A stretch of 64,000 bases of DNA from the IMG/VR virus record IMGVR_UViG_3300009314_000001. One strand, 5' to 3'. The position numbers were made by a program, and so were the translations under genes. Source of the DNA: a virus (lineage: Duplodnaviria; Caudoviricetes). Below are positions 1 through 64,000 of the stretch, in pieces; the first letter of the stretch is position 1, and every line of letters begins with the position of its first letter. The notes under the pieces are model-generated. The model was not told the DNA's origin, searched no databases, and was given only the letters and a program-made list of their open reading frames with translations.

Positions 1-1353
1 ATGATCACACCTTGTACCGTCACTATCGATATGATAGACAGTACCAGATAATACAATCTGCAAACCTGAACCAATCGACCCATATATATAGCCATTAACT
101 GGCCGATACGGAGGCGGAGGCGGAGGAATAATCTCACCAGGAACACCTTGGAATTTCGGGAAATAGGCGTAATCATATGAATCTAGGTATCGATTGTAAG
201 TCGATACTGTTGTCATCCATGCTCCCTGATTCTTAGGACCCCAACCCCAATTACCCTTCACGGCGTGCATCAGATCGAACATTTCGTTCGGACTTCGAAT
301 GGCTTTAACGTCAGCCCAGGTGATGACTGTACCATCACTGAGACTACCGAATGGCCAATTAGAGTCGCTAATCTCACCGCTCCAACCACCACCCCACGTC
401 TGCCCATGAAGCATAGCATGATTAGATTTTGAGATACTGTTGACGCCCTTGCTCTTAAACCATGAGATGCACTCGTCAGACCAGTCCTGGCCGTAGCATG
501 TTTGAGCATGCCCACCGATACCTCTTGTCGTATCAAGTCCTCCGGAGCCAGCCGTCGTATTAGACCCATGGTGAAGGGAAGCACCACGACGAGCAAGACC
601 CTTATACATCTCGTCGCTTGTCCCGGTAACTTCAACAATAGCACCGTCATCATATCTGAAATTGGAGTGTACCCAGTTCTCGATAGCATCTGGCGGGCCA
701 CCACGACACCATACAGATGAAGGATATCGCTCACATTGGGATTCTGTATGGAATTCCAAGTCCTGGTAACTCGGTGTGGTCAACTTCGTGCCTAGTGCTC
801 GACCATCAAAAATTGTGGCCGGGCACCAACCATGTTCCCTGGCGACAGAGGCATGAGCACTCATATACCAACCAGAACCACAACTACCACGATATGAGTA
901 GGCCCACAATGAAGCCAGAGTGAACATCTGGTATTCATTCGTTGGATCTCGTGATTGGACACCAAGCAGATTCATCATCATCTCGGCACCCGATGCTCCT
1001 ACACAGTTACCAGAATTCTGGAGCATCTGGTAAATCCAATTATTATATCCTTCGTTGTATTTCTCGAACTCTTCGAAGGAATATGCCGTAAAGACATAAC
1101 ATCCCTCAACACCCTGATACGGCTCCATCTCATCGTCGCCGCGATTATCGTACATCGTAAGAGAATCCTCGGCACGATATTGATTTTTACCGACAAGGTC
1201 TCGAAATCGCTCCTGTTCCTTGAGTGCTTTTCTGCCTTCTGGCGTACTCGGATCTGGAAGTATGCATCCGGTGTAACCACCGGCATAAGCGGCTTCCAAG
1301 GCTTTTGTTTTCAGTGCTCGATCTTGGATCGATGGTAGGAATTCATTGGACAT
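1..1353 (-). CDS. Papain-like (C1-type) cysteine peptidase; 3' end runs off the window
   Basis: Not in the ORF track. Manual translation from ATG 1353 (GGAG upstream) gives 451 open codons. Motifs QNSGNCVGAS (oxyanion Gln, catalytic Cys), GGHAQTCYG (His) and HGQTWGGGW (NSWG-equivalent), then a PPPPPP linker. Confidence 0.7.
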   Translation of the reverse strand, partial: MSNEFLPSIQDRALKTKALEAAYAGGYTGCILPDPSTPEGRKALKEQERFRDLVGKNQYRAEDSLTMYDNRGDDEMEPYQGVEGCYVFTAYSFEEFEKYNEGYNNWIYQMLQNSGNCVGASGAEMMMNLLGVQSRDPTNEYQMFTLASLWAYSYRGSCGSGWYMSAHASVAREHGWCPATIFDGRALGTKLTTPSYQDLEFHTESQCERYPSSVWCRGGPPDAIENWVHSNFRYDDGAIVEVTGTSDEMYKGLARRGASLHHGSNTTAGSGGLDTTRGIGGHAQTCYGQDWSDECISWFKSKGVNSISKSNHAMLHGQTWGGGWSGEISDSNWPFGSLSDGTVITWADVKAIRSPNEMFDLMHAVKGNWGWGPKNQGAWMTTVSTYNRYLDSYDYAYFPKFQGVPGEIIPPPPPPYRPVNGYIYGSIGSGLQIVLSGTVYHIDSDGTRCDH

Positions 1354-1381
1354 ATCTGACTCCAAGGATAAAAATTGGGTA

Positions 1382-2134
1382 TTAGACTGATTCTCTGAGT
1401 CCTTTAGCACAATCAACAAGCAACGATCCATAATCGGTGTTTGTCGCACCCTCTTGCCCCAACTTGTCGAACCAATCCTGTAACAATATGCGGAAAGGCT
1501 GCCAAGCAGTTAATGCTGGCTCACCCTTGGGGTCGAGGACAGCGCGAAAGCCCTTGCTAACGTCCTCAGAGATCTCAATCCTGCCGTTAAGTTCACCACC
1601 AGTAACCTTAGCAACAGTCGCATCACATGCGGCAGCTAATTGCGTAGCCGTAAGGATACGATCTGGATCAGCAGTTGCTGCTAAAGCCTGATCCTTAAAT
1701 TCTTCGACACGATCTGGCGGGGGTGGTGGCGGATCAAATTTGCCCTTGTAATGGGCTGGATCAGAGGCTTCGACCCCATCTCCAGTGACATTCATTACTA
1801 GACGGTGTTCGCCGAGTTTGGCTTTCTCCGTTTCTTCGAATATCCATGTCTCGTCGGTATCAAGAACGTAGTTTTTGTTTGTGTCTCCGCTCTTGAGCGC
1901 CAACTGGATCGGTTGCATACCTGGTGCCAGCTCAACCGTATGATTGATTTCTGACACGGCCACAGAGCCGATATTATCGACTATCCCAGTAATTGTAAAT
2001 TCCGTATCCGCCGTGATTTCGGGTCCAGGCGGGGTATCTGCAGTATCGCCATTAACCTGCAGATCGACAGAAATTGCTGGTTGGCAACCAACAATCGCGA
2101 GTAACAATAGCAATAGCAATAGGTTCTTAACCAT
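1382..2134 (-). CDS. Lipoprotein with Ig-like domain, poly-Pro linker and helical C-terminal domain
   Basis: Signal peptide MVKNLLLLLLLLAIVG-C with lipobox. GDTNKNYVLDTDETWIF resembles DUF11/DUF7507-type Ig repeats. FDPPPPPPD linker. Confidence 0.6.
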   Translation of the reverse strand: MVKNLLLLLLLLAIVGCQPAISVDLQVNGDTADTPPGPEITADTEFTITGIVDNIGSVAVSEINHTVELAPGMQPIQLALKSGDTNKNYVLDTDETWIFEETEKAKLGEHRLVMNVTGDGVEASDPAHYKGKFDPPPPPPDRVEEFKDQALAATADPDRILTATQLAAACDATVAKVTGGELNGRIEISEDVSKGFRAVLDPKGEPALTAWQPFRILLQDWFDKLGQEGATNTDYGSLLVDCAKGLRESV

Positions 2135-2218
2135 GGGGTCACCATAATAGCAGAGGAGTATCTTTATACCTTGATTCTACGTTGAACCAAGCGCACATCT
2201 CTTGATTATATTTGGTGC

Positions 2219-3241
2219 CTACTCCTCGTCGTGGTCGATATTTGACTCACGACGACCATCGGATTTTTGTTCAGCACCTTTATTAGTTGGAGAATCTGTA
2301 AATTCCAGACTCCGCAACTTTATAAATTTGATAAAATTGGTGACTGTTGGGCGAGAAAGCCCTGATCGTTGCACCAGTTTACCTATTATCCCATCATATG
2401 GTCTATCATCGTTGTATATCAGGTATTCCAGTGCATTAAGGATTGTTAAGAAGTCATCATGATACTTGCACATATCCCTAGCTTCACTAAGGAATCTAAT
2501 CATGATGTCACTGGTTGGTTTGGGCTTATTACTAAGATGGCCAATATACGAGGCAGAATTCTTCCTATCCCTAGCTTCTTTCTTAATATATGCTAGGATT
2601 ACCGTACGGGATATCTGTGACCACATATTAAACACTTTAGACATCCCACGGTATAATACCGTCTCAGATCCTCCATATCTGCCCTGCATCGGCTCTACAA
2701 TAGGAATTACCACCAATTTATGCTTACAATGCGGACAACACTTATGTAACTTCAGAGTTTCTTTCAGCGTTTTTATACCATATTCCTTATCGGCAGGCTC
2801 ATATAATAGAGAATCAGACGGCCGATCAGGACTAAAACAAGACCTACAATGTGGTCTAGCACGATACTTATATAGTGTCCGCTCTATTTGACACCACGCT
2901 GTCTGTAGAAGATCTCCAAAGGCAGATTCTTCTTGCCCAGGATATATCGTATGGAGGCCTTGTTTCCTGATAATTTGTCTAATTAGTTCAGTGGCATGTG
3001 ACATTATCTTGTCACGTAAGTTTACTTGTGTACATCCAGTCCAGATGTACTTGGTCAATTGCCACTCAACAATTTCATTGACAAAATATAATCGGCGGGT
3101 TGGTGCTGCATCACCAGGTAATGCACCATTTGCAGGGTTAGTCTGCGACGGCGATGAGTTGTTTTTGTCGTGTCCGTTTGAACAGCCGTTTGGGCACGAC
3201 ATATCGACGTTTGATGAGTTTTTCACCATCAATGCTTCCAC
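2219..3241 (-). CDS. Phage sigma-70-like factor (T4 gp55-like late sigma) with Cys-rich insertion
   Basis: Region-2-like DLLQTAWCQIERTLYKY and KVFNMWSQISRTVILAYIKKE. Adjacent to the UvsW-like helicase. True start may be downstream of 3241. Confidence 0.6.
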   Translation of the reverse strand: MEALMVKNSSNVDMSCPNGCSNGHDKNNSSPSQTNPANGALPGDAAPTRRLYFVNEIVEWQLTKYIWTGCTQVNLRDKIMSHATELIRQIIRKQGLHTIYPGQEESAFGDLLQTAWCQIERTLYKYRARPHCRSCFSPDRPSDSLLYEPADKEYGIKTLKETLKLHKCCPHCKHKLVVIPIVEPMQGRYGGSETVLYRGMSKVFNMWSQISRTVILAYIKKEARDRKNSASYIGHLSNKPKPTSDIMIRFLSEARDMCKYHDDFLTILNALEYLIYNDDRPYDGIIGKLVQRSGLSRPTVTNFIKFIKLRSLEFTDSPTNKGAEQKSDGRRESNIDHDEE

Positions 3242-4769
3242 CAGGAAACACTATGGTCGTACGATAACCGGCATTAACCATAGCCCGCAAACGAGCCTTC
3301 GAATGATCGTAAAGGTATTTGTTGCATCGGAAGTAAAAGTCAAAAACCCTACTACGACCTAATCGATTTCTCCGTACCGCACGGCCAATTTTCTGTACAA
3401 AGTCCGATTCTAACTTACCGCCGGTTGCAATAACTAAATTCTCACAACCACCCGATAAGTCTAGACCCCTATTAATTATTTTACCACCAATAAGTACATC
3501 TAACTCACGCCTCTCGAACGCACGCAGCATTTCATCACGACGGCGCTTAGTAGTCTGGCCATATATAAATGATGTCGAAAGACCACTATCCCTAATAATC
3601 TTCTCCAAATGCTTCCCAAGTGCTATCTTATCGACAAGGATTAATGTTCCGTCACCCTTATACCTATTGCAAAGAGCAGCTATGAGCTTATGAAAATCTC
3701 TATTCTCTGTCATCCATTCTTCATAAGCAATATCATATGCCGATCCCTCATGTATATCTCCATCAATCCCAAAACCCATTGAGAAATACTCACAAGGAAT
3801 AATCTGTCCTATCTTCTCCAACCTTCTTCTAGGCACTATCATAATAGGTGATCCAAGGTGCTCCTGCATCACCATAGCCTCCACAGGCTTCTCAGGATCA
3901 AAAGGAGTGCCAGAAAAACCATATCGACGTCTACCTTTAAACCAGTGCCGGAATAGCATCTTGAATTGATCTGATGTTGCCTTATCGCACTCATCAATTA
4001 TAATCATCTCGGCTTCTTTCACATATTTCCGGAGCTCTTTCGCATTCTTCTTGCGAGTTTGAAAAGCCTGTAATTGTGATTCCCACTTCTTCAGACGCTT
4101 TTCAAACTTCTCCTTCGGCTCTCCTTCCTCTTGATTAGGTGGCTGAGGAGGCATACCAGGGCTACCCAAGGATTGAATAAGTCCTACTACGATTAATTCA
4201 CCATTGGGGCGACGACCAGCATAAAATATACCAACCTCCTCGGCAACATCCCGAAGCTCAAGGCGTTGTTTCAATTGTGTTACAACCACTGTCTGATCAG
4301 CAATAATAACCGTAGGACATTCTATAGCCTTACAAATACCACATATAATCTCACCCTTGCCGCCACCAGTTGGTATATCATACACTCCACATTCTATCAG
4401 ACAGGCCTGCTTAATGCTCTTCACCTGATAATCGTGTAATTTTATTCCCGATAGGAAATCCTCAGTAACTTTATCGGGTGCGATAGGGCTATATTCCCAC
4501 TTCTCGCGATGATCCTTGACCACCAATGGTATATCATGCTTTCTGCAGAGCCCCCGAAGCATACTCAGAAGCGGCCTAGCTATCCTTTTCTTCGCTCTGT
4601 TGTATTTCCGATAAACTCCGTCCCACTGTCCCAATTGGTCTGGATCTATATGGACATTGGGGAGAGACACACTGAACTCTTCCCAAAGCATATCCTCTTC
4701 AGGTTCGGTCAGGTGATTGAAGTATAACCACTGGTTGCTTGTTACATTAGCTCTCATAATATCCTCCAA
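3138..4769 (-). CDS. uvsW: Superfamily 2 DNA helicase, UvsW-like
   Basis: LHDYQ (Q motif), PTGGGKG, IIIDECD, GFSGTP, RGLD, QKIGRAVR. Confidence 0.8.
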   Translation of the reverse strand: MEDIMRANVTSNQWLYFNHLTEPEEDMLWEEFSVSLPNVHIDPDQLGQWDGVYRKYNRAKKRIARPLLSMLRGLCRKHDIPLVVKDHREKWEYSPIAPDKVTEDFLSGIKLHDYQVKSIKQACLIECGVYDIPTGGGKGEIICGICKAIECPTVIIADQTVVVTQLKQRLELRDVAEEVGIFYAGRRPNGELIVVGLIQSLGSPGMPPQPPNQEEGEPKEKFEKRLKKWESQLQAFQTRKKNAKELRKYVKEAEMIIIDECDKATSDQFKMLFRHWFKGRRRYGFSGTPFDPEKPVEAMVMQEHLGSPIMIVPRRRLEKIGQIIPCEYFSMGFGIDGDIHEGSAYDIAYEEWMTENRDFHKLIAALCNRYKGDGTLILVDKIALGKHLEKIIRDSGLSTSFIYGQTTKRRRDEMLRAFERRELDVLIGGKIINRGLDLSGGCENLVIATGGKLESDFVQKIGRAVRRNRLGRSRVFDFYFRCNKYLYDHSKARLRAMVNAGYRTTIVFPGGSIDGEKLIKRRYVVPKRLFKRTRQKQLIAVAD

Positions 4770-4811
4770 GCACCTGTGGCAAACAAATAGCTACCGGTTA
4801 AATACGGGTAG

Positions 4812-5129
4812 TCAATCAAGGCGTCCTGGCATCATTCTAGCGATAGTGTCTATAGGATCAAACTGCGGCTCCTCATTCTCATCACATCCAAATAATTCTT
4901 CTATTCTATCTATAGACTTCGGATCATTTAGGTCAAAAGTATGTGGGCCTATTTTGAGAATGGTTTCATTAATAACAATAGCATCTGGATAAAGTCCTTC
5001 CACCACAGGACCATAGATATGAATCTGTACGCCCATATCAAATCCGACCGGATTATCATATGGGTCTAGCCAAGCCCTATGATCAGGACTCGTGTTGATG
5101 AGATCTACTATAGCCTTTAGTACATCCAC
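4812..5129 (-). CDS. Hypothetical protein
   Basis: 105-aa ORF abutting nrdJ (TAATG-type coupling). Confidence 0.6.
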   Translation of the reverse strand: MDVLKAIVDLINTSPDHRAWLDPYDNPVGFDMGVQIHIYGPVVEGLYPDAIVINETILKIGPHTFDLNDPKSIDRIEELFGCDENEEPQFDPIDTIARMMPGRLD

Positions 5130-8100
5130 TAAGTATCCTCAACGGTAACCACCACTTTCTTCTTTTGATCTGGCGGTGGCAACTCACATTTATCAGAATC
5201 ACAATAGTGGCTTCCAACAGCCTCAGTTATATAGTCACTGTAATCAGGCTCAGTGACTTTATTATTATATTCAACAACCTCTTCCGGTGTGCAAGCTTCG
5301 TAAGGGGCCTGAGGATAATCGTGATTCTCCGTAGGAAGGAATGAGAGACCTTTCAAGCTGTCCTCATACGATGCCAAGATCTTCGCGATTTCTTTAGCCT
5401 CGTGTTCATGAAATCGTATGGTACAAGATACCTGATTATCAGCCCAATACCTCTGATAGTCTACAACATTCTTGACTTGCTCCCAGATATTAACCTCGCC
5501 GACAGGCCTTACACCATTGCATTTTACGGCGAATGTTGCAACCATCGTCTTCGGATCAGTAACAGACAGTTCAACATGATAACCAGCATCTTGTAAGATC
5601 TTGATAAGTACACTATCATTCGATATTCTAACTCGCCGCCAATACGTACATGATTCTGGGTGATGTATACCAGGTGTGGCACCAACCATAAGACTAACAG
5701 TACCACTAGGCTTAACACTAGTCACTTTGATAGACTTAGGAACGCACAACCACTCGGAGTAGATCTCATCCCATCTGCGAATCTCGTTATATCCAGCATC
5801 GCAGAAATCCTTTAGCACTTTACGTCTGCCAAACCTCTCAAAAGCCTGGACAATACCACTCTGTGACAGGCCTATCCGGCGACTTCTTAACATCACTTGG
5901 TTAGTTCTGGCATTATGAGTTGGCAATAGTGTGACGGTCTTCCCATATAAGTATGCAAACTTCAAAGTCCTCATATATTCGTCGGCGGAATCATGATTAT
6001 TCGGAAATGTCTCGACGAGGCAGCACAATTCATAAGATTCAAGACTCTGTTCTCCACACTGCCCTACTTTATGACCTTCAACTACTACTTGATTCGTTTT
6101 CGGCTCAGTCAGACAATAAACAGTGTCTTCACCAAGGCATTCAACAGACTTAATTTTAGTATATCGACCAGTGTCTGAATTATTAGAACCAGTCTTACCA
6201 ACAAGCCATTGTCTTGCTTTAGTGATCTTAGACTGCTGAATGAAACCTACGTAGTCAAGAAATTTCGTGACTTGTTTTATTCCAGATATAATCAATTCCC
6301 ATTGTTCTTTTCGATTATATAATTTCTTGCCGCCTTTCCCATCATTCATCATCTGCTTAGATGATTTTCTTCGATGTTGAACAGTACTAGCTATACCAAG
6401 TTGACTAAACAGTAACCTGCAATCTAATAACAATTGCTGGTTAGACTGTGATATCCTAACCGATATTGTACCATTATCGCTAATTTGAACACCACCATCA
6501 GCAGATGCGAACCCCTTAAGAAATGCTGCTATCGTCTCACGCGATCCACACCATATACTAGAAGGAATATGATGCTTATCGCCAGATCTGACCCCATCGG
6601 CCACTAACAACCTGCCTAGCACTGTAGAACCAATATGTTCTTCGTCATGCTCAAAATGTTTTTGCTCTCTTTTCCAACCAGCATATACAGGTTGTTGATT
6701 TGTCGACTTTGTATGTGTGTGATATACTTCAAGCATCAAGCCTCTAAGTCTTGGCAAAACGTCACTAACATCATCGTCATAACACGCGCACTTTGCACGC
6801 ACTTGACCATCTTTTTGTGGTGATAATGAACCATCACCTATTACCCAGCCAGCCAACTCTGCATATGCCATATCATACAACACATTAGCAGAAGTTGCGT
6901 GAGTTGTTTGATTGAGTGGGATCATCATGCCAACTTCAAGATCCCCAAGTTTTACTCTTCGCTCAGAATACTCCACCTTCTTCTTGACTCTTGCCCTATC
7001 AAGAACGATGAATTCATGATTCCTAGTAGCATCAACCCAAGATCCATCTGTAAGGATTACTCGATACACAATATCAGCACCAACCCTATACACCTTTGTT
7101 GCTGGTGCCAATCCATTATCATTAACAATGACCTGCTCGCCATATTTCTCTAATGGATTACTACCTAGCCCATCATATTCAAGCGACCCTTGGCTAAGCC
7201 AAAGATCTTCAAGTCTTTCATAACCATATTGCGTCAAAATCCGCATACTTCCGGCGAAGCAGGGGTTTGTACCACATGCTCTACTATCTATACCAGGTCG
7301 CCTACCATCTATCATTCTACCGAAATCACGTATGTTATCCAACCATTGATAACCCGGCTCACCACTTATACCAGTACGTTCTGCAAAATCTGTATAATCC
7401 ATGCCTATTTCAGCAAAGATTGAATTGTTCGATGCCCATCTATGACTATTCCTAGCATTCCAAATATCGATGGCCTTCTGGAATCGATCACTACCTATAG
7501 CGATTTCGCCAAACATTATCGGTTCGGCACGCCAAATATCCTCATCTTCCAACTTCGTCACCACTTCCGTGAACACTTCAGCTTCTGTACTCGTCAGATC
7601 AGCTAAAGGACTCTTCATCATACAATATTCATAGTCCTTCGGGGAGCCTAATGCTATTTCTGAGGATCTGCGCACATTACCAGCTACTACACAGGCCCCT
7701 ATATAATTCATGATATCGACTATATCAACACTGGAGAGTGTCGCACCGATCCTAGACTCCAAATGTTCACGCACAAATGCATGCAGTGATTGTAGGATGC
7801 TTGGACCTGATGCTTTGCCACCAAATCCATTAATTGGTTCACCAGCTCTTCTAATCTCATCATAATTGAATAGAACATTACCGTCATCAGACTTTATAGT
7901 ATACGACCATATAAGACGACGCAGAGAGTCCACCCAACCTTCTCGAGAATCGGCGATCGTATAGATATTATCGATAGATGCGGGCTTATGAATTTGTATT
8001 CGATTAGCTCCCTTTGTATCAAACCCAACGCCGACACCAAGCATAGACATATCCATAAGAAAACAGAATGGCTCCGCTGGGTCAGATTCAATCTGATCAT

Positions 8101-8548
8101 ATGTTGATACAAAACCACAATTATTAAGGGCTGCTGATCCTCTCTCCCACATGAACTCAGTACCCATCATCCATAAACCGCGACCGGGAGGCAAGAACTT
8201 AAAGTTCCATATCCTCTCAAACATTTCTTGGGCTGAATCCTGAGCCTTATCATAGTCCCACGGCAAGTGTAATCGACGTTGATGCCGTCTTTGGATTTCG
8301 TAGCAACCTTCGACAACACGACGTGCAGTATCAAGGAATGTCTCTTTGGAGCCATCATCCGTGACACGGGAATATGTGCGGTAAAAAATGAACTCGCCCA
8401 AACCATCAAAGCCAAATTTGGGCTTCTTACCAACATATCCACTAAGGAATGATCCACCAAGTCTGAAGTGCTTTTCTTCCTCTACTTCCTTGTTAAAGTA
8501 CTTCTGAGATATGTTCTCTACCTTGATCTGCCTAGCCACTACGGACAC
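5129..8548 (-). CDS. nrdJ: Class II (adenosylcobalamin-dependent) ribonucleotide reductase, monomeric RTPR type, intein-containing
   Basis: FLPPGRGLW, AALNNCG, VVAGNVRRSSEI, GTNP|CGEQ..ELCCLVE, TSVKPSGTVSL, WADNQVSCT and C-terminal CDSDKC. Confidence 0.95.
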   Translation of the reverse strand: MSVVARQIKVENISQKYFNKEVEEEKHFRLGGSFLSGYVGKKPKFGFDGLGEFIFYRTYSRVTDDGSKETFLDTARRVVEGCYEIQRRHQRRLHLPWDYDKAQDSAQEMFERIWNFKFLPPGRGLWMMGTEFMWERGSAALNNCGFVSTYDQIESDPAEPFCFLMDMSMLGVGVGFDTKGANRIQIHKPASIDNIYTIADSREGWVDSLRRLIWSYTIKSDDGNVLFNYDEIRRAGEPINGFGGKASGPSILQSLHAFVREHLESRIGATLSSVDIVDIMNYIGACVVAGNVRRSSEIALGSPKDYEYCMMKSPLADLTSTEAEVFTEVVTKLEDEDIWRAEPIMFGEIAIGSDRFQKAIDIWNARNSHRWASNNSIFAEIGMDYTDFAERTGISGEPGYQWLDNIRDFGRMIDGRRPGIDSRACGTNPCFAGSMRILTQYGYERLEDLWLSQGSLEYDGLGSNPLEKYGEQVIVNDNGLAPATKVYRVGADIVYRVILTDGSWVDATRNHEFIVLDRARVKKKVEYSERRVKLGDLEVGMMIPLNQTTHATSANVLYDMAYAELAGWVIGDGSLSPQKDGQVRAKCACYDDDVSDVLPRLRGLMLEVYHTHTKSTNQQPVYAGWKREQKHFEHDEEHIGSTVLGRLLVADGVRSGDKHHIPSSIWCGSRETIAAFLKGFASADGGVQISDNGTISVRISQSNQQLLLDCRLLFSQLGIASTVQHRRKSSKQMMNDGKGGKKLYNRKEQWELIISGIKQVTKFLDYVGFIQQSKITKARQWLVGKTGSNNSDTGRYTKIKSVECLGEDTVYCLTEPKTNQVVVEGHKVGQCGEQSLESYELCCLVETFPNNHDSADEYMRTLKFAYLYGKTVTLLPTHNARTNQVMLRSRRIGLSQSGIVQAFERFGRRKVLKDFCDAGYNEIRRWDEIYSEWLCVPKSIKVTSVKPSGTVSLMVGATPGIHHPESCTYWRRVRISNDSVLIKILQDAGYHVELSVTDPKTMVATFAVKCNGVRPVGEVNIWEQVKNVVDYQRYWADNQVSCTIRFHEHEAKEIAKILASYEDSLKGLSFLPTENHDYPQAPYEACTPEEVVEYNNKVTEPDYSDYITEAVGSHYCDSDKCELPPPDQKKKVVVTVEDT
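6059..7261 (-). mobile_element. Intein (401 aa) with LAGLIDADG homing endonuclease, C-terminal Gly-Gln
   Basis: Starts CFAGSMRILT after GTNP and ends VYCLTEPKTNQVVVEGHKVGQ before CGEQ. Endonuclease motifs LAGWVIGDG and FLKGFASADG. Removing it restores GTNPCGEQ. Confidence 0.93.
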
Positions 8549-9231
8549 AATTCCCTCCAGTCGGTCTTAAAGATCCGTCTTGCTTGCTTAAAAGTATTAA
8601 GATCTTGTACGATTTTCGATCTCAACGAAAATAATCGTGCTGCGGTGGGCAGCATCGTGCGTTCATCTGGGTTGTCTTTTTGAAGCCTAGTAAGTGCGGA
8701 TGTACAACTATGCGACAAAGCTAGGAATAATGGCGATAAACGATTTGCTCTATACCAGATCGTGAGATTAGAGAAGGACCTTGGATCTGCTCGATGTAAT
8801 AGAATATTGATAGTATTACCATCTGTTACTTGATCGAACCATTTCTTAGTGCTAGCAAGAACATCCAATTCTTGTCCGTTCTTATCAGATTGTTCTTGTA
8901 ATTTCTTATAGCAAACATCCAACATATTAGATTGATGTAGAACAGCTAGGCCTTTATGTAGAGAGCCTTTCTGTTTCGCATAATTCACAGCTATATCGAT
9001 AAATTTTCGAGCTGTTTGATCGTCAAAGTCCCATTGTTGGAATTTATTAGCTATAGCCCTGGCGTATCGCCATTGATAAGTCTTTTTGCGATCGGTATTG
9101 GCAGGAAACGTCAATCGCTTTCCATGGCGTAGATACGCTTCAGAGCACCAATCCCACACAGCTTGAATTCGATCTTCTTCGATAGCTTTCCCCATATGAT
9201 GCTCAATACGAGGAGACGCAATGACCGACAC
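8539..9231 (-). CDS. Hypothetical protein
   Basis: 230-aa ORF overlapping the nrdJ start. True start may be MGKAIEE. Confidence 0.65.
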   Translation of the reverse strand: MSVIASPRIEHHMGKAIEEDRIQAVWDWCSEAYLRHGKRLTFPANTDRKKTYQWRYARAIANKFQQWDFDDQTARKFIDIAVNYAKQKGSLHKGLAVLHQSNMLDVCYKKLQEQSDKNGQELDVLASTKKWFDQVTDGNTINILLHRADPRSFSNLTIWYRANRLSPLFLALSHSCTSALTRLQKDNPDERTMLPTAARLFSLRSKIVQDLNTFKQARRIFKTDWRELCP

Positions 9232-9541
9232 TGGTGAACTCCATGAGGAAAATAACGATCAAACGTCAGAGGACATCGCCAAGAACACTGATGGCGGTGA
9301 TAACAAAGAGCACCGCCAAGTCATCTTTGCCCAGCTATTCCACAAGCTGATGGATGGATTTGGTGAAACCTGCGAAGAAAATGGTGTGAAAACAGCGATA
9401 GCTATTGCTATACACCCTGAGCATGATGCTCCTGTTGTATTTATTCGCGGCGAAGTGACAGACGCGATGGCATTATCAGCAGGAGTCTTAAGAGACTTTA
9501 AAGAAGACCTATATGCACGCCTAAATACAGAGCCTAGATAA
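9221..9541 (+). CDS. Hypothetical protein
   Basis: GAGGAG upstream of the ATG; 106 aa. Confidence 0.55.
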   Translation: MTDTGELHEENNDQTSEDIAKNTDGGDNKEHRQVIFAQLFHKLMDGFGETCEENGVKTAIAIAIHPEHDAPVVFIRGEVTDAMALSAGVLRDFKEDLYARLNTEPR

Positions 9542-9920
9542 TGCAGCCCGTTGGTACAAGAAGCTCTTCTATCTCTTCTCTAAGATCATCTGGCACAGCT
9601 TCATGACACTTAGTCAGCACTTGATGCACTTTAGTCATATGATCCATTTCCCATCTATGAACTATAATCTGTAGATCATCTACCTTGATAGGTATTATCA
9701 TAGCATTCTCAAGAGATCTCAAACGTCTAATAATATTCTTACAGACAGAATCACAGACGTCATTCTCTTCAAAGTATCCACGTATAGATGATTCAACGGA
9801 AGCTACAACTTTATTGAAGTCGGTTATTACATATGATTGCCTTATATCACCATAATATACAATAACCCAGAATTTAATGACACGTTCAGCTAATGGTAAT
9901 GAATCTCTATCTATTTTCAT
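9534..9920 (-). CDS. Hypothetical protein
   Basis: 128-aa ORF coupled to the upstream cupin. Confidence 0.55.
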   Translation of the reverse strand: MKIDRDSLPLAERVIKFWVIVYYGDIRQSYVITDFNKVVASVESSIRGYFEENDVCDSVCKNIIRRLRSLENAMIIPIKVDDLQIIVHRWEMDHMTKVHQVLTKCHEAVPDDLREEIEELLVPTGCII

Positions 9921-10329
9921 CGAATTTTGTTCTTATAGTCTCTAACGCCTTTGATATATTAGATTCTTCTAACATGCCGCCCTCCGTCAAGCGGACTATA
10001 TCATCACGCCGGACACGGCTACCACGATCAGCATAGTACTCCTCTATCATCTCACCAGTGGCATGCACAATAAAAACGTGTGGAACAAGTGATGGTACAT
10101 CCAATTTGTTATCAGGCCCAAGAAGATGCTTAACCACCTTTGGCCCGTACCATTCAACTACTTCCACCCTTCCAGTTGTTACCCAAAATCTATTAGCTCT
10201 ATGCATATGGTAGTGAAGAGAGCAATATCCACCAACTTTCAACTTGAGTTCATACTTAGCATAGAAATCGGTACTGATCAGTTCTCTAGTCTCACCCCAT
10301 ACTTTCTTCAGCCACTCGCTATCGGTCAT
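9907..10329 (-). CDS. Cupin-domain protein (mannose-6-phosphate isomerase C-terminal-like)
   Basis: Cupin motifs GGYCSLHYHMHRANRFWVTTG and LDVPSLVPHVF. Confidence 0.7.
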   Translation of the reverse strand: MTDSEWLKKVWGETRELISTDFYAKYELKLKVGGYCSLHYHMHRANRFWVTTGRVEVVEWYGPKVVKHLLGPDNKLDVPSLVPHVFIVHATGEMIEEYYADRGSRVRRDDIVRLTEGGMLEESNISKALETIRTKFDENR

Positions 10330-11924
10330 GTCCCTTTATATCCTGTATTTTCATAGTAGTAACTGGTTTTGCGCTCTCCCTCTATAATTACTTCATTGAA
10401 GCCAACTACGTTACCTGTACTACCTCCTAATTCACCTGACGGTAATATATTGTTGGCGGGTCCATATAAATCTACATGGGATACACCATCAACCGCCTCA
10501 ATCACTTCAATCAAATTAGAAGTATATAATGGCTCACCTAAATCCCAATTAGTAATATTAAAGAAATTAGTAATAGCCGCCTCTACCCGTTGTTTCACCA
10601 CCGAAGCATCGGCGTTACGACCGACAACAACATTCATATCAATGTCGATCGCTTTTACGCTCCCATCAAGCACAACCACATGATCCGTCAAGACATTCAA
10701 ATCGCTGAAATATGTCTCCAGACCGGCCTTCAAACCAGCATTCGGGGCTGCCGGAATATTATCAGGACCTTCCGCCAAGACATATATCTCTATTCTATTA
10801 GCATTCAATCCCGTGCGGATAGTAGCAATAGCCTTACTAACAGATCCATAAACAGGATGTGAAAAAGTAGAAGCAATCTGTGCATAATCCTCGGCAGTAA
10901 CTATGCTTCGCTGTGTCGCAAATTCCCTCGGAGCACGTCTCTTAGCATTCGCTAGGCTCTCCTTATCAGCCCCACCACTAGATGCTGATATATTCCTAAA
11001 CCGTACACTAACCGAAGCATTTGCTGGCGGCAATGGTGTAATAGGTCTAGCAGAATCAACCTGACCAACACCAATTCTCCCTCGAATACCGCCACCAACT
11101 CTATACCTGAATTGAATCTGAGCGCCGGATGGCGGTGACATACCTGTTATATCATCGCCAAAACGGAATGTCACACTATCACCTATGAATATAGCCTCTA
11201 CAACTTTATCGTTCGGGCCATATCGCTCAATAGGTTCAGTTATTACCGTCCATTCTTCCTCCGTCGAGCCAACTGTTACGGTGACAAATATAGGCTCTTC
11301 AAGAACATTAGGTTCGTCAATAGTAAATCGCTGATTAGTACCACCAGCACTCGTAACCGTTACAGGACTTGCAAATTGACCCTCGAGACCCCATGCCACT
11401 ACACCGCGTTTCCCAGCAGGTATGACAATATTACTAGTCCAATCATTAGGTGCTCTATAGACCTCATATGTGACTACCTGTTGGTCTATACCATTGGTAG
11501 TGAATGAAAGGCCTGGTGTAACAACGACATCTGTGAATGTTGGTTGGTCGACTGAAATTTCAATATCAACAATTGCTGGAGTTTGTCGTCGGATTTTCTG
11601 GTTTATCAGCGCTAAATGATTAACCACAGCTCTCTCAGTCTTAGCAGTACCTATAAAGCTTTCATTGGCTAATATATCACCCCTCAATGCGATTTTTCCA
11701 ACTTCGGCTGCAACGATTTCGGTCAACATCATCATACCATTACTGGCAATGAAGTCATTGAAATCGTCTGGCCAATATGTCTTGATATACTCAATAATAG
11801 CACGCCTAGCCATAGTAAAGTCAAGCGCACTAAAATCAAATCTCCTGAGAGTTGAAGGCGGTAATAACACACCAAACTGTTCAGGTGATGATGGTAGATC
11901 AAATAGTGTTTCTTCTGTTGTCAT
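10326..11924 (-). CDS. Baseplate wedge protein (T4 gp6 / baseplate J-like)
   Basis: FSALDFTMARRAIIEYIKTYWPDDFNDF, YRVGGGIRG, GGADKESL..AKRRAP, RSIVTAEDY. Confidence 0.88.
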   Translation of the reverse strand: MTTEETLFDLPSSPEQFGVLLPPSTLRRFDFSALDFTMARRAIIEYIKTYWPDDFNDFIASNGMMMLTEIVAAEVGKIALRGDILANESFIGTAKTERAVVNHLALINQKIRRQTPAIVDIEISVDQPTFTDVVVTPGLSFTTNGIDQQVVTYEVYRAPNDWTSNIVIPAGKRGVVAWGLEGQFASPVTVTSAGGTNQRFTIDEPNVLEEPIFVTVTVGSTEEEWTVITEPIERYGPNDKVVEAIFIGDSVTFRFGDDITGMSPPSGAQIQFRYRVGGGIRGRIGVGQVDSARPITPLPPANASVSVRFRNISASSGGADKESLANAKRRAPREFATQRSIVTAEDYAQIASTFSHPVYGSVSKAIATIRTGLNANRIEIYVLAEGPDNIPAAPNAGLKAGLETYFSDLNVLTDHVVVLDGSVKAIDIDMNVVVGRNADASVVKQRVEAAITNFFNITNWDLGEPLYTSNLIEVIEAVDGVSHVDLYGPANNILPSGELGGSTGNVVGFNEVIIEGERKTSYYYENTGYKGT

Positions 11925-12310
11925 GGCCCACTCGCATAACCTAAAAATTGGTCTACTGTTACGAATTGTTCAGGATCATTACGAAGTTGTGCTACTACAT
12001 GAATTGTCATACCATGATTTTCTTCATCTATTTCCAAATTCACTTCCACTTCTGATAATCTTTTATCATTTTCCAGCAAACCATTCCTAATCTCACCCTC
12101 TAATTGCAGAGAAGTATTCACATCATTTGGTTCAAAGATCATATCTCTCAAATGTACACCGAAATTAGGTCTCATCACCCTTTCACCAGGTATAGTCATC
12201 AAGAACTGTAATATATCATTCTTAATTAATTGATGGTCCTCCTGACGGGACATTATATTCTGTGCTCCTCCTATGAAGGGCGGATTAAACCCCCAAAAAG
12301 TGGCGGTCAT
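11921..12310 (-). CDS. Baseplate gp25/GPW-like protein
   Basis: ILQFLMTIPGERVMRPNFGVHLRDMIFEP signature. Confidence 0.88.
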   Translation of the reverse strand: MTATFWGFNPPFIGGAQNIMSRQEDHQLIKNDILQFLMTIPGERVMRPNFGVHLRDMIFEPNDVNTSLQLEGEIRNGLLENDKRLSEVEVNLEIDEENHGMTIHVVAQLRNDPEQFVTVDQFLGYASGP

Positions 12311-13022
12311 TACACAACTCCTGGTACATTTGTACTTTGTACCATTGTGAATTATCGCTCGTTGCGATTGTTCTCACCAAATGACAATTGGTACAACGAA
12401 CATCACACTTCGCAATTTCTTCTTCGATTAATTCCCATCGCCGATCGCAAAAATTTAAGCTGATCGTGAATAATTTCTCTCCTCTGACATGATCGAATTC
12501 GAGCACGACCGGATCAGATTCTCCACAATCAACACATGAATGTTGTTCCAAATATTGTCTGATTTTTTGTCTTTTTTTAAGAAGCCATGGTTTGTTCTTA
12601 TATGATTTTTGCCATATTTCACCATTTTGCCTGGTCTTCCTCATATGACAATTGCCACATATCACATCGCATTTTGCTACTTCTCGCTTTAGATCTTCTA
12701 AGGATTTCTCCCTAATTTCTGCACCAATCCCAAACAGCTTCTCGCCGCGAACATGATCAAATTGCAAAATAAATGGGTTCGATTCTCCACACACACATTC
12801 ATGATTGCTTAGATAATCGAATAAAAATTTTGCTTTTTCTAACCTCCGTTCTCTTCGACGTGCATTATATTGTTGTCTATATTCTGGCCGCGCGGCTAAT
12901 TGGCTTCTAGTCTTATTCATACATTCTTTGCATGTACCTCGCCGCTTACGAATCCCTTTATCATACCTAAAAGCAAAGTCATTTTCTTTTTTGGCAATAC
13001 CACATTTAGAACAAATCTTCAT
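12285..13022 (-). mobile_element. Free-standing HNH homing endonuclease with two tandem HNH/Zn modules
   Basis: N-terminal CSKC..CKEC. Twice C..CGE....L.FDHVRGEK......KCDV.C.NCH. AT-rich; inserted upstream of the gp25-like gene. Confidence 0.8.
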
Positions 13023-13065
13023 AGCAAACCTTTTTGGATTGAATCCTCCTGTACTTAGGTTTGCT
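13023..13065 (-). promoter_or_regulatory. Translation-inhibitory hairpin in front of the HNH start, containing a late-promoter-like motif
   Basis: Minus strand AGCAAACCT-aagtacaggaggattcaatccaaaa-AGGTTTGCT-ATG: a perfect 9-bp stem ending at the ATG. CAAACCTA lies in the 5' arm. Confidence 0.6.
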
Positions 13066-13072
13066 CAGAAGG

Positions 13073-13807
13073 TCATTTCAGCACCGTCGCCACCTTTCGC
13101 AGATCATTGAGCAATTCTGAGGCTTCACTGGCGTATGCATTAGCATTGGTAATAGCCATATCTAATGCTTGCTGTGCCTCCATCCTTTTTCGTTCAAATT
13201 TAGTAATCAATTCAGAGATTTCATGGTCAACTCCCGAATTATCGATAATAGCTTGCAATGCTGCTATATTCCTATTAGCCTCATTTATCAATTTCTGATT
13301 AGTACTAATATCTATTTCGGCATCAGAACGTAATACCCGTAATTGATTCAATCTGGTACTTAGTTGGTCATGAGCTATCAATGACTTATCATTTATCAGC
13401 TGAATTTCCTCGGAGGAAATTCCAAGTGTATCGTAATCAAAGACGTTAGTATCATGTTGTGCTTCTGTCTCATCAGCAACTAGCATTGGGCTCACACTTT
13501 GAGCAGCAGATTCATCGCCAAATTCAAGGATCTGTCCAACTTCGTATTGTCTTGCCGTATTGCCCACTTGGTCTCGGCTAGCCTTATTCACAGTAAAGGC
13601 TAGACCACCAAGAGCACCTCTTCTATTAACAAGGGTGGTTTCTTCTACAATCCTTCGCCTACGTTGTATACCAATTGCTATTTTGGGAAATAAAAGACTA
13701 GTCCTAGGTGGTTCGCTGTTACTGATCGTAAATGTTACGTTACCACCATCATCGGGCTCTTGTGGTAGGACATTATTATATAATGCTGTTGGATATGTTA
13801 CTATCAT
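13073..13807 (-). CDS. Hypothetical baseplate-region protein with coiled-coil C-terminus
   Basis: 244 aa; ATGA-coupled to the gp5-like gene. Confidence 0.6.
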   Translation of the reverse strand: MIVTYPTALYNNVLPQEPDDGGNVTFTISNSEPPRTSLLFPKIAIGIQRRRRIVEETTLVNRRGALGGLAFTVNKASRDQVGNTARQYEVGQILEFGDESAAQSVSPMLVADETEAQHDTNVFDYDTLGISSEEIQLINDKSLIAHDQLSTRLNQLRVLRSDAEIDISTNQKLINEANRNIAALQAIIDNSGVDHEISELITKFERKRMEAQQALDMAITNANAYASEASELLNDLRKVATVLK

Positions 13808-15942
13808 TCGACTTCTTCTGCTTCTTCATAGGGCTTGTTATAGGTCTTGGCCCTATCAGTTGGTTCCATCTTAGTTGGTACTTGTGTGTTTTCTTTCCTA
13901 GTCACAGGATCACCACCAGTACTCTCAACAAAGGCTTGTGCCTTGATAATAGCATTCGTTTCGATTAATTGTGATGATCCACGCCATGTCATCCTAGTCT
14001 GACCGGCATGGAAATAGATGCCATCTTCGGATTTGACATATACTTTTTCGTCGGCTTGGACGTGTACATCCTTTCTCGAGATAATATTAACTTCCTTCCC
14101 AACGTATATTTCAACAACACCAACTGGTTCATTATTTTCAAAATCGTAATTGTATATTACTATTTTTCTTTGTCGTTCATCGAACCATTGGTACATGCCA
14201 TAATTATCTCTACCACGCCATATACCAAGTCCATATTTCTTACTAAACCACATCCCCCGATGCTGAGCATCAACAAGTTCTACCCAAGCACCATCACCCT
14301 TCATCCCATCGCGTGCCTCTAAACCCTGATGGACATCTAAGCTGTCCGCTTGATTGGCTGGTTGATCTGGTTTTGGGCCTTTACCAGCCCGTGTTTTGAA
14401 TCTAATATACTCATTATCATAGTCTATCTTGAGATGATGAGAAGTATGTTCCGGATCTCTTAGCATCATCGGTTTACGCAGAAACTCATTATCCTTGATA
14501 TGTTGCCATTTTCTGACCCAACCCCTACCGAGTGATGAAGCTATCATAACATATTGATATCTGTCATTTATTTCGACGGCTTGCCCTATAGGCGAACCCC
14601 AACTAGTATGATTAGCATCATCGCGCTCATTAAATTCCCAATAGAATCCTCTAGGATTACCAGTTTTATCATTCTTCTTCGAACCAGGCGATCGCCTACC
14701 CTTGATAAGAAGACCTACACCTCTAGGCGACTCCTTACCCCTGGCATCCTTATCATCACTACCACGATCGTCAAAGACGAGCTTTATACCGTATCTAGTA
14801 ACAAATCGTATCCATCTAGCATCACGGTCGCCCCAGTATTCATCCTCTTTCTCACTCTTAGGACCAACATCCTCTATAAGCTTTCTCTTGACAAACTTGT
14901 CATCTTGTGGATGGAAACCTTTATCACAGGCCTGAAATAACATTCCACCTTTAGTGCGTAGTTTTATCCACCGAAAATCATTTTTACTTTCCTCGGATAG
15001 TACTCTAGGCTCATCATATTCACCATCCCTGGACTTAGACTCTATAGGACCTTTCTGTGCCCAACCAGTATCACGCATCTCGAAGAGATGGCCATATCGC
15101 GTAAGCATTCCTTGCCGTCGTTGATCACCATTCTCATCGGAGGACTTTGATACACCCTCATTCAAGAGTTTCTGAAGATATAGCCATCTTTTAGTCTCAA
15201 ATTGCTCATCTTCCTTGAAGTCGCCCTTAAACTCTCCTTTATCTCCGTTCTTCTGCCAGTAATATCCCTGGTCACCCATTATATAGATCATACCATACTT
15301 AGTGACCCTAGCCATATACTTCTGATCTGGATCATTTACCTCTGGTTTCTTAGTCTGCTGTTCAAATTCTGACCCTTGGACAGCATCATGATCTGGCGGG
15401 GGTGGTTTCTCTTTGTGCTCTATAGGATAATATCCAGTTGATGAATGTATATCTAGATTACCATACCTATCCTGCCATCCATGCGACATAGGACGTCTAT
15501 CTTTTGGTAGGTAATCCTCATCATAGTCCTGAGGTTTTTGAGCTGGTTTTCCCTCATCGTCTACGGGTACAGGAGTCTCAGTATTAGTACCTGGATAAGT
15601 ATACCGTTTCCGCCGGGTCGGATCTGCAAATCCTGTCCATATTGGACCATATGGATGTTGCTTCTCGAATTCTATCCACACCCAATCACCTATCATAGGA
15701 TGGGTAAATCTACCAGCACGAAACCCTCCCAAGTCCGTAGCAGGGACAGCCCATGGACAATCTCCGGCAAACATATCATAATCGTGCATTTCTGGGCATT
15801 TAAACCTGATCCGTCGCATATTCAACGGATCATTAGTTTCCACTACCAATGCACGATATTGGCCAGGAAAACGTTCCCACAAAGTTTTTGTGCGTTGTTT
15901 AAAGAATGATTGCCATGCAACTTTTATATTATCAGTAGCCAT
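13804..15942 (-). CDS. Baseplate spike/hub, gp5/VgrG-like OB-fold protein
   Basis: ALVVETNDPLNMRRIRFKCPEMH...PMIGDWVWIEFEKQHPYGPIWTG OB-fold. Start set at ATG 15942 after AGGAGG (track start 16014). Confidence 0.8.
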   Translation of the reverse strand: MATDNIKVAWQSFFKQRTKTLWERFPGQYRALVVETNDPLNMRRIRFKCPEMHDYDMFAGDCPWAVPATDLGGFRAGRFTHPMIGDWVWIEFEKQHPYGPIWTGFADPTRRKRYTYPGTNTETPVPVDDEGKPAQKPQDYDEDYLPKDRRPMSHGWQDRYGNLDIHSSTGYYPIEHKEKPPPPDHDAVQGSEFEQQTKKPEVNDPDQKYMARVTKYGMIYIMGDQGYYWQKNGDKGEFKGDFKEDEQFETKRWLYLQKLLNEGVSKSSDENGDQRRQGMLTRYGHLFEMRDTGWAQKGPIESKSRDGEYDEPRVLSEESKNDFRWIKLRTKGGMLFQACDKGFHPQDDKFVKRKLIEDVGPKSEKEDEYWGDRDARWIRFVTRYGIKLVFDDRGSDDKDARGKESPRGVGLLIKGRRSPGSKKNDKTGNPRGFYWEFNERDDANHTSWGSPIGQAVEINDRYQYVMIASSLGRGWVRKWQHIKDNEFLRKPMMLRDPEHTSHHLKIDYDNEYIRFKTRAGKGPKPDQPANQADSLDVHQGLEARDGMKGDGAWVELVDAQHRGMWFSKKYGLGIWRGRDNYGMYQWFDERQRKIVIYNYDFENNEPVGVVEIYVGKEVNIISRKDVHVQADEKVYVKSEDGIYFHAGQTRMTWRGSSQLIETNAIIKAQAFVESTGGDPVTRKENTQVPTKMEPTDRAKTYNKPYEEAEEVE

Positions 15943-15953
15943 AGGACCTCCTA

Positions 15954-16652
15954 ATGACTTATGTACAAGCATCGGCCCGTATACCATTATCTTCACGCTC
16001 AAATCATAAAACAATTCCTATCGGAACTAAATTTGGATTTTTAGAAATCACCTCAACACCATTCAAGCGTCATGAAATTAAGAACAGAGTATTCTATGAA
16101 TGTAAATGCTATAAATGCGGAAAACAAACAGTTGTAAGAAGTAGTCATTTAACAGATACTCAAAGTTGCGGTTGCATCACCAAAAGGAATGGCCCTAGAA
16201 TCTGTAAGATCTGTAATAAATCAGAAGAAGAAGTACCATTCCCAAGACAAAGCAAAGTATTATATTGTTCTAAGCATGATGCTGAACGTAACAAACCAAT
16301 GAGAGAAAAAGCAAGAAAAAAATGGTTAAAGAATATTGAAGCATCTCCAGAAAGATTTCTGAAATATATGCTTGGGCATACACAAAAACGTAAATCTAAG
16401 AAAGGTTGGTATATTACTATTAATGATGTTCTAGCACTTTGGGAGCATCAATGTGGCCGTTGTGCTATTACTGGAATCCCAATGCAACATATTAGAAAAT
16501 CACCATATTCTATATCAATCGATAGAATTGATTCGTCAAAAGGTTATATTGCATCCAATATCCAACTAGTTTGCTATTGTATAAATCTTGCAAAAAATGT
16601 ATTCTCTGATCAAGAAATTCGGCAATTTTTCAGCACAATCAAACAATCTTAG
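15954..16652 (+). mobile_element. HNH/His-Me-finger homing endonuclease with N-terminal Zn-ribbon
   Basis: GTKFGFLEI..CKC.KCG..SCGC and GRCAITGIPM..SIDRIDSSKGY..NIQLVC..IN.AK. AT-rich; antisense within the tail operon. Confidence 0.8.
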
Positions 16653-16929
16653 ATTTATCAATGGGGTATCTAGTGCGTATTGTTGCACGTTCGGCAACAA
16701 GTTCCTTATATGCCGATCGCATTAGAATAGGGCAATTTTGTCTCAACCAACGAATTCTCGACTCCAAAGATAAACTGGTCAGAGTATTAACTATTTTCTT
16801 ACGATACGCATCAGGAATTTTATCCGTTTCTAACCCACATAATTTCCCTGATCGCTTACCAAGTAAGAGGAATAGTATATATCTAGAAGTACCATTTTTC
16901 TTAGTGTAATCAATCCAGAGTAATTCCAT
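16639..16929 (-). CDS. Hypothetical protein
   Basis: 96-aa ORF; no family recognised. Confidence 0.5.
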   Translation of the reverse strand: MELLWIDYTKKNGTSRYILFLLLGKRSGKLCGLETDKIPDAYRKKIVNTLTSLSLESRIRWLRQNCPILMRSAYKELVAERATIRTRYPIDKSKIV

Positions 16930-18238
16930 GGCAGGCTCCAGACCAGTCTCAAAAGCTCGGCCGCAACTAAAGCTTATATTCGAATTAGGTGATGTATCTA
17001 ATGACGATTTCGGCTACAGGTTAATGAAATTCGAATTCAAAGCAATGGTGAATGGAGGATACATTGTACGAACTAAGCTTGGTGATCCTAATTACAATTT
17101 ACTAACCAAACTGATCGAGAATGGATATTTAGATAAATCACGACGCGAAGCTGTCTATTGTAAATTTCAAATAAAAGCCGGTGAAGACGGTGAAAACCCA
17201 AAATCCGCCACCAAAGAACAAAGAGCAATTATATTATCGCTACATGCACTAGGCGGCCCACCAGATCAAGGTGCATTAGAATTTATAGCAATTGATCCAC
17301 CATCATGGTACCTCAATAAAGGATTGGCGGCCGGAACAGTATATGAAGGCAAGGTTAGTAATGTTATCGAACAAGTAGTAAGTGAATATGCACCTAAGAT
17401 TAGTTTAGATATAGGAGAAACCATTGATTCTGATAAGAATAAATGGTGGATGATGCGACAAGATCCAAGAACATTCATCTCATCACTGACTGGTTGGTCA
17501 TCTTCCGTTACTAAAAACAAAACTCAATGGTTGATAGCAGCTAATGGCGATGAACTCACTATCAAAGAACAAGCTGACATACCATCCAAACCAAGAGCAT
17601 ATTATGCTAACACTAAATTAAAACAAGCACATGATACTATTAGAAATTGGGAATTGCTCGCAGATAACGCACTATCATTAGTACAGACTAAGATTATTAC
17701 ACAAGGGTGCTCAGCAATATCTGGTGAATATCTCGATAAAATAACTGATAAACAAGAACAGAAATTGGTAGTTAAGGATAAAAGAACGAGCAGTAAACAA
17801 ATAGCCAAAGTCAAATCGAAGAGATCATTTAAAAAGCCACCAGAAGAAGGTGAAGACAAAGAAGTAGCTGGATGGTCTAGTGTCCTAACAGTACCAGAAA
17901 TCTATTCTGCCGGTGATCTAGGACTGATTTATGGTGAATATATGGATGGCCGTCCCAGAACAATGTGGCTGAATATGGTTAATAGTCTATTGAGATGCAA
18001 GTTCCAAGTAATGGGACACGGAGAATGGTCAAGCTGTGAAGGACTAGGAACGGATACTATCTTTATACATTGGGGAGCTGAACCAAATGATCAGACTGGT
18101 GAATTCTGGTTTATGCATGGTAATTGGTTAATTTATGGCTTCCATCACATACTAACGCGTAGAAAATGGTATACAGACGTGTACGCTGCTAGATTCGACT
18201 TTGATGCTAGTGCCAAAAAAGTTGGAGAAGGCAGTTAG
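16928..18238 (+). CDS. Baseplate hub protein (gp27 / late control D-like)
   Basis: YEGKVSNVIEQVV, WWMMRQDPRTFI, GNWLIYGFHHIL. Located between the gp53-like and gp5-like genes. Confidence 0.65.
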   Translation: MAGSRPVSKARPQLKLIFELGDVSNDDFGYRLMKFEFKAMVNGGYIVRTKLGDPNYNLLTKLIENGYLDKSRREAVYCKFQIKAGEDGENPKSATKEQRAIILSLHALGGPPDQGALEFIAIDPPSWYLNKGLAAGTVYEGKVSNVIEQVVSEYAPKISLDIGETIDSDKNKWWMMRQDPRTFISSLTGWSSSVTKNKTQWLIAANGDELTIKEQADIPSKPRAYYANTKLKQAHDTIRNWELLADNALSLVQTKIITQGCSAISGEYLDKITDKQEQKLVVKDKRTSSKQIAKVKSKRSFKKPPEEGEDKEVAGWSSVLTVPEIYSAGDLGLIYGEYMDGRPRTMWLNMVNSLLRCKFQVMGHGEWSSCEGLGTDTIFIHWGAEPNDQTGEFWFMHGNWLIYGFHHILTRRKWYTDVYAARFDFDASAKKVGEGS

Positions 18239-18555
18239 AGTTCAGTAATAACTAATCTGCTTATAGGATATTCTATTGTATCACCAGCCCTAGGCCAATT
18301 AAGTACATCTCTCGTCCCATTAAATGCTATTATTACCCATGCTAAATGTGGGTTATCATATACTTGATTAGCTATTAAATCAGGTCGGCCCTCAAGAGCA
18401 CTTGTTACTTTAAATTTCTTTATATGATCATCAACAGGACGTTCTATTAGATATGATGGCATAGTCCATGTACCAAATGTTTCTACGCCATCCTCCAATA
18501 TCAATTCTGTATTGGTAAATCGACTTGTATCTGGTATAGTAGCCATTAATACCAA
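18235..18555 (-). CDS. LysM-like baseplate protein (gp53 / tail X-like)
   Basis: EGRPDLIANQVYDNPHLAWVIIAFN. Confidence 0.75.
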   Translation of the reverse strand: MVLMATIPDTSRFTNTELILEDGVETFGTWTMPSYLIERPVDDHIKKFKVTSALEGRPDLIANQVYDNPHLAWVIIAFNGTRDVLNWPRAGDTIEYPISRLVITEL

Positions 18556-19172
18556 TCCGGTGCTACAAACTCCTCAAGTTCTCTAATATCTAAATCAGGT
18601 TCTTCAGCACCACTATAACCTCTCTGTGTCCATAATCTTAGATCAGCTGTAATATCAGTACGTAATGGGAAAGCACCATTTGCACCTTCTGGCATCACTA
18701 ATGTTTCACCATATTTTATATCAACACCCTTCATACGTCCTGTCATCTTTTTACTACCACCTATACACCAAAATTTAAAATCTATAGACAATTGCGTAGG
18801 TCTAGTTTGATGATCAGTTAATATTGCAAAATAGCCACGTAAAGTCCTAACCATTTTTGTAATGCGTTTTATAGACCACCCATTACCACCAGGTTTATCT
18901 GCATCTACTATATAAGTCCACCTCATAGATATTTCTCTAGGACCTGCTGTGGCAAATTCTGCTATTTGTGTTTCACCACGTAAGTCACCTTCAGCCCAAT
19001 TGCCCTTTCTACTATCACTTGTTATTTTCGGAGGAAATTGAAATTCTATCAAACCAGTAGAAGCTGCACCTCCGCCACCACAACCCACTGGCGGACTTGT
19101 ACGATGTACTTGCATTTTCAAAAGAAATGCATCAGTTAGATCTCTATCGTGTTGTGCATACATTACAGGCAT
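18546..19172 (-). CDS. Tail tube initiator (gp48/gp54-like, CIS-tube-like)
   Basis: IEFQFPPKITSDSRKGNW..GPREISMRWTY. Directly follows the tape measure. Confidence 0.6.
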   Translation of the reverse strand: MPVMYAQHDRDLTDAFLLKMQVHRTSPPVGCGGGGAASTGLIEFQFPPKITSDSRKGNWAEGDLRGETQIAEFATAGPREISMRWTYIVDADKPGGNGWSIKRITKMVRTLRGYFAILTDHQTRPTQLSIDFKFWCIGGSKKMTGRMKGVDIKYGETLVMPEGANGAFPLRTDITADLRLWTQRGYSGAEEPDLDIRELEEFVAPDWY

Positions 19173-19176
19173 TAGT

Positions 19177-22100
19177 CTAGTCTCTAGTCCACTGATTCAT
19201 CTCTGAGTCAAGTCCATGTTCTTTTGCTGCTGCCTCCGGCAAATAATTTTGCAGCAGTTCTATAATTTGTGTTACTTCCGTCGTACCAGTTGGAATATTC
19301 TCAACTGCTTCTGCCAATTGACCTAATATACCATTTTGCGTCATCAACAAGACTTTGATTTCTTCTTGTGTTTCATTTTCGCCTTCAGCCGGTGGCATTA
19401 CTTCTACTTGTGTTATTGCTTCAGATCTTATTGCTTCAGTAATACCAGCTTCTTCTGCCCTACGTATCGCTGGGAGAGCCTTAGTATTTATAGCAGTTTC
19501 TATTCTCTCGGAAACACCCTCGAGTCTTGTTGCATATTCCTCTAAGACATATGTTAGGCTTTGCAGGTTCTCCTCTAACCCAGCACCCATATTATCAAAA
19601 CCAGCAACCGCATCACCAAGTCCTTGAAGAACTTCTATTAGTTTATCGGCCGGATCGGCAAAACCATCTATAGCACTACTAAATTCTGTAGATGCTTTCT
19701 CTACGGATTTGGCAACATCTATAGTTGCCGATTCAAAAGCATCAAGTGAATCTAGATCTTTTGCTGCTTCATTCAATTTATTTATAGTTTCGATAAAATC
19801 ATCAGCCGGATCTCCAAATCCTTTTATAGATTCACCAAGATTTCTTATAGATTTAGCTGCAGCTTCTAATTTAGTTCCTAAAGCAGCAAATTTTTGGAAT
19901 TTCGCAACAGGATCTTTGCTAAACCAACCAGCAATCCGCTCCATTATACCACCGGCCAATGCTGTCCCACCAAACCACATAAGGGCATTACCGAGTGCCA
20001 TAATACCAAGAGATACATCTGCTAAATCGGAACTTTTAATCTTGGAAAGATCAACAATACTATCAACAAAGCCTTCAATAAAATCACTTATCGCCCTTAT
20101 AGCTTTAGCAAAGATCTCGAATACACTAGCAACTGCCTGCAAATTATCAAAAGCATATCTCAACCATCGAGAAGCAATGTACAATATGAAAGCGGCAGGA
20201 AGCAATATGAAAGCTGCAGCACCCACAAATATAGCTCCTGTCAGTAGTGGCGCAGCAGCTGCTATTAGAAAACCTGATCCCTTCATCAAGTCCTCTGATA
20301 TCTCAGCGAATTTTATTCCTTCCATCTGCTTAGCACCCTTGCCAAGCATAAATAATCCACCAGCAAGCATCAAAGCACCAGCACCAACAAGATTAGCACC
20401 AATTACAAATGGTATGCCAGCAAGCATTAAATATACAGCTCCCACCATTAACTTATAAGCCATACCAATAAAATCTACATCTTCAAGTGTTTTAGCACCT
20501 TTACCAAGCAAAAACAGACCACCGCCAAGAAGTAAAGCACCAGCACCTACAAGATTAGCACCAATCACAAATGGCAAACCGGCAGCTAGTAACAGCAAAC
20601 CACCAATCATTAACTGGTAAGCCATGGCTACAAAATCAACCCCTTGAAATTCCTTCGCTCCTTTCCCCAATAACAACATTCCGCCACCAAGTAACAAGGC
20701 ACCTATACCGACAAGTGCAGCACCAATCGTAAACGGAACACCAGCAGCCCATAACATTACACCACCAAGTGCTAACTGGCCTGCCATCCAGACAAAATTT
20801 ACTCCTTGAAATTCTTTTGCCCCTTTCCCTAGCAACAACATTCCGCCACCAAGTAATAGGGCACCTATACCAACAAGTGCTGCACCAATAGTAAATGGTA
20901 CACCAGCAGCCCATAGCATGGTACCACCAATTGCCAGCTGGCCTGCCATCCAAACAAAATTGACCCCTTGAAATTCCTTAGCACCCTTCCCAAGTGCTTG
21001 CATTCCAAACCCGAGAAGTAACGCGCCTATCCCAACAAATGTAGCACCTATTGCGAATGGCACACCAGCAGCCCATATCATCGTACCACCGACCATGAGC
21101 TGGAACGCCATACCAATAAAGTCGACACCTTTAAATTCTTTTGCACTCTCGGCAAGTGCTGACATTCCTGTACCGAGTAGCTTAGCCCCAAATCCGATCA
21201 ATATAGCAGCTACAGCAAATAGCGATCCTGCAACTAACAAAGTAACACCAGCATATATAAGCGCCACAGCTATTAACGGCATCAAGAGCATAACTGGTAT
21301 TAATATAAGGACTGCTCCGGTAATCTTCCCGGCCGACTCCCACAATGCAGTAGCAAAATCTTTTATCATATCACCCGAGAGTTTCTCGAGTGCTGTAGCA
21401 AGCATACCTAAAGGTGGACCCAATAGCCATGCGGATATAGCCAGCATGCTCATAGTAGTAGCCAGAACTATAAGTCCTGGAGCACTTATTAAGGCTGCAT
21501 AGGCAAGTATCATCATGCCAGCAGCCACCATCGGCAATTTGACCCATAGTGGCGGAGAATGAGGGCCAATAGCTTCCACAATCATCATGAAAGCTTCAGC
21601 TGCCATCTTTAGACCGGCACCCATTAACCAGGCAGCAGCACCAATCAGAGCTAGAGCACCACCAATAGCCCATAATATTCCCACAACAGGTCCTGCTACA
21701 GGTGCTAATGCTCCTACAGCGGTCACAAGAATATATGTAGCTGCCACCAACAACAATACTCCAATCAGTATAGTATGGAATGGTATATCAACAAGTATTT
21801 TCATACCTTGTGCAAAGAAATACGCACCAGCACCAGCCATCATCAGCGCAGCACCAAGAGCAAGCAATCCTAGAGCATTAGCAGCTGCAGCGCTGCCAAC
21901 AGCTCTTATACCTCTAGCGATACCCCTCATCACTTGATATATAACTTCACCAACAGCTACCGCGAAATCTACAATAAGCCCCAAGAAAGTGCTGATTATA
22001 TTAGCAACACCACTTATAAGCCCAGGAAGTCCGGCAAATCCAAGTGCAAATGAAGTTAATGCCCCAGCAGCTATGATAATCACCATAGCAAGGCCTAACA

Positions 22101-23808
22101 CCATCCCCGCCAAAACTCTCATCCATTTTATTATGAATCCGAGTGGGCCTAATGCATTTTCTAGCCATACTGTGAATTTATGTATACCAGTAATAACACT
22201 AGCTATACCCCATACAACCCACTCAAGAACTACAAGTAATGGATACAAACCCTCGGATATAACTGACAAGATTACACCAAAAGCACCTGCCATTCCTGCT
22301 TTTATTTGGTTCCATTTAGCAGAAGCAGTAGTGTAAGTCTCATTTAGCCTCTTCCTATAATTCAAGTCCGCTGCTAATTTATCATGTAGGGCATCATATG
22401 TCCCTAGCATTTCTACATTGCCTTTGTTTATCTCATTCTGCCTTCTAATCATCATGAGCAAGGCATTTTTATCCATAAAGAGGATCTGCTCAGATAATAA
22501 ATTAAGTCTAGCTTGTTGCTCGGCAGTTAACGTCGTCATCCTATCTATTTGGGTGGCTGCAGGTACTATACTTTTAGCTATTTCAAGTATACCCTCTCCC
22601 ATTTGATTATATCGTTCAGTTGGGTCAGCATTCGGGTCTATACGCAGCTTACCATAGAAAACGGAAGCCTCAATCCCAGTAAGCTTCATCTTCTTCATTA
22701 TATCATCAATAGCAGCAGCTGGGGCTCCCAATTCTTTACCAGCCTTTCTATATCCAGCTTCTGCTAATGTGAATTGTTCTACAGCATCCTGACCGAACAT
22801 AAATGCCATTTCTTGTGCAGTCTCTGTATTACTCTGCATCATACGATTCATGTCATCAGTGCTTAACGCGAATCGTCGTTGCGCTTCTATCAACATTCCT
22901 ATATGTTTAGAAGATCTTTCAGCGTCTGATCCCGCTGCTCGTAGACCACGAGTATACTCTGCAAGCGTACCAGCAGATAATCCAGTTATCCGTTGAGCTC
23001 TTCCAACAGATTTAGCTAATTTGTCTATTTCATTAGTCGGTGTCTTAACATCAGCCAAGGCTTTATAGGCAGCCATTGCATCTTCACGTAAGACACCATA
23101 TCTAGCAGATAGATATCTAGTTCTATTAGTAAGTTGCATCATCGAGTCGTAAACCCGATAATTCGCTTCCTTGAATTTTTCTGCCTCCTCGTCGAATTTC
23201 TGTATAATCCCCCATAATTTACGAGCGGCAGCTACTAATTTACGAAAATGCCCTTCATTCCGCCTCGTATTATCACCTATACGTTCTCCAGCATCACCGA
23301 TCGCCCGTTGTAGTCCTTGTTCTTCAGCTAATAATCTTAACTCATCGGCATGCCCCAAATTTTTCCGTCTTATTGCTTCATTGATATTCTCTAGACCCTT
23401 CAGAGCATCATCCTTGAGGATATCCTCATCTTTCAATATTTCATGTAGATCCTCTACTATATCCTTTTTCTCTTCTAATAATTTTATTTCCTCTTTTAAT
23501 CTGTCAAGATTATCAAGACCTAATTGGTCCATATCACCAAGAGTATCACTAGCACCTACAAAACTCTTCTCGACATCACTCCCACCAAGATTTATATCTT
23601 TAGCAATCCCTGCTATATCACTCAGATTAGTCTTCAGGGCATCAGTAATTCCCTCTATACTACCCAAAGCATTCCTAGCTGCCTCGCTTACCTCATTTTC
23701 CAAATTGGATATACGTTGACTAAAGTCCCCAAGCGCAGCATCTGCCTCCGCCGTCTCAAGGGCTAAAGATACCTGTAGGGCATATACATTCTGGTCAACA
23801 CCGGCCAT
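19177..23808 (-). CDS. Tape measure protein
   Basis: 1543 aa, Ala/Gly/Leu-rich and helical, with a long hydrophobic central region. Located in the tail module. Confidence 0.85.
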   Translation of the reverse strand: MAGVDQNVYALQVSLALETAEADAALGDFSQRISNLENEVSEAARNALGSIEGITDALKTNLSDIAGIAKDINLGGSDVEKSFVGASDTLGDMDQLGLDNLDRLKEEIKLLEEKKDIVEDLHEILKDEDILKDDALKGLENINEAIRRKNLGHADELRLLAEEQGLQRAIGDAGERIGDNTRRNEGHFRKLVAAARKLWGIIQKFDEEAEKFKEANYRVYDSMMQLTNRTRYLSARYGVLREDAMAAYKALADVKTPTNEIDKLAKSVGRAQRITGLSAGTLAEYTRGLRAAGSDAERSSKHIGMLIEAQRRFALSTDDMNRMMQSNTETAQEMAFMFGQDAVEQFTLAEAGYRKAGKELGAPAAAIDDIMKKMKLTGIEASVFYGKLRIDPNADPTERYNQMGEGILEIAKSIVPAATQIDRMTTLTAEQQARLNLLSEQILFMDKNALLMMIRRQNEINKGNVEMLGTYDALHDKLAADLNYRKRLNETYTTASAKWNQIKAGMAGAFGVILSVISEGLYPLLVVLEWVVWGIASVITGIHKFTVWLENALGPLGFIIKWMRVLAGMVLGLAMVIIIAAGALTSFALGFAGLPGLISGVANIISTFLGLIVDFAVAVGEVIYQVMRGIARGIRAVGSAAAANALGLLALGAALMMAGAGAYFFAQGMKILVDIPFHTILIGVLLLVAATYILVTAVGALAPVAGPVVGILWAIGGALALIGAAAWLMGAGLKMAAEAFMMIVEAIGPHSPPLWVKLPMVAAGMMILAYAALISAPGLIVLATTMSMLAISAWLLGPPLGMLATALEKLSGDMIKDFATALWESAGKITGAVLILIPVMLLMPLIAVALIYAGVTLLVAGSLFAVAAILIGFGAKLLGTGMSALAESAKEFKGVDFIGMAFQLMVGGTMIWAAGVPFAIGATFVGIGALLLGFGMQALGKGAKEFQGVNFVWMAGQLAIGGTMLWAAGVPFTIGAALVGIGALLLGGGMLLLGKGAKEFQGVNFVWMAGQLALGGVMLWAAGVPFTIGAALVGIGALLLGGGMLLLGKGAKEFQGVDFVAMAYQLMIGGLLLLAAGLPFVIGANLVGAGALLLGGGLFLLGKGAKTLEDVDFIGMAYKLMVGAVYLMLAGIPFVIGANLVGAGALMLAGGLFMLGKGAKQMEGIKFAEISEDLMKGSGFLIAAAAPLLTGAIFVGAAAFILLPAAFILYIASRWLRYAFDNLQAVASVFEIFAKAIRAISDFIEGFVDSIVDLSKIKSSDLADVSLGIMALGNALMWFGGTALAGGIMERIAGWFSKDPVAKFQKFAALGTKLEAAAKSIRNLGESIKGFGDPADDFIETINKLNEAAKDLDSLDAFESATIDVAKSVEKASTEFSSAIDGFADPADKLIEVLQGLGDAVAGFDNMGAGLEENLQSLTYVLEEYATRLEGVSERIETAINTKALPAIRRAEEAGITEAIRSEAITQVEVMPPAEGENETQEEIKVLLMTQNGILGQLAEAVENIPTGTTEVTQIIELLQNYLPEAAAKEHGLDSEMNQWTRD
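20200..21150 (-). repeat. About 6 tandem 54-aa (162-bp) repeats within the tape measure
   Basis: ccttgaaatt recurs at 20642, 20804 and 20966 (162-bp period). Unit GAKEFQGVNFVWMAGQL..GG.MLWAAGVPFTIGAALVGIGALLLGGGMLLLGK. Boundaries approximate. Confidence 0.9.
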
Positions 23809-23815
23809 GATAACC

Positions 23816-23823
23816 TATATTTG
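23816..23823 (-). promoter_or_regulatory. Putative late promoter motif CAAATATA (tape measure)
   Basis: 7 nt upstream of the tape measure ATG; motif recurs before many late genes. Confidence 0.5.
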
Positions 23824-23926
23824 TTATTAATATATCCCCTTACCAACTCTATGTATTTCACATAATAGGGTTGTCGATTTAACTCCCATTCCCCTGCTTG
23901 TAACATGGCAGTAGGAGGACAACATA

Positions 23927-24286
23927 ATGAAATGGCTCGATGACCTCACAGAATGGCTCAAAGGATTTGGCGATAGGTTACAGCAGAATCCTCGTAGCCT
24001 CGACCAAATCTTCGCAAAGACCGAATGGACGGAAGAAGAGCTGGTCGACTGGATGAACAGGATTCCGAAAGAACACCGTAACCTGATCGCAGTCCGAGCT
24101 ATCGAAGCTCGAGACCAGGGACAAGACCCAGTAGAATTCCTACGCAGGGCTCGTATCGAATATGAAGCCGGTCAAAGAGGGGCCGCAGGCTCCGGAATGT
24201 CCCTCCTAGATCTCTGGTGGGAATACGAATGCGGTGTAGTTGCTGGTGACCTCTTCATGGGCAAATACCTGCCAGATCGAGACTAA
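23927..24286 (+). CDS. Hypothetical protein
   Basis: AGGAGG RBS; 119 aa. Confidence 0.65.
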   Translation: MKWLDDLTEWLKGFGDRLQQNPRSLDQIFAKTEWTEEELVDWMNRIPKEHRNLIAVRAIEARDQGQDPVEFLRRARIEYEAGQRGAAGSGMSLLDLWWEYECGVVAGDLFMGKYLPDRD

Positions 24287-24288
24287 CC

Positions 24289-24471
24289 ATGCATCTAGAA
24301 GTCACACAACCAGATGGGTCCATAGAATATGTGACCCCCACGGACATAGCCCGCGCCAGAATCTTCGCATCTTTCAACGAAGAACTGGCCTGGCTACTGT
24401 CCGCTCTCGATAATTTAACCCCCGGTAAATCCTTGCAACATGGCGGTAGGATTTGGAAACGCGTAAACTAA
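24289..24471 (+). CDS. Hypothetical protein
   Basis: 60-aa ORF directly after the previous gene. Confidence 0.5.
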   Translation: MHLEVTQPDGSIEYVTPTDIARARIFASFNEELAWLLSALDNLTPGKSLQHGGRIWKRVN

Positions 24472-24965
24472 TTTATTCTAGTAACAGCTCTACACCTCTC
24501 CAAGAACTCTCCATCTGTCAAAGTATTCCTAGCCATATTAACCCACCAACACACAAGCCTAATATTATCCCTACTATAGTCCTTTAAACAGTTAATACGA
24601 TCAACCGATATATTAGCATAATGTGAATCAGTAGTCATTGTTAATCCAGTAATTGCACATTTTCCTTCCTGTTCTTGCCATAACTCAACTAAATCGTTAT
24701 AAGTTATTGAACAATTAATGTTCTTACGATGTCTACATTTTTTAATCAACACTTTAAAGCGACCGTGAAGCGTCTGAGCCCATTTTTTCTGGATTTCACT
24801 TATTTTACCAGCATTCTTTTCACGATATCGTTTAGCCTTGTGTCTTCCTTCTGGGCTATTCCGTTTTCTTCTTTTCTTTTCTAAGACATCTTCTCGATTT
24901 TTGAGATACCATTTTCGCCATCTATCCCTTTTTTTCTGTAGATCTATCATCAATACCCTCCACAA
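24468..24965 (-). mobile_element. HNH/His-Me-finger endonuclease
   Basis: GKCAITGLTM...ISVDRINCLKDYSRDNIRLVCWWVNMAR; basic N-terminus. Confidence 0.75.
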
Positions 24966-25377
24966 CTAATTTACACCAATTCCGGAAATCACTGTCAGTC
25001 AACGTATTTCTAGCCATGTTGGCCCATTTACTAACAAATCTAATATTAGATAACTCATAAGGACCATGTGGTCTGATTCTATCGATTGTCACAGCATCTG
25101 GAGATGGTCCGACATGATTATAAGTCATTGGAAGATTGCTTAAAGCACATCTCCCGCCTTGTTGTTCCCACAACAATTCTAAATCTTCAATAGTAATATC
25201 AGTCCCGGCTCGTTTTCTAATATCTTTCAAAAGTTTATTAAACCTACCTCTTACTGTTCTACAGTATTCGTAATGCTTCTTTGCAAGTCTTTCTTTATTT
25301 AATTCTCTATACTTTTTATTCCGATCGAGTTCAGATTGTCGATGTTTCCGATAATATTGTCTTTGTTTAGTACCCAT
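24922..25377 (-). mobile_element. HNH/His-Me-finger endonuclease (paralog of neighbour)
   Basis: GRCALSNLPM...VTIDRIRPHGPYELSNIRFVSKWANMAR. Confidence 0.75.
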
Positions 25378-25494
25378 ATCGTTTGCCCTTTAGTTATTTA
25401 ATACTTCAACATATATTTGCCTAACGTATTTAACTATTAAATCCCACTTGCCACAGTCTAATATCAACAACCTTCAAACTAAAGGAGATAAATA

Positions 25495-26135
25495 ATGGGT
25501 TGGTGTGACAAATAATCCTTGAAGCTGTAGATTGCTTATGTCTCGCCCATTGGGAAACAGGCGGGCTCCCTAGTAATGCTCCATCTGATTTAACAATTCC
25601 AGTAACCAGAACTAATAAGAGAGGGCAAACTCGTCAATATTGGAAATATCGTGCCCAAAGCCATAAGAATAATCATGTTACAGTATGGGTACGCACTGCA
25701 TTAGATAACTATATCTGGACCGCCAATCATGGCTTAGCATTATGCCAAGAATATTATAAGAGATATAACAAAGTCCATAAGACCGAAGAGCACTTATTGT
25801 GGTTCAAGACACATTCACCAGGCATCCCAAAAGGTTCTACCCCATTTAGACAAGCAGTAGCACGTGAACCAATCGACTGTGTCCGTGACGACGTCGTCTT
25901 AGCATATAAATTATATTATGCCTACTATAAGAGTCACCTAGCCAAATGGCGTCATTCAAGACCGCCTGGATGGTATTCTAAAATGCGAGATCTTATAGCG
26001 ATGAAAGCACCAGTATGCGTTGTAGAAGCCGCAGCATATGGTGGTAGTCATAAACCATTACCTCAAGATTCTATGAACTGCCAACATTTACCTAAGACGT
26101 GCCACACCCCTAGTGGAGAACAACTAATAAAATGA
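25495..26135 (+). pseudogene. Pyrimidine-dimer glycosylase (DenV/PF03013-like) family gene, 5'-truncated and frameshifted
   Basis: RBS + ATG gives MGWCDK-stop. The -1 frame from 25512 reads IILEAVDCLCLAH..HKNNHVTVWVR..NYIW..HGLALCQEY.KRY.KVH..TPF.QA..AY..YY..K..LAKW....PGWY. Confidence 0.65.
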
Positions 26136-26202
26136 GCACCGGCTGATCGGGGACATCCGTGACAGCCGGGGCTCGGATCACGGTGGGGTCGGGAGCCCAC
26201 CG
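26134..26202. other. Two GC-rich hairpins between convergent genes (terminator or structured RNA)
   Basis: GAGC-A-CCGGCTG..CAGCCGG-G-GCTC and CGGTGGG..CCCACCG. No U-tract. Confidence 0.5.
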
Positions 26203-26207
26203 GGACC

Positions 26208-26867
26208 TTAGTAGACTGCCTCCTCATATAAGCAGTCATTCTCGACCACAGGCAACTTAGACGGTATAACGTACTTCTTGCACTTCGTACTGTTATCCGC
26301 CTTCCTGAGATTCAAGCCATGTGCCCCGATTAAATCTCCGATTGATCTTGTAGGACCATGGTCATCAACACGTGCTTCATCCCTATCGAACCATTCTTCT
26401 ATTAGATCATCAGGAATAAGAGCGTATACCATTTTTGCAGTTATTATGCTGCCTACTTCATATACACCCTTATCAATCTGTTCTTGAAGCCACTCAGTAA
26501 TATTCGACAAGTTCTTACGTTTCCTAATTGGTATCCGTTCCTCCAGATCAGATAGATCTGTAGCCATGGTCGCACCCTTCTTAAATGACTCCGGGGCTCT
26601 CCATTTTCCGACACCACAGACCTCATCTAGTACGTTTGTTACTGACACAGCAGTAAACGCACCACTCACCTTAGAAAGCCGTTCAACCAACTTGGCAATA
26701 ACTTTTCCGCCTTCTCTGACGGTTTTGCCAACTAACAATTCAGCCATTTTGTCGCAATCTAAAGCTTCCTTGACTTCAGGAATCACAACAAATTTATCCC
26801 TATATCCAAGTGCAAGTCCTTTGACTTTGCTACCTAGATTAGAGACATCAGTAACAGTTTTTCCCAT
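26208..26867 (-). CDS. Hypothetical protein
   Basis: 219 aa; AAGGGG RBS and CAAACCTA upstream. Confidence 0.65.
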   Translation of the reverse strand: MGKTVTDVSNLGSKVKGLALGYRDKFVVIPEVKEALDCDKMAELLVGKTVREGGKVIAKLVERLSKVSGAFTAVSVTNVLDEVCGVGKWRAPESFKKGATMATDLSDLEERIPIRKRKNLSNITEWLQEQIDKGVYEVGSIITAKMVYALIPDDLIEEWFDRDEARVDDHGPTRSIGDLIGAHGLNLRKADNSTKCKKYVIPSKLPVVENDCLYEEAVY

Positions 26868-26987
26868 TGGATATCCCCTTATGAGGTAGGTTTGATTCGG
26901 GGGAGGCTCGCTGCGAACTTCCGAAAACCCGAACCTACTTTATAAATACACAGAAACACCAGAAGTACACAACCGGTATTATTCAGA

Positions 26988-27611
26988 TTACAGACTGATC
27001 TTCAGCTCATCACCAGGCTGACGTCTGTAAACTACCTCAAGAGCGGCCTTGATATGGGCACGATTAGTACCATCGAAATAGAGTGCTCTAGGATGCTCAA
27101 AATATACATTAAATTCATTCTGAGGTAATATAGCTAGGCCTCGTGGCCTACGTCCCAACCAAGCCTCAACATATGGCGGATGATCATCTATAAGGACTTT
27201 CCCATAATCTAGACTTTTGGCGACTACATCATCAGTACCAGTAACTACTCTGATTCCTATATCACCGGTCAAGGTTTCAGGAATCCTTCTATGGCACCAC
27301 TGAACTTTCTCTTGCCATGCTAAAGGACACCAAGACGGTCCTTTGGTAAGAATATGAATACTAAATCCTATTTCCTTAAGCATTTCCAGCACCATAAATC
27401 CAAGATGGAGTGTCTCCAATTCCTCCCACCATCCTGGTGTATTAACAATAGCCTTCCGACGCGCTTCAAGATGTCGTGGTAGACTATGAAGATCAGAATG
27501 CCGAAGAGTTTCACCAGGACCTGACATAGCCATAAGATCCCGATATAAGGCCTTTTCATAGTCAGCTAAAGTGCCGTCCATATCAACTAGTGCTATCTGA
27601 TTACCGTCCAT
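26988..27611 (-). CDS. HAD-family 5'(3')-deoxyribonucleotidase-like protein
   Basis: ALVDMDGTLAD, IHILTKGP, KVQWC, VLIDDHP. Confidence 0.8.
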   Translation of the reverse strand: MDGNQIALVDMDGTLADYEKALYRDLMAMSGPGETLRHSDLHSLPRHLEARRKAIVNTPGWWEELETLHLGFMVLEMLKEIGFSIHILTKGPSWCPLAWQEKVQWCHRRIPETLTGDIGIRVVTGTDDVVAKSLDYGKVLIDDHPPYVEAWLGRRPRGLAILPQNEFNVYFEHPRALYFDGTNRAHIKAALEVVYRRQPGDELKISL

Positions 27612-28722
27612 CTCTCTTTTTGGCCTCTTGAACTTCTGATCGGAATCGAACTAAATCATCAACAGTTAGCTTCTTCAACTGTCTATCGTATAACCGTCTA
27701 ACCTCGGACAGCGTTAATTTCAATTCAGTAATACATTCGTTCCAGTCCTTTATTACCATGTTCTTCCCGTCCTTCTTATATGGTATAGAAGGAGGAAGAC
27801 TAAACCATATTGGAAACCTGAGATTGCGTAGTAATAATTGATTCTCAATAATACTCTTTTTACCAGCTATATCATTATCGGGCGAGAGTATTATTCTCTC
27901 CTTAGGACCTAATAATTTAATCTTTTTGACCTGATTAGGACTTAGTGATGCACCTCCTGAAGCCAGTACTTGCTCTCCCAATGTGTTCTGATCAAATATC
28001 GATTCGGTAATAATAACATATCTAGCAGGTTCAATATCATCAAAACCATATAAATAATCTGCTCTGCCACCCTCCATCTTCCCAGTAATATTATCTTCAT
28101 TATCATATTCATATAAATCCGGGAATTCAAATCTCTTATTAATCCTCGATCGGCTTTGCCAATATACTAAGTCATCGAATTCATAGTATGGCCAATAAAC
28201 ATCCATCCCTAAGTAGTATAATTCGTGAGTCTCTATCCCCTCGTCAGTATAACCTCTAGACCGCAACCAACCCTTCAGAATATTAGCTTGAGGATCTTCC
28301 GCCGACCAAAGTAGCCTCGTGCCCCCAGGAAGGCTTACGGAAACGGTTTTCTTGGCCTCTGAGGCACCGGGCCGGTTTTCGGGCCTCATGTAAAGAGAAA
28401 CGCTCCCCGTGTCTCCGAGAACCTCGGAGAGGGCATCCTTCATAGAGCATTTCCGATAGACCCGGACGAATCTGATAAATGAGCAATTACGCTTACCAGT
28501 CCTAGGATTTATTGGACCGGCCCATTCATCCCCATGCCAAGAGTGGCAGACACCTTTATCAGGATTTATTTGGAAGCGGAATCTTGTATCGCCGTCGAAT
28601 GGGTCGCATATTTGATATTCCGCACCACCTTTGCGTACTTTATACTCGAAGTTTCGCTCTACCCAAGCGATAATTCTATTCGGTGGTATTTTCTTGTAGG
28701 CATGGTCAGGCATACATTTCAA
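27601..28722 (-). CDS. DNA primase (Toprim)
   Basis: YWQSRS, YLYGFD, VIITESIFDQ, ILSPDNDIAG, IKDWNE. Degenerate Zn-binding N-terminus. Confidence 0.8.
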   Translation of the reverse strand: MKCMPDHAYKKIPPNRIIAWVERNFEYKVRKGGAEYQICDPFDGDTRFRFQINPDKGVCHSWHGDEWAGPINPRTGKRNCSFIRFVRVYRKCSMKDALSEVLGDTGSVSLYMRPENRPGASEAKKTVSVSLPGGTRLLWSAEDPQANILKGWLRSRGYTDEGIETHELYYLGMDVYWPYYEFDDLVYWQSRSRINKRFEFPDLYEYDNEDNITGKMEGGRADYLYGFDDIEPARYVIITESIFDQNTLGEQVLASGGASLSPNQVKKIKLLGPKERIILSPDNDIAGKKSIIENQLLLRNLRFPIWFSLPPSIPYKKDGKNMVIKDWNECITELKLTLSEVRRLYDRQLKKLTVDDLVRFRSEVQEAKKRDGR

Positions 28723-28751
28723 ATACCCTGACAGTGCCTAGCATGATTAGA

Positions 28752-30542
28752 CTAACGATCAGGAATAGTTCGAACATCTTTAGTATCTCCATTAGGATCT
28801 ACAGCAGTTGGTAGGATTTCTACCTCTTCATCTAGTACCACTTGTGCGACATATAAGTTTCTACCATTAATCACTGACATCACTCGAATGTTGATGTCAA
28901 TTTCTTCACCATCCTTGGTGACCATTTTGCCAGAAACTTGTATGATGCCGCCTTTATTTAATTTTTCCAGAAGATCCGGATACGTCATTCCTATTTGGTG
29001 TCTCTCGAATCTTCCTGGGGGGATTATTAGGTCAAGCTTTCTACCTATAGCTTCACCTTCTGTCCACCCAAGTAATTTTTGAGCACCATCATTCCACATA
29101 GCAATCGTACCATTCTTAGCATCACAAATAATATATGCTGTATCACTCATTTCAATTATTCTACGCCACTGATCTGCTCTCTTATTAGCCCTGTATATTG
29201 TTATGACTTGCCATAGGTCTTCCATCAAGAAAGTAACTTGCAAGACGTCATCTTGCGTATACGGTTTCTTCTTATTCCCAAGTCCTATAATTAGTCTACA
29301 TTTCCCTTCAGTAAAAACTGGTACAGACATATATCGGCTCAATACTACTTTATGCTCTGCAGGGTGCTCTGCATTTTCATCCATAGGCTTGCCACCAAAG
29401 TCATTGTTAACGTATGCCTTTTGTGTTCGAAATGGAATAGCCCATTGTGCTTCCCTTGCGATACCTTCTGCAATATCAAATTCAGCACGATCATTATGTA
29501 TCTTATAATCCAACTGCATATTTTCAGACCAAACAGCTACTGTCACCGTATTTTCATCATTTTCATGAACATAGCCTATATAACCATACCTACTACCAGT
29601 CAAGCGAATACATTCTTCTAGACAAAAATCCTTCAAACTCGCCTCAGTATGTGTACCAACATGGCTGTATAATTTAAGAGAAGCTTCTAATCTCTCTTGC
29701 GTTATACTAATCCTAACATCATTCACTTGTGCCACATGTAAACTATATCCAAGAAATGAAACCAAAAAAGCAATGATAAGAATGATTATAGCAGATGATA
29801 CTTTGCGTAATGTGTTTTCAGGCTTCCGCTTACGCGATTCATGTCTATCGTGGAGCCGCTTAAAAATCGGAGTAAGAGCACGAATGAACACAACAGAACC
29901 AACAAGTATGACCAAAACAGCAAAACTTGAAGCAATAACACCAGCCCTAATAAAAGGACTTCTGATTTCAGCAATATCCATTTTCGCCACTAATCCAAGA
30001 TCGCAACAAATCATATCAACGGGTTCATATGCTGCAAGGACATATACACCTCTATAATCGCGACCTACCATGGAACCAGAGTGACCATTTAGAACCATTT
30101 GCATAGGCTCAGCATAATTAGATTTTAAAGCTATGATCTTACGATCTTCTACACCTGTATGGCGATGACTAAGTAGAAATACTATATCACTACCTTCTCG
30201 TTCTGCTAATGTAAATTCTCCAGTTTTGCCAAAACCATTATATCTCCGATGTGCTTCAGTAATTTGAGTCAATGCTGCTTCAGATGCTTCATCTTGATCT
30301 TCAATTTGACTATGAGAGAATTTAGCTATTGACTCCATTAATCTGGCCTGGCTACGAGAAGTCTCAACTAATCTACGCTCAACTTCATGTACTGCAGCAT
30401 TATACGACAACACTATCGAGACAATACCAATAATCAATGACACACAAGTCATAACTATTAGTAAAAAATAAAATCTTTTACGATCATCACGTATCATCGT
30501 TTGGCTCATCATCCTCCTCCGACTCATCAGGAACCGGTTCAA
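28752..30542 (-). CDS. Membrane sensor protein: TM-Cache-TM-TM-GAF-PAS, no output domain
   Basis: Cache end GRDYRGVYVLAAYEPV..LGLVAKMDIAEI. GAF LTGSRYGYIG..YMSVPV..IIGLGNK..YTQDD. PAS IAMWNDGAQKLLGW...AIGRKLDLIIP..TKDGEEI. Real start probably 30497-30512. Confidence 0.8.
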   Translation of the reverse strand: MNRFLMSRRRMMSQTMIRDDRKRFYFLLIVMTCVSLIIGIVSIVLSYNAAVHEVERRLVETSRSQARLMESIAKFSHSQIEDQDEASEAALTQITEAHRRYNGFGKTGEFTLAEREGSDIVFLLSHRHTGVEDRKIIALKSNYAEPMQMVLNGHSGSMVGRDYRGVYVLAAYEPVDMICCDLGLVAKMDIAEIRSPFIRAGVIASSFAVLVILVGSVVFIRALTPIFKRLHDRHESRKRKPENTLRKVSSAIIILIIAFLVSFLGYSLHVAQVNDVRISITQERLEASLKLYSHVGTHTEASLKDFCLEECIRLTGSRYGYIGYVHENDENTVTVAVWSENMQLDYKIHNDRAEFDIAEGIAREAQWAIPFRTQKAYVNNDFGGKPMDENAEHPAEHKVVLSRYMSVPVFTEGKCRLIIGLGNKKKPYTQDDVLQVTFLMEDLWQVITIYRANKRADQWRRIIEMSDTAYIICDAKNGTIAMWNDGAQKLLGWTEGEAIGRKLDLIIPPGRFERHQIGMTYPDLLEKLNKGGIIQVSGKMVTKDGEEIDINIRVMSVINGRNLYVAQVVLDEEVEILPTAVDPNGDTKDVRTIPDR

Positions 30543-30837
30543 TATGGAGATTTATCTTCCCCTGAAAGAAAATCTTCATTAAATCAAGTGCCGTTGCCCC
30601 ACCTATTCCAGCTAGCCCACTCACGGCTAACAAAAATGGTATATTTCCTTTGCCTTCAAAGTAATTATACCACATTAAAGCAACAATTAATCCAATGATT
30701 CCACTATATAAGATAGACGATAAGACGGATCTGAGATTCAGATCTTCTTTACCTCTCAGTAAAGCTGCTAGTCCTCCAAGAGCTGCGACGCCGAAGGCCG
30801 ACATGAAGACTAGTATATGAGTAAGAGTCCACACCAT
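30487..30837 (-). CDS. Holin-like small membrane protein (3 TM)
   Basis: 116 aa with three hydrophobic segments and an acidic C-tail. Pattern GGLAALL..SGIIGLIV..AVSGLAGIGG resembles LydA-type phage holins. Confidence 0.55.
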   Translation of the reverse strand: MVWTLTHILVFMSAFGVAALGGLAALLRGKEDLNLRSVLSSILYSGIIGLIVALMWYNYFEGKGNIPFLLAVSGLAGIGGATALDLMKIFFQGKINLHIEPVPDESEEDDEPNDDT

Positions 30838-30872
30838 AAGTTAACCCAGTCATAAGTTAACCCAGTCATAAA
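30835..30872. repeat. 16-bp tandem repeat (2 copies plus partial) filling the REC-holin intergenic space
   Basis: cataagttaacccagt x2 + cataaa. Confidence 0.9.
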
Positions 30873-31364
30873 TTATCCTACACAAGCATGAAGGCACAAA
30901 CCATACACGAAAAGCCCAAACAAACTAAGTATGATACACCAAAAGAACACACACCTCCAAAACCTAATTTTCCTCTCCTTCAGCAACAGATAAGCTTGAA
31001 CAATAAGGGCATTTCCTATAAATTGCATATTCCCTTGACCCTTCCATAGGTATGTCAATGCTCCTGCATTATTAGCTTCCAGAATTAACTCAAGCTCTTC
31101 ACTACCTGAAAAGACGACAACAGGGGGACTTTTATGTCGTCTATATCTAATATATTCAATAGTTTGTTTAGGTGTTGAATCTGGCAGATTCAGATCTAAC
31201 AAAATCAAATCTGCATGTCTTTCACGTCCATGTGCATCATGTAGAGTACTAACAACCTCCAATGATATCAACTTATTCTTATCATTGTGTTCTAATACTC
31301 GCTGCATTAGAGCGATATCGACTTGTAAGTCCTCGACCCACAATATCTTCATCGATTTCATCAT
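30873..31364 (-). CDS. Response-regulator receiver domain with C-terminal TM anchor
   Basis: KILWVED, LILLDLNLPD (phospho-Asp), VVVFSG, AGALTYLWK. C-terminal FWRCVFFWCIILSLFGLFVYGLCL. Confidence 0.85.
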   Translation of the reverse strand: MMKSMKILWVEDLQVDIALMQRVLEHNDKNKLISLEVVSTLHDAHGRERHADLILLDLNLPDSTPKQTIEYIRYRRHKSPPVVVFSGSEELELILEANNAGALTYLWKGQGNMQFIGNALIVQAYLLLKERKIRFWRCVFFWCIILSLFGLFVYGLCLHACVG

Positions 31365-31389
31365 AGTCTCCTAAAGTGAGCTAGGAGCA

Positions 31390-32265
31390 TCATGATATCG
31401 TAAGAACAAATTTCCTGCTCACCCTAGTCGAACCATTCGGCAGCGTCAAAGTGATGTAATACCTATATGTCCCCTTTAAAAAACGAGACGTGTTGAGATC
31501 ATACTGGACTACCCACGGATTTGACCTATACGATCCTTGTCTGATACCAATCCTACATGCCTCAGCATCGGCAAGCAATTCATTGTGCTGAGTTTCTATC
31601 GTGATAGTCGGCTGCAAAAATGGAATGATAGGATTAACAAGATTGAAATTATAATCATACAAAGGCAAAGGCATAAGCCCAACCTCAAGAGGCCTCGCCT
31701 CAGGTGTATGAAATTTCTGATCTAGTGGTTCAAAACCAAACCGAATAGTCTGTAACCGATCGTCGCAAAACCATTCTTCTGGATAAACCCAAAACCGATG
31801 ACAACACCTTAATAACAATGGGTCATAGGTGTCCTCATCCATATCACAATCTGTAGCATCCGTACCTAACGCTCCACAAGGATTATCGGCGAAATAGTAC
31901 CAAACATCAAAATAGACATCAGGTACTTCAAAGTCCTCTGAAATAGCATAGGGAAGGTGATATCTGCCAGCTACCGGTGTATCATCCTCTGATGGCTCTG
32001 TGCAGCAGTCGCCAGCTTCAGAAGCTATCTCATGGCGACAAATTGGAGATGGGTATAGAGGATCATCGAGATCAACAACAGGCACAGTAGCCACCAAATT
32101 ATGTGGAACCACCGATGACTTATAGATCTCAATTTGCCTGATAGCGTATGGATCAGTTAATACCCCATTCTTTCGGAAATCCACGTTTAGATCAACCACA
32201 CTGCCTCTTCTGGCAGAGATTCGTGGATACGCACCAGTAAGCTGTGCACATGTCATACCACACAC
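31390..32265 (-). CDS. Hypothetical, probable virion/baseplate protein
   Basis: 291 aa, beta-rich and Cys-rich. CAAAGATA motif upstream. Follows the gp26/gp51-like genes. Confidence 0.55.
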   Translation of the reverse strand: MCGMTCAQLTGAYPRISARRGSVVDLNVDFRKNGVLTDPYAIRQIEIYKSSVVPHNLVATVPVVDLDDPLYPSPICRHEIASEAGDCCTEPSEDDTPVAGRYHLPYAISEDFEVPDVYFDVWYYFADNPCGALGTDATDCDMDEDTYDPLLLRCCHRFWVYPEEWFCDDRLQTIRFGFEPLDQKFHTPEARPLEVGLMPLPLYDYNFNLVNPIIPFLQPTITIETQHNELLADAEACRIGIRQGSYRSNPWVVQYDLNTSRFLKGTYRYYITLTLPNGSTRVSRKFVLTIS

Positions 32266-32281
32266 TCCCTAAAAGCTATAA

Positions 32282-32289
32282 TATCTTTG
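32282..32289 (-). promoter_or_regulatory. Putative late promoter motif CAAAGATA
   Basis: Intergenic, upstream of the RBS of the 32265 gene. Confidence 0.45.
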
Positions 32290-32306
32290 ATGTGTGGTGA
32301 TGCAGA

Positions 32307-32519
32307 CTATCGTCGACGCACAGAAGGCATAGACGGTATAGATGGGCGAGGAATATGTGGGAGAGAATGCGAACCCATTTGTCGCTTTTCCCTATCGGCC
32401 CTCTCCTTGAACTCCCTCTCAAGCCTTTTCATATACCAATTTCTATCCTCGGCCGTCATATTATCCTGTTCGAATATATCAAGATTACCATAATGCTTTA
32501 ATTGGAACTGCTGTTCCAT
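32307..32519 (-). CDS. Baseplate hub assembly chaperone, gp51-like
   Basis: QFQLKHYGNLDIFEQDNMTAEDRNWYMKRL..E pattern. Follows the gp26-like gene. Confidence 0.65.
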   Translation of the reverse strand: MEQQFQLKHYGNLDIFEQDNMTAEDRNWYMKRLEREFKERADREKRQMGSHSLPHIPRPSIPSMPSVRRR

Positions 32520-32547
32520 AATATTATTATATAGACGGTCATACTCC

Positions 32548-33627
32548 TCACTGCTCTGTCGGGCGAAAAAAGTTTTCTGTTATCGGCAACTCCACTTTAA
32601 AATCAGTCTCACAATCGGGGCACGTCACCGCAACAGTATTATCAATACCAGGAGTATTCTCACGCAACCATTCTCTGATTGCCGTAGTATCTCGCCCGTG
32701 TAACTTCCCAATAAAATTCCTAATAGTAAAGAGATCACTCTCCCCCATCACATTGACAATAATCTTCTCAAGATTATCAGTTATAGTATCATCAAGTTCT
32801 TGTTGTTGAGCTGCACCACCTCCCCCAGCTCCACGACCATACTTCAGCGGGTTAGTCTTAACATTACCAGGTCTTGCGTACGACTTCTTCTTGAATTTCC
32901 TTTTACCAAGCATCTCATTAGCATCCTTGGCACGTAGGAATCGCACACCAACCCAGAATTCTTTCTTGGTTACTTTACTGAAATATGGTAATATGACCTT
33001 AAACGGTTCTGAACCCAGAGAATTATTAGCCCAGACTATGGTTTGAGCTAGTTCATTAAGATCATATATGTGTGTATTGGTCGCATTGCAGGTCACATTC
33101 GGGCATGTTACTGCAAATTCGTATAGATTACCATAAGTAATACCACGCAGGAAATAAAGTAGAAAAACTCTATCACCCAACAATAAGTCCGTGGCATCAA
33201 ATTCATCTGGGAACTGGCAGCATTCCTTGAACAGATAATCTATCGATTGGCCACTCTGTGCCAGCCTTTGTGTAGCCAAGACTTTCTCGGCGGTTTGGCC
33301 CATCGCTTTTACCATGATGATACCATCTGACCATCCGTAGTACATTCCTCTACTTGGAAGATGGCATTCTTCCCATGGTATAAGTTGTTCTTCTGAGGCC
33401 TGTAGTACTCGATTGAGTACTTCTCTAGAGGTGAGTTCTTCGTCTTGGAGCCCTAGGTCACCAACCCGTTCATCCATTTTGTTTACTTGATCTTCATCAA
33501 GTAATTGAGGCCCACCATCAACTGGCATTTTAGGTTCATCGGGACCATTGATGTTTAATTCCTCTTCGGGAGGAGCAGCACCATCAGGAAGATTGTCTTC
33601 CGATTCAGGAATCTTTTCGTCGGCCAT
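32548..33627 (-). CDS. Baseplate hub chaperone, gp26-like
   Basis: LPSRGMYY..VKAM...EKVL, LLLGDRVFLLYFLRGITYG..CP..C, C-terminal CPDC..F.VELPITENFF. Confidence 0.75.
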   Translation of the reverse strand: MADEKIPESEDNLPDGAAPPEEELNINGPDEPKMPVDGGPQLLDEDQVNKMDERVGDLGLQDEELTSREVLNRVLQASEEQLIPWEECHLPSRGMYYGWSDGIIMVKAMGQTAEKVLATQRLAQSGQSIDYLFKECCQFPDEFDATDLLLGDRVFLLYFLRGITYGNLYEFAVTCPNVTCNATNTHIYDLNELAQTIVWANNSLGSEPFKVILPYFSKVTKKEFWVGVRFLRAKDANEMLGKRKFKKKSYARPGNVKTNPLKYGRGAGGGGAAQQQELDDTITDNLEKIIVNVMGESDLFTIRNFIGKLHGRDTTAIREWLRENTPGIDNTVAVTCPDCETDFKVELPITENFFRPTEQ

Positions 33628-33707
33628 ATATTATCCCCTTATTTGTATCTTATGTACTTCAGATGATATAGAAAGCGTTAACTATAGATTGGATATAATA
33701 AGAGGCG

Positions 33708-34268
33708 CTATTCAGGCGGTAATTCTTCCGCCCAATCATATGCTACAGTGACTTCTACAGTTTTGACGTCACTATTAGTATAGGTCATTTCTCCATGTCG
33801 TATAACTTTTGGCCAACTACCATTTAGTAGCCATCCCTGTACTGATTTACCAGTCGGGAGGAAAGTCTCTAGATGTGATTGTTTCTTATATTCACTAGCA
33901 ACTTTCAGGCCTTTCATAGATGTCCATATAGTCTCGCGCCATTCCTTTAAGTATTGTAACATTCCTACTGTATCATACCATGTTACTTTAATATCATCCC
34001 ATGTAACACTCTTTGCCCATTTATATTCTAGGCTCGCCCCAAGAACCGTTTCTTGGTTGACAGTAAATGTAGGAAGTGTCATATCCTTAAGATGGATAAG
34101 AGCACTTCTAGCTCCAGGTGGGCTTTCTAATGTGTCTTCAAAGATTTTGAAGATTTCCCACATATAAATATAGTAGTATTCTGACTCAGAAGGTACGTGC
34201 TTCGAACTATCGGGCACTGTCATGCCACCAACAGGATCAGCAAAGCCTTGTACAGCAAATCCTGGCAT
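33708..34268 (-). CDS. Tail tube protein paralog 3 (gp19-like)
   Basis: MPGF start, TLPTFT, VTWDDIKVTWYD, GSWPKVIRHGEMTYTNSD...EVTVAYD. Confidence 0.75.
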   Translation of the reverse strand: MPGFAVQGFADPVGGMTVPDSSKHVPSESEYYYIYMWEIFKIFEDTLESPPGARSALIHLKDMTLPTFTVNQETVLGASLEYKWAKSVTWDDIKVTWYDTVGMLQYLKEWRETIWTSMKGLKVASEYKKQSHLETFLPTGKSVQGWLLNGSWPKVIRHGEMTYTNSDVKTVEVTVAYDWAEELPPE

Positions 34269-34269
34269 A

Positions 34270-34896
34270 TTATCCCTCCCTCTCCCTTGCCTTATTGAAG
34301 CGGAGAGTAACTGTTATATCTGCTATATCTGTATCAGCATAGGATAAATCTGATGGGGTCACTTTAGATGGCCAACAATCCATCAATTCATATTGCCATA
34401 TATATTTTGCTTCACCATCAAGCATTGCTAATTTGCATAATCTATAATAGTCTTTTGGTACATTATGCGTGCTAGTCCTAAGGTCAAGAATTGATTTACT
34501 ATTTCTAGGATCTCCAGCCCACCAGTCATATATCAACATTGCTGGACTATCTTCACCAGCGCTGTTTACAACCTCATAGAATGAGACTTCTACAGGTTTC
34601 CATCTATTTTTACCGGGTCTATAAATTTCATCTTGAGCACTATGTATAGTTATTTCATCGAATTCTGGGGTGGGTCTACTGCATTTATACGCATAGACCA
34701 GCAATGATTGCCAGTCTAATGATGAACCACCAAGAGATTGAGCTGCAAATATTTCCCAAATATATCTATGTTTTCTAGCGGATTCTGTTATATAGGAAGG
34801 AGGGTCGTACGGGGGTTTGCCCTCTAAGCCCGGTGGGGCACAGTCTGAGTCAGGTGCTGGTATATTAAAGCCTGGCATATCATATGTACAACCCAA
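34270..34896 (-). CDS. Tail tube protein paralog 2 (gp19-like)
   Basis: KCSRPTPEFDE, PGKNRWKPVEVSFYE, DCWPSKVTPSDLSYADTD...VTLRFN. Confidence 0.8.
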   Translation of the reverse strand: MGCTYDMPGFNIPAPDSDCAPPGLEGKPPYDPPSYITESARKHRYIWEIFAAQSLGGSSLDWQSLLVYAYKCSRPTPEFDEITIHSAQDEIYRPGKNRWKPVEVSFYEVVNSAGEDSPAMLIYDWWAGDPRNSKSILDLRTSTHNVPKDYYRLCKLAMLDGEAKYIWQYELMDCWPSKVTPSDLSYADTDIADITVTLRFNKAREREG

Positions 34897-34905
34897 ACAC
34901 CTGCA

Positions 34906-35508
34906 CTACATTCCAGGCGGGCATGCAGGAGTAACCGGCTCGTTAGTAGCACTGTTCTGGCAGCTACGAATCGCACGATCGTACCGCATCGTCGCTTCGA
35001 TGGTCATCAGATCGGTTGAGGTGTAATCAAGCTCTTGCCAATTGATTTCAGCTGGCCATGTACCATATAGCTCCCATCTCTCAGAGACAGCAGTAGCACC
35101 CATTCCGCCCACTAAGGCCATACCGCCGACCATAGCAAGCTGGGCAAACTTCTTATACTTTTCAGGATGTGCCACCTGAATAGTCGTCATATTTACTACT
35201 GTTTCCAGCCAGTAATAAATATCCGCAGATATATCGGGTTTCTGTTCCCCATCATACCATACCAGAGTAATCGGGTCCCAGTCTTGCTTACCAGCAAAAC
35301 GGACCACTTCCTGATTATGGTGCATTTCAGGCTGTTCGAACTTGAAGCTAGGTCTTGAGGCAGACTGCAGCATCAGTCGAGATATGGTGGAAAATGGCGT
35401 ACCTTCACCACGTAGAATAACCTCGAAAACCCACCGATGCTTACGGCGGACTTCCATGGTGTTGGGCACTCCGCCACCGCCAATGCCATTCACATTGAAA
35501 CCAGGCAT
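34906..35508 (-). CDS. Tail tube protein (gp19-like), probable major tube
   Basis: SASRPSF, FAGKQDWDPITLVWYD, GTWPAEINWQELDYTSTD...TMRYD. Directly after the sheath. Confidence 0.85.
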   Translation of the reverse strand: MPGFNVNGIGGGGVPNTMEVRRKHRWVFEVILRGEGTPFSTISRLMLQSASRPSFKFEQPEMHHNQEVVRFAGKQDWDPITLVWYDGEQKPDISADIYYWLETVVNMTTIQVAHPEKYKKFAQLAMVGGMALVGGMGATAVSERWELYGTWPAEINWQELDYTSTDLMTIEATMRYDRAIRSCQNSATNEPVTPACPPGM

Positions 35509-35518
35509 GTTTTACTCC

Positions 35519-38380
35519 TTAGGAAACAATACCACCTGCCGCCAAGACTTCTTCTGCCGAGAAGCTAGCACCAGTTCGCATTATGACTAAGTTAAGGACG
35601 ATAAATTCAACCGTCCTCGTCGGCTGCAAGAACACTGATACCCACAACTCGTTACGATCTATACGTTCAGGTGTATTATTGGTCTGATCACAAACCACCT
35701 TAAAAGCCTGCAGACCACGCCGAGCCTTGATATCACCAAGGAATGGGTTGATCGAAGCCTCGACCTGTCGCCACAAGACAGCGTCATTCGGCTCAAAGAT
35801 GAAGTTTCTTAGCAACTGGATCAGATTCTTCTTGATGAAGATCAAAAGCATTCTGACATTTACACGATCCAGAGCTGATTGTGTTCTTTGAAGCGTTCGC
35901 TGGCCCCAAACGGTAATACCGTCTTGCGGGAACTTCACGATCGGGTTCACCGCATTACCAGAACCATATAGCAGATCCCGCTCACCCATGGCCGGTGTGT
36001 ATTCAACATCCAACGCCGTGAGCAATCTACCACGTTTCAGACCAGCAGGAGCGAACCATTGTTCCGTGTCTCTCGCAGTCCTCGAGAAAACTGCAGAAAC
36101 ATGACCGCTAGGCGGCACCCACATCTCAGCAGCCGAGAACTGATCAAAGATCCGCAGCCAACCCCAGTATAGAGCACCGTAGCTGCTATTGATGGCAGCC
36201 CTGAGGTCTGATAGCAACATCCCATTATGCCAGTCAACAACCTGTTGCGGTCTCAGGCCAAACGGCGGATCGACAATGTACAGTACATCGCCACGGCTCT
36301 CACAAATCTGCAAAGCCGTCCCGATTACAGCACCAGTCGAGAAGCCAGGAGTAACCAACAGGTTAATGTCGATCGTCTCAGGATTCTGGAATGCGTACAG
36401 ACCAGTCGATGTCGCTGGATTTCCTATGACTGCCGCATCCAATTCACTTGAGTATGCGGGGTCAGTAGGAACACCATTGGCTTGACCAGCATATTCCCTC
36501 ATGTTGAACTGCGAGGGTAGGCGTACCACAAATGTCGAAAGATCATTGACATTGTTTTCTAGGAACGCCGGACGCTCTTCCCAGTTTAGGTAGTTATTAC
36601 CATTAGTACCACCAAGGGTCGTCCCAGGATTGATAACGTTGCCGATATACCTGGCATCTCTCTTATCGAAGGTGATATCTTCGACAACGTCCAAGGGCTG
36701 ATCATTCGCATCGTAAAGCGTCAGCTTATATCGCCCAGAAAGATCACCAACACCATCGGTGAAGGCTTCCAGGGTCACAGAGAAATCATCAACCCACGTT
36801 CCAGGGCTCGTCGCTACCAACCATCCAACGATCCCTTGGAAGTACGCCGTATCGCTGACGCACTCGTCACTTAGAGGATCATCCTCACAGCTCAATGGGC
36901 TTGATGGAGTTACCTCTCCAGCATCCGGCAATTCCGTTCGGCTATCGAAGAAACCACGGTAAGCTCGTTTATATGGGTATGGAATATTCACCTCTTCGGC
37001 GAATCGTAACGTCTTGAGATTCGAGTAACTCGCCCGCATTATCAGAGTGTCTAATTGGCGACCAACAGAGGTCACGATTACAACGTGAGTAGTACCGCCT
37101 GGGACAGTAAGTTCAAAAGAGTCCCATAGGACTTCACCCGCTACGACACCCGCACCATCAATGCTCGCGGCTACCGATGCAGTAGTCTGATCAAGGCCTA
37201 CTGGTACGTTGAATTCCTCAATTTGTGATGTTGCTTCACCAAGCAATTCCATCTTGACGCGGTTCTTTTGAGTCGTAATATCATAAGGACCGGCATCAAG
37301 ACCTAACAAGTAGGATCGAGGAATATCCCAAGCGTATTGAGTGGTACCTACCTCTAGAGCGAATGCTTCGGTACCAGTCAGTTGGATTCGTTCACCAGCA
37401 ACCGATGTCCTGATCTGGGGAACCGTCGTCGAACCATCTTCCAGAGTATACTCAACAAAGATGTAATCTGATTCCACTGCAGCAGTCAGAACAGCATTTG
37501 CCGCGTTAACAAATGCTTGTACGGTCGTGTAGGAGGCTGCGGGCATTTGATAGGTGCCATTACTAACACCTTCAACCTCAACAGTAAAATCTCTGTTGTC
37601 CGGAGCCACGCTGAACATAAAGGTGTCATTCTCGTCCAGGACACCACCGGTGACTACCACTCTGACATACAGACCATCGCCGATACGAATGTTTTGCGAT
37701 GTACCGTTGTCGTCATCATCAACCAGAGTACCTTCTGCGACAACCTCACCATCACTATTCCTGACGATCTCAAAACCGGCACCGTCAACTGGAGCTCCAG
37801 CTGAGACAGAAGGAGCCGAAGTGATGATCATCACAAAAGAATCATCGACTGAACCGGTATAAGTACCAGTAATTGTCAGCGTAGCGGTGGTAGCACCATA
37901 TGTGCTCGATACTTCAACGTCGCTGTAATCGACAGCACTTGTTGATGCGTCATGGAAGGTATACGGTTCGGCATTATCGCCGATACCATCACCAATCTCT
38001 CTTAGTGTTAGTCGACCATAATCGATACCAGTGAAAAGAGGTATTCTACCCCATCCTTTTCCACGACCTCCTGAGGTATCAATGCAGATGTCGTCTAAGG
38101 CAGCTACTTGGCCCGTCTCGCATTCCACACCAACACGCATAGCATAGCATTCTGCACCTTCCTCCATGAATGAGAGGATGGCGTACATGAAATAACTTTC
38201 TGGGAACGGTTCGCCAAAAGCATCCAGAGCTAATTGAGCATTAGCGAGCAACAGTGGCTCATTCATAGGACCTTTGTTAGCTGTACCGATGAAAGCTGGG
38301 CGCAGAGGCCCAATAGCAGCCGGTAGAACACTAAGGTCTATTTCTCGCGGGAAGACGCCCGGACTGAGGTATACTGCCAT
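35519..38380 (-). CDS. Tail sheath protein (gp18-like)
   Basis: YLSPGVFPREIDLS start. WVPPSGHVSA, WFAPAGLKRG, VNPIVKFP..ITVWGQRTL, LDRVNVRML, FIFEPND. Start at ATG 38380 (track start 38395). Confidence 0.95.
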   Translation of the reverse strand: MAVYLSPGVFPREIDLSVLPAAIGPLRPAFIGTANKGPMNEPLLLANAQLALDAFGEPFPESYFMYAILSFMEEGAECYAMRVGVECETGQVAALDDICIDTSGGRGKGWGRIPLFTGIDYGRLTLREIGDGIGDNAEPYTFHDASTSAVDYSDVEVSSTYGATTATLTITGTYTGSVDDSFVMIITSAPSVSAGAPVDGAGFEIVRNSDGEVVAEGTLVDDDDNGTSQNIRIGDGLYVRVVVTGGVLDENDTFMFSVAPDNRDFTVEVEGVSNGTYQMPAASYTTVQAFVNAANAVLTAAVESDYIFVEYTLEDGSTTVPQIRTSVAGERIQLTGTEAFALEVGTTQYAWDIPRSYLLGLDAGPYDITTQKNRVKMELLGEATSQIEEFNVPVGLDQTTASVAASIDGAGVVAGEVLWDSFELTVPGGTTHVVIVTSVGRQLDTLIMRASYSNLKTLRFAEEVNIPYPYKRAYRGFFDSRTELPDAGEVTPSSPLSCEDDPLSDECVSDTAYFQGIVGWLVATSPGTWVDDFSVTLEAFTDGVGDLSGRYKLTLYDANDQPLDVVEDITFDKRDARYIGNVINPGTTLGGTNGNNYLNWEERPAFLENNVNDLSTFVVRLPSQFNMREYAGQANGVPTDPAYSSELDAAVIGNPATSTGLYAFQNPETIDINLLVTPGFSTGAVIGTALQICESRGDVLYIVDPPFGLRPQQVVDWHNGMLLSDLRAAINSSYGALYWGWLRIFDQFSAAEMWVPPSGHVSAVFSRTARDTEQWFAPAGLKRGRLLTALDVEYTPAMGERDLLYGSGNAVNPIVKFPQDGITVWGQRTLQRTQSALDRVNVRMLLIFIKKNLIQLLRNFIFEPNDAVLWRQVEASINPFLGDIKARRGLQAFKVVCDQTNNTPERIDRNELWVSVFLQPTRTVEFIVLNLVIMRTGASFSAEEVLAAGGIVS

Positions 38381-38420
38381 GATGGGTACTCCCAAATCAT
38401 CAAATTTCCATCTTCATGGG

Positions 38421-38428
38421 TATATTTG
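38421..38428 (-). promoter_or_regulatory. Putative late promoter motif CAAATATA (sheath-tube operon)
   Basis: Intergenic, about 40 nt upstream of the sheath ATG. Confidence 0.5.
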
Positions 38429-38438
38429 CCGAGATGAA

Positions 38439-38696
38439 CTAGGGATTTACTACCGCTTCAGCGTCTTCAGCTTCCTGACTATCATAAATGACCCTAATCA
38501 TCCGACGTTTCTGAAGGTTCTCGATCTGTTCCCACCGGAGGTGGCTGTGAGGAAGGAGAGTGTCCTGACCAGGTGCTAATCGCACCTGTGATTCACCAGT
38601 GTAGAAATCAGCTCCAGGTGGTCTGACCTGGAGAGGAATCATCTGTGTACCACAATTGTAGAGCCTCACCATTCGTGACTTTTCGGCCTTTGCCAT
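38439..38696 (-). CDS. Hypothetical protein (neck/tail region)
   Basis: 85 aa; GGAG RBS. Confidence 0.65.
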   Translation of the reverse strand: MAKAEKSRMVRLYNCGTQMIPLQVRPPGADFYTGESQVRLAPGQDTLLPHSHLRWEQIENLQKRRMIRVIYDSQEAEDAEAVVNP

Positions 38697-38755
38697 TGTC
38701 TAGTCTCCATTTCTGATCGTAGTTTGAAGCATACTTCCAATATCTACCGGGGGTA

Positions 38756-39628
38756 TCAATCACTAACAGTCTGAGTAGGTTCATACCATAGATTACCACC
38801 AGCCCCAACCGATTGTGACTTAGAAGCAAGTAGTATATTACTAACCCGCTCCTTAAGCACTACAGTCCTACCAAGTACGGTCTTGACAATCTTCTCGGGC
38901 AACGGCAACCAAGCTTCAGCAGTACAATTAAATTCATAGCGTACTCTAGCAAGTTGATCAAACCCCGCCTCTTTATCACTTGCATCAGTAGAGCCGCCAA
39001 AACGTATTTGTACGCCACCCTCCAACTTGCCATCGAACATAATGAACTCAGCAAGCGGATTAAAACGTGTTAGCACTTGATATAATATATACTCTGCATC
39101 CCTCTTACGTTCTGCCCAAATTATCAAATTATACTCAACAAGCCACGGAGTAGGCCGAAACACTAAAGCAATCTGATCATATTGCTTGCTCAAATATCTC
39201 CCGGTCATAGCACCATATGGAGGACTATACTTCTCTGGATTGAATTCATGGCTCTCACGGCTTACCGCCGCCACAGGCAACCTAGCCCTACCCTCTTTCA
39301 GCTCATCAGCCCAAATCATAAGGCTCTTATCGCCACCAGCAACTTTCACCCGCATAAAACGATAATTGTCTTTAGTAGGCACTCTTATACCAGACCAATA
39401 TTGCTTCATAGCATAGTCTAGCGACCTAAACCCAGGAATTAAGAATTCCTCTAAATGTTCAGGATAGGATAGAAAATCAGTACCATCAAACGGATTTCTA
39501 CCGCCCTCGACATGACTAAGCTGCCTGACTGCAGGGACTTCACCAAGCCCAAACGGTACCTCCGTAGGCGGTGTTCGAAGTTTCTCACCCCTGACTGAGA
39601 AGTCAGCATCAAAATCATATACTGGCAT
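38756..39628 (-). CDS. Tail terminator / sheath stabiliser, gp15-like
   Basis: PTPWLVEYNLIIWAERKRDAEYILYQVLTRFNP. Located before the sheath. Confidence 0.7.
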   Translation of the reverse strand: MPVYDFDADFSVRGEKLRTPPTEVPFGLGEVPAVRQLSHVEGGRNPFDGTDFLSYPEHLEEFLIPGFRSLDYAMKQYWSGIRVPTKDNYRFMRVKVAGGDKSLMIWADELKEGRARLPVAAVSRESHEFNPEKYSPPYGAMTGRYLSKQYDQIALVFRPTPWLVEYNLIIWAERKRDAEYILYQVLTRFNPLAEFIMFDGKLEGGVQIRFGGSTDASDKEAGFDQLARVRYEFNCTAEAWLPLPEKIVKTVLGRTVVLKERVSNILLASKSQSVGAGGNLWYEPTQTVSD

Positions 39629-39903
39629 TAACTTGCCTTCACTAACTCAATAAGTGCAAATGGTGGTCCGAGTTCTTTCAATCGTGCTACAACTTTCGCC
39701 CTATCCTCCTCCGATTTGAATTCGTAAGTATGGGTTCTCTCCCTCTCCTTCCAATCAGTCTCTCTGCGCACAGCACTTGGTACAGTTTTAGTGACTTCTC
39801 CAACAGCAGCCTTCTCAATTAAATTGAAAAATGCTGCATGGTCATTACTAATCTTATTTCTAAGATCACCAAGGGACCCGCATTCTACCTTATCAGCCAT
39901 CAA
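39628..39903 (-). CDS. Hypothetical protein
   Basis: 91 aa; coupled to both neighbours. Confidence 0.55.
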   Translation of the reverse strand: MMADKVECGSLGDLRNKISNDHAAFFNLIEKAAVGEVTKTVPSAVRRETDWKERERTHTYEFKSEEDRAKVVARLKELGPPFALIELVKAS

Positions 39904-40526
39904 ATGCTTTCCCTATACTGACCACCGGTCTTGATTTGCTCCTCTGTTGGCATATCATCTTCAGGTCGCACTGCAATATCAGCAGTAAGGGTCTCAACCT
40001 GGCATGTATAATATAGCCAGATATAGCGAAAATTACCCGTAGGAGTACCATTAAGCACCCTAAAATTCCTTGGGTTGATCATCGCTGCATTATATGGTAA
40101 CTGAATCACATCACCACTACGAAGCATCCTATCTCCAAGTTTATCATAGATGCTCATATGGCTAAATGCTACTTCAGCAGTATTCTTAGTATCTAAACCC
40201 CATTTCTCTAATTCCACTTGAATCGGTTCAGGCTTGAAAAAGGCCTTAATAGTAAATGCATTCCAATAAGTAGGATCTGGATCTTCATCCCATACAGCAT
40301 CATAATCAGCATTTTCAGTCCTGGTATAGACCTTAACCTCTGCACCACTTACGTTTATCATCTCCTCTGCCATCGTTCTAGCCAGTTTTACATCCCGGCT
40401 TTCTTCATCATGAATAGCAATAGGTGTATGATGCTGATCAATATCAGATCTAAAACTCTCCCAAGCAGAGCTAAATAAAGCAGGACTAACTTGACCGGTA
40501 TCAATCGCAAATCTGTGTACGGACAT
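39900..40526 (-). CDS. Neck / head-closure protein, gp14-like
   Basis: EEMINVSGAEVKVY..DAVWDED..FF......LEKWGLD..A.VAFS..GDVIQLP. Confidence 0.7.
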   Translation of the reverse strand: MSVHRFAIDTGQVSPALFSSAWESFRSDIDQHHTPIAIHDEESRDVKLARTMAEEMINVSGAEVKVYTRTENADYDAVWDEDPDPTYWNAFTIKAFFKPEPIQVELEKWGLDTKNTAEVAFSHMSIYDKLGDRMLRSGDVIQLPYNAAMINPRNFRVLNGTPTGNFRYIWLYYTCQVETLTADIAVRPEDDMPTEEQIKTGGQYRESI

Positions 40527-40559
40527 ATCAATTCCTCTATAGTAGATTTGGAGAACGAG

Positions 40560-40859
40560 ATGGCCTTTTTACACTGTCACAAATGCGGATGGGAACAAGA
40601 TGACTTCTGGTCAGAGAATTATAATCCCATCAAATCACTACAAGACTGGATGAAAGATCTACTCACCAAAGACTTAGAAGAAGTATTTGGAACAGATGAA
40701 TTTACTGGTTATACTGTAACATGGAGAGAATTACTCGCCAAAGAATGTGAAAAAGCAGCAAAAGCTATTCGAAATATGAAATGGCGAACAGAGAAAGACT
40801 ATAAAGAATCAGAAGACCAGACGTGTCCAAAGTGTGGTAGCCCACTAGATGTGGATTAG
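40560..40859 (+). CDS. Hypothetical Zn-ribbon protein
   Basis: CHKCG..CPKCG. GGAG RBS before ATG 40560 (track start 40491). Confidence 0.65.
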   Translation: MAFLHCHKCGWEQDDFWSENYNPIKSLQDWMKDLLTKDLEEVFGTDEFTGYTVTWRELLAKECEKAAKAIRNMKWRTEKDYKESEDQTCPKCGSPLDVD

Positions 40860-41365
40860 GTTCCACTAATACCCCATGGCGGAATAGGAGGTAGTACACC
40901 GACACCAGCCGGAAATTCACCCTCTTCTTTATAAGGACTACGAGGTGGGGCTTCTGTATCTTCAAAGTCTGGTGATGGGCAATATCCCATCCCAATTATA
41001 TCACATGAATCATAATCTTCCTCTACTGGCAATTCCTCACTAGCTAGATCCCTGAGCATTTGATAGTAATCTGGTTTGCTGGCACAAGGGCAATCAACGT
41101 CGACTGCAGGCAATACAAACCATTTCTGACGAATAGCCCCACGACCCCAGTTACTACCCCACTTTATCCATGAACCAGGAATTGCGGCTAAGGCCTCCTC
41201 AAGATCAACAAGAGCACTACCGCAATTCTGTTGTGCTAACCAGCTTGAAAGTTTATTAGATGATAAGGCTGATGTAGGTTCACACCCTGGCACGAGTATC
41301 TTGTTGGTGGGCAAGACCTCTAATTGTAGTGCGATATCTACAGGGTATCTAGTAGGCATTTTCAT
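40856..41365 (-). CDS. Hypothetical protein
   Basis: 169 aa, Pro/Cys-rich. Confidence 0.55.
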   Translation of the reverse strand: MKMPTRYPVDIALQLEVLPTNKILVPGCEPTSALSSNKLSSWLAQQNCGSALVDLEEALAAIPGSWIKWGSNWGRGAIRQKWFVLPAVDVDCPCASKPDYYQMLRDLASEELPVEEDYDSCDIIGMGYCPSPDFEDTEAPPRSPYKEEGEFPAGVGVLPPIPPWGISGT

Positions 41366-42201
41366 TCTTCCTCAAATATCTTTGTTGGGTCAACTGATGT
41401 TGTGCCAGTTAACACTATTGCAACAAAGCACATAGCTTCACAATATTGATATAAAGCTCTTAGTTTAGCCTGTACTCTATCATCATTCAGCAACCTAGCA
41501 GCTTTCACTTCGACAATTAATATTTTATCAACTAATTTTATCATGAAATCAGGATAATAAATCCTTTTCTTTTCATCATGAAGATACTCGATCTTAATAG
41601 AATCTTTTGAAAAAGTTAGAACTCTATTATCGTTATCGAGGAATAATGCTACATCTTTTTCCCAACTGGAATGACACCAAAAAGCACCACCTTTTTTAGT
41701 TTCTAATCTACAACCACGTCTCCCCCGCATCCGTTTCTTACATGCTTGTTCAGAAGACATGTCAAAACCTTGAGATTCTTTATATCTGCGAGCAGAGCAC
41801 TCTAATCGTAATTTCTTAGATTTAGTTATAGCGAATTTTCTTAACCAATCACCAACACATTTAGAAGATACACCCAACTCACTAGCAAGCTCGGTTCTAG
41901 ATTTGTTTTGAATTATATAAGCATCGTACAGCCAATCTTTGTTGTTTAATTTACCAATCGCTTCTATTGATACAGAACGAACAAATTTATCAAGATTAGA
42001 TTTTTTAATATCACGCGGTCTGTAATTTATAGGTATATTGTGTCGTTTTAATGCAGAAACTACAGCCTTTTTACCACATCCTACAAGAGCACCTATTTGT
42101 CTGGTAGAAAGAGCAGGATAATATCGCTCAAGCCAACTTTTATCTAATAAAAAATCTGCTGCTTCACCTAATTGTGCTTTATAATTAGTAGGTATTTTCA
42201 T
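41362..42201 (-). mobile_element. Putative homing endonuclease: tandem HTH repeats plus PD-(D/E)xK (TnsA/gp4-like) nuclease
   Basis: Twice WL...Y......S..E/Q.A..LG.....V...L..F/H.I. HSSWE..YYPDF..IVEVKA. AT-rich; flanked by a 16-bp near-duplication. Confidence 0.65.
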
Positions 42202-43034
42202 ATAATATCTTTGATCAGAGAACCACCAAACATTAATATAGGCAATAATATATTCCAGATCAAAACCGGATATGGCTCTCCTAAATTAAGTGCTTTCTCT
42301 ATAATTGTCTCTTTGACCGCATTTGCCTCTTGAACCAAATCGGAGCCATCATAATTAATAGAGCCCCCATCAGGTGTAGGCATACCGGCAACCTTTCGTC
42401 TAGCCATCCCCACAGCATGTTTTACCTCAGCTTCCATCATCTCATAACAAATTGCTCTGGCCTGAGGACTCCGAAAATGATTGACTACCGGGATATACAG
42501 AATTACAACGGGGAATGCCCCCTTAGGTGTTGGGTAAAGCCTTATCAATTGATCTTTAGCATCGAGTGAATCACCCTCAACATTCCCCTCTACCTCACCT
42601 ATTACTTCCCAGTGTCCTTCCGTCCCAAGAACTTTTTGAGAGAACTTACGATACGACTGTAGTAAATGATAATCGGTAAGAATATTCTGAATACCAGAAA
42701 TATTACCAATATTAAACAAAAAGCTCTCAGCGCCGAAAACATCGTCTATTCTCGTCGTTACTGGATCCCAAGATACTTCCTGTACCCAATATGCGTCAGC
42801 CGGTAACGGATATGTGGACTGCAATGGAGTAGTCCAAAATAATGCTAATTTTTGTTCCCTCGGAAAATAACCAGAAATAAAATCACCAGCAACCCGAAAA
42901 ATCGTTTCCCATTGATCCTCAGTAATTTCTACTTCGGTTACGGGGAAGGCAAGCTTTGATAGGACATACTTTTTCATCGGCTCGCTTCGAACCTTCAAGA
43001 CCGATGGTAGGTCTGCTGGTGCAAGTATGGCCAT
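42198..43034 (-). CDS. Neck / head-tail adaptor, gp13-like
   Basis: KYVLSKLAFPVTEVEITEDQ; MPTPDGGSINYDGSDLVQEA. Confidence 0.75.
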   Translation of the reverse strand: MAILAPADLPSVLKVRSEPMKKYVLSKLAFPVTEVEITEDQWETIFRVAGDFISGYFPREQKLALFWTTPLQSTYPLPADAYWVQEVSWDPVTTRIDDVFGAESFLFNIGNISGIQNILTDYHLLQSYRKFSQKVLGTEGHWEVIGEVEGNVEGDSLDAKDQLIRLYPTPKGAFPVVILYIPVVNHFRSPQARAICYEMMEAEVKHAVGMARRKVAGMPTPDGGSINYDGSDLVQEANAVKETIIEKALNLGEPYPVLIWNILLPILMFGGSLIKDII

Positions 43035-44116
43035 TATACCCTCATTAGACTCTCTTCAAGTTCTGTTTTCTTCCTGGCATATCCTCGATATCCTCTGGCA
43101 TGCTCATATATCTTCTTTAGTACGTCCCGCACACCTCTTATTTCTGACGATGGTATGTTGAATGAACGTGCTCCACCATGGGGAGCACTGCTTCCACCTT
43201 GTTTCTTTGCTACCTCTATGACATATTCAACAACATCATTACCCATAAGGTGTATATCTGTAACCAATGCGATCCCTTGCGTAGCATGTGCTACAACATC
43301 AACTGTATCTATAATCTCACCAATATGATCTAATGTTACATTTTCTACCTCAATTTTTTGTATTTGTGGCTGAATCCCACTATACGAATAATCCTTCTCA
43401 CCCAAACAAGCAATATGTATATCAGCCCCACCAGCTTCTTCCACTTCTTTAATCTTCGCAACTCTTGGTCTAGTCATACTGCCAGTAGCGGGTCGTTCCA
43501 ATCTTAGCCAAGGACCATCATATGCTAGGGTCACACCTGTGATATATGAGTATCTCGTTCGGAACTTTCCACCATCAGTATTCAATAATTTCCCGAAAAT
43601 ATTAAACCCAAAATCACGTAATTCTTGGACTTTAGCAGCAAGTTCTTGATATTCAGGTCTTCTAAAAAATCTTACTAACCCCGCTAATGTCTCGGATGTT
43701 ATAGCTTTTTCATATTCATAGCTAACTAGTTTACCATTAGGTTGTACAAATTGAAATCGATCTGTAAGGGCTTGGAAGAATCTTGGGAATCTAGTTTCAA
43801 CACGCTTACATAATTCTTTTATCTTATCAATCGATGACCTATATCGTGCTGCTTCCAAATCGGATTCTTGTTGTCTTCTTCTGTCTGCTTCGATCTGAGT
43901 TGCTGTTCTGCCATAATTTCTTAAACTATCAAGAGCATAACGCATTTTTTGAAGATAATGAGAACCAGCACAAACTCCACCAGGTAACGTACCGAAATCA
44001 GCTTCTCGATAGTCCTCTAGCTGATCGATGATATCATCGAGCATTCGTTTTTCCTCGTCGCTAAACTGAGCTTCGAGGATTAAATTCAATTGATGCTCAA
44101 ACGGTAGCCGTAGCAT
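43034..44116 (-). CDS. Hypothetical protein (possible internal virion protein)
   Basis: 360 aa; N-terminal LPFE..LILE. Confidence 0.6.
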   Translation of the reverse strand: MLRLPFEHQLNLILEAQFSDEEKRMLDDIIDQLEDYREADFGTLPGGVCAGSHYLQKMRYALDSLRNYGRTATQIEADRRRQQESDLEAARYRSSIDKIKELCKRVETRFPRFFQALTDRFQFVQPNGKLVSYEYEKAITSETLAGLVRFFRRPEYQELAAKVQELRDFGFNIFGKLLNTDGGKFRTRYSYITGVTLAYDGPWLRLERPATGSMTRPRVAKIKEVEEAGGADIHIACLGEKDYSYSGIQPQIQKIEVENVTLDHIGEIIDTVDVVAHATQGIALVTDIHLMGNDVVEYVIEVAKKQGGSSAPHGGARSFNIPSSEIRGVRDVLKKIYEHARGYRGYARKKTELEESLMRV

Positions 44117-46070
44117 CTTCCAACCTCTGTAATCTTGCTAATTTCCGGTCGATAAGCTTCTTAACACCACGTGACTTAGTCATGATTCTAAGTTCTCGTA
44201 GTTCAGCTGGATCATCGATCTCCAGTACTTCAGCTGTGTCAGCGGCTAGCTTAGCAGAAGTTCCCTTCAAAGTCGGATAAGTTATTTCTCCTTCTTTAGC
44301 CGTTATCTCTCTTATTCCAGCCATCATGTGTTTCAGCTTTGCATTAATAGATTTATTACCTATTCTATATAATTGAGACAGATTCTCAAATTCAGTGCTG
44401 TAAACTATTGCATCAGCCACTGCGGATTCTATACTAAAATCTGGCGGCAAAAGACTTAGTATAGCAACCTTACTCTCAAAATCTCCTTCAACAAGTTCAC
44501 CTGTAAGCGAAGTAAGTATTAAATTAATCGTATTACTCCCAGCCTCGCTCTCAACAGCGGATCGCAATAACCTTGTCATATGATCCAACGGGACATTCCC
44601 AAACATTACTGGAGCAATATCATTACTTAATGCGCCCTTTGCCATCATTTCATCGACTATATCTGCGAATCTATCATGCCTACCAGGGAATGCCCCAATA
44701 GCGTGTTTATAATTTCTAAAAGCTGCGGCAAGATCCTCTACATCGATCTTCGATATATCGTCTATAAAGTCCTCAGGATGGTATGCTGCATGTATAGTCA
44801 ATAGGGCTGTACGCGGCAATTTACCTTCTTCAGCAAGTTGCAATGCTTTTTCCTCCGATATCTTGCGATATTTTATAGCCAAAGTAACAAATTCACCAGC
44901 GTCCCAGAGCCACCAGGCTCCTTGTTTTCCATAGTAATGGCCTTGTTGTTGTTTGGCGGCAGGATTATTATGTAAAAGAGCAAGTACCGTATCTTCGGTT
45001 AATCTCTTTACAATTTTCTCATCAGCATGCCTCATACCTTGTTTACTGATAATAGCATTCAAGTTCTCATCATTGAGCTTACCAAGCAAATGAGCATTTT
45101 CTGTAATATCACCTTGGTATGATGTTATAAAATCATCTAATGGTATCTCAAGACGCCAGAAATCGGAATGATTGGTTATCTCTATTCCCTTCTTACGTAT
45201 AAGAGTCCTAACAAAATCCATTATAGGTTCATGATATTTCTCAATTGGTGCTCTATTCTGCTTACCTTTAATTTCATTAACTGCCCACTTGCCAGAACCG
45301 GCATTTTTTGTGATTGACATACTAACATGCGGATTATTATATCTATTCCGCATGCTAAATATCTTAGTAGTATCACCTGGATTACAGTACTTGCCGATGC
45401 AATTCTGCATCTTCACACCCTCGATGCGTGCATCGTCTTTTTTAACTGATATCCAGAAGAATGGACCAGATTTATGCACCGCTTGTTCAGGTCCTCGTAC
45501 GTATTCCCCTCCTACTTTCTGATTAGCAAATTGTTGTTCATGCCATTGATGGGATGCCGCCTGCACATCCTGTAATGACATCTCTTTTAATTGATCGTCG
45601 GTAAGGCCTTCACCCTCAATATAATGAAACAATCCCTCATCAAATACTGCGTCAGGATCCTCTTTCTGGATCCTCATAATCCATTGCCAGTACTTGGGGT
45701 GTACTTCCTTCGCTCTCCTCACCTCAGCAGCATACTTCAATTCTGCTTCGCTCTTCTCCCTCTTCTTAAAGGGATCTAGTTCTGCTACAGCTGCTAGAGA
45801 GTCTTGGTCAATCTTGTCGATGACACCTTGATTCAGACCTAGAACGAGTTTCTCAGCGTTCTTTCTATCCAGATCGATAGCTTGTTGGATAAGATCGGTA
45901 TCCACCTCTGGATACTTTTTACTCAAATAATCAATCTGATCTTCAAGGAGTAATGTATCAAAGAAATGTTGGTCAAAGCCTTCAAACGGCAGTAAATTTA
46001 TACCTTTTGGTTTTGATCTATTAATCTCACACAATTTATGACTTGATGATCTATACACATCATTTCTCAC
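44097..46070 (-). CDS. PcfJ-like domain protein
   Basis: EGVKMQNCIGKY..IFSMRN..PHVSM..EIKGKQN. Start uncertain. Confidence 0.65.
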   Translation of the reverse strand: MRNDVYRSSSHKLCEINRSKPKGINLLPFEGFDQHFFDTLLLEDQIDYLSKKYPEVDTDLIQQAIDLDRKNAEKLVLGLNQGVIDKIDQDSLAAVAELDPFKKREKSEAELKYAAEVRRAKEVHPKYWQWIMRIQKEDPDAVFDEGLFHYIEGEGLTDDQLKEMSLQDVQAASHQWHEQQFANQKVGGEYVRGPEQAVHKSGPFFWISVKKDDARIEGVKMQNCIGKYCNPGDTTKIFSMRNRYNNPHVSMSITKNAGSGKWAVNEIKGKQNRAPIEKYHEPIMDFVRTLIRKKGIEITNHSDFWRLEIPLDDFITSYQGDITENAHLLGKLNDENLNAIISKQGMRHADEKIVKRLTEDTVLALLHNNPAAKQQQGHYYGKQGAWWLWDAGEFVTLAIKYRKISEEKALQLAEEGKLPRTALLTIHAAYHPEDFIDDISKIDVEDLAAAFRNYKHAIGAFPGRHDRFADIVDEMMAKGALSNDIAPVMFGNVPLDHMTRLLRSAVESEAGSNTINLILTSLTGELVEGDFESKVAILSLLPPDFSIESAVADAIVYSTEFENLSQLYRIGNKSINAKLKHMMAGIREITAKEGEITYPTLKGTSAKLAADTAEVLEIDDPAELRELRIMTKSRGVKKLIDRKLARLQRLEDATATV

Positions 46071-46233
46071 GTCTTAATCGTCGTAATTCTGCAACCAAGC
46101 CTTCTTCGTCAGTTACTCCGACGTTCTCGACCTCATTCAAAACATCAAGAACTTCTTGTGGCGTTAATTCCTGTCCGTGTTTCTCTGCGATATACTGTCT
46201 GATGTATTGGAGATCCTCTTTAGCAATTTCCAT
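46060..46233 (-). CDS. Small hypothetical protein (57 aa)
   Basis: Manual translation MEIAKEDLQYIRQYIAEKHGQELTPQEV.. fills the gap; below the ORF-track cutoff. Confidence 0.55.
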   Translation of the reverse strand: MEIAKEDLQYIRQYIAEKHGQELTPQEVLDVLNEVENVGVTDEEGLVAELRRLRREK

Positions 46234-46240
46234 AACGTAC

Positions 46241-46792
46241 CTAGGTCTTGGACATGTGATAACCTTTGTCGCCGTATACCACCCCAGCGACTTCTAACCT
46301 GAAGATACGATACGTAACGCCAGATGGTAGACCAGCATCGAGTGCATCTTCCAGGAGAGTCTTAATTACAGATTCTTCATACCGATTCTCACTCGATGGA
46401 TTCTGCAAATGGGCAGCCGCCCCTCCAGCACCAGTCCGTATTTCACCACCATGGAATACGGTCTTATCTGGGTGCTGCTGATTGTTATCCAAACCAGACT
46501 CGAAGAATCCTGTTATCATCAATTGCGCAGGATTTTGACCAATACGTGGCTTGACGGACATACCATGGCGGTATCCACTCCAGCTACCACCACTTTGACC
46601 GCCACGGAGATGACCTTGGCCACCTCCAGGAGTTGCTAATTGAAAGCTGCTTTCGGTAGCAATCGCATCATACGCTAATGCACCGATTTTTTGCATATCT
46701 CGCCACATTTCCATTCTCTTGGATTTCAGGAGTCCTGAACCCCATTGTGGCTCAATTCGAATGTGTACAGTAAATGGTGTCCACCTGGCCAT
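46241..46792 (-). CDS. Hypothetical protein
   Basis: 183 aa; GGAGG RBS and CAAAAATA upstream. Confidence 0.65.
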   Translation of the reverse strand: MARWTPFTVHIRIEPQWGSGLLKSKRMEMWRDMQKIGALAYDAIATESSFQLATPGGGQGHLRGGQSGGSWSGYRHGMSVKPRIGQNPAQLMITGFFESGLDNNQQHPDKTVFHGGEIRTGAGGAAAHLQNPSSENRYEESVIKTLLEDALDAGLPSGVTYRIFRLEVAGVVYGDKGYHMSKT

Positions 46793-46833
46793 GATAAGTA
46801 TCCTCCATTAATATTTTTGTATGAAGAAAAAAC

Positions 46834-47232
46834 ATGATTAATATCATAATCATCTACGATGAAGAATTGGAAAGCATCAAGGTGAGCGGTGGTGCACAGC
46901 CATCAGATTATAGAGGAAGCCTCAAGGATTGGTTGGATATACATGCATTAAAAATATCTCAATTACAAAAAGACGGAACATGGGATATTAGAATTCCCAA
47001 GAATATATGGCGCACCCATATCGAGGGTAATAAAAATTTACTAGATATCTTCGAAATAATTGCAGAGATATGTGCGACAGATATACAAAACCCTAATCCA
47101 AAATCACCGGCATGCATCTGCCCAATAGAATGTGATTGTGCTGATCCAGACAACGGATTATTCAGCGAGCACTGCCCAATCCATAATGAAAAGCCTATGC
47201 CAGATCCAGATTGTCCGTATCACCAGATCTAA
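46834..47232 (+). CDS. Hypothetical protein with Cys/His-rich C-terminus
   Basis: CICPIECDC..HCPIH..CPYH. Confidence 0.55.
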   Translation: MINIIIIYDEELESIKVSGGAQPSDYRGSLKDWLDIHALKISQLQKDGTWDIRIPKNIWRTHIEGNKNLLDIFEIIAEICATDIQNPNPKSPACICPIECDCADPDNGLFSEHCPIHNEKPMPDPDCPYHQI

Positions 47233-47861
47233 GTAATTACTATTCTATCTGCCTCTACAGACTTTATATTGTGCCGCCACGGATGCTTGCTGTGAGGATC
47301 CGGGTCATACACGAAATTACTATTTACAACCCTAAATGCATCCTCATATACAAATGTAATATTCCTTACTGGCCACGGTAAAACACCAAATCCTATTTCA
47401 TATCCTATTAGATGTACTATCTTAATAGTACTGCCTTGCTCCATGGCAGTGCGACGTCTGTAAAAGAATCGCATTCCAGGCACTAAGTCTTGATGGAATA
47501 GGACTCTACCAGCTTTCGTAGTCAGTGAGAATCCTCTCAAATTCTCTCTGCTTACTAATTCACAGGAACGACTATTTCCTTCTTCATCATATTGTTTAAA
47601 GGTTGAACCATCAGCGTAATGAGCTATCCATCTTATTTTATCGCTTGGTGTCATATTCACGGCATCCGGTTTAGGACTGGGTGAGAATGTATGGATGCCT
47701 TGTTTATCAAAGTTCAGGTTCATTGGATGTGTTTCACCCAATTCTGCTGCTTCATTTATTTCTAAGCATTTAGGCTCACCGTCGCTATCTCCTTCTTTCA
47801 CTTGTTCAGCACTGAATGGTAATTCGGCTGTCCACCTATCGATTTTTACTTGGCGTGGCAT
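47229..47861 (-). CDS. Hypothetical protein
   Basis: 210 aa; GGGAG RBS. Confidence 0.65.
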   Translation of the reverse strand: MPRQVKIDRWTAELPFSAEQVKEGDSDGEPKCLEINEAAELGETHPMNLNFDKQGIHTFSPSPKPDAVNMTPSDKIRWIAHYADGSTFKQYDEEGNSRSCELVSRENLRGFSLTTKAGRVLFHQDLVPGMRFFYRRRTAMEQGSTIKIVHLIGYEIGFGVLPWPVRNITFVYEDAFRVVNSNFVYDPDPHSKHPWRHNIKSVEADRIVIT

Positions 47862-47886
47862 AATTTATCTCCCGATTTATATACAG

Positions 47887-47918
47887 CGACCCCAGAAAGG
47901 ACGTACTTTCTGGGGTCG
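47887..47918 (-). terminator. Hairpin terminator
   Basis: Perfect 13-bp stem CGACCCCAGAAAG/CTTTCTGGGGTCG just after the 47926 stop. Confidence 0.6.
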
Positions 47919-47925
47919 TAATATT

Positions 47926-48249
47926 TTAGATGTCGACTTCTACTTCGATTTCGTCGACGTCTTTTGTCCTATTTTCGAGGTTTTTCTTCGTCGCCTCGAG
48001 TTCTTCTTCGTAGGATGCCACTTGTTTCTTATTCATCAAGTTCTTTGCACGCACCCATAGACAATTCTTGGATTTGGCACGGCCGCCACAGTCATGGGAG
48101 CCCACACCATCTTTCTCGAATTCCACACCTACTTGGCATACGGGATTATCCGTTAAAGCAATTATTGTTGCTTTCTGGGGTGGCATAAGTGCCCTAGCGA
48201 ATCTAGGGATCATCACCCAACATTTGGTACCCTTTTTTATTTTAGCCAT
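47926..48249 (-). CDS. Hypothetical protein
   Basis: 107 aa. Confidence 0.6.
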   Translation of the reverse strand: MAKIKKGTKCWVMIPRFARALMPPQKATIIALTDNPVCQVGVEFEKDGVGSHDCGGRAKSKNCLWVRAKNLMNKKQVASYEEELEATKKNLENRTKDVDEIEVEVDI

Positions 48250-48267
48250 CGTCAGTCTCCAATATGG

Positions 48268-48858
48268 CTATGTTTCATCATAAAGCCAAGTGAATGTTTC
48301 TTTGTTCGTCGTACCTGCCGATGCACCAGGGTTGTTTACCTCGAATTGGTATACAACAAAGTCTCCAAAATCGCCGGTGCTGGTCTGAGAGCCATCAACA
48401 CTTAGTGGACTACCACTGGTATGTGTAAATGCTGTGACTGGGTTCGTTAGCAAGGCTGCATAATTACCCTTACTCAGTAGCGTACCACTAGTACCGGTCG
48501 TTCCAGTAGCCTGAACATATGGTGTGGCATGATCTTTGTCAGCTCTAGCAACCTTACAATAAATCGCATTGGGGTCACCGCCTGGGTCAAGACTATTGGT
48601 TCCGTCAGTATACCATCGCAGGTTATTAATAGTACCAGTCGGTGCTACAGAAGCAGATAACCTGGTACAACACCAAAAACTACGATTCGTACCAGCAACA
48701 GTTGGGATCTTGATCGGATTTGAACTTCCAGCAGCTGTTGTCTGATGCGAGTCGCTGGCATTTACGACGGTATTCCCAGCACCGGCAGCATCGATAGTCG
48801 TCTTTGTCGGCCCACCAGCTACTCCGGTCCACCGTTTTATTGCAACAGTTGCAGTCAT
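48268..48858 (-). CDS. Probable virion structural protein (Thr/Gly-rich beta-sandwich)
   Basis: 196 aa; GGAG RBS and CAAAGATA upstream. Confidence 0.6.
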   Translation of the reverse strand: MTATVAIKRWTGVAGGPTKTTIDAAGAGNTVVNASDSHQTTAAGSSNPIKIPTVAGTNRSFWCCTRLSASVAPTGTINNLRWYTDGTNSLDPGGDPNAIYCKVARADKDHATPYVQATGTTGTSGTLLSKGNYAALLTNPVTAFTHTSGSPLSVDGSQTSTGDFGDFVVYQFEVNNPGASAGTTNKETFTWLYDET

Positions 48859-48891
48859 TTGTATTCTCCAATACTGCTTTAGTATTCAAAT

Positions 48892-48925
48892 TATCTTTGC
48901 CACGATTAAAATAGCAGCAAATCTA
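48892..48925. promoter_or_regulatory. Back-to-back putative late promoters (CAAAGATA on minus, CAAATCTA on plus)
   Basis: 48892-48899 (-) and 48918-48925 (+), in the divergent intergenic gap. Confidence 0.5.
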
Positions 48926-48944
48926 ATGATAAGGAACATAAATT

Positions 48945-49412
48945 ATGTCTCTAAAACTATCAACAGCCGCCAGAAACGCAGTATGTGATGCTGTAACAGC
49001 CAAATTAACTGCCGGTAGTTTTGGGCCATATCCAGGAGCTGTCATAACTGTTTATACCGGAACTAGACCAGCCAGCCCAGATAATTCTCCAGCTGGTGGT
49101 ACAGTTGGTGTAGCTAGCTTTGCCCTAGGTAATAGTCCAGGATTTGACCCAGCAGTAGGTGGTGTTGCACAAAGTAATGATCCATCCTATGGTCCTCCTT
49201 ATGAGGACGAAAACTCACAATCGGGGACAGCAGTATGGTTTAGGATGACTAATAGAGAAACTGCATTAGGAGTGGCCTTAATAGATGGTAGTGTAGGTGT
49301 TCTAGGTAGCGGAGCAGATCTAGAATTTGATAGTATAGTATTTAATGGAAGCATTGGTGCTCCAACCCGAAGTACTCTTACCAGTTTCTTTATTAGCGTT
49401 TATGCACCATGA
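48945..49412 (+). CDS. Tail-fibre-associated small structural protein (paralog A)
   Basis: LSTAARNA..D, VYTGTRPASPD, GTAVWFR, DGSVG..GSGADLEF. Confidence 0.6.
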   Translation: MSLKLSTAARNAVCDAVTAKLTAGSFGPYPGAVITVYTGTRPASPDNSPAGGTVGVASFALGNSPGFDPAVGGVAQSNDPSYGPPYEDENSQSGTAVWFRMTNRETALGVALIDGSVGVLGSGADLEFDSIVFNGSIGAPTRSTLTSFFISVYAP

Positions 49413-49822
49413 CAACAACCGTCGCTGAAGCACTGAAAAACATAATGATCGATACCTTGGTCGATCTAGTTGACCAAGGTACTATATCTGTCGTAGGCGG
49501 ACATATTAAATTCTATACAGGAACAAGACCGGCAAGTCCAGATAATGCACCAACAGGTACATTCCTAGCTCAAAAACAATTAGTAAACCCAGCATTCCAA
49601 GATGCTTCTGGTGGCTCATCAACAGCCAACGCTATAGGATCATTTGCAACATGGGCCACAGGAACAGTAACGTGGTTTAGGATAGTAGATCGCGACGATA
49701 ATGCTATCATGGATGGTACATGTGGGATAACAGGTAGCGGTGCAGATATAGAATTCAACACAGTAGATTGGACTTTTCCAGGCACTGTCGAAATCACCAG
49801 TTTAAGAATTTATCACCCATAA
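49409..49822 (+). CDS. Tail-fibre-associated small structural protein (paralog B)
   Basis: FYTGTRPASPD, GTVTWFR, DGTCG..GSGADIEF; clear paralog of the previous gene. Confidence 0.6.
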   Translation: MTTTVAEALKNIMIDTLVDLVDQGTISVVGGHIKFYTGTRPASPDNAPTGTFLAQKQLVNPAFQDASGGSSTANAIGSFATWATGTVTWFRIVDRDDNAIMDGTCGITGSGADIEFNTVDWTFPGTVEITSLRIYHP

Positions 49823-52797
49823 TGTCTAGACCACAAATCGACTACATCTACGAAGAAATTTATGGTACCGCCGCACAAGGTAGTGTTACTTATGGTGACA
49901 CGTATAGTGAGAATCTCATAACTATCCCGACTGGATCATTCACTCCTGGATACTGGTTGGCTCTCCTAGGATATGAGATGGTTGGGATGGGGAGTCTCCA
50001 TAATCCTAGTGCGGATTTTACTACATTTCAAATGGATGGTACTCCCATCCCATCGGGAGGTACATTAGCTCATGATTGGACCGGTACATGGAGCCGACCT
50101 ATTTGGGACATGCACCAACCAATACAGTCTTTTGGAACACATACAGGCTGGTTAGATGCGACTGATGAATATTCGGTTGGTTTTATAGCCCAAAGAGATT
50201 ACCTCATAAGAAATGTAAGATTATTCCTTATGAGGATTTCTGAAGAAGGTAGTATTACCAATCTACCTTTTTATCTCGGTGGTGCATCTACACCAGTTTC
50301 GATGTTCTCAATATTCACCGAGATGCCCTCAAATACCTCTTCTCACTTCAGCGGTTCTAACGCTGCATTTACAATCGCAAATCCTCAACTTAGCGGAGGA
50401 CTAGGTGATAGATGTCTTGCAATCGGAACTGTTTGTGTAAGGTCTTCAGGTGTAAATTGGCCTGGGCCTATGGAATTTTGGATGGAACACTATTATGATA
50501 CTATTACTATAAACGCCAGTAACTCTCTAATTATTCCGCGCATGCATATGCCACCAAACGATGTTGGCAAATCAAGTTCTGAACAGCGATGTTATACTTT
50601 CATATTCCCATTCGATGCCGTTATGTCAACCATATCAATGCGAATGAATTATGAATATCCAGCAGGTGGATGGGGTGGGATGGCACATGTCGACAGCACT
50701 TATGAAGTAGGATTCAGAATCCAACTCTTGAATTTAGAAGGATTTTATGATCATACAACAGGTAGAGATACTTTAAGCGGTGCTTGGCCAACAGGTGCTT
50801 GGGGAGTAGGATGGCTTAGTGGCGGTAGTCAAGCCGATACTGTAGCAGATACATCAGAAGCCCCTGCTCTAACCCTTTTGAACACAACTCAAAACCTCGG
50901 TGGCCCAAGCCCATTAACATATCCACTACAAAACCAAAGGATCAAGACGGACATAAGAACTTATGATGCCACAGACCCAATCACACCAGAACCTGAATCA
51001 GATCACAAGGGTATACATGAATGGCACACTCTTGATGCATTTACTGCAGCAAATGGATGGAGCGACCCTGGAGTTACAGCTGATCTAAGACCAATGAATG
51101 AGGTGCTTGCAGGATCTAGAATACCAATAAATCATATGGTAATAATGCCAGAGGGAGGACCAAGCACATATAATAGCCAACTCAGGCCAATGAGTACTTC
51201 TCCAGACCCAGTACAAACAAGGCCTGGAACAACAGATGTTAGAACATGGGCCTCGTTTACATTATCAGACAATAGAGAATATCATACAGGTGCTGGTGGC
51301 GGAATAATCACTCTATTCAAGGGAGAAGGTGATGGTATAGCAGAGGTAGAAGCTACTATAGATCACACCACAGATGCTCTATTACAAGCGGAAATAAGTG
51401 TCACACATACTACTGATGCGAGATTATTATTACCAGCTACAGTACTACATGAACAAACAACTGACGCTCTATTACAAGCAGAAATAAGTATCACATATAC
51501 TACTGACGCTTTATTAGCCGAAGAAGTCTCTATAACCCACACGACCGAAGCAGAATTGTTTGAGGTATTAGCTGTAACTCATACTACAGATCTGTTATTA
51601 TTTGAATCTGATATCCCACAGGACCACACAACAAACGCTCTATTATGGGCAGAACAAACCCTTACTCACACTACAGATGCTGAAATAAAATTCCAATACG
51701 ATATTGACCACACTACCGATTCTCGCGTCTTTGGAGCATTAAAGCATAGTTCTGATGCTTCTGTATTATGTGTTGGAACTGCTATTAGCCATACTACTGA
51801 TTGTTGGGCAGCGGTAGCAGTTGAACAGACATATGATCACACAACCGATGCTCTATTATGGTCAGAGGGTAGTCTAGCTCATACTACCGATGCCGCTATA
51901 TGGGCCTTAGAAGAATTAAGTCACACAACAGATTTATTAATATACCGATCACACAGAAAGTCATATACTACTGATGCATCGATGCAAGAAATTAACATTG
52001 TATTGTCACATACTACTGATGCATTTATTGGCAATGTAGTAGGACACCATACAAACGCATTATTGAAAGAAGAAGTACAAATAACTCACACTACAGATTC
52101 AATATTATCTGAGCAACATGACATAACTCATACCACTGACACATTATTGGCAATTCAAAGAGGTGCAGCCCATACCACCGATGCAATCCTCGCAGAAGAA
52201 CACCAAATAACCCATACCACAGACGCAATCTTGGCAGAAGAACACGATCTACCATATACTACTGATGCATGGCTAACCGGATTCAAAATACAAACTACAG
52301 ATGCTAGTCTATTAGAGACTATTGAGATAGAACAAACAACGGATGCATTAATCAAACGAGAAGTCCGAATATGGCATGGTACAGATTCCGAATTGCGAGA
52401 CGAAGGAAGATTATGGCATAGTACCGATGCTCTAACATCCTGGGAAACAGATGGCGTTGGTAGTATTAATTTTGGTGATTTAGTAACTCTTCCTTCAATT
52501 GCCGCATCAGCAACAGCGTATAAATCATTATTCATTACTGGTATAGCGGAAGAAGATCATGAGACTTTCCCGCCAGATGGACATGTTGATTCAGTCTACG
52601 AAGAGAATATGAATACATTAGATGGTTGGCGACCACCAGATCAATTCGGGCGATACCCGACAGATCCCGATTATCCTAATGCAGATCCTAAACCATGTAG
52701 CCCATGCAGTGGTGGAACTAGTGGTAATATTCCACGTAAGACTATCCACCAACAATCTAGTGAAGATTGTTCTTGCGACGAAGATAGTACCGAATAG
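49822..52797 (+). CDS. Probable tail fibre / minor tail protein with HTTD repeats
   Basis: About 500-aa beta-rich N-terminal half, then about 26 repeats. Start at ATG 49822 (TAATG coupling). Confidence 0.6.
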   Translation: MSRPQIDYIYEEIYGTAAQGSVTYGDTYSENLITIPTGSFTPGYWLALLGYEMVGMGSLHNPSADFTTFQMDGTPIPSGGTLAHDWTGTWSRPIWDMHQPIQSFGTHTGWLDATDEYSVGFIAQRDYLIRNVRLFLMRISEEGSITNLPFYLGGASTPVSMFSIFTEMPSNTSSHFSGSNAAFTIANPQLSGGLGDRCLAIGTVCVRSSGVNWPGPMEFWMEHYYDTITINASNSLIIPRMHMPPNDVGKSSSEQRCYTFIFPFDAVMSTISMRMNYEYPAGGWGGMAHVDSTYEVGFRIQLLNLEGFYDHTTGRDTLSGAWPTGAWGVGWLSGGSQADTVADTSEAPALTLLNTTQNLGGPSPLTYPLQNQRIKTDIRTYDATDPITPEPESDHKGIHEWHTLDAFTAANGWSDPGVTADLRPMNEVLAGSRIPINHMVIMPEGGPSTYNSQLRPMSTSPDPVQTRPGTTDVRTWASFTLSDNREYHTGAGGGIITLFKGEGDGIAEVEATIDHTTDALLQAEISVTHTTDARLLLPATVLHEQTTDALLQAEISITYTTDALLAEEVSITHTTEAELFEVLAVTHTTDLLLFESDIPQDHTTNALLWAEQTLTHTTDAEIKFQYDIDHTTDSRVFGALKHSSDASVLCVGTAISHTTDCWAAVAVEQTYDHTTDALLWSEGSLAHTTDAAIWALEELSHTTDLLIYRSHRKSYTTDASMQEINIVLSHTTDAFIGNVVGHHTNALLKEEVQITHTTDSILSEQHDITHTTDTLLAIQRGAAHTTDAILAEEHQITHTTDAILAEEHDLPYTTDAWLTGFKIQTTDASLLETIEIEQTTDALIKREVRIWHGTDSELRDEGRLWHSTDALTSWETDGVGSINFGDLVTLPSIAASATAYKSLFITGIAEEDHETFPPDGHVDSVYEENMNTLDGWRPPDQFGRYPTDPDYPNADPKPCSPCSGGTSGNIPRKTIHQQSSEDCSCDEDSTE
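51360..52440 (+). repeat. About 26 copies of a ~14-aa xHTTDAxLxxExxx coding repeat
   Basis: Counted in the translation from DHTTDALL to WHSTDALT. Boundaries approximate. Confidence 0.9.
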
Positions 52798-52807
52798 TTC
52801 GGTAATG

Positions 52808-53242
52808 CTATTTTCTAATAAGAGCAATAATGTTTAATAATAGGTTATCTCTAATAAATATGTATAGTGCCGTTTCGATAACGATGATCGCTATAATACT
52901 CCAATAGAATGGTACATTTGTTGCGAATATCCATCCTAGAGAGCATATCACTAAATCAGATATAGAATTTACTATAGCATCACCAGCATACGTTGGATGG
53001 CCTTTCCTTCTATATTTCTTAATAATATATTGCGTATTTTCAATTATCTCCCATACAAATTCAGCTCCGAGAGCTATTACCCATGGTAAACCTATAAGGC
53101 TAAAAATCACTCCGTGAAGGAAATGAGACCATGTATAAAAATCGACTATTCCGCCGCTGTTTAAATGAGGAGCGTACCATGCTCTGCCCATCAGACGGAG
53201 TATGATCACTAATAAAACGATATAGACAAATAATACCACCAT
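52808..53242 (-). CDS. DUF2585/UPF0314-like membrane protein
   Basis: DFYTWSHFLHG, EFVWEIIENT, YAGDAIVNSISD. Start likely ATG 53242. Confidence 0.7.
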   Translation of the reverse strand: MVVLFVYIVLLVIILRLMGRAWYAPHLNSGGIVDFYTWSHFLHGVIFSLIGLPWVIALGAEFVWEIIENTQYIIKKYRRKGHPTYAGDAIVNSISDLVICSLGWIFATNVPFYWSIIAIIVIETALYIFIRDNLLLNIIALIRK

Positions 53243-53256
53243 ATTTATACATAGAA

Positions 53257-53286
53257 ATGGCCCGACGAGCAACCTCGCCGGGCCAT
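53257..53286 (-). terminator. Rho-independent terminator
   Basis: ATGGCCCG..CGGGCCAT stem followed by TTCT on the minus strand. Confidence 0.6.
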
Positions 53287-53327
53287 ATCCGCCGCGTAAT
53301 TCAGACCGAATCCCAAATCATTCGAGA

Positions 53328-53726
53328 TTACAGGTCTGGTGTTAGGTCCCGTGCGTCCTGATGCAGGTCGCCAGTAAGGCCTGCCACGGTGTTGGTCAGG
53401 AACTTGTCGTGACCGATTTGGAAAGCGAAGTCCACAGCAGAAATGTTCGCTTGGGCATTCGCGAAGGACACCTGATCCACCAAGCCGATGACAATCGGGA
53501 ATCCACGCGTTGCGTTGTGCCGTGCTTCGCCCATATATGGGCTGAAGTCGGCCGTGGTCGTGTCGCGGGCCTTTACCTCAACCAGGATTTCGTTCGCCGG
53601 AATACTCATGACCAGCGGACGAAGTCGCTTGATCAAGGCCGCGACCGACTCGTGACGGTGCATCTGCCGGAAAGATCTGATCCTCCGGAATACCGTAATG
53701 TCGGTATTAGCTGGTTGTGCAGCCAT
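53328..53726 (-). CDS. Hypothetical protein (stand-alone transcription unit)
   Basis: GC-rich codons, GGAGG RBS, CAAATATA upstream and a terminator downstream. Confidence 0.7.
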   Translation of the reverse strand: MAAQPANTDITVFRRIRSFRQMHRHESVAALIKRLRPLVMSIPANEILVEVKARDTTTADFSPYMGEARHNATRGFPIVIGLVDQVSFANAQANISAVDFAFQIGHDKFLTNTVAGLTGDLHQDARDLTPDL

Positions 53727-53771
53727 GAGTGTTGGCCTCCATTTTACCTTGAGTTAGTAACCATTACAATT

Positions 53772-53779
53772 TATATTTG
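53772..53779 (-). promoter_or_regulatory. Putative late promoter motif CAAATATA
   Basis: Intergenic, upstream of the 53726 ATG. Confidence 0.45.
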
Positions 53780-53812
53780 CTGAGAGAAGCAACTGCTTCA
53801 ATTACATATTGA

Positions 53813-54572
53813 TCAATACGATCCACTAAAAATTTTCCGCCTAACAGTAAACGGTCTCCAGGTCTGTCTGGCCTGGGGTTGAACTCTTTTAAAACGTGGC
53901 AGATTCTCCGCATTATATTTATTATTTATATTAGTCACTCTATGGTTATGTACATTATCATGAATAGTAATCAAATCCTCAGAACCAATATCCCTTAAAG
54001 AACAAGAGGCAATGTTATGGGAATTCACCAAGTGATTCCTAAGATCTCCTGACCAACCCCATGTGCTACCAGGTAATCTAGTGATTGGTGGCAACTTCGC
54101 AAGATCTTTAGATTTCAAATGCTCAACTATTTCCTCATAACCAAGATAATTAGTCCTGAACCAACCACGACTCGTTTTCGTATAAACAACAAGCTGCGGA
54201 ACTATCATCTTCTTTACAAGATCACCAATCTTGATAGAGTGTTTCTTATCGATCCGCAATTCTGAAACATGCGATAAATCATTCAGATCATCAAAATATT
54301 TCTCTTTTAGTCTATCACAAGGTATACAATTCGGGCCAGTCAACAATATATGGATAGGCTTCCCAGATTCCATCGCCGCAGCTCTAGCAACAGCATAATC
54401 AGATGGCAATTCCTTCTTTTCAGCAGTTAAACTCCAAGGATCTTTAAGACTCCATATAGATGTTGTAGTAACCAAAACTCCATATAGATGTTGTAGTAAC
54501 CAAACTCCACTCGTTACCGTACCCAACACCTATGACAAGGACGAATACGATAGAAAATATTACACCTCTCAT
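53813..54572 (-). pseudogene. Exported thioredoxin-fold protein, frameshifted by a 28-bp duplication
   Basis: ATG 54572 encodes the signal peptide MRGVIFSIVFVLVIGVGYG. Removing one repeat joins it in frame to GKPIHILLTGPNCIPCDRLK (CxxC). Confidence 0.7.
54449..54504. repeat. Exact 28-bp tandem duplication
   Basis: actccatatagatgttgtagtaaccaaa x2. Confidence 0.95.
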
Positions 54573-54576
54573 CTCC

Positions 54577-55554
54577 TTACCCTTTATTAATAGGGTTCTC
54601 CAAGTCTAGATCCATGGTTACCATCATCCGGATGAGTTCTTTAAAGCTTATTTCGGGCTCCCATCCGAGCTCCTTCTTAGCCTTACTAGGATTTGAATGC
54701 AATAAATTAACGTCAGCAGGCCTCAAAAATTTCGGATCAATCTCCACATATTCTTCATAATCCAGCCCAACACACTCGAATGCTAATTGGGCTAATTCTC
54801 GTACGCTATGTGTTTCACCGGAACCAATCACAAAATCCCCAGGCTCATCTTGTTGGAGCATCAACCACATAGCCCTAACATAATCCTTAGCATGGCCCCA
54901 ATCCCTCTTAGCATCCATATTACCAAGATATAACTTATCCTGCAACCCTAATGAAATCCTGGCAGCAGCTCTAGTGACTTTCCGTGTCACAAATTCATAT
55001 CCGCGTCTTTCAGATTCATGATTGAATAATATACCATTACTGCAGAACATATCATAGCTCTGCCTATAATTTATAGTAGTCCAATATGCTGCCAACTTCG
55101 CAATAGCATATGGACTCCTCGGTCTAAATGGAGTATTCTCATCTTGTGGCGTCTCCGCTACATCTCCGTATAATTCACTACTACTGGCCTGATAAAACCG
55201 CACATTCTTATCAACAAGTCGTATGGCTTCCAAGACCTTGAAAACACCTAAAGAATTGATACCAACAGTAGTGATAGGGTGATTCCAACTAGCGGGAACA
55301 AATGATTGTGCTGCCAAGTTATACACTTCGTGGGGACGTATTTTATCGATCAATTTCATAACCGAAGATTGATCAGTAATATCCCCAAAATGCATAGTGA
55401 TTGAGTCAAGTATATGATTTATCCTAGCAGTATTCGGCGTACTAACACGCCTTGATGCACCATGTACATCGTAATCCTTTTCTAGTAAGAATTCCGCAAG
55501 GAATGATCCATCTTGACCAGTAATACCTAGAATCAATGCGCGTTTCTCAGACAT
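54577..55554 (-). CDS. gmd: GDP-mannose 4,6-dehydratase
   Basis: [65 protein letters not shown]. Start ATG 55554 after GGAGGAG. Confidence 0.95.
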
Positions 55555-55602
55555 AAGCTCCTCCAAAGATAGATTATGAAATATATACAACAGAGATAAA
55601 TT

Positions 55603-56094
55603 ATGCCAAGAACAGAAACAGGTTGGTCAGCATACAGGACATGGTATCATCCTGTAGAACAGATACGCGATAGTGTGCATTCTATTGCATTTGACGAAGA
55701 ACAAACGAATTGGCTTCTAGGCGATGAAGATATAGATTTTCCCGACCCACATACAGAATCTCTAGATGGCCTCGCTCCATTAATGATAGAAAATAATCTA
55801 CATGGAAAATGCATCTTAATGATACAATTCTATATTGAATCAGTCACTATAAACGATCATGAAGAACAAAACGAAGAACTAAGTAGTGCTTATCTATTAA
55901 AATTAGATGATTATGGCAACGAAGTTGCATCAGTACGCGTGCCGGAGACCATAGCAATGCCAATAGCAAAAGCATTTAAAAGAGAGATACAAGATACCCC
56001 ATACGAGATTGATCGAGAGTGGAACCACTCAGATGAGATTCAAGAGGACTCAATACCTGATATAGTTGCATCACTCATCACAGAAGATCCATAA
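55603..56094 (+). CDS. Hypothetical acidic protein
   Basis: 163 aa; CAAAGATA upstream. Confidence 0.6.
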
Positions 56095-56131
56095 ATACAT
56101 CTAGCGTATTTAAAGAGTGAAACTGCAGATG

Positions 56132-56198
56132 GGTTCCGATCGTTTCGGAACCAGTCCCCGTGTTTCGATCCTAGTAACGGGGGATCGAACACGGGGAC
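56132..56198. terminator. Bidirectional terminator hairpins
   Basis: GGTTCCGA..TCGGAACC plus a long GTCCCCGTGT.TCGATCC..GGATCGA.ACACGGGGAC stem between convergent genes. Confidence 0.65.
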
Positions 56199-56202
56199 AA
56201 TT

Positions 56203-58383
56203 TTATACTTCGGCTTCGACGGCTTCTTTATCCGGCTTCTCCAGCACAACCTCTCCATCGATCGCCTTCTTAAGGTAATCTATGGAAATAATACCACAGC
56301 CGTACTTCTCAGCCTTCTTCGTTTTATTAGAACTGCTTGTTGCATCCTTCTGGACAAGAAAGTCCAATGCCTTAGACACACCAGATTTAACCGTGCCACC
56401 TAATCGTTCGATGTCACCGATATAAGCCCTAGTGCCTGTTAAGCAGAAAGACAGGCCTGTAAAAATTTTCCCTTCTGCCGGTTGAGTCATCACTCCATCA
56501 CCATCGGTGTCAACCGGTTCATCCTCCTGAGTCTCTTCTTTGATCGTGACACCAACCGACCGCAACTTCTCGATCAAGGGGCGGCACTCATCGATACCCT
56601 TCCGGATTGACTCACGAATAGTGTCACCGAATCCGGGGATCTGAAGTGTAGCCAACTTCTGATCATCAAGCCAATCATCAAGAGCATCCAATTGACCACT
56701 CGCCGTACCTCGCAAGATCTCAACACGGCGGCGACCGAGCAGATCAATTCCAAGAGATCCTAAGAAAACATGAAGAGGTAAGCACTTCTTCGATGCGATA
56801 TTCTTCACGATTTCCGAAGCTCGTGACTCGCCGATACGCACACCGCCATCAAGTTCAACATCCTTCATCTGATCAACGGCCAAGGTGTACAAATCAGCTG
56901 GGTCACCAACAAGACTATTATCCCACAGAGCCTTCAAGATCGTGTCACCGATCCCAAGGATTCCGGTACCTTTCTTCGAAGTCCCAATCCAATGATCAAT
57001 CTTGCCAAGACCCACCGCTGGGCACTGAGAACTTGAACAATATGTGATAGCACCAGTCTTGCCCCTCATAGTCCTTGTCGTAGGTTCACCACAAGTTGGG
57101 CACCGCTTCGGTTCTTCGATTTGTTGGCGTGTAACATGTTTACGAACTCGACGCGTGATTTTCGGGATAATATCACCCGCTAGGATTACCTCGACGGTAT
57201 CACCAATTGCGACGTCAAGACGATTGATCTCGTCCCAATTGTTCAAAAGGGCGTGAGTAACATTCACACCGCCGACGCGAACTTCCTCAAGCAAAGCCGT
57301 AGGAATAACAGCCCCGGTATGGCCAACCGTCAAGATCACATCTTTAAGCGTAGTTTGGCCCGAGTAGTGCGGGAACTTGATCGCTCGAGCATACTTCGGA
57401 CGCAGACGAGTCTTCTTGTCGGCAGTCACAAAGACATCTTGATGTGCAGCTTGATTCAAGCACACTACCACGCCATCGATCGCGAATGGAAGTTGTTCAC
57501 GGCCGTCAAGTGTAGCTGCATAGAATTTCTTGACGTCGTCGATCGTTTTGCACACCTTGTGAGGAACAGGTCTAAATCCCAATTGCTTCAGAAATTTGAA
57601 TTTACCTGATTCCGTAGCGAATGGGTCGCCTGGCACTCCACCGTCACCGGCTTCAACATTGAATGCGATAAATCGCATTCTCTCACTATCTTGACCATCA
57701 TCACGGCTGAAGCAACCATTACCAATAGCACGAGCATTGCTCTGGTCCTTTTCATCAATATCATCAAAGGGTTTGCCAAGGTCACGGGATCGGATCACTT
57801 TCCAATCCTCAGTATAGAGAATGGCCTCACCACGCACTTCCAAATCCAAAGCTTCCTCTAGGACTGTTGGGAGTCCTTGGAAGTTTGCACCGTTGGCGGT
57901 GATATCTTCGCCGACTGCCCCATTACCTCTCGAGGCTACCCGAACAAGTTTACCGGCCTTATAGCTGGCGCAGATACTGCCACCATCGATCTTGAGCGAT
58001 GTACAGACCTCTACAACACCATCGTCCTTGATCTTCTTGCAGACACCGGTGTACCAAGAATCGTACCCAAGGATACCGTCATCAGTATTATCGAGCGAAC
58101 CCATTGGGATAGCGTGAGTGACTTTATCACGCAGTTCGGCTTCGCTGAAGGGGGCACCAACCCGATCGATACGCTCGTCATCTGGTGCTTTTGCTTTGAG
58201 AGCCGGACGGAGGAGATCATACTCCGCATCGGTCATAATCGCTTCCGAGCCAACGCGGTAATATGCGTGGTCAGCCTTGTCGATGAGCAATTGAAGCTTG
58301 TGAACCGGCAAGCTGTTGATCGCGGCTGCAAAGCCGTCTTCGTGGTGGCGTGAAGCCTTGATGAGGTCTTGTGCTGATGCCAT
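56203..58383 (-). CDS. ligA: NAD-dependent DNA ligase
   Basis: SLKIDG (KxDG), EVRGE, IDGVV, LAGDIIPK, CPTC..C....C Zn finger, HhH and BRCT (FCLTG..VKSGVSKALDFLV). Confidence 0.95.
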   Translation of the reverse strand: MASAQDLIKASRHHEDGFAAAINSLPVHKLQLLIDKADHAYYRVGSEAIMTDAEYDLLRPALKAKAPDDERIDRVGAPFSEAELRDKVTHAIPMGSLDNTDDGILGYDSWYTGVCKKIKDDGVVEVCTSLKIDGGSICASYKAGKLVRVASRGNGAVGEDITANGANFQGLPTVLEEALDLEVRGEAILYTEDWKVIRSRDLGKPFDDIDEKDQSNARAIGNGCFSRDDGQDSERMRFIAFNVEAGDGGVPGDPFATESGKFKFLKQLGFRPVPHKVCKTIDDVKKFYAATLDGREQLPFAIDGVVVCLNQAAHQDVFVTADKKTRLRPKYARAIKFPHYSGQTTLKDVILTVGHTGAVIPTALLEEVRVGGVNVTHALLNNWDEINRLDVAIGDTVEVILAGDIIPKITRRVRKHVTRQQIEEPKRCPTCGEPTTRTMRGKTGAITYCSSSQCPAVGLGKIDHWIGTSKKGTGILGIGDTILKALWDNSLVGDPADLYTLAVDQMKDVELDGGVRIGESRASEIVKNIASKKCLPLHVFLGSLGIDLLGRRRVEILRGTASGQLDALDDWLDDQKLATLQIPGFGDTIRESIRKGIDECRPLIEKLRSVGVTIKEETQEDEPVDTDGDGVMTQPAEGKIFTGLSFCLTGTRAYIGDIERLGGTVKSGVSKALDFLVQKDATSSSNKTKKAEKYGCGIISIDYLKKAIDGEVVLEKPDKEAVEAEV

Positions 58384-58453
58384 TTTGGACTCCCTATTTG
58401 CGTTTTAAATACCTTCCAAGATATTGTTACAAATAGGGGTATGGCAGTTAAAT

Positions 58454-59707
58454 TCATTCGGTAGATTGGGCTTCCCTTTTCCTTCTCCTCCTCGCCCTTC
58501 TCGTTTCTGTATTCACATCCTCCCCATTACTCCGTTTCCCAATAAGCTTATTCAACCATCGAACAAAAGCATAGACACACCACAGACCAGCTGTCATAAG
58601 TGCATAATATACACTTTCTGGCCATTCAGACGGTTTACCACCATCCCTGATCAATACCGCCGCAGGATGTAGTGGATATTTCAATTCTCCTTCCTCGGGT
58701 TTATTAGGAACGTTGGCCCACTGTATCTCCGGGATTCTATGTTGAAGAGCTCGTTGGCATACACCGGCTAAGTAAAATGCATCTCTATCACTCATAGCAG
58801 AAGAGCATACTAGGACACGGCGTGAACCAAATACATCGATCTTTGTTGGACAGAAATCACCATGAACATAAGAATTAGCTTCAAATGTATCAGGTAATAA
58901 TTGTTCATAACTTCTAATTATCGCATCACGATCATTATCTAAACCAACTAAGCGACATGTGTCATCCTTAACAATGCTCTCTATTATCGGGGCATGTTGT
59001 GGACCACCATAAAATGCTACATCAACAAACCCTCTATGTAATGCCGATCGCATTTCATGCCAATCAGCAATACCATGAGCAGAATGTTGTCCTGGATTAA
59101 GACCGTAATGTTCTAGCACATATTCAGCACATCTACGGGTACCACTATCATATGGCCCGAGAAATATCCTACCATGTTCTAGCTTCGGAGCAATGTCTTT
59201 AAACAATATCGTGTTATTAGAGGTACCAATCGTATTTCTAGTCAGAAAGTCTCTAGTCACCAAGATATGTAAACAATTACGATCTAATGGTAATAGAATT
59301 CTGATATGCTTTGACTCGCCGAAACCATCATGTGTAAATCCAATAACTCTACCAGTATTGTCCTTACTAACACTTTCTCGATTTTCTTCGTAACCATCAG
59401 TGCCTATTGGGTCCAAAATATATTGTGTCACCCAGAATTTCCATGGTGAAGCTGATTGAGTTTCCATATATTCTGAGATCTCATGTACTAACGCTTCTGT
59501 AGATCCACCACTAGGACCAACAAGAACATCTATCTTTCTGGTACTAATATAATCACGATAATGTGAAGCACTTATCACTAGGATAAGCATGAATATCATA
59601 CAGAACAATAACGGTATAGCATTCTCACTAATAAACCCAAATATCCATTTTAATATATGATATAGAAGAGAGCCAATCTGGTTTGGTAAATCGCTGAATC
59701 GTTCCAT
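58454..59707 (-). CDS. TAXI-family TRAP solute-binding-like membrane protein
   Basis: LLPLDRNCLHILV, LGPYDSGTR, VDVAFYGG, YPLHPAA. N- and C-terminal TM segments. Confidence 0.7.
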   Translation of the reverse strand: MERFSDLPNQIGSLLYHILKWIFGFISENAIPLLFCMIFMLILVISASHYRDYISTRKIDVLVGPSGGSTEALVHEISEYMETQSASPWKFWVTQYILDPIGTDGYEENRESVSKDNTGRVIGFTHDGFGESKHIRILLPLDRNCLHILVTRDFLTRNTIGTSNNTILFKDIAPKLEHGRIFLGPYDSGTRRCAEYVLEHYGLNPGQHSAHGIADWHEMRSALHRGFVDVAFYGGPQHAPIIESIVKDDTCRLVGLDNDRDAIIRSYEQLLPDTFEANSYVHGDFCPTKIDVFGSRRVLVCSSAMSDRDAFYLAGVCQRALQHRIPEIQWANVPNKPEEGELKYPLHPAAVLIRDGGKPSEWPESVYYALMTAGLWCVYAFVRWLNKLIGKRSNGEDVNTETRRARRRRKREAQSTE

Positions 59708-59782
59708 TTGACATACCCCAGATATATCTTTGTGAATAATTATTTAACAAGGCTACATGTATTATCACAACGGAGGGCTAAA

Positions 59783-60415
59783 ATGAACGAACAGATGCAA
59801 ATTACGGTTATCTCTTATATTCCTTTGTTGACCGGTAGAGCAGGTGAGATCCTAAGTCCGGAAGACTTCAATGAAGACAGATTCAAGGATTGTCATCCCG
59901 GCAACGTAGAAGCGTGCTTATGGGCACAAATCAGCGAAGAAGAAGGTGTGGTACCTGTCTTCGTATTGGACCGAGCCCATGAAGTAGCAGATCATTTAGT
60001 AGAGTGGGCTGAGAATGATTTAGATAGATGGTTCGCTCTATGTTTCCAAGAACGTGGTGATCTATACACAGCACTTTTAATGCCAAATATCGATGAATCT
60101 ATTAGGCGATTCAAACAAGCCCAAATGATAATCAATAGGTCAAAACCGCCAGAAGACGCAAAATATACAGCGATCTTTCATCCATTGAAATTTACGTCTC
60201 AATCTGAAAACACATTCAAAAAGGTACGCGACAGAATCAGGGATAGATCAAACGTCGGTTTCTTAGATATCACTGATATCGATAAAGATAACCCACTAGA
60301 TATTAATGAAGAAGATATTAAGAGTATTGGGCCATTTAATGTATGTTGGGACAGTACTGTATTTGGTCTTAATATAGAAAATTTATGCTTTGAAGATGAA
60401 GAAGAGGCCACCTAG
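59783..60415 (+). CDS. Hypothetical protein
   Basis: GGAGG RBS before ATG 59783 (track start 59708). Confidence 0.65.
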   Translation: MNEQMQITVISYIPLLTGRAGEILSPEDFNEDRFKDCHPGNVEACLWAQISEEEGVVPVFVLDRAHEVADHLVEWAENDLDRWFALCFQERGDLYTALLMPNIDESIRRFKQAQMIINRSKPPEDAKYTAIFHPLKFTSQSENTFKKVRDRIRDRSNVGFLDITDIDKDNPLDINEEDIKSIGPFNVCWDSTVFGLNIENLCFEDEEEAT

Positions 60416-60517
60416 ACGATTTGCACGTCTGACCCCCAGGTTCCCCTAGTGCTCTGGACTACCTCGTAGAGGTAATACCCCTACATTGGCTCCCCGAAGG
60501 GCTGAGCTAAAGTGGCC
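60406..60517 (-). ncRNA. tRNA-like RNA lacking an anticodon loop, with expanded D-loop
   Basis: G-GCCACTT TA GCTC AG[45 nt]A GAGC A CTAGG GGAA CCTGG GGGTC AGACG TGCAAAT CGTCT AGGTGGC-C. All four cloverleaf stems pair. Confidence 0.7.
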
Positions 60518-60522
60518 ACAAA

Positions 60523-60771
60523 TTATGCTTTTGTCTTCTCTTTTGCTTTCGCTGCACGAGCCTTAACTCTCTCAATTTTGCCTAAAGCGAATTCATGAGC
60601 TTGGCGGAGCGAATCAACTGCTTTCTTACATTTCTCATAATTTGGAGTGATTTTTGCCAATTTGGCTTCACTCGCAGTTAACTTCTTCTTGATTTTTTCG
60701 GCTCGTGCAGTTAGCCTAGCAATCTTTTCATCTGGAGTTTGTGGTTGTTTACTCTGTTCTTTCTTTGCCAT
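60523..60771 (-). CDS. Small Lys/Ala-rich basic coiled-coil protein
   Basis: 82 aa; CAAATCTA upstream. Ends 6 nt before the tRNA-like RNA. Confidence 0.65.
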   Translation of the reverse strand: MAKKEQSKQPQTPDEKIARLTARAEKIKKKLTASEAKLAKITPNYEKCKKAVDSLRQAHEFALGKIERVKARAAKAKEKTKA

Positions 60772-60891
60772 TTTTGTACCTATATTGATATTGCCACACG
60801 GACGCTTTGATTTTATTTAGATTTGATTATGCGAAGATGAATATAAGTATTCCAACAACTGTCATAAATAGTGCGTAGTAGAATAACCCTA

Positions 60892-61179
60892 TCATCTCAA
60901 TGCAGCCTCTAACCATCCGCAATTATAGGCGGCTTCATGTAAAAACCAATCGTACCCATGCCTAGATGGATCACAGGTACGATTAGTTCGTGCGTCCTTA
61001 TAACCCTTTTCGAATGGGCCACGTATTCCTGGTAATTCCAGGGGTGCCCAATCGTCACACGTTAGGTTTGATGCGAACTGAAGCTCTGGCTGGCGGTGTC
61101 TTCTTGACTTCTTCTTTAGCCACCCCTTTGTCCAGAAGCTTCTGGCGCAATTCAGGAACTGTTTTAAGGCGTTCTTCAT
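60892..61179 (-). CDS. Possible small protein with RMF-like C-terminal pattern
   Basis: FEKGYKDA..AYNCGWLEA. Overlaps the next ORF by about 125 bp; start unclear. Confidence 0.3.
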   Translation of the reverse strand: MKNALKQFLNCARSFWTKGWLKKKSRRHRQPELQFASNLTCDDWAPLELPGIRGPFEKGYKDARTNRTCDPSRHGYDWFLHEAAYNCGWLEAALR

Positions 61180-61396
61180 CGAACGTTAACACCACTTTCT
61201 CACTGCCTTGTCGTGGCTCAGTGACATCAATTTTGCCGAGACCTTCGACAGTAATATTCATCTTCTTACCGTTAGCCAGATCACGAAGTTCTTCCTTTTT
61301 CGCGTCCAACTTATCAGCAAGTTCTTGGGACTGGATTTGTAATTCCAGTGCTTCCTTTGCAAGATCCTGACCAATATCGGTTACAGCGGTACTCAT
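61055..61396 (-). CDS. Hypothetical protein
   Basis: GGAGG RBS before MSTAV (ATG 61396). Confidence 0.65.
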   Translation of the reverse strand: MSTAVTDIGQDLAKEALELQIQSQELADKLDAKKEELRDLANGKKMNITVEGLGKIDVTEPRQGSEKVVLTFDEERLKTVPELRQKLLDKGVAKEEVKKTPPARASVRIKPNV

Positions 61397-61417
61397 AACA
61401 ACCTCCGTAAATACCAT

Positions 61418-61720
61418 ATGCTAAAACAAACGCGGCGGGTAACCACTCTCTTCCTCCAGGAGCTCCCAGAACAAGTAGAGTACTTTGATGCATATATGTA
61501 CGTAATGGTAGATCGTAAACCAGATAAAATAGTATCTGGAGCACAGTTTGGTACTGAAGTCAGAATTAATCCGTGTGTGCTAGACTGGGAGAAAAAGACT
61601 ATAACGATGACTATTCCAAAAGATATAAATGAAGGTATTGATAGCTGGGATGATCTAGATCCAAATTTCTATGAAGCTGTCGAAGCAGCCTTTCTAGCAT
61701 TAATCAAAAGTTGTCTTTAG
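61418..61720 (+). CDS. Hypothetical protein
   Basis: 100 aa. Confidence 0.5.
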   Translation: MLKQTRRVTTLFLQELPEQVEYFDAYMYVMVDRKPDKIVSGAQFGTEVRINPCVLDWEKKTITMTIPKDINEGIDSWDDLDPNFYEAVEAAFLALIKSCL

Positions 61721-61955
61721 AAAAGAACTTATTGACTTCACGCCACATCTCGTCAATCGCTTTAACATGCTTATTATATCTCTTTCTAATATCCTTTGGC
61801 ATCCATTCCTTTGGGCCTTCATATATTAACTTGCCATTCTCTTTTATATTGACCCAACTACCATGTGTTTCACACGTCCATTCATGTTTCCTAAGTCCAA
61901 ATATTTCGCGTATCCTACCGAAAGCTCCTCTCAGGGATAGCTTTGAAATCTTCAT
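61704..61955 (-). CDS. Hypothetical protein
   Basis: 83 aa. Confidence 0.5.
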   Translation of the reverse strand: MKISKLSLRGAFGRIREIFGLRKHEWTCETHGSWVNIKENGKLIYEGPKEWMPKDIRKRYNKHVKAIDEMWREVNKFFSKDNF

Positions 61956-62277
61956 ATGACATCCTCAGCATCCAAACATTATCTGTAACTACTCTAAATT
62001 TGTGAGTAATCCCAGACATGTCAGTTATAGTTACTAATCGCCCTAGATGCCTAGTACCATCAGATAATACTATACAAGTACTCGGATTACAACGCGACTC
62101 AAAAACAATAGCAACATCTATCCCAGGTTCTTCAAATCCATAATCAGCTAAATAAATATCACGATCAATTATAGAACGTACCGCAAAGTATTGAAATTCT
62201 GTGTTAGGAAATAAATATGGATCATTATGATGGTATGGATCGGTTAGGTATGGATCGTTCATTATATCTACTAGCAA
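61915..62277 (-). CDS. Hypothetical protein
   Basis: 120 aa; start probably MNDPY (62262). Confidence 0.5.
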   Translation of the reverse strand: MLVDIMNDPYLTDPYHHNDPYLFPNTEFQYFAVRSIIDRDIYLADYGFEEPGIDVAIVFESRCNPSTCIVLSDGTRHLGRLVTITDMSGITHKFRVVTDNVWMLRMSYEDFKAIPERSFR

Positions 62278-63067
62278 CTTTATAGTATCTTAATGGTCTA
62301 GGTCCATACAAACTTTGTTCTCCAGGACCGGCAATTCCAGAAGCAGCATAATGCCAAAAGGTCGTGGTCAACAATGGTGTAGCCCTACGAGCCAAATACA
62401 GAGCAATCAACCTCTCAAACATATGTGGTGTCCAAAAACCAATATCACGTAACCTAAGATTCCTAGCTATTCTAGCAAGCTTATCACCAAGATAATCAAA
62501 AGTAGCTCTAGTACAAAGAAATTGATGTGAGTAAATCAACCTTGGTTGAATATCCATAGCCCAATCATGTATATCGGCATCATATTCCTTCATAATCTCC
62601 CACACACTAATCTGATCATCAAAAAGATGTCTAAAGAACGGATCATAATTGGGAGTACAATATACCTCTTCCGGTATCACCCAATCGTCCCATATACCAA
62701 TATATCTCGACGGTGCTGTTAGTCCAATCGCTCGTAATTCATCCTCTCGAAGCCATTTATTCAATTTTCTCCAGGTCTCACCCGCCTTAAAGTGTATACC
62801 TATATCAGCATGCATGATAGCAACATCATCGTTACCTATAAGATTATCCGCATGCTCCCAAATAGTAAGAATAACAGATGTTTCGAACAAACCAGAATTC
62901 CAAGAAGCATACGTGGGAAAGAAATCATTAGATTCTGACAAATCCGCATTCTTTACTTTAGTAGTACCACATGCAATCCTCCTAGCATTTACAATCTGGC
63001 TCCTAAATGCCTTCTTAGAAATAATGTCAGTCGACTGTGGATGACAGAGTAAAAATGCTTGAATCAT
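62225..63067 (-). CDS. Putative glycosyltransferase-like protein (DUF4422-like)
   Basis: FETSVILTIWEH, IMHAD (DxD-like), HQFLC, FERLIALY. Confidence 0.45.
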   Translation of the reverse strand: MIQAFLLCHPQSTDIISKKAFRSQIVNARRIACGTTKVKNADLSESNDFFPTYASWNSGLFETSVILTIWEHADNLIGNDDVAIMHADIGIHFKAGETWRKLNKWLREDELRAIGLTAPSRYIGIWDDWVIPEEVYCTPNYDPFFRHLFDDQISVWEIMKEYDADIHDWAMDIQPRLIYSHQFLCTRATFDYLGDKLARIARNLRLRDIGFWTPHMFERLIALYLARRATPLLTTTFWHYAASGIAGPGEQSLYGPRPLRYYKVASRYNERSIPNRSIPS

Positions 63068-63082
63068 AATAAAATCTACAGT

Positions 63083-63922
63083 ATGAAATTAAGATTAATA
63101 GTTGAATACAAAGCAGTAACCCTGACAAAAGGGTTAATAGCACACTTCAAGAATGTGTTAGAGCCTATATTACCAAAGTTATCACGTATCAAAGACATCA
63201 GATCTATAATTAGGTACATAAACGCCGCATTCGAAAAACAACCATTCCAAGACCGTAGGATCGTTTTTAATATACCAAGTAAAGAAGACCTCGTAGACCC
63301 ATACCCGGAAGCTATAATACAAGGTAATGTAGATCCAGATAATCTCATTATTAATCTAACACCAGGTAAAATATTTATCGAAGCAATTCGAAATCAAGAT
63401 ATTGGGCCAATTCTTGCAAGTGTTAGGACCATTATAGGGCATGAAGACACACATGTTCAACAATTCGGTAATAAAGATTCCAAATTATCCAAAAACCTGA
63501 CTAATGAGAAACACTGGAAAGCACTAGAAGAACTTGTAGGCGAGAATGGTGCTAAATTCTCTAGTATGATGTATGATGATCCATCTAGCCTAGATGATCA
63601 ACCAGCTATAAGAAAGATGATATCACAAAGGTACTATATTAACCTATCAGAATTGCCATCACACGCATATTCAGCAGTAGCAGAACTAGTCAATAGTGTA
63701 AAGAAAGAAATGCCAAACGCTAGACCACAAGAAGTACTACAAACAACTGACAAACTAATTAGGACACTAAAGGATGACCCCACAAATAAAACAGTCGCTA
63801 ATGCATCCAAAGCAGTGAAATTATATACACAAGGCGTCGCCAAGGATTTTCCAAAAGCTGTACCAAGCTTTATCAAGATGATGGGGCAGACATTACGAAA
63901 ATTAAGAGAAGAATTCTTCTAA
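63083..63922 (+). CDS. Hypothetical protein with HExxH zincin-like motif
   Basis: IIGHEDTHVQQ and downstream YYINLSELPSHA. Start MKLRLIVE. Confidence 0.55.
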   Translation: MKLRLIVEYKAVTLTKGLIAHFKNVLEPILPKLSRIKDIRSIIRYINAAFEKQPFQDRRIVFNIPSKEDLVDPYPEAIIQGNVDPDNLIINLTPGKIFIEAIRNQDIGPILASVRTIIGHEDTHVQQFGNKDSKLSKNLTNEKHWKALEELVGENGAKFSSMMYDDPSSLDDQPAIRKMISQRYYINLSELPSHAYSAVAELVNSVKKEMPNARPQEVLQTTDKLIRTLKDDPTNKTVANASKAVKLYTQGVAKDFPKAVPSFIKMMGQTLRKLREEFF

Positions 63923-64000
63923 TGCGACTATCATTAATTACAGACGATACTACCAGACGCGACTTCTTAAAAAGAGAAAAGAACGGGAAGAAGCAGACCG
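63922..64000 (+). CDS. Partial ORF running off the window
   Basis: TAATG coupling; MRLSLITDDTTRRDFLKREK... Confidence 0.45.
   Translation, partial: MRLSLITDDTTRRDFLKREKNGKKQT

Follow-up and report, generated by a model that had tools for sequence, protein, structure and literature searches.

Do three adjoining genes of a marine phage, which encode a membrane-anchored receiver domain, a holin-like protein and a membrane sensor, form one device, and does this device act in lysis? The genes lie at positions 28752-31364 of the window, the 64,000-nucleotide stretch of phage DNA that was analysed. The source is an uncultured marine T4-like jumbo phage with a genome of roughly 350 kb. The initial annotation had described a coupled run of three minus-strand genes, and the reading frames lie exactly where it had placed them. 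It had further treated the trio as one module, and this view was not supported: the holin-like gene and the sensor belong to a pair that recurs in other phages, and the receiver gene does not.

Organisation and genomic setting of the cassette

The receiver, holin-like and sensor genes are all on the minus strand and tightly packed; their three frames are intact and they carry ribosome-binding sites. The upstream gene is separated from the receiver gene by 25 nt and the receiver gene from the holin-like gene by 35 nt, while the start of the sensor gene overlaps the stop of the holin-like gene by 11-26 nt and the sensor gene is followed by the primase gene after 29 nt. Between the stop of the receiver gene and the start of the holin-like gene, a 16-nt unit is repeated in 2.6 copies (30835..30875; Tandem Repeats Finder score 75), and this repeat puts two out-of-frame ATG codons just 5' of the holin-like ATG. 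A scan for sigma-70 promoters and terminators gave nothing above chance, and the motif CAAANATAAT was not enriched. The public runs that contain the stretch are marine DNA metagenomes only, with no RNA run among them.

The cassette is bounded on the left by a 291-aa gene of the baseplate/tail module (31390..32265, minus strand) and on the right by a DNA primase gene (27601..28722, minus strand; phrog_47, 2.4e-26). Synteny showed that both are kept in related jumbo phages. More than 40 related jumbo-phage loci retain the flanking genes, with the 291-aa gene next to a hub gene, and contain none of the trio; in relatives the same slot holds other cargo. These comparisons show that the 2.6-kb block was inserted in one lineage, at a variable site between the tail-module gene and the primase gene. 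Four complete relatives (354-408 kb) contained no holin-like gene, receiver or PAS domain of the window's type, and the clade can therefore lyse without the holin-like gene. The PAS genes found in the slot of related phages were considered as orthologues of the window PAS and rejected: they are PAS_3/ARNT-like and soluble, and they matched neither the window sensor at E<1e-3 nor the heme-PAS profile.

The holin-like gene

The holin-like gene (30487..30837, minus strand) encodes 116 aa with hydrophobic helices at residues 8-26, 37-55 and 66-84. The C-terminal tail (30490-30579) is strongly charged, acidic and not basic. The protein matched the LydA holin family PF16083 with an E value of 5e-5 and 23.7 bits, which is under the curated cut-off of 28.4, and the PHROG holin families 6384 and 785, for which no curated cut-offs exist, with E values of 2.5e-6 and 7.7e-6. 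The holin-like family has 279 representatives; of 33 relatives compared, 29 matched phrog_6384 (best value 2.7e-10) and 11 matched PF16083; matches to three PHROG holin families were consistent across the family. The protein appears to be a remote but consistent relative of LydA-type annotated holin families, so that the earlier description of the middle gene as a holin-like gene with three membrane helices stands, with kinship that is remote for PHROG 6384/785 and below the cut-off for PF16083.

A tblastn search of 50,697 GenBank phage genomes gave no match to the holin-like protein, and GenBank phages had no DNA match to the cassette region. A scan of the genome collection with the holin-like family found nothing and gave no evidence of prophage or cellular copies. 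The cassette itself contains no endolysin gene. The part of the source phage genome that was searched comprised 122 kb (34% of the genome), and no Amidase_2, Phage_lysozyme or SLT domain was present in it, a result that is uninformative at this coverage. Further contigs of the source phage, such as JGI 3300009320 Ga0117909_1000009, run to 290-340 kb.

A holin-like/PAS gene pair in other phages

At least ten other uncultured phage contigs carry a holin-like gene followed by a membrane-anchored PAS gene with an overlapping start (the P0121 contig, L002, L003, L004, L053, L054 and L237-L240). These loci include every holin-like relative of at least 42% identity whose context was readable; about 40 more distant members of the holin-like family have no PAS partner. 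The conserved unit is the holin-like/PAS pair and not the trio: holin-like relatives carry the PAS partner only and never the receiver, and the three genes do not co-occur elsewhere. The functional link that had been proposed between the holin-like gene and the sensor gains support from this recurring, translationally coupled arrangement. No published description of a phage holin-like/PAS module was found.

The neighbours of the pair bear on its function. In L053 an Amidase_2 endolysin gene is located directly upstream, and this is the only one of the 11 pair loci with an adjoining endolysin. At most loci the genes nearby are auxiliary (sulfotransferase, RmlA, thymidylate kinase, 2H-SAK/InPase) and do not belong to lysis. 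The small membrane protein might accordingly not be a lysis holin, and the pair, carried as an accessory set, could regulate membrane energy in the manner of Cid/Lrg, form a gated channel, or be a switch for superinfection exclusion or abortive infection. The auxiliary neighbours, the variable slot with other cargo in relatives, the four complete relatives that do without the gene, the match to Pfam below the cut-off, the acidic tail and the empty search of GenBank phages would all agree with a function outside lysis. However, the three PHROG holin families were matched consistently across the holin-like family, the amidase gene of L053 adjoins the pair directly, and large phages often scatter their lysis genes, with LydA of P1 also being unlinked to its endolysin. 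We consider such a non-lysis function unlikely.

The PAS domain of the sensor

The PAS domain comprises residues 458-562 of the sensor (28857..29171, minus strand; PF00989, 37.1 bits). When a profile of the PAS family was compared with the PDB, DosP (2.5e-14), FixL (6e-14) and FG214 (9e-12) were matched ahead of all other PAS domains. With the window PAS as a single query the best PDB sequence matches were the heme domains of FixL, and H515 was placed on FixL H200. H515 (codon 28998-29000, minus strand), the candidate heme ligand, also aligns with DosP H77, the His in 'RPAH'. This proximal His of the F-alpha helix is kept in nine of 10 aligned PAS sequences, including that of the window. The PAS fold is supported by AlphaFold models and Foldseek; the top 11 Foldseek matches were all heme-PAS domains (FixL, FG214 or DosP), and the sole specific NCBIfam match was FixL. 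Sequence and models together argue that the sensor PAS is of the FixL/DosP/FG214 heme-binding type, with heme binding putative.

The distal pocket (R220 in FixL; M95 and R97 in DosP) was aligned by eye; it contains small gaps, the residues vary among the partners, and it is not clearly conserved. Distal residues also differ among the known heme-PAS proteins. In a tree of PAS domains the window PAS was grouped with the partners from L003, L237 and L238 (support 90/89), apart from the PAS domains of kinases, and the group (L003,(L237,L238)) was found again in the holin tree. This grouping favours a role of the window PAS like that of these minimal partners.

The kinase-derived input half of the sensor

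The sensor gene (28752..30542, minus strand) encodes 596 aa when read from the first TTG; its start is more likely one of the ATG codons at 30512, 30509 or 30497, which would give 581-586 aa. Profile searches detected no HisKA, HATPase_c, GGDEF or HD domain in the protein, in agreement with the lack of an output domain reported before, and the frame ends 34 residues past the PAS domain, after which the primase gene follows. A scan of viral contigs with the sensor protein alone found nothing.

The N-terminal input module (29883..30464, minus strand) is composed of TM1 (residues 27-45), a periplasmic alpha/beta domain (46-201) and TM2 (202-220), and was delimited by kinase homology and AlphaFold. 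It shares 45-52% identity with the N-terminal regions of histidine kinases and GGDEF proteins from bacteria, and this level of identity with kinases of many marine and sediment bacteria extends over the first 215-230 residues, both helices included. Residues 20-455 align with bacterial kinases that run on into HisKA and HATPase. The AlphaFold pLDDT is mostly above 85 across the input module. Between its two long helices the model has a PDC-like domain, in which a long helix is followed by a five-strand sheet and short helices; WalK was among the Foldseek hits of the whole sensor model. Residues 46-201 gave no Pfam match at E<0.1 and nothing meaningful in a PDB sequence search. Of the domains in the 'Cache/GAF/PAS' description of the initial annotation, GAF and PAS were confirmed by profiles; Cache had no profile support, only the PDC-like shape of the AlphaFold model. 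The GAF domain (residues 298-447; 29202..29651, minus strand) matched PF13185 with 46.8 bits against a cut-off of 28.6, shares 27-35% identity with GAF domains from this kinase family and is modelled as a fold of high pLDDT.

A basic loop (residues 221-247) and an extra helix, TM3 (248-266; Kyte-Doolittle mean 2.49), lie between the input module and the GAF domain (29745..29882, minus strand). In the cellular homologues P0032 and P0073 this region is a gap or a non-hydrophobic linker. The flanking charge is +5 before TM3 and 0 after it, and AlphaFold confidence is low there. The charge counts and the odd number of helices predict that the GAF domain and the heme-type PAS domain are on the periplasmic side. 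A periplasmic placement is unusual for GAF and for heme-type PAS domains. TM3 had not been included in the earlier account of the sensor. By eye only, TM3 and its basic flank resemble the anchor of the L003 partner.

Taken together, the alignments show a chimeric sensor, in which a phage PAS partner has been joined to the input half of a bacterial histidine kinase. Neither the chimeric sensor nor the heme type of its PAS domain nor the lineage-specific insertion had figured in the initial annotation.

The receiver gene

The receiver gene (30873..31364, minus strand) encodes a tail-anchored protein of 163 aa. Its REC domain, with a Pfam envelope of residues 7-110 (31035..31346, minus strand), matched PF00072 with 42.9 bits, above the curated threshold of 30.2. 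When the domain is aligned with LuxO and KdpE, E11, D12, D57, S86 and K108 fall on their catalytic residues, and all five are intact; the codon of the phospho-acceptor D57 is located at 31194-31196 (minus strand). The only hydrophobic helix is C-terminal (residues 138-156; 30897..30953, minus strand; Kyte-Doolittle mean 2.37). The membrane-anchored receiver with an intact phosphorylation site that had been described is borne out by these data.

An identical receiver protein is encoded on 12 contigs from several marine samples. Four of these places were readable and the same cassette was present in all four, and it is therefore not an assembly artefact. No relative of the receiver was detectable in any collection searched, viral contigs and GenBank phages (tblastn) included. 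The receiver gene appears to be unique to the source phage and was never located beside the holin-like/PAS pair elsewhere. A single host kinase split into sensor and receiver was considered as the origin of both genes and rejected, as hybrid kinases of the sensor's family carry receiver domains to which this one shows no similarity.

The cassette might consist of inert leftovers of horizontally acquired host genes, with a decaying kinase fragment and a stray receiver that have no function now, as the lost kinase core, the receiver without relatives and the restriction to one phage lineage could suggest. Nevertheless, none of the three frames is interrupted, the residues that define catalysis and fold have been retained, the closely spaced genes have ribosome-binding sites, and the same receiver protein is encoded on 12 contigs from several samples, with the same cassette at the four readable places. 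Inert remnants are very improbable.

No HisKA or HATPase_c domain was found in the 122 kb of the source phage that were searched (34% of the genome), and the cassette may still be called kinase-less within this range. The sensor could then interfere with host signalling. It would act as a dominant-negative decoy, pairing with a related kinase of the host through the shared helices and periplasmic domain, the receiver would be a phosphate sink, and the holin-like gene would be a mere neighbour. The close identity of the first 215-230 residues to kinases of many bacteria, the cleanly missing kinase core, the receiver with every catalytic residue kept and the lack of a phage kinase in the searched part are in line with such interference. 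It does not account for the PAS domain and gene position that the sensor shares with the holin partners in 10 other phages, for a holin-like stop overlapped by the sensor start, for a third helix that is absent from all cellular homologues, or for a receiver that differs from those of hybrid kinases in the sensor's family. Interference with host signalling is an unlikely explanation.

Proposed function of the pair

The reading that we prefer, with a probability of about one half, is that of a holin with a ligand-sensing (oxygen or redox) antiholin-like partner, to which the receiver is an optional extra input. We infer that the PAS protein would most likely contact the holin-type protein directly as a ligand-dependent, antiholin-like regulator, and that the time of membrane permeabilisation would shift with oxygen, redox state or a gas ligand on the heme. 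In the source phage this PAS partner has grown through its fusion to kinase input parts (helix, periplasmic domain, helix and GAF, with the kinase core left out) and through the gain of a third helix. The tail-anchored receiver, if involved, may add the phosphorylation state of the host, through a host kinase or acetyl phosphate, as an input at the membrane.

Several findings count against this reading: the sub-threshold holin match, the acidic tail, the cassette without an endolysin gene, the single adjoining endolysin among 11 pair loci, the four complete relatives without a member of the family and the distant family members without PAS, and also the predicted periplasmic position of GAF and PAS, the distal heme pocket that is not clearly conserved and the absence of the receiver from the other pairs.

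A more elaborate reading would make the cassette a phage-owned multi-input lysis-decision device, in which a periplasmic ligand domain, GAF, a FixL-type heme-PAS and a phospho-receiver converge in the membrane on one holin. TM3 would have been selected because it brings GAF and heme-PAS into the periplasm, the partner would be an RI-like antiholin with a gas/redox cofactor, and marine phages would time lysis by oxygen or redox. If this were true, the partner would be the first periplasmic FixL-type sensor; we regard the full scheme as quite unlikely.

If a holin with a ligand-sensing partner is the right reading, uncultured phages make the moment of host lysis, or of a different event at the membrane, depend on oxygen, redox or small-molecule cues, and viral lysis in the sea would be linked to chemical gradients. 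The minimal pairs in L003 or L238 would provide a compact, testable two-gene system, and the elaborated version found here would show phages rebuilding sensors from host kinase parts.

Comparison with known systems

The receiver resembles the single-domain response regulators CheY, DivK, CpdR and Spo0F, which act by protein contact and, like it, retain the phosphorylation site but lack an output domain. In contrast to these, it is phage-encoded, is anchored in the membrane by a C-terminal helix and has no relative that was found. The sensor is collinear with bacterial sensor kinases that share its periplasmic domain (for example P0002, P0032, P0073, L157 and L168) in the order helix, periplasmic domain, helix and GAF, with 30-52% identity; the hosts of such kinases include Thermodesulfobacteriota, Nitrospinota, Acidobacteriota, Planctomycetota and others. 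It differs from these kinases in having no HisKA/HATPase, an extra third helix and a C-terminal PAS domain from the lineage of phage holin partners.

Holin-like proteins are also under the control of signal transduction in staphylococci, where LytSR, which reads the state of the membrane, acts on LrgAB and CidAB. That system differs in that control is transcriptional, the kinase-regulator pair is complete, the genes are cellular and the holin family is another one. Among phage proteins, S107 of lambda is an antiholin and belongs to the same functional class as RI of T4 and LydB of P1. In the source phage and at the 10 other loci the PAS gene is likewise encoded with the holin-like gene, its start overlapping the holin-like stop.

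The closest counterparts of the PAS domain in sequence and structure, with the proximal His aligned, are FixL, DosP (EcDOS) and FG214 (PDB 1dp6, 8js5, 1v9y, 9clo and 10jx; PMC13060918). In these sensors the output, within the same polypeptide, is a kinase, a phosphodiesterase or an HTH domain (PMC13060918), whereas the phage PAS protein has no output domain and its partner is of the holin type. The phage domain also differs in its predicted periplasmic position and in distal pocket residues that are not clearly kept.

Phage P1 has a comparable pair in LydA/LydB, the prototype of PF16083: LydA is a small holin with several helices, and the gene of its regulator comes directly after it (PMC9025707). 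A remote profile match relates the holin-like protein to the superfamily of LydA; its score against PF16083 is under the curated cut-off. The lydA and lydB genes are part of a late operon with morphogenesis genes and are unlinked to the endolysin gene (PMC9025707). LydB lacks a membrane helix and any known domain (PMC9025707), whereas the phage partner is membrane-anchored and contains PAS, here together with GAF and a periplasmic domain.

In T4 lysis inhibition the holin is kept inactive by a partner that carries an N-terminal signal or anchor and responds to a cue (PMC8385771, PMC11413866). T/RI/RIII of T4 and the phage pair would share this plan of a sensing partner and have no relation in sequence or fold: T, a class III holin, has a single helix and a large periplasmic domain, and RI has no cofactor-type sensor domain and is encoded by a gene that does not adjoin t (PMC8385771, PMC11413866). 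Molecular detail on how a signal sets the time of lysis comes almost entirely from lysis inhibition of the T4 type, and a recurrent phage module in which a cofactor-type sensor domain is coupled to a holin-type protein would be a novelty.

Organization and genomic setting of the cassette

Three consecutive open reading frames are located on the minus strand at 28752-31364, where the initial annotation had described a receiver gene, a gene for a holin-like protein with three helices and a membrane sensor without an output domain in one run. This observation was confirmed, with support from profiles and hydrophobic helices and a reservation on the Cache domain only. Intergenic gaps measured 25-35 nt, and the probable start codons of the sensor gene lay inside the 3' end of the holin-like gene. 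The spacer from the receiver stop to the holin-like start carries 2.6 copies of a 16-nt unit (30835-30875). The repeat supplies two out-of-frame ATGs directly 5' of the holin-like ATG, opening short reading frames of 19 and 34 codons, which could dampen translation of the holin-like gene.

The IMG/VR record containing the window comprises 122,317 bases and is 34% complete by estimate. The cassette is surrounded by genes for a T4-type baseplate hub, gp19-like tail tube proteins, sheath, primase and 5'-nucleotidase; the source is therefore a T4-like jumbo phage, its genome roughly 350 kb in size. The stretch was present in marine metagenomes (public runs). The word CAAAGATATT occurred three times exactly on the minus strand (32280-32289, 41375-41384 and 42204-42213), one copy lying 15 nt ahead of the start of the 291-aa tail-module gene (31390-32265), the first gene of the run to which the cassette belongs. 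The word may be a late-promoter element.

With the sheath protein as anchor, 80 related loci were retrieved (54-76% identity). In more than 40 of them the hub was still followed by the 291-aa gene, a variable gap and the primase gene (27601-28722), and all three cassette genes were missing from every one of these syntenic loci. The holin-like family, receiver domains and PAS domains of the window's type were likewise absent from four complete relatives (354-408 kb). The cassette represents an insertion. The slot was occupied in the closest relatives by overlapping genes for a soluble PAS_3/ARNT-like protein (about 170 aa) and a coiled-coil protein of 130-145 aa with a C-terminal membrane helix (loci L081, 17099-18026; L088, 11985-12963; L092, 17034-17970; L150, 17129-18029). 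Other relatives carried unrelated cargo: three tandem paralogues of 361-468 aa in L084 (17604-21425), with a DUF982 match in the sole paralogue scanned, and two giant proteins each, of 693-1176 aa, in L112 (6864-12678) and L119 (16771-22349). The slot thus tends to hold a sensor together with a small membrane protein, but the cassette genes are a non-orthologous replacement. In a 354-kb relative (L094, 19316-19729) the counterpart of the tail-anchored coiled-coil gene seems to be disrupted, either through stop codons or through a shift of frame.

The conserved pair of holin-like and PAS protein genes

The holin-like gene (30487-30837, minus strand) encodes 116 aa that include three hydrophobic helices and end in a strongly acidic tail. 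The protein matched PF16083, the LydA holin family, with an E value of 5e-5, under the Pfam curated cut-off, and two holin-annotated PHROG families at about 1e-6. An exhaustive search gave a family of 279 representatives, nearly all of 100-150 aa; 29 of 33 aligned members matched phrog_6384 and 11 matched PF16083. Because no relative was detectable in GenBank phages, the putative holin label is one of remote homology and shape, in a family with no tested member. A membrane device of a non-lytic kind is considered unlikely.

In every context of the closest family members, a gene for a PAS protein followed directly 3' with an overlapping start (the P0121 contig and loci L002, L003, L004, L053, L054 and L237-L240). 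In the minimal partners, of 160-215 aa, a short basic N-terminus precedes a single helix and a PAS domain. An Amidase_2 endolysin gene lay directly 5' of the pair in L053; the other pair loci had auxiliary genes typical of large phages as neighbours. No PAS partner accompanied about 40 members of the family in viral contigs that are more distantly related. No receiver domain was found within 5 kb of the family's genes at the viral-contig loci searched. Thus, the conserved unit is the holin-like/PAS pair and not the trio that had been proposed. Inert debris is a most improbable explanation of the genes.

Several neighbouring genes were also recorded. Directly 3' of the pair, L238 (3874-5544) encodes a protein of 556 aa that combines 2H-SAK phosphoesterase and InPase domains and whose N-terminus is resembled by that of a 515-aa reading frame after the pair in L237 (1096-2643). 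A reading frame 5' of the pair in L003 (1-1500), open at its 5' end, looked by eye like a fragment of an intein-containing gene. The L025 protein (3050-4051), whose gene lies two positions upstream of a distant member of the holin-like family, matched the actin-like Volactin (PF25216) at E 1e-61; reading frames of 333-346 aa in L010, L012, L013, L016, L023, L030, L031 and others, similar in size and position, are candidates by these two features, and that of L031 had no PHROG match. Multi-helix membrane protein genes without a family match followed the distant holin-like gene in L047 (5284-5805, cysteine-rich product) and L070 (5284-5673), both with a YpsA/SLOG-family gene on the preceding side.

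The sensor and its heme-type PAS domain

The product of the sensor gene (28752-30542, minus strand) comprises, from N to C terminus, helix 1, a periplasmic domain of 155 residues, helix 2, a basic loop, helix 3 and GAF and PAS domains, after which it stops; HisKA, HATPase_c, GGDEF and HD domains were absent from it. The GAF and PAS assignments of the initial annotation held, while its Cache domain received no profile support, only a PDC-like predicted fold. Over residues 20-230 the sensor shared 45-52% identity with the N-terminal input region of histidine kinases and of diguanylate cyclases (Thermodesulfobacteriota, Nitrospinota, Acidobacteriota, Planctomycetota and others); several of these homologues were collinear up to the end of GAF and then continued into a kinase core. 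In a tree, the C-terminal PAS domain grouped with the phage holin partners of L003, L237 and L238 (support 90/89), apart from the PAS domains of those kinases; the same three loci clustered in the poorly resolved holin tree. The sensor is a chimera of a kinase input part and a phage-type PAS partner.

The third helix (248-266) occupies the place of a soluble linker in the cellular proteins. Given the odd number of helices and flanking charges of +5 and 0, GAF and PAS are predicted on the periplasmic side. The charge balance of the minimal partners was of the periplasmic type in six of nine and neutral in two, only L054 being clearly opposite. For both domain types, GAF and heme-PAS, such a location would be out of the ordinary.

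A profile built from the PAS domains of the partners ranked DosP, FixL and FG214 above every other PAS structure; the last of these, described only recently, binds heme b and is responsive to ligands and redox state (PMC13060918). As a single query the window PAS matched Bradyrhizobium FixL best, and FixL was the only specific NCBIfam match. The 'RFERH' motif of the window PAS aligned with 'RSRH' of FixL, which places sensor H515 on the FixL heme ligand H200; in an alignment of 10 PAS sequences, including the window's, 9 had the equivalent histidine. The 11 best structural matches of the window PAS model (pLDDT 74) were all FixL, FG214 or DosP. Sequence and model together indicate a PAS domain of the heme-sensor type, and we infer heme binding by the phage PAS proteins.

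The receiver gene

The receiver gene (30873-31364, minus strand) encodes 163 aa with PF00072 above threshold. Residues E11, D12, D57, S86 and K108 aligned with the catalytic residues of LuxO and KdpE, and the C-terminus forms a single strongly hydrophobic helix (138-156). Matches in a large protein collection were to the identical protein only, encoded on 12 contigs that reach 340 kb in length; no relatives were found in viral contigs or GenBank phages. Comparison with the receiver domains of hybrid kinases from the sensor's family revealed no kinship. The receiver is linked to the pair solely by its position. No kinase was encoded within 122 kb of phage sequence (genome 34% complete). Interference with host signalling, with the sensor as a decoy and the receiver as a phosphate sink, is likewise considered unlikely.

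Proposed function and comparison with known systems

Its position, coupling and conservation mark the PAS protein as the cognate partner of the holin-type protein. On these grounds and the P1 precedent, the pair may be read as a holin with a ligand-sensing antiholin-like regulator, which in this phage would be extended by a captured kinase input module and possibly by a phospho-receiver; a probability of about 0.5 was given to this reading. Full-text literature searches found no publications connecting phage PAS domains with holins. The closest precedent for a holin-type protein with a cognate partner is lydA-lydB of phage P1. The present case contributes a LydA-like identity of the membrane partner, the joining of the PAS protein to the input half of a kinase, and a receiver next to the pair.

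What the first reader, a model, noticed from the sequence alone, without database searches (positions are those of the whole stretch)
60406..60517. Anticodon-less tRNA mimic with a structured D-loop insertion
Seen on the minus strand: a 7-bp acceptor stem (GCCACTT/AGGTGGC) with an extra G-1:C73 pair, canonical TA-GCTC-AG, a D stem GCTC/GAGC, a 5-bp anticodon stem closed by a GGAA tetraloop, variable loop GGGTC, and a perfect T arm (AGACG-TGCAAAT-CGTCT). The D-loop holds about 45 extra nt, including a C(UUCG)G hairpin and an 8-bp hairpin. No CCA is encoded. Known: G-1:C73 is the bacterial tRNA-His identity element, and YrlA Y RNAs and tmRNA have different topologies. Inference: a non-decoding tRNA mimic, such as a decoy for anticodon-nuclease or uncharged-tRNA-sensing defences, a synthetase/ribosome ligand, or an RNase P/Z processing tag. 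It is likely co-transcribed with the basic 82-aa protein, a possible partner.
Basis: partly seen in the sequence, partly recalled or inferred. Interest (0 to 1): 0.8.

Follow-up and report, generated by a model that had tools for sequence, protein, structure and literature searches.

The report
Closed, anticodon-less tRNA mimic of megaphages
A group of very large marine phages keeps a small RNA gene that folds like a tRNA but has no anticodon and no free amino-acid-accepting end, so it cannot work in translation and probably acts as a tRNA look-alike that binds some protein; its function is unknown.

Summary
It is not chance and not a decaying tRNA. I found 17 further distinct relatives in uncultured huge (340-440 kb) marine myophages, always at the same genomic position.

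On 15 relatives, 97% of cells in 49 proposed pairs form standard pairs. 38 pairs show changes on both sides, in all nine helices (0 of 500 shuffles reach this).

- **tRNA-derived:** a model built from four relatives hits real T4 tRNAs. Three minimal 75-76-nt relatives were found; the two that matched Rfam's tRNA model scored just under its threshold.
- **Cannot decode:** the anticodon-position stem is capped by GNRA or UNNCG-type loops of 4-6 nt (13 nt in one relative) that differ between relatives.
- **New point:** A conserved 9-bp hairpin branches from it. The window's copy has lost that hairpin.

So the His-identity and charging ideas are unsupported. The 82-aa protein has no detectable homologue and is absent from every relative's locus.

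Neither Rfam nor ARAGORN recognises the RNA. My best reading is a stand-alone, trans-acting tRNA-shape mimic. This scan has noted other anticodon-less phage tRNA look-alikes on other DNA, none similar in sequence.

The parts
60406..60517 (-). tRNA-shaped RNA core, 112 nt. This is the window's copy of the family. It lacks the 5' branch hairpin that the relatives have.
   Evidence: Sequence. Model R1, built without the window, scores it 78 bits, E 7e-18. Model R2 scores it 84.8 bits.
60510..60517 (-). 5' strand of the terminal helix. GG corresponds to the outer helix P0 of the relatives; CCACUU is the acceptor-like helix P2.
   Evidence: It pairs with 60406-60413. P2 is 100% paired, with 5 of 6 pairs changed on both sides. 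P0 GG/CC is invariant and its extension covaries.
60406..60413 (-). 3' strand of the terminal helix (AGGUGG + CC). No CCA follows. It overlaps the last 10 nt of a convergent plus-strand ORF.
60504..60507 (-). D stem, 5' strand (GCUC), preceded by U8 A9 and followed by A14 G15.
   Evidence: It pairs with the distal GAGC at 60451-60454. The first pair is GC:8, AU:4, UA:2, GU:1 and the second is CG:14, AU:1.
60492..60501 (-). Pa, a short hairpin, C(UUCG)G type, at the start of the D-loop insertion.
   Evidence: All four of its pairs show changes on both sides. Loops are UUCG, GAAA and others.
60461..60490 (-). Pc, a 3-bp helix (GCC/GGU), enclosing Pb, an 8-bp hairpin with loop UAUUA. This is the main body of the D-loop insertion.
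   Evidence: Pc pairs: G-U, G-C, A-U, U-A at the first; C-G, U-A, U-G at the third. Pb: 10 of 11 pairs show changes on both sides, and the loop-closing G-C becomes C-G in L058.
60451..60460 (-). Conserved single strand AGUCCA plus the D-stem 3' strand GAGC.
   Evidence: Nearly invariant across the family, and kept (as ACUCCA) even in the minimal relative L060.
60436..60449 (-). Hairpin in the anticodon-arm position: 5 bp closed by a GGAA tetraloop.
   Evidence: The stem is 100% paired, with 4 of 5 pairs changed on both sides. Loops differ between relatives: GGAA, GAAA, UAACG, UACCG, UGUCG, UUAAUU.
60431..60435 (-). 5-nt variable loop GGGUC (G46 and C48 equivalents).
   Evidence: Family pattern is RNGYC, with the C invariant alongside G15.
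60414..60430 (-). T arm: 5 bp plus loop UGCAAAU.
   Evidence: 100% paired, with 3 of 5 pairs changed on both sides. All five pairs differ from L039 and all are compensated. Most relatives have a bulged base in the 3' strand.
60523..60771 (-). 82-aa Lys-rich ORF directly upstream. It sits where the relatives have the 5' branch hairpin.
   Evidence: No detectable homologue. No Pfam or PHROG family above threshold. A sigma-70-like site lies upstream at 60855-60826.
61055..61396 (-). 113-aa protein gene, the conserved same-strand upstream neighbour of the RNA in most relatives.
   Evidence: Absent in L060 and L084.
61418..61720 (+). 100-aa protein gene, divergently transcribed. It is present at every locus where the flank could be read.
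   Evidence: AlphaFold model pLDDT 94.5 with no structural neighbour.
56203..58383 (-). NAD-dependent DNA ligase, a syntenic marker downstream of the RNA.
   Evidence: Pfam. It lies downstream of the RNA in L039, L060, L079, L080 and L082.

Best explanation
This is the window's copy of an undescribed family of tRNA-derived, stand-alone non-coding RNAs, carried by a clade of huge marine myophages.

The RNA keeps the tRNA cloverleaf and the bases that build the L-shape: U8, A14, G15/C48, G46, and the T-loop U54/A58.

- The anticodon arm is reduced to a stem closed by a stable cap.
- The acceptor end is sealed. The 5' GG and 3' CC pair, and in relatives the flanks extend this into an outer helix.
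- Relatives also carry a 9-bp hairpin branching beside the acceptor helix.
- Most carry a three-helix insertion in the D loop.

As encoded, the RNA can neither read a codon nor be charged. I infer that it acts in trans as a mimic of tRNA shape that binds a tRNA-recognising protein. It could be an adaptor, as bacterial Y RNAs of the Yrn1 type are, or a competitive decoy for a host factor that handles tRNA bodies.

- **Shown:** structure, conservation, tRNA ancestry, loss of the anticodon, closed end.
- **Inferred:** trans action and protein binding.
- **Unknown:** the partner.

My odds: real structured RNA 0.95; non-decoding 0.9; not charged in the encoded form 0.75; trans-acting protein-binding mimic about 0.45.
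For: - **Family.** 18 distinct members were found by DNA patterns, synteny and covariance models.
- **Covariation.** 49 pairs in 9 helices on 15 relatives: 97.2% paired, 38 pairs changed on both sides, 0 of 500 shuffles as high. Slid controls give 34-52% paired (earlier).
- **Strand.** G-U pairs occur on this strand only, which fixes the transcribed strand.
- **tRNA ancestry.** Model R1 hits T4 tRNA-Pro, Thr and Ile at 25-35 bits and real tRNAs of the 408-kb relative. Of the three minimal relatives, L060 scores 25.2 and L084 27.5 bits on Rfam tRNA against a threshold of 29; L083 gave no match at E<=0.1.
- **No anticodon.** Loops of 4-6 nt (13 nt in L072) vary between relatives and are of GNRA or C(UNNCG)G type.
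- **Closed end.** Cognate flanks pair over a mean of 6 consecutive bp, against 3.4 for non-cognate combinations. The base after CC changes together with its 5' partner: UA:9, CG:4, GC:2.
- **Stand-alone gene.** U-runs or strong hairpins follow the 3' strand in most relatives. In L060 the RNA lies 50 nt from a divergent gene, with no upstream gene on its strand.
- **Fixed genomic position**, next to two small proteins found only in this phage clade.
Against: - No expression data: no RNA run could be listed, so ends and abundance are unknown.
- No partner protein is identified. The two conserved neighbours have no recognisable fold or family, and the 113-aa one is missing in L060 and L084.
- The window's copy lacks the branch hairpin and has only an 8-bp terminal helix with unpaired flanks. 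In this phage, RNase P/Z-type processing to a tRNA-His-like form is not excluded.
- A -10-like hexamer at the right distance is present in only 7 of 15 relatives, against a background of 21%, so independent transcription is not established.
- In most relatives the RNA starts 10-30 nt after the stop of the upstream gene, so it could be a 3'-UTR element.
Confidence: 0.45

Rival explanations
1. A cis-acting processing or stability element. The tRNA-like fold at the end of the upstream mRNA is cut by RNase P/Z, as mascRNA is at the MALAT1 3' end, or it simply blocks 3' exonucleases. The hairpin just upstream would then become the protected 3' end of the message.
For: The RNA begins 10-45 nt after the stop codon of a same-strand gene in most loci. 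A hairpin ends exactly at nucleotide -1. The anticodon loop is dispensable, as in mascRNA-type tags.
Against: In L060 and L084 there is no same-strand gene upstream, yet the hairpin and outer helix are kept. The upstream gene differs between loci: the 113-aa gene, the 82-aa ORF, or a 213-aa ORF. Both the leader and the 3' end are sequestered in covarying helices, which is unfavourable for RNase P (established knowledge of RNase P substrates). A mere roadblock would not need conserved tRNA tertiary bases.
Confidence: 0.2
2. A chargeable tRNA-like carrier. After removal of the leader and trailer and addition of CCA, it is aminoacylated by an anticodon-independent synthetase such as HisRS. It then serves a non-ribosomal or tmRNA-like role.
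For: The window copy by itself looks like a tRNA-His precursor, with G-1:C73. 9 of 15 relatives have A after CC. M. smegmatis YrlA shows that a closed tRNA mimic can be cut by RNase P and receive CCA (PMC4201824).
Against: - The A after CC covaries with a 5' U, and G or C with C or G, so pairing is what is selected, not a CCA end.
- G-1 is A in most relatives, and 1:72 is a pyrimidine-C mismatch.
- Pair 3:70 is C-G or U-A, so there is no alanine identity.
- There is no long variable arm for Ser or Leu.
- No CCA-adding enzyme is found in the complete 408-kb relative, although the host would supply one.
Confidence: 0.1
3. A tRNA scaffold that presents a functional insert. The working part would be the accessory hairpins (the D-loop insertion, the branch hairpin), for example as an antisense seed or a protein aptamer, with the tRNA body providing only stability.
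For: The insertion is modular. It is absent in three minimal members. In L079/L080 its apex is replaced by a 17-nt loop that is identical in both, although their stems differ. The Pb loop sequence is conserved within clades.
Against: The only part common to all 18 members is the tRNA body with the outer helix. Each accessory module is missing in at least one lineage: the D insertion in L060, L083 and L084, and the branch hairpin in the window. The common Pb loop is only 5 nt.
Confidence: 0.15
4. A decaying tRNA pseudogene, or a real decoding tRNA with introns or an unusual anticodon loop.
For: Sequence and structure are tRNA-like. Some relatives can be drawn with a 7-nt loop CUNNCGG.
Against: All helices, including the anticodon-position stem, are maintained by compensatory changes. 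The implied 'anticodons' would differ between orthologues (AAC, ACC, GUC, ACA, GAC). Six members have 4-nt GNRA caps. ARAGORN with intron mode finds nothing. No excision of an insertion restores an anticodon loop.
Confidence: 0.03

Closest known systems
Canonical tRNA (Rfam RF00005), including the phages' own tRNA genes
   Same: Cloverleaf order of helices; U8, A14, G15/C48, G46, T-loop U54/A58; 5-nt variable loop; 5-bp T stem. The family model cross-hits real tRNAs at 25-39 bits. In the complete relative G001 it lies 3-17 kb from a cluster of 14 tRNA genes on the same strand.
   Different: No 7-nt anticodon loop. The acceptor end is closed by a covarying outer helix. No conserved CCA or discriminator. 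1:72 is usually mismatched. Most members have G55 and no G18G19 in a normal D loop. There are extra helices. It is below the Rfam threshold and invisible to ARAGORN.
Bacterial and phage Y RNAs with a tRNA-like module, especially D. radiodurans Yrn1 and also YrlA (Chen et al. 2014, PMC4201824)
   Same: A non-decoding tRNA mimic whose 5' and 3' ends form a terminal helix. In Yrn1, as here, the stem-loop between the D-like and T arms sits in the anticodon position, with a 5-bp stem and a short loop. These RNAs occur in phages too.
   Different: No Ro60/TROVE gene in four genomes of this clade, one of them complete. The conserved 5' motif is GGAAG(U)RUG, not the Ro-binding GNCGAAN0-1G. No Rfam Y RNA or YrlA match. 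In YrlA the ends emerge at the anticodon side, which is the opposite arrangement.
Phage T4 stable RNAs species 1 and 2 (rnaC, rnaD)
   Same: Phage-encoded stable RNAs of 119-139 nt beside the tRNA gene cluster. Species 1 has a tRNA-like T arm. They have no anticodon function. That their role remains unknown is from my own knowledge, not from a tool result.
   Different: No detectable similarity: R1 gives 4.5 bits on rnaC. The architecture is different.
tmRNA tRNA-like domain; mascRNA-type tRNA-like processing tags
   Same: tRNA mimics without an anticodon that are recognised by tRNA enzymes.
   Different: tmRNA has a free, alanine-charged CCA end with G3-U70, and a tag reading frame. Here 3:70 is C-G or U-A, the end is closed, and ARAGORN finds no tmRNA. 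mascRNA is released by RNase P/Z from a long transcript. Here the leader and trailer are held in helices.
Intron-containing tRNAs of Lak megaphages (Devoto et al. 2019, PMC6784885)
   Same: Oversized tRNA-like genes in very large phages that bacterial tRNA finders reject.
   Different: Those keep an anticodon and are read as tRNAs once the insert is removed. Here, removing the D-loop insertion still leaves no anticodon loop.

Membership tests
tRNA (decoding) | 7-nt anticodon loop with U33 and a conserved anticodon | tested here: not met
   Loops are 4-6 nt (13 nt in L072) and differ between orthologues: GGAA, GAAA, UAACG, UACCG, UGUCG, UUAAUU.
tRNA (decoding) | Free single-stranded 3' end (discriminator plus CCA, encoded or addable) | tested here: not met
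   The 3' CC and following bases pair with the 5' flank and covary. The window copy has no CCA. Actual RNA ends were not measured.
tRNA (decoding) | Recognition by tRNA models (Rfam RF00005 gathering score, ARAGORN) | tested here: not met
   Window: no hit even at E<=10. Minimal relatives: L060 25.2 and L084 27.5 bits against a threshold of 29; L083 no match at E<=0.1. ARAGORN finds none.
tRNA (decoding) | Cloverleaf with the core tertiary nucleotides | tested here: met
   U8, A14, G15, C48, G46-equivalent, and T-loop U54/A58 are invariant. The four arms covary.
   The base at -1 is G only in the window and L039, and A elsewhere. In relatives the pairing GG lies upstream of an intervening hairpin and forms the outer helix.
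Y RNA / YrlA / Yrn1 | Ro60 (TROVE) gene in the genome, usually within 4 kb | tested here: not met
   PF05731 is absent from G000-G003, including the complete 408-kb G001. The controls matched as expected. A host Ro60 cannot be excluded.
Y RNA / YrlA / Yrn1 | Ro-binding motif GNCGAAN0-1G near the 5' end; match to the Rfam Y RNA families | tested here: not met
   The conserved 5' motif is GGAAG(U)RUG. No Rfam match.
Y RNA / YrlA / Yrn1 | Terminal helix formed by both ends, plus a tRNA-like module | tested here: met
   Outer helix P0 and the tRNA-like core.
tmRNA | G3-U70, chargeable CCA end, tag reading frame | tested here: not met
   3:70 is C-G or U-A. No tmRNA by ARAGORN. 112-165 nt leaves no room for a tag frame.
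Riboswitch or cis-regulator of the downstream gene | Constant downstream gene and an expression platform overlapping the aptamer | tested here: not met
   The downstream gene varies: ligase, a 454-aa ORF, or a convergent ORF in the window. The terminators that follow do not overlap the outer helix.

The most novel reading that the evidence does not exclude
Closed tRNA mimics may be a distinct class of phage RNA that works as a ribonucleoprotein or decoy. One possibility is sequestering a host immune tRNase of the PARIS, Septu, retron or OLD kind, which recognises tRNA bodies rather than anticodons. Another is tethering a host RNA-processing enzyme, as Y RNAs do, possibly together with the two clade-specific small proteins encoded beside it.
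Probability: 0.25. Interest if true: 0.85.

Novelty: new variant of a known kind. Interest (0 to 1): 0.62.

Why it matters
Phage tRNA genes are now understood as weapons in the conflict with host tRNA-cleaving defences, but tRNA-shaped RNAs that cannot decode have no assigned role. T4's species 1 and 2 RNAs are still unexplained.

This family is a clean case for study:
- 18 members;
- nine helices proven by covariation;
- a sealed acceptor end that rules out charging as encoded;
- modular accessories, each lost in some lineage, which point to the tRNA body as the working part.

It gives a defined RNA and two candidate partner genes with which to ask what a phage gains from a tRNA look-alike. 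It also shows that annotation pipelines miss such genes.

Tried and rejected
- **Expression.** No RNA holder was listed for the window locus or for the commoner relative L030.
- **Close DNA relatives.** None among deposited phage genomes. No exact match of the T-arm pattern in 185,579 prokaryote genomes.
- **Partner proteins.** Pfam and PHROGs give nothing above threshold for the 82-, 95-, 100-, 113-, 210-, 280- and 287-aa neighbours. Foldseek-PDB, VIA-wide and AFDB-cluster searches of the 100-aa model (pLDDT 94.5) and Foldseek-PDB of the 113-aa model (pLDDT 70) give no significant match. The best was Z 3.8, with HU-like rows at E>2.
- **T4 rnaC/rnaD as homologues.** Rejected.
- **The motif TGGAAGTRTG as a general phage promoter.** Rejected. 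It occurs once per locus, at this RNA only.
- **Loop-loop pairing between the branch-hairpin loop and the Pb loop.** No covariation by inspection.
- **Linking the D-loop insertion to the presence of the 113-aa gene.** Rejected. L083 has the gene with a minimal RNA.
- **Ancestral isotype.** None can be named. The best identity to the relative's own tRNAs is 50 of 75, to Asn.
- **Locus L059.** This 369-kb NCBI contig has the 100-aa gene but no RNA within 4 kb. The whole record could not be searched.
- **Sigma-70 -10-like hexamers upstream.** Weakly enriched only.

Full report
**What is at the site.**

- An 8-bp terminal helix (GGCCACUU/AGGUGGCC), then UA.
- A 4-bp stem GCUC that pairs with a GAGC lying 50 nt further on, then AG.
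- A roughly 47-nt insertion with a C(UUCG)G hairpin and an 8-bp hairpin (loop UAUUA).
- A 5-bp stem closed by GGAA, then GGGUC.
- A T arm AGACG-UGCAAAU-CGUCU. No CCA.

ARAGORN (default, and with intron mode on the whole 122-kb record) and Rfam 15 (gathering score, and E<=10 on the region) report nothing. The minimum-energy fold is only modestly better than shuffles (z -2.4). It prefers the proximal GAGC, so the single sequence cannot decide the structure.

**Where the window comes from.** The window is part of an IMG/VR virus record that CheckV rates 34% complete. It encodes a tail sheath, baseplate J and V proteins, an intein-bearing ribonucleotide reductase and an NAD-dependent ligase, so it is a very large myophage. 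The same proteins occur on contigs of 340-440 kb. It has no close cultured relative.

**Relatives.** I found them by three routes.

- A phage with a 63%-identical ligase carries a homologue of the RNA with obvious compensatory changes.
- DNA patterns from the conserved stretches found more copies in viral and marine metagenome contigs.
- The two conserved neighbouring genes led to further loci.

A covariance model from four relatives (R1) and an extended one (R2) then defined 18 distinct members, the window included. No bacterial or archaeal reference genome holds the conserved T-arm string.

**Structure.** On 15 distinct relatives aligned to R2, the 49 pairs are 97.2% standard pairs. 38 pairs have changes on both sides, and none of 500 column shuffles reaches any measure. 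Sliding the partners by 1-3 columns drops pairing to 34-52% (earlier versions). The alignment was fitted to the model, which favours the structure, but the slid controls and the number of pair types are far outside that effect.

All nine helices covary. G-U pairs exist only on this strand, so this is the transcribed strand.

The window copy keeps every helix intact although it differs from its nearest relative at many paired positions. For example, all five T-stem pairs differ and all are compensated.

**It derives from tRNA.**

- U8, A14, G15 with C48, the G46 position and the T-loop U54/A58 are invariant.
- R1 cross-hits genuine T4 tRNA-Pro, Thr and Ile at 25-35 bits and the true tRNAs of the complete 408-kb relative at 33-39 bits.
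- Three relatives (L060, L083, L084) are minimal 75-76-nt versions without the D-loop insertion. L060 and L084 reach 25.2 and 27.5 bits on Rfam's tRNA model, just under its threshold of 29. L083 gave no match at E<=0.1.
- In that complete genome the RNA sits on the same strand as a cluster of 14 tRNA genes, 3-17 kb away.
- No ancestral isotype can be named.

**It cannot decode.** The stem in the anticodon position is maintained: 100% paired, with four of five pairs changed on both sides. Its loop is 4-6 nt (13 nt in L072) and differs among orthologues. It is GGAA or GAAA in six members, a C(UNNCG)G pentaloop in eight, and other sequences elsewhere. These are stable caps. If the pentaloops are read as 7-nt loops, the 'anticodons' would be AAC, ACC, GUC, ACA and GAC in orthologous genes, which makes no sense for a decoder.

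**The acceptor end is closed.**

Every relative has, upstream of the tRNA-like part, the motif GGAAG(U)RUG and a 9-bp hairpin. The hairpin's stem covaries (seven of nine pairs changed on both sides), its loop is UUNANU, and its last base is nucleotide -1.

The GG of that motif pairs with the CC that follows the 6-bp acceptor-like helix, and the pairing continues into the flanks for 3-8 bp. Cognate flanks average 6 consecutive pairs against 3.4 for non-cognate combinations. The first base after CC is A, G or C, each matched by U, C or G on the 5' side. So 'CCA', present in 9 of 15, is part of a helix and not an acceptor tail.

Position 1 is an unpaired pyrimidine facing C72.

In the window the hairpin and the AAG linker are missing, and the GG abuts the 6-bp helix. 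This produces the continuous 8-bp helix that looked like 1:72 plus G-1:C73. An 82-aa ORF with no detectable homologue occupies the place of the hairpin.

**Modules and gene boundaries.**

- Modularity: the D-loop insertion is absent in three lineages, the branch hairpin is absent in the window, and the apex of the long insertion hairpin is swapped for a conserved 17-nt loop in L079/L080. The one constant is the tRNA body with its closed end.
- Gene boundaries: U-runs within about 10 nt of the outer helix, or separate strong hairpins (L039, L047, L048, L082), follow the RNA. In L060 it lies 50 nt from a divergent gene with nothing upstream on its strand. A -10-like hexamer upstream is only weakly enriched.

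This favours a stand-alone small RNA gene, but co-transcription with the upstream gene is not excluded. In the window, co-transcription with the 82-aa ORF is likely: there is a 5-nt gap, and a promoter-like site at 60855-60826.

**Neighbours.**

- A 100-aa protein gene (61418-61720, plus strand) is divergent from the RNA side at every locus that could be read.
- A 113-aa protein gene (61055-61396, minus strand) precedes the RNA in most loci, but is absent in L060 and L084.

Both proteins are confined to this phage clade. Neither has a Pfam or PHROG family or a structural neighbour. They are candidate partners by position only.

No Ro60/TROVE gene and no CCA-adding enzyme gene is present in four genomes of the clade, one of them complete.

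**Interpretation.** As encoded, the RNA is a sealed tRNA look-alike. Of the known kinds, its topology matches the Yrn1-type bacterial Y RNA described by Chen et al. (PMC4201824): ends in a terminal helix, a tRNA-like module, and a short-looped 5-bp stem in the anticodon position. It fails the membership tests for Y RNAs, having no Ro60, no Ro-binding motif and no Rfam match.

T4's species 1 and 2 RNAs are the nearest phage analogues by position and by lack of a known role, but they are not homologous.

[quoted passage not shown] This makes a body-mimic decoy plausible but is not evidence for it.

My readings, in order of odds:

- a trans-acting, protein-binding tRNA-shape mimic (about 0.45);
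- a cis processing or stability element (0.2);
- a scaffold for functional inserts (0.15);
- a chargeable carrier after processing (0.1);
- a pseudogene or true decoder (0.03).

**Earlier notes of this scan.** They list anticodon-less tRNA look-alikes in several unrelated phages. None resembles this RNA in sequence. I did not test those claims. One note led me to the Lak megaphage intron paper (PMC6784885), which describes a different thing: tRNAs that keep an anticodon.

**Verdict.** This is a real, well-supported, undescribed RNA family. It is a new variant of the known kind 'tRNA-like non-coding RNA'. The mechanism is open.

Noticed in passing
L060:3867-3988 (-), L083:1503-1576 (-), L084:2881-2955 (-): Minimal 75-76-nt versions of the RNA, without the D-loop insertion. 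L083 and L084 have canonical T loops (UUCGAAU, UUCAACU). L060 and L084 score just under Rfam's tRNA threshold and could be mis-called as tRNA pseudogenes.
   Followed up: partly
L079:2848-3023 (+), L080:2851-3019 (+): In these two relatives the apex of the long insertion hairpin is replaced by a 17-nt loop (ACACUAGAACCCAAAGA). The loop is identical in both although the closing stems differ by compensatory changes. It is a candidate functional loop.
   Followed up: no
window 61418-61720 (+): The 100-aa protein is conserved next to the RNA in all loci. It folds with very high confidence (pLDDT 94.5: four long strands, a short helix and a C-terminal helix) but has no structural neighbour in PDB or the AlphaFold clusters.
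   Followed up: partly
L070 (G001:C1:56000-75999): The complete 408-kb relative carries 14 tRNA genes on one strand within 17 kb of the RNA. None encodes CCA.
   Followed up: partly
window 5129-8548 (-): A B12-dependent ribonucleotide reductase interrupted by an intein with a LAGLIDADG endonuclease domain.
   Followed up: no
window 59783-60415 (+): A convergent, acidic 210-aa ORF with no homologue in the relatives. Its stop overlaps the last 10 nt of the RNA gene on the other strand. In this phage the RNA has no U-run or terminator hairpin after it.
   Followed up: no
L059 (NCBI GCA_902731625.1, 369-kb contig): This relative keeps the 100-aa gene and the ligase, but I found neither the 113-aa gene nor the RNA within 4 kb. 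The full record could not be searched.
   Followed up: partly
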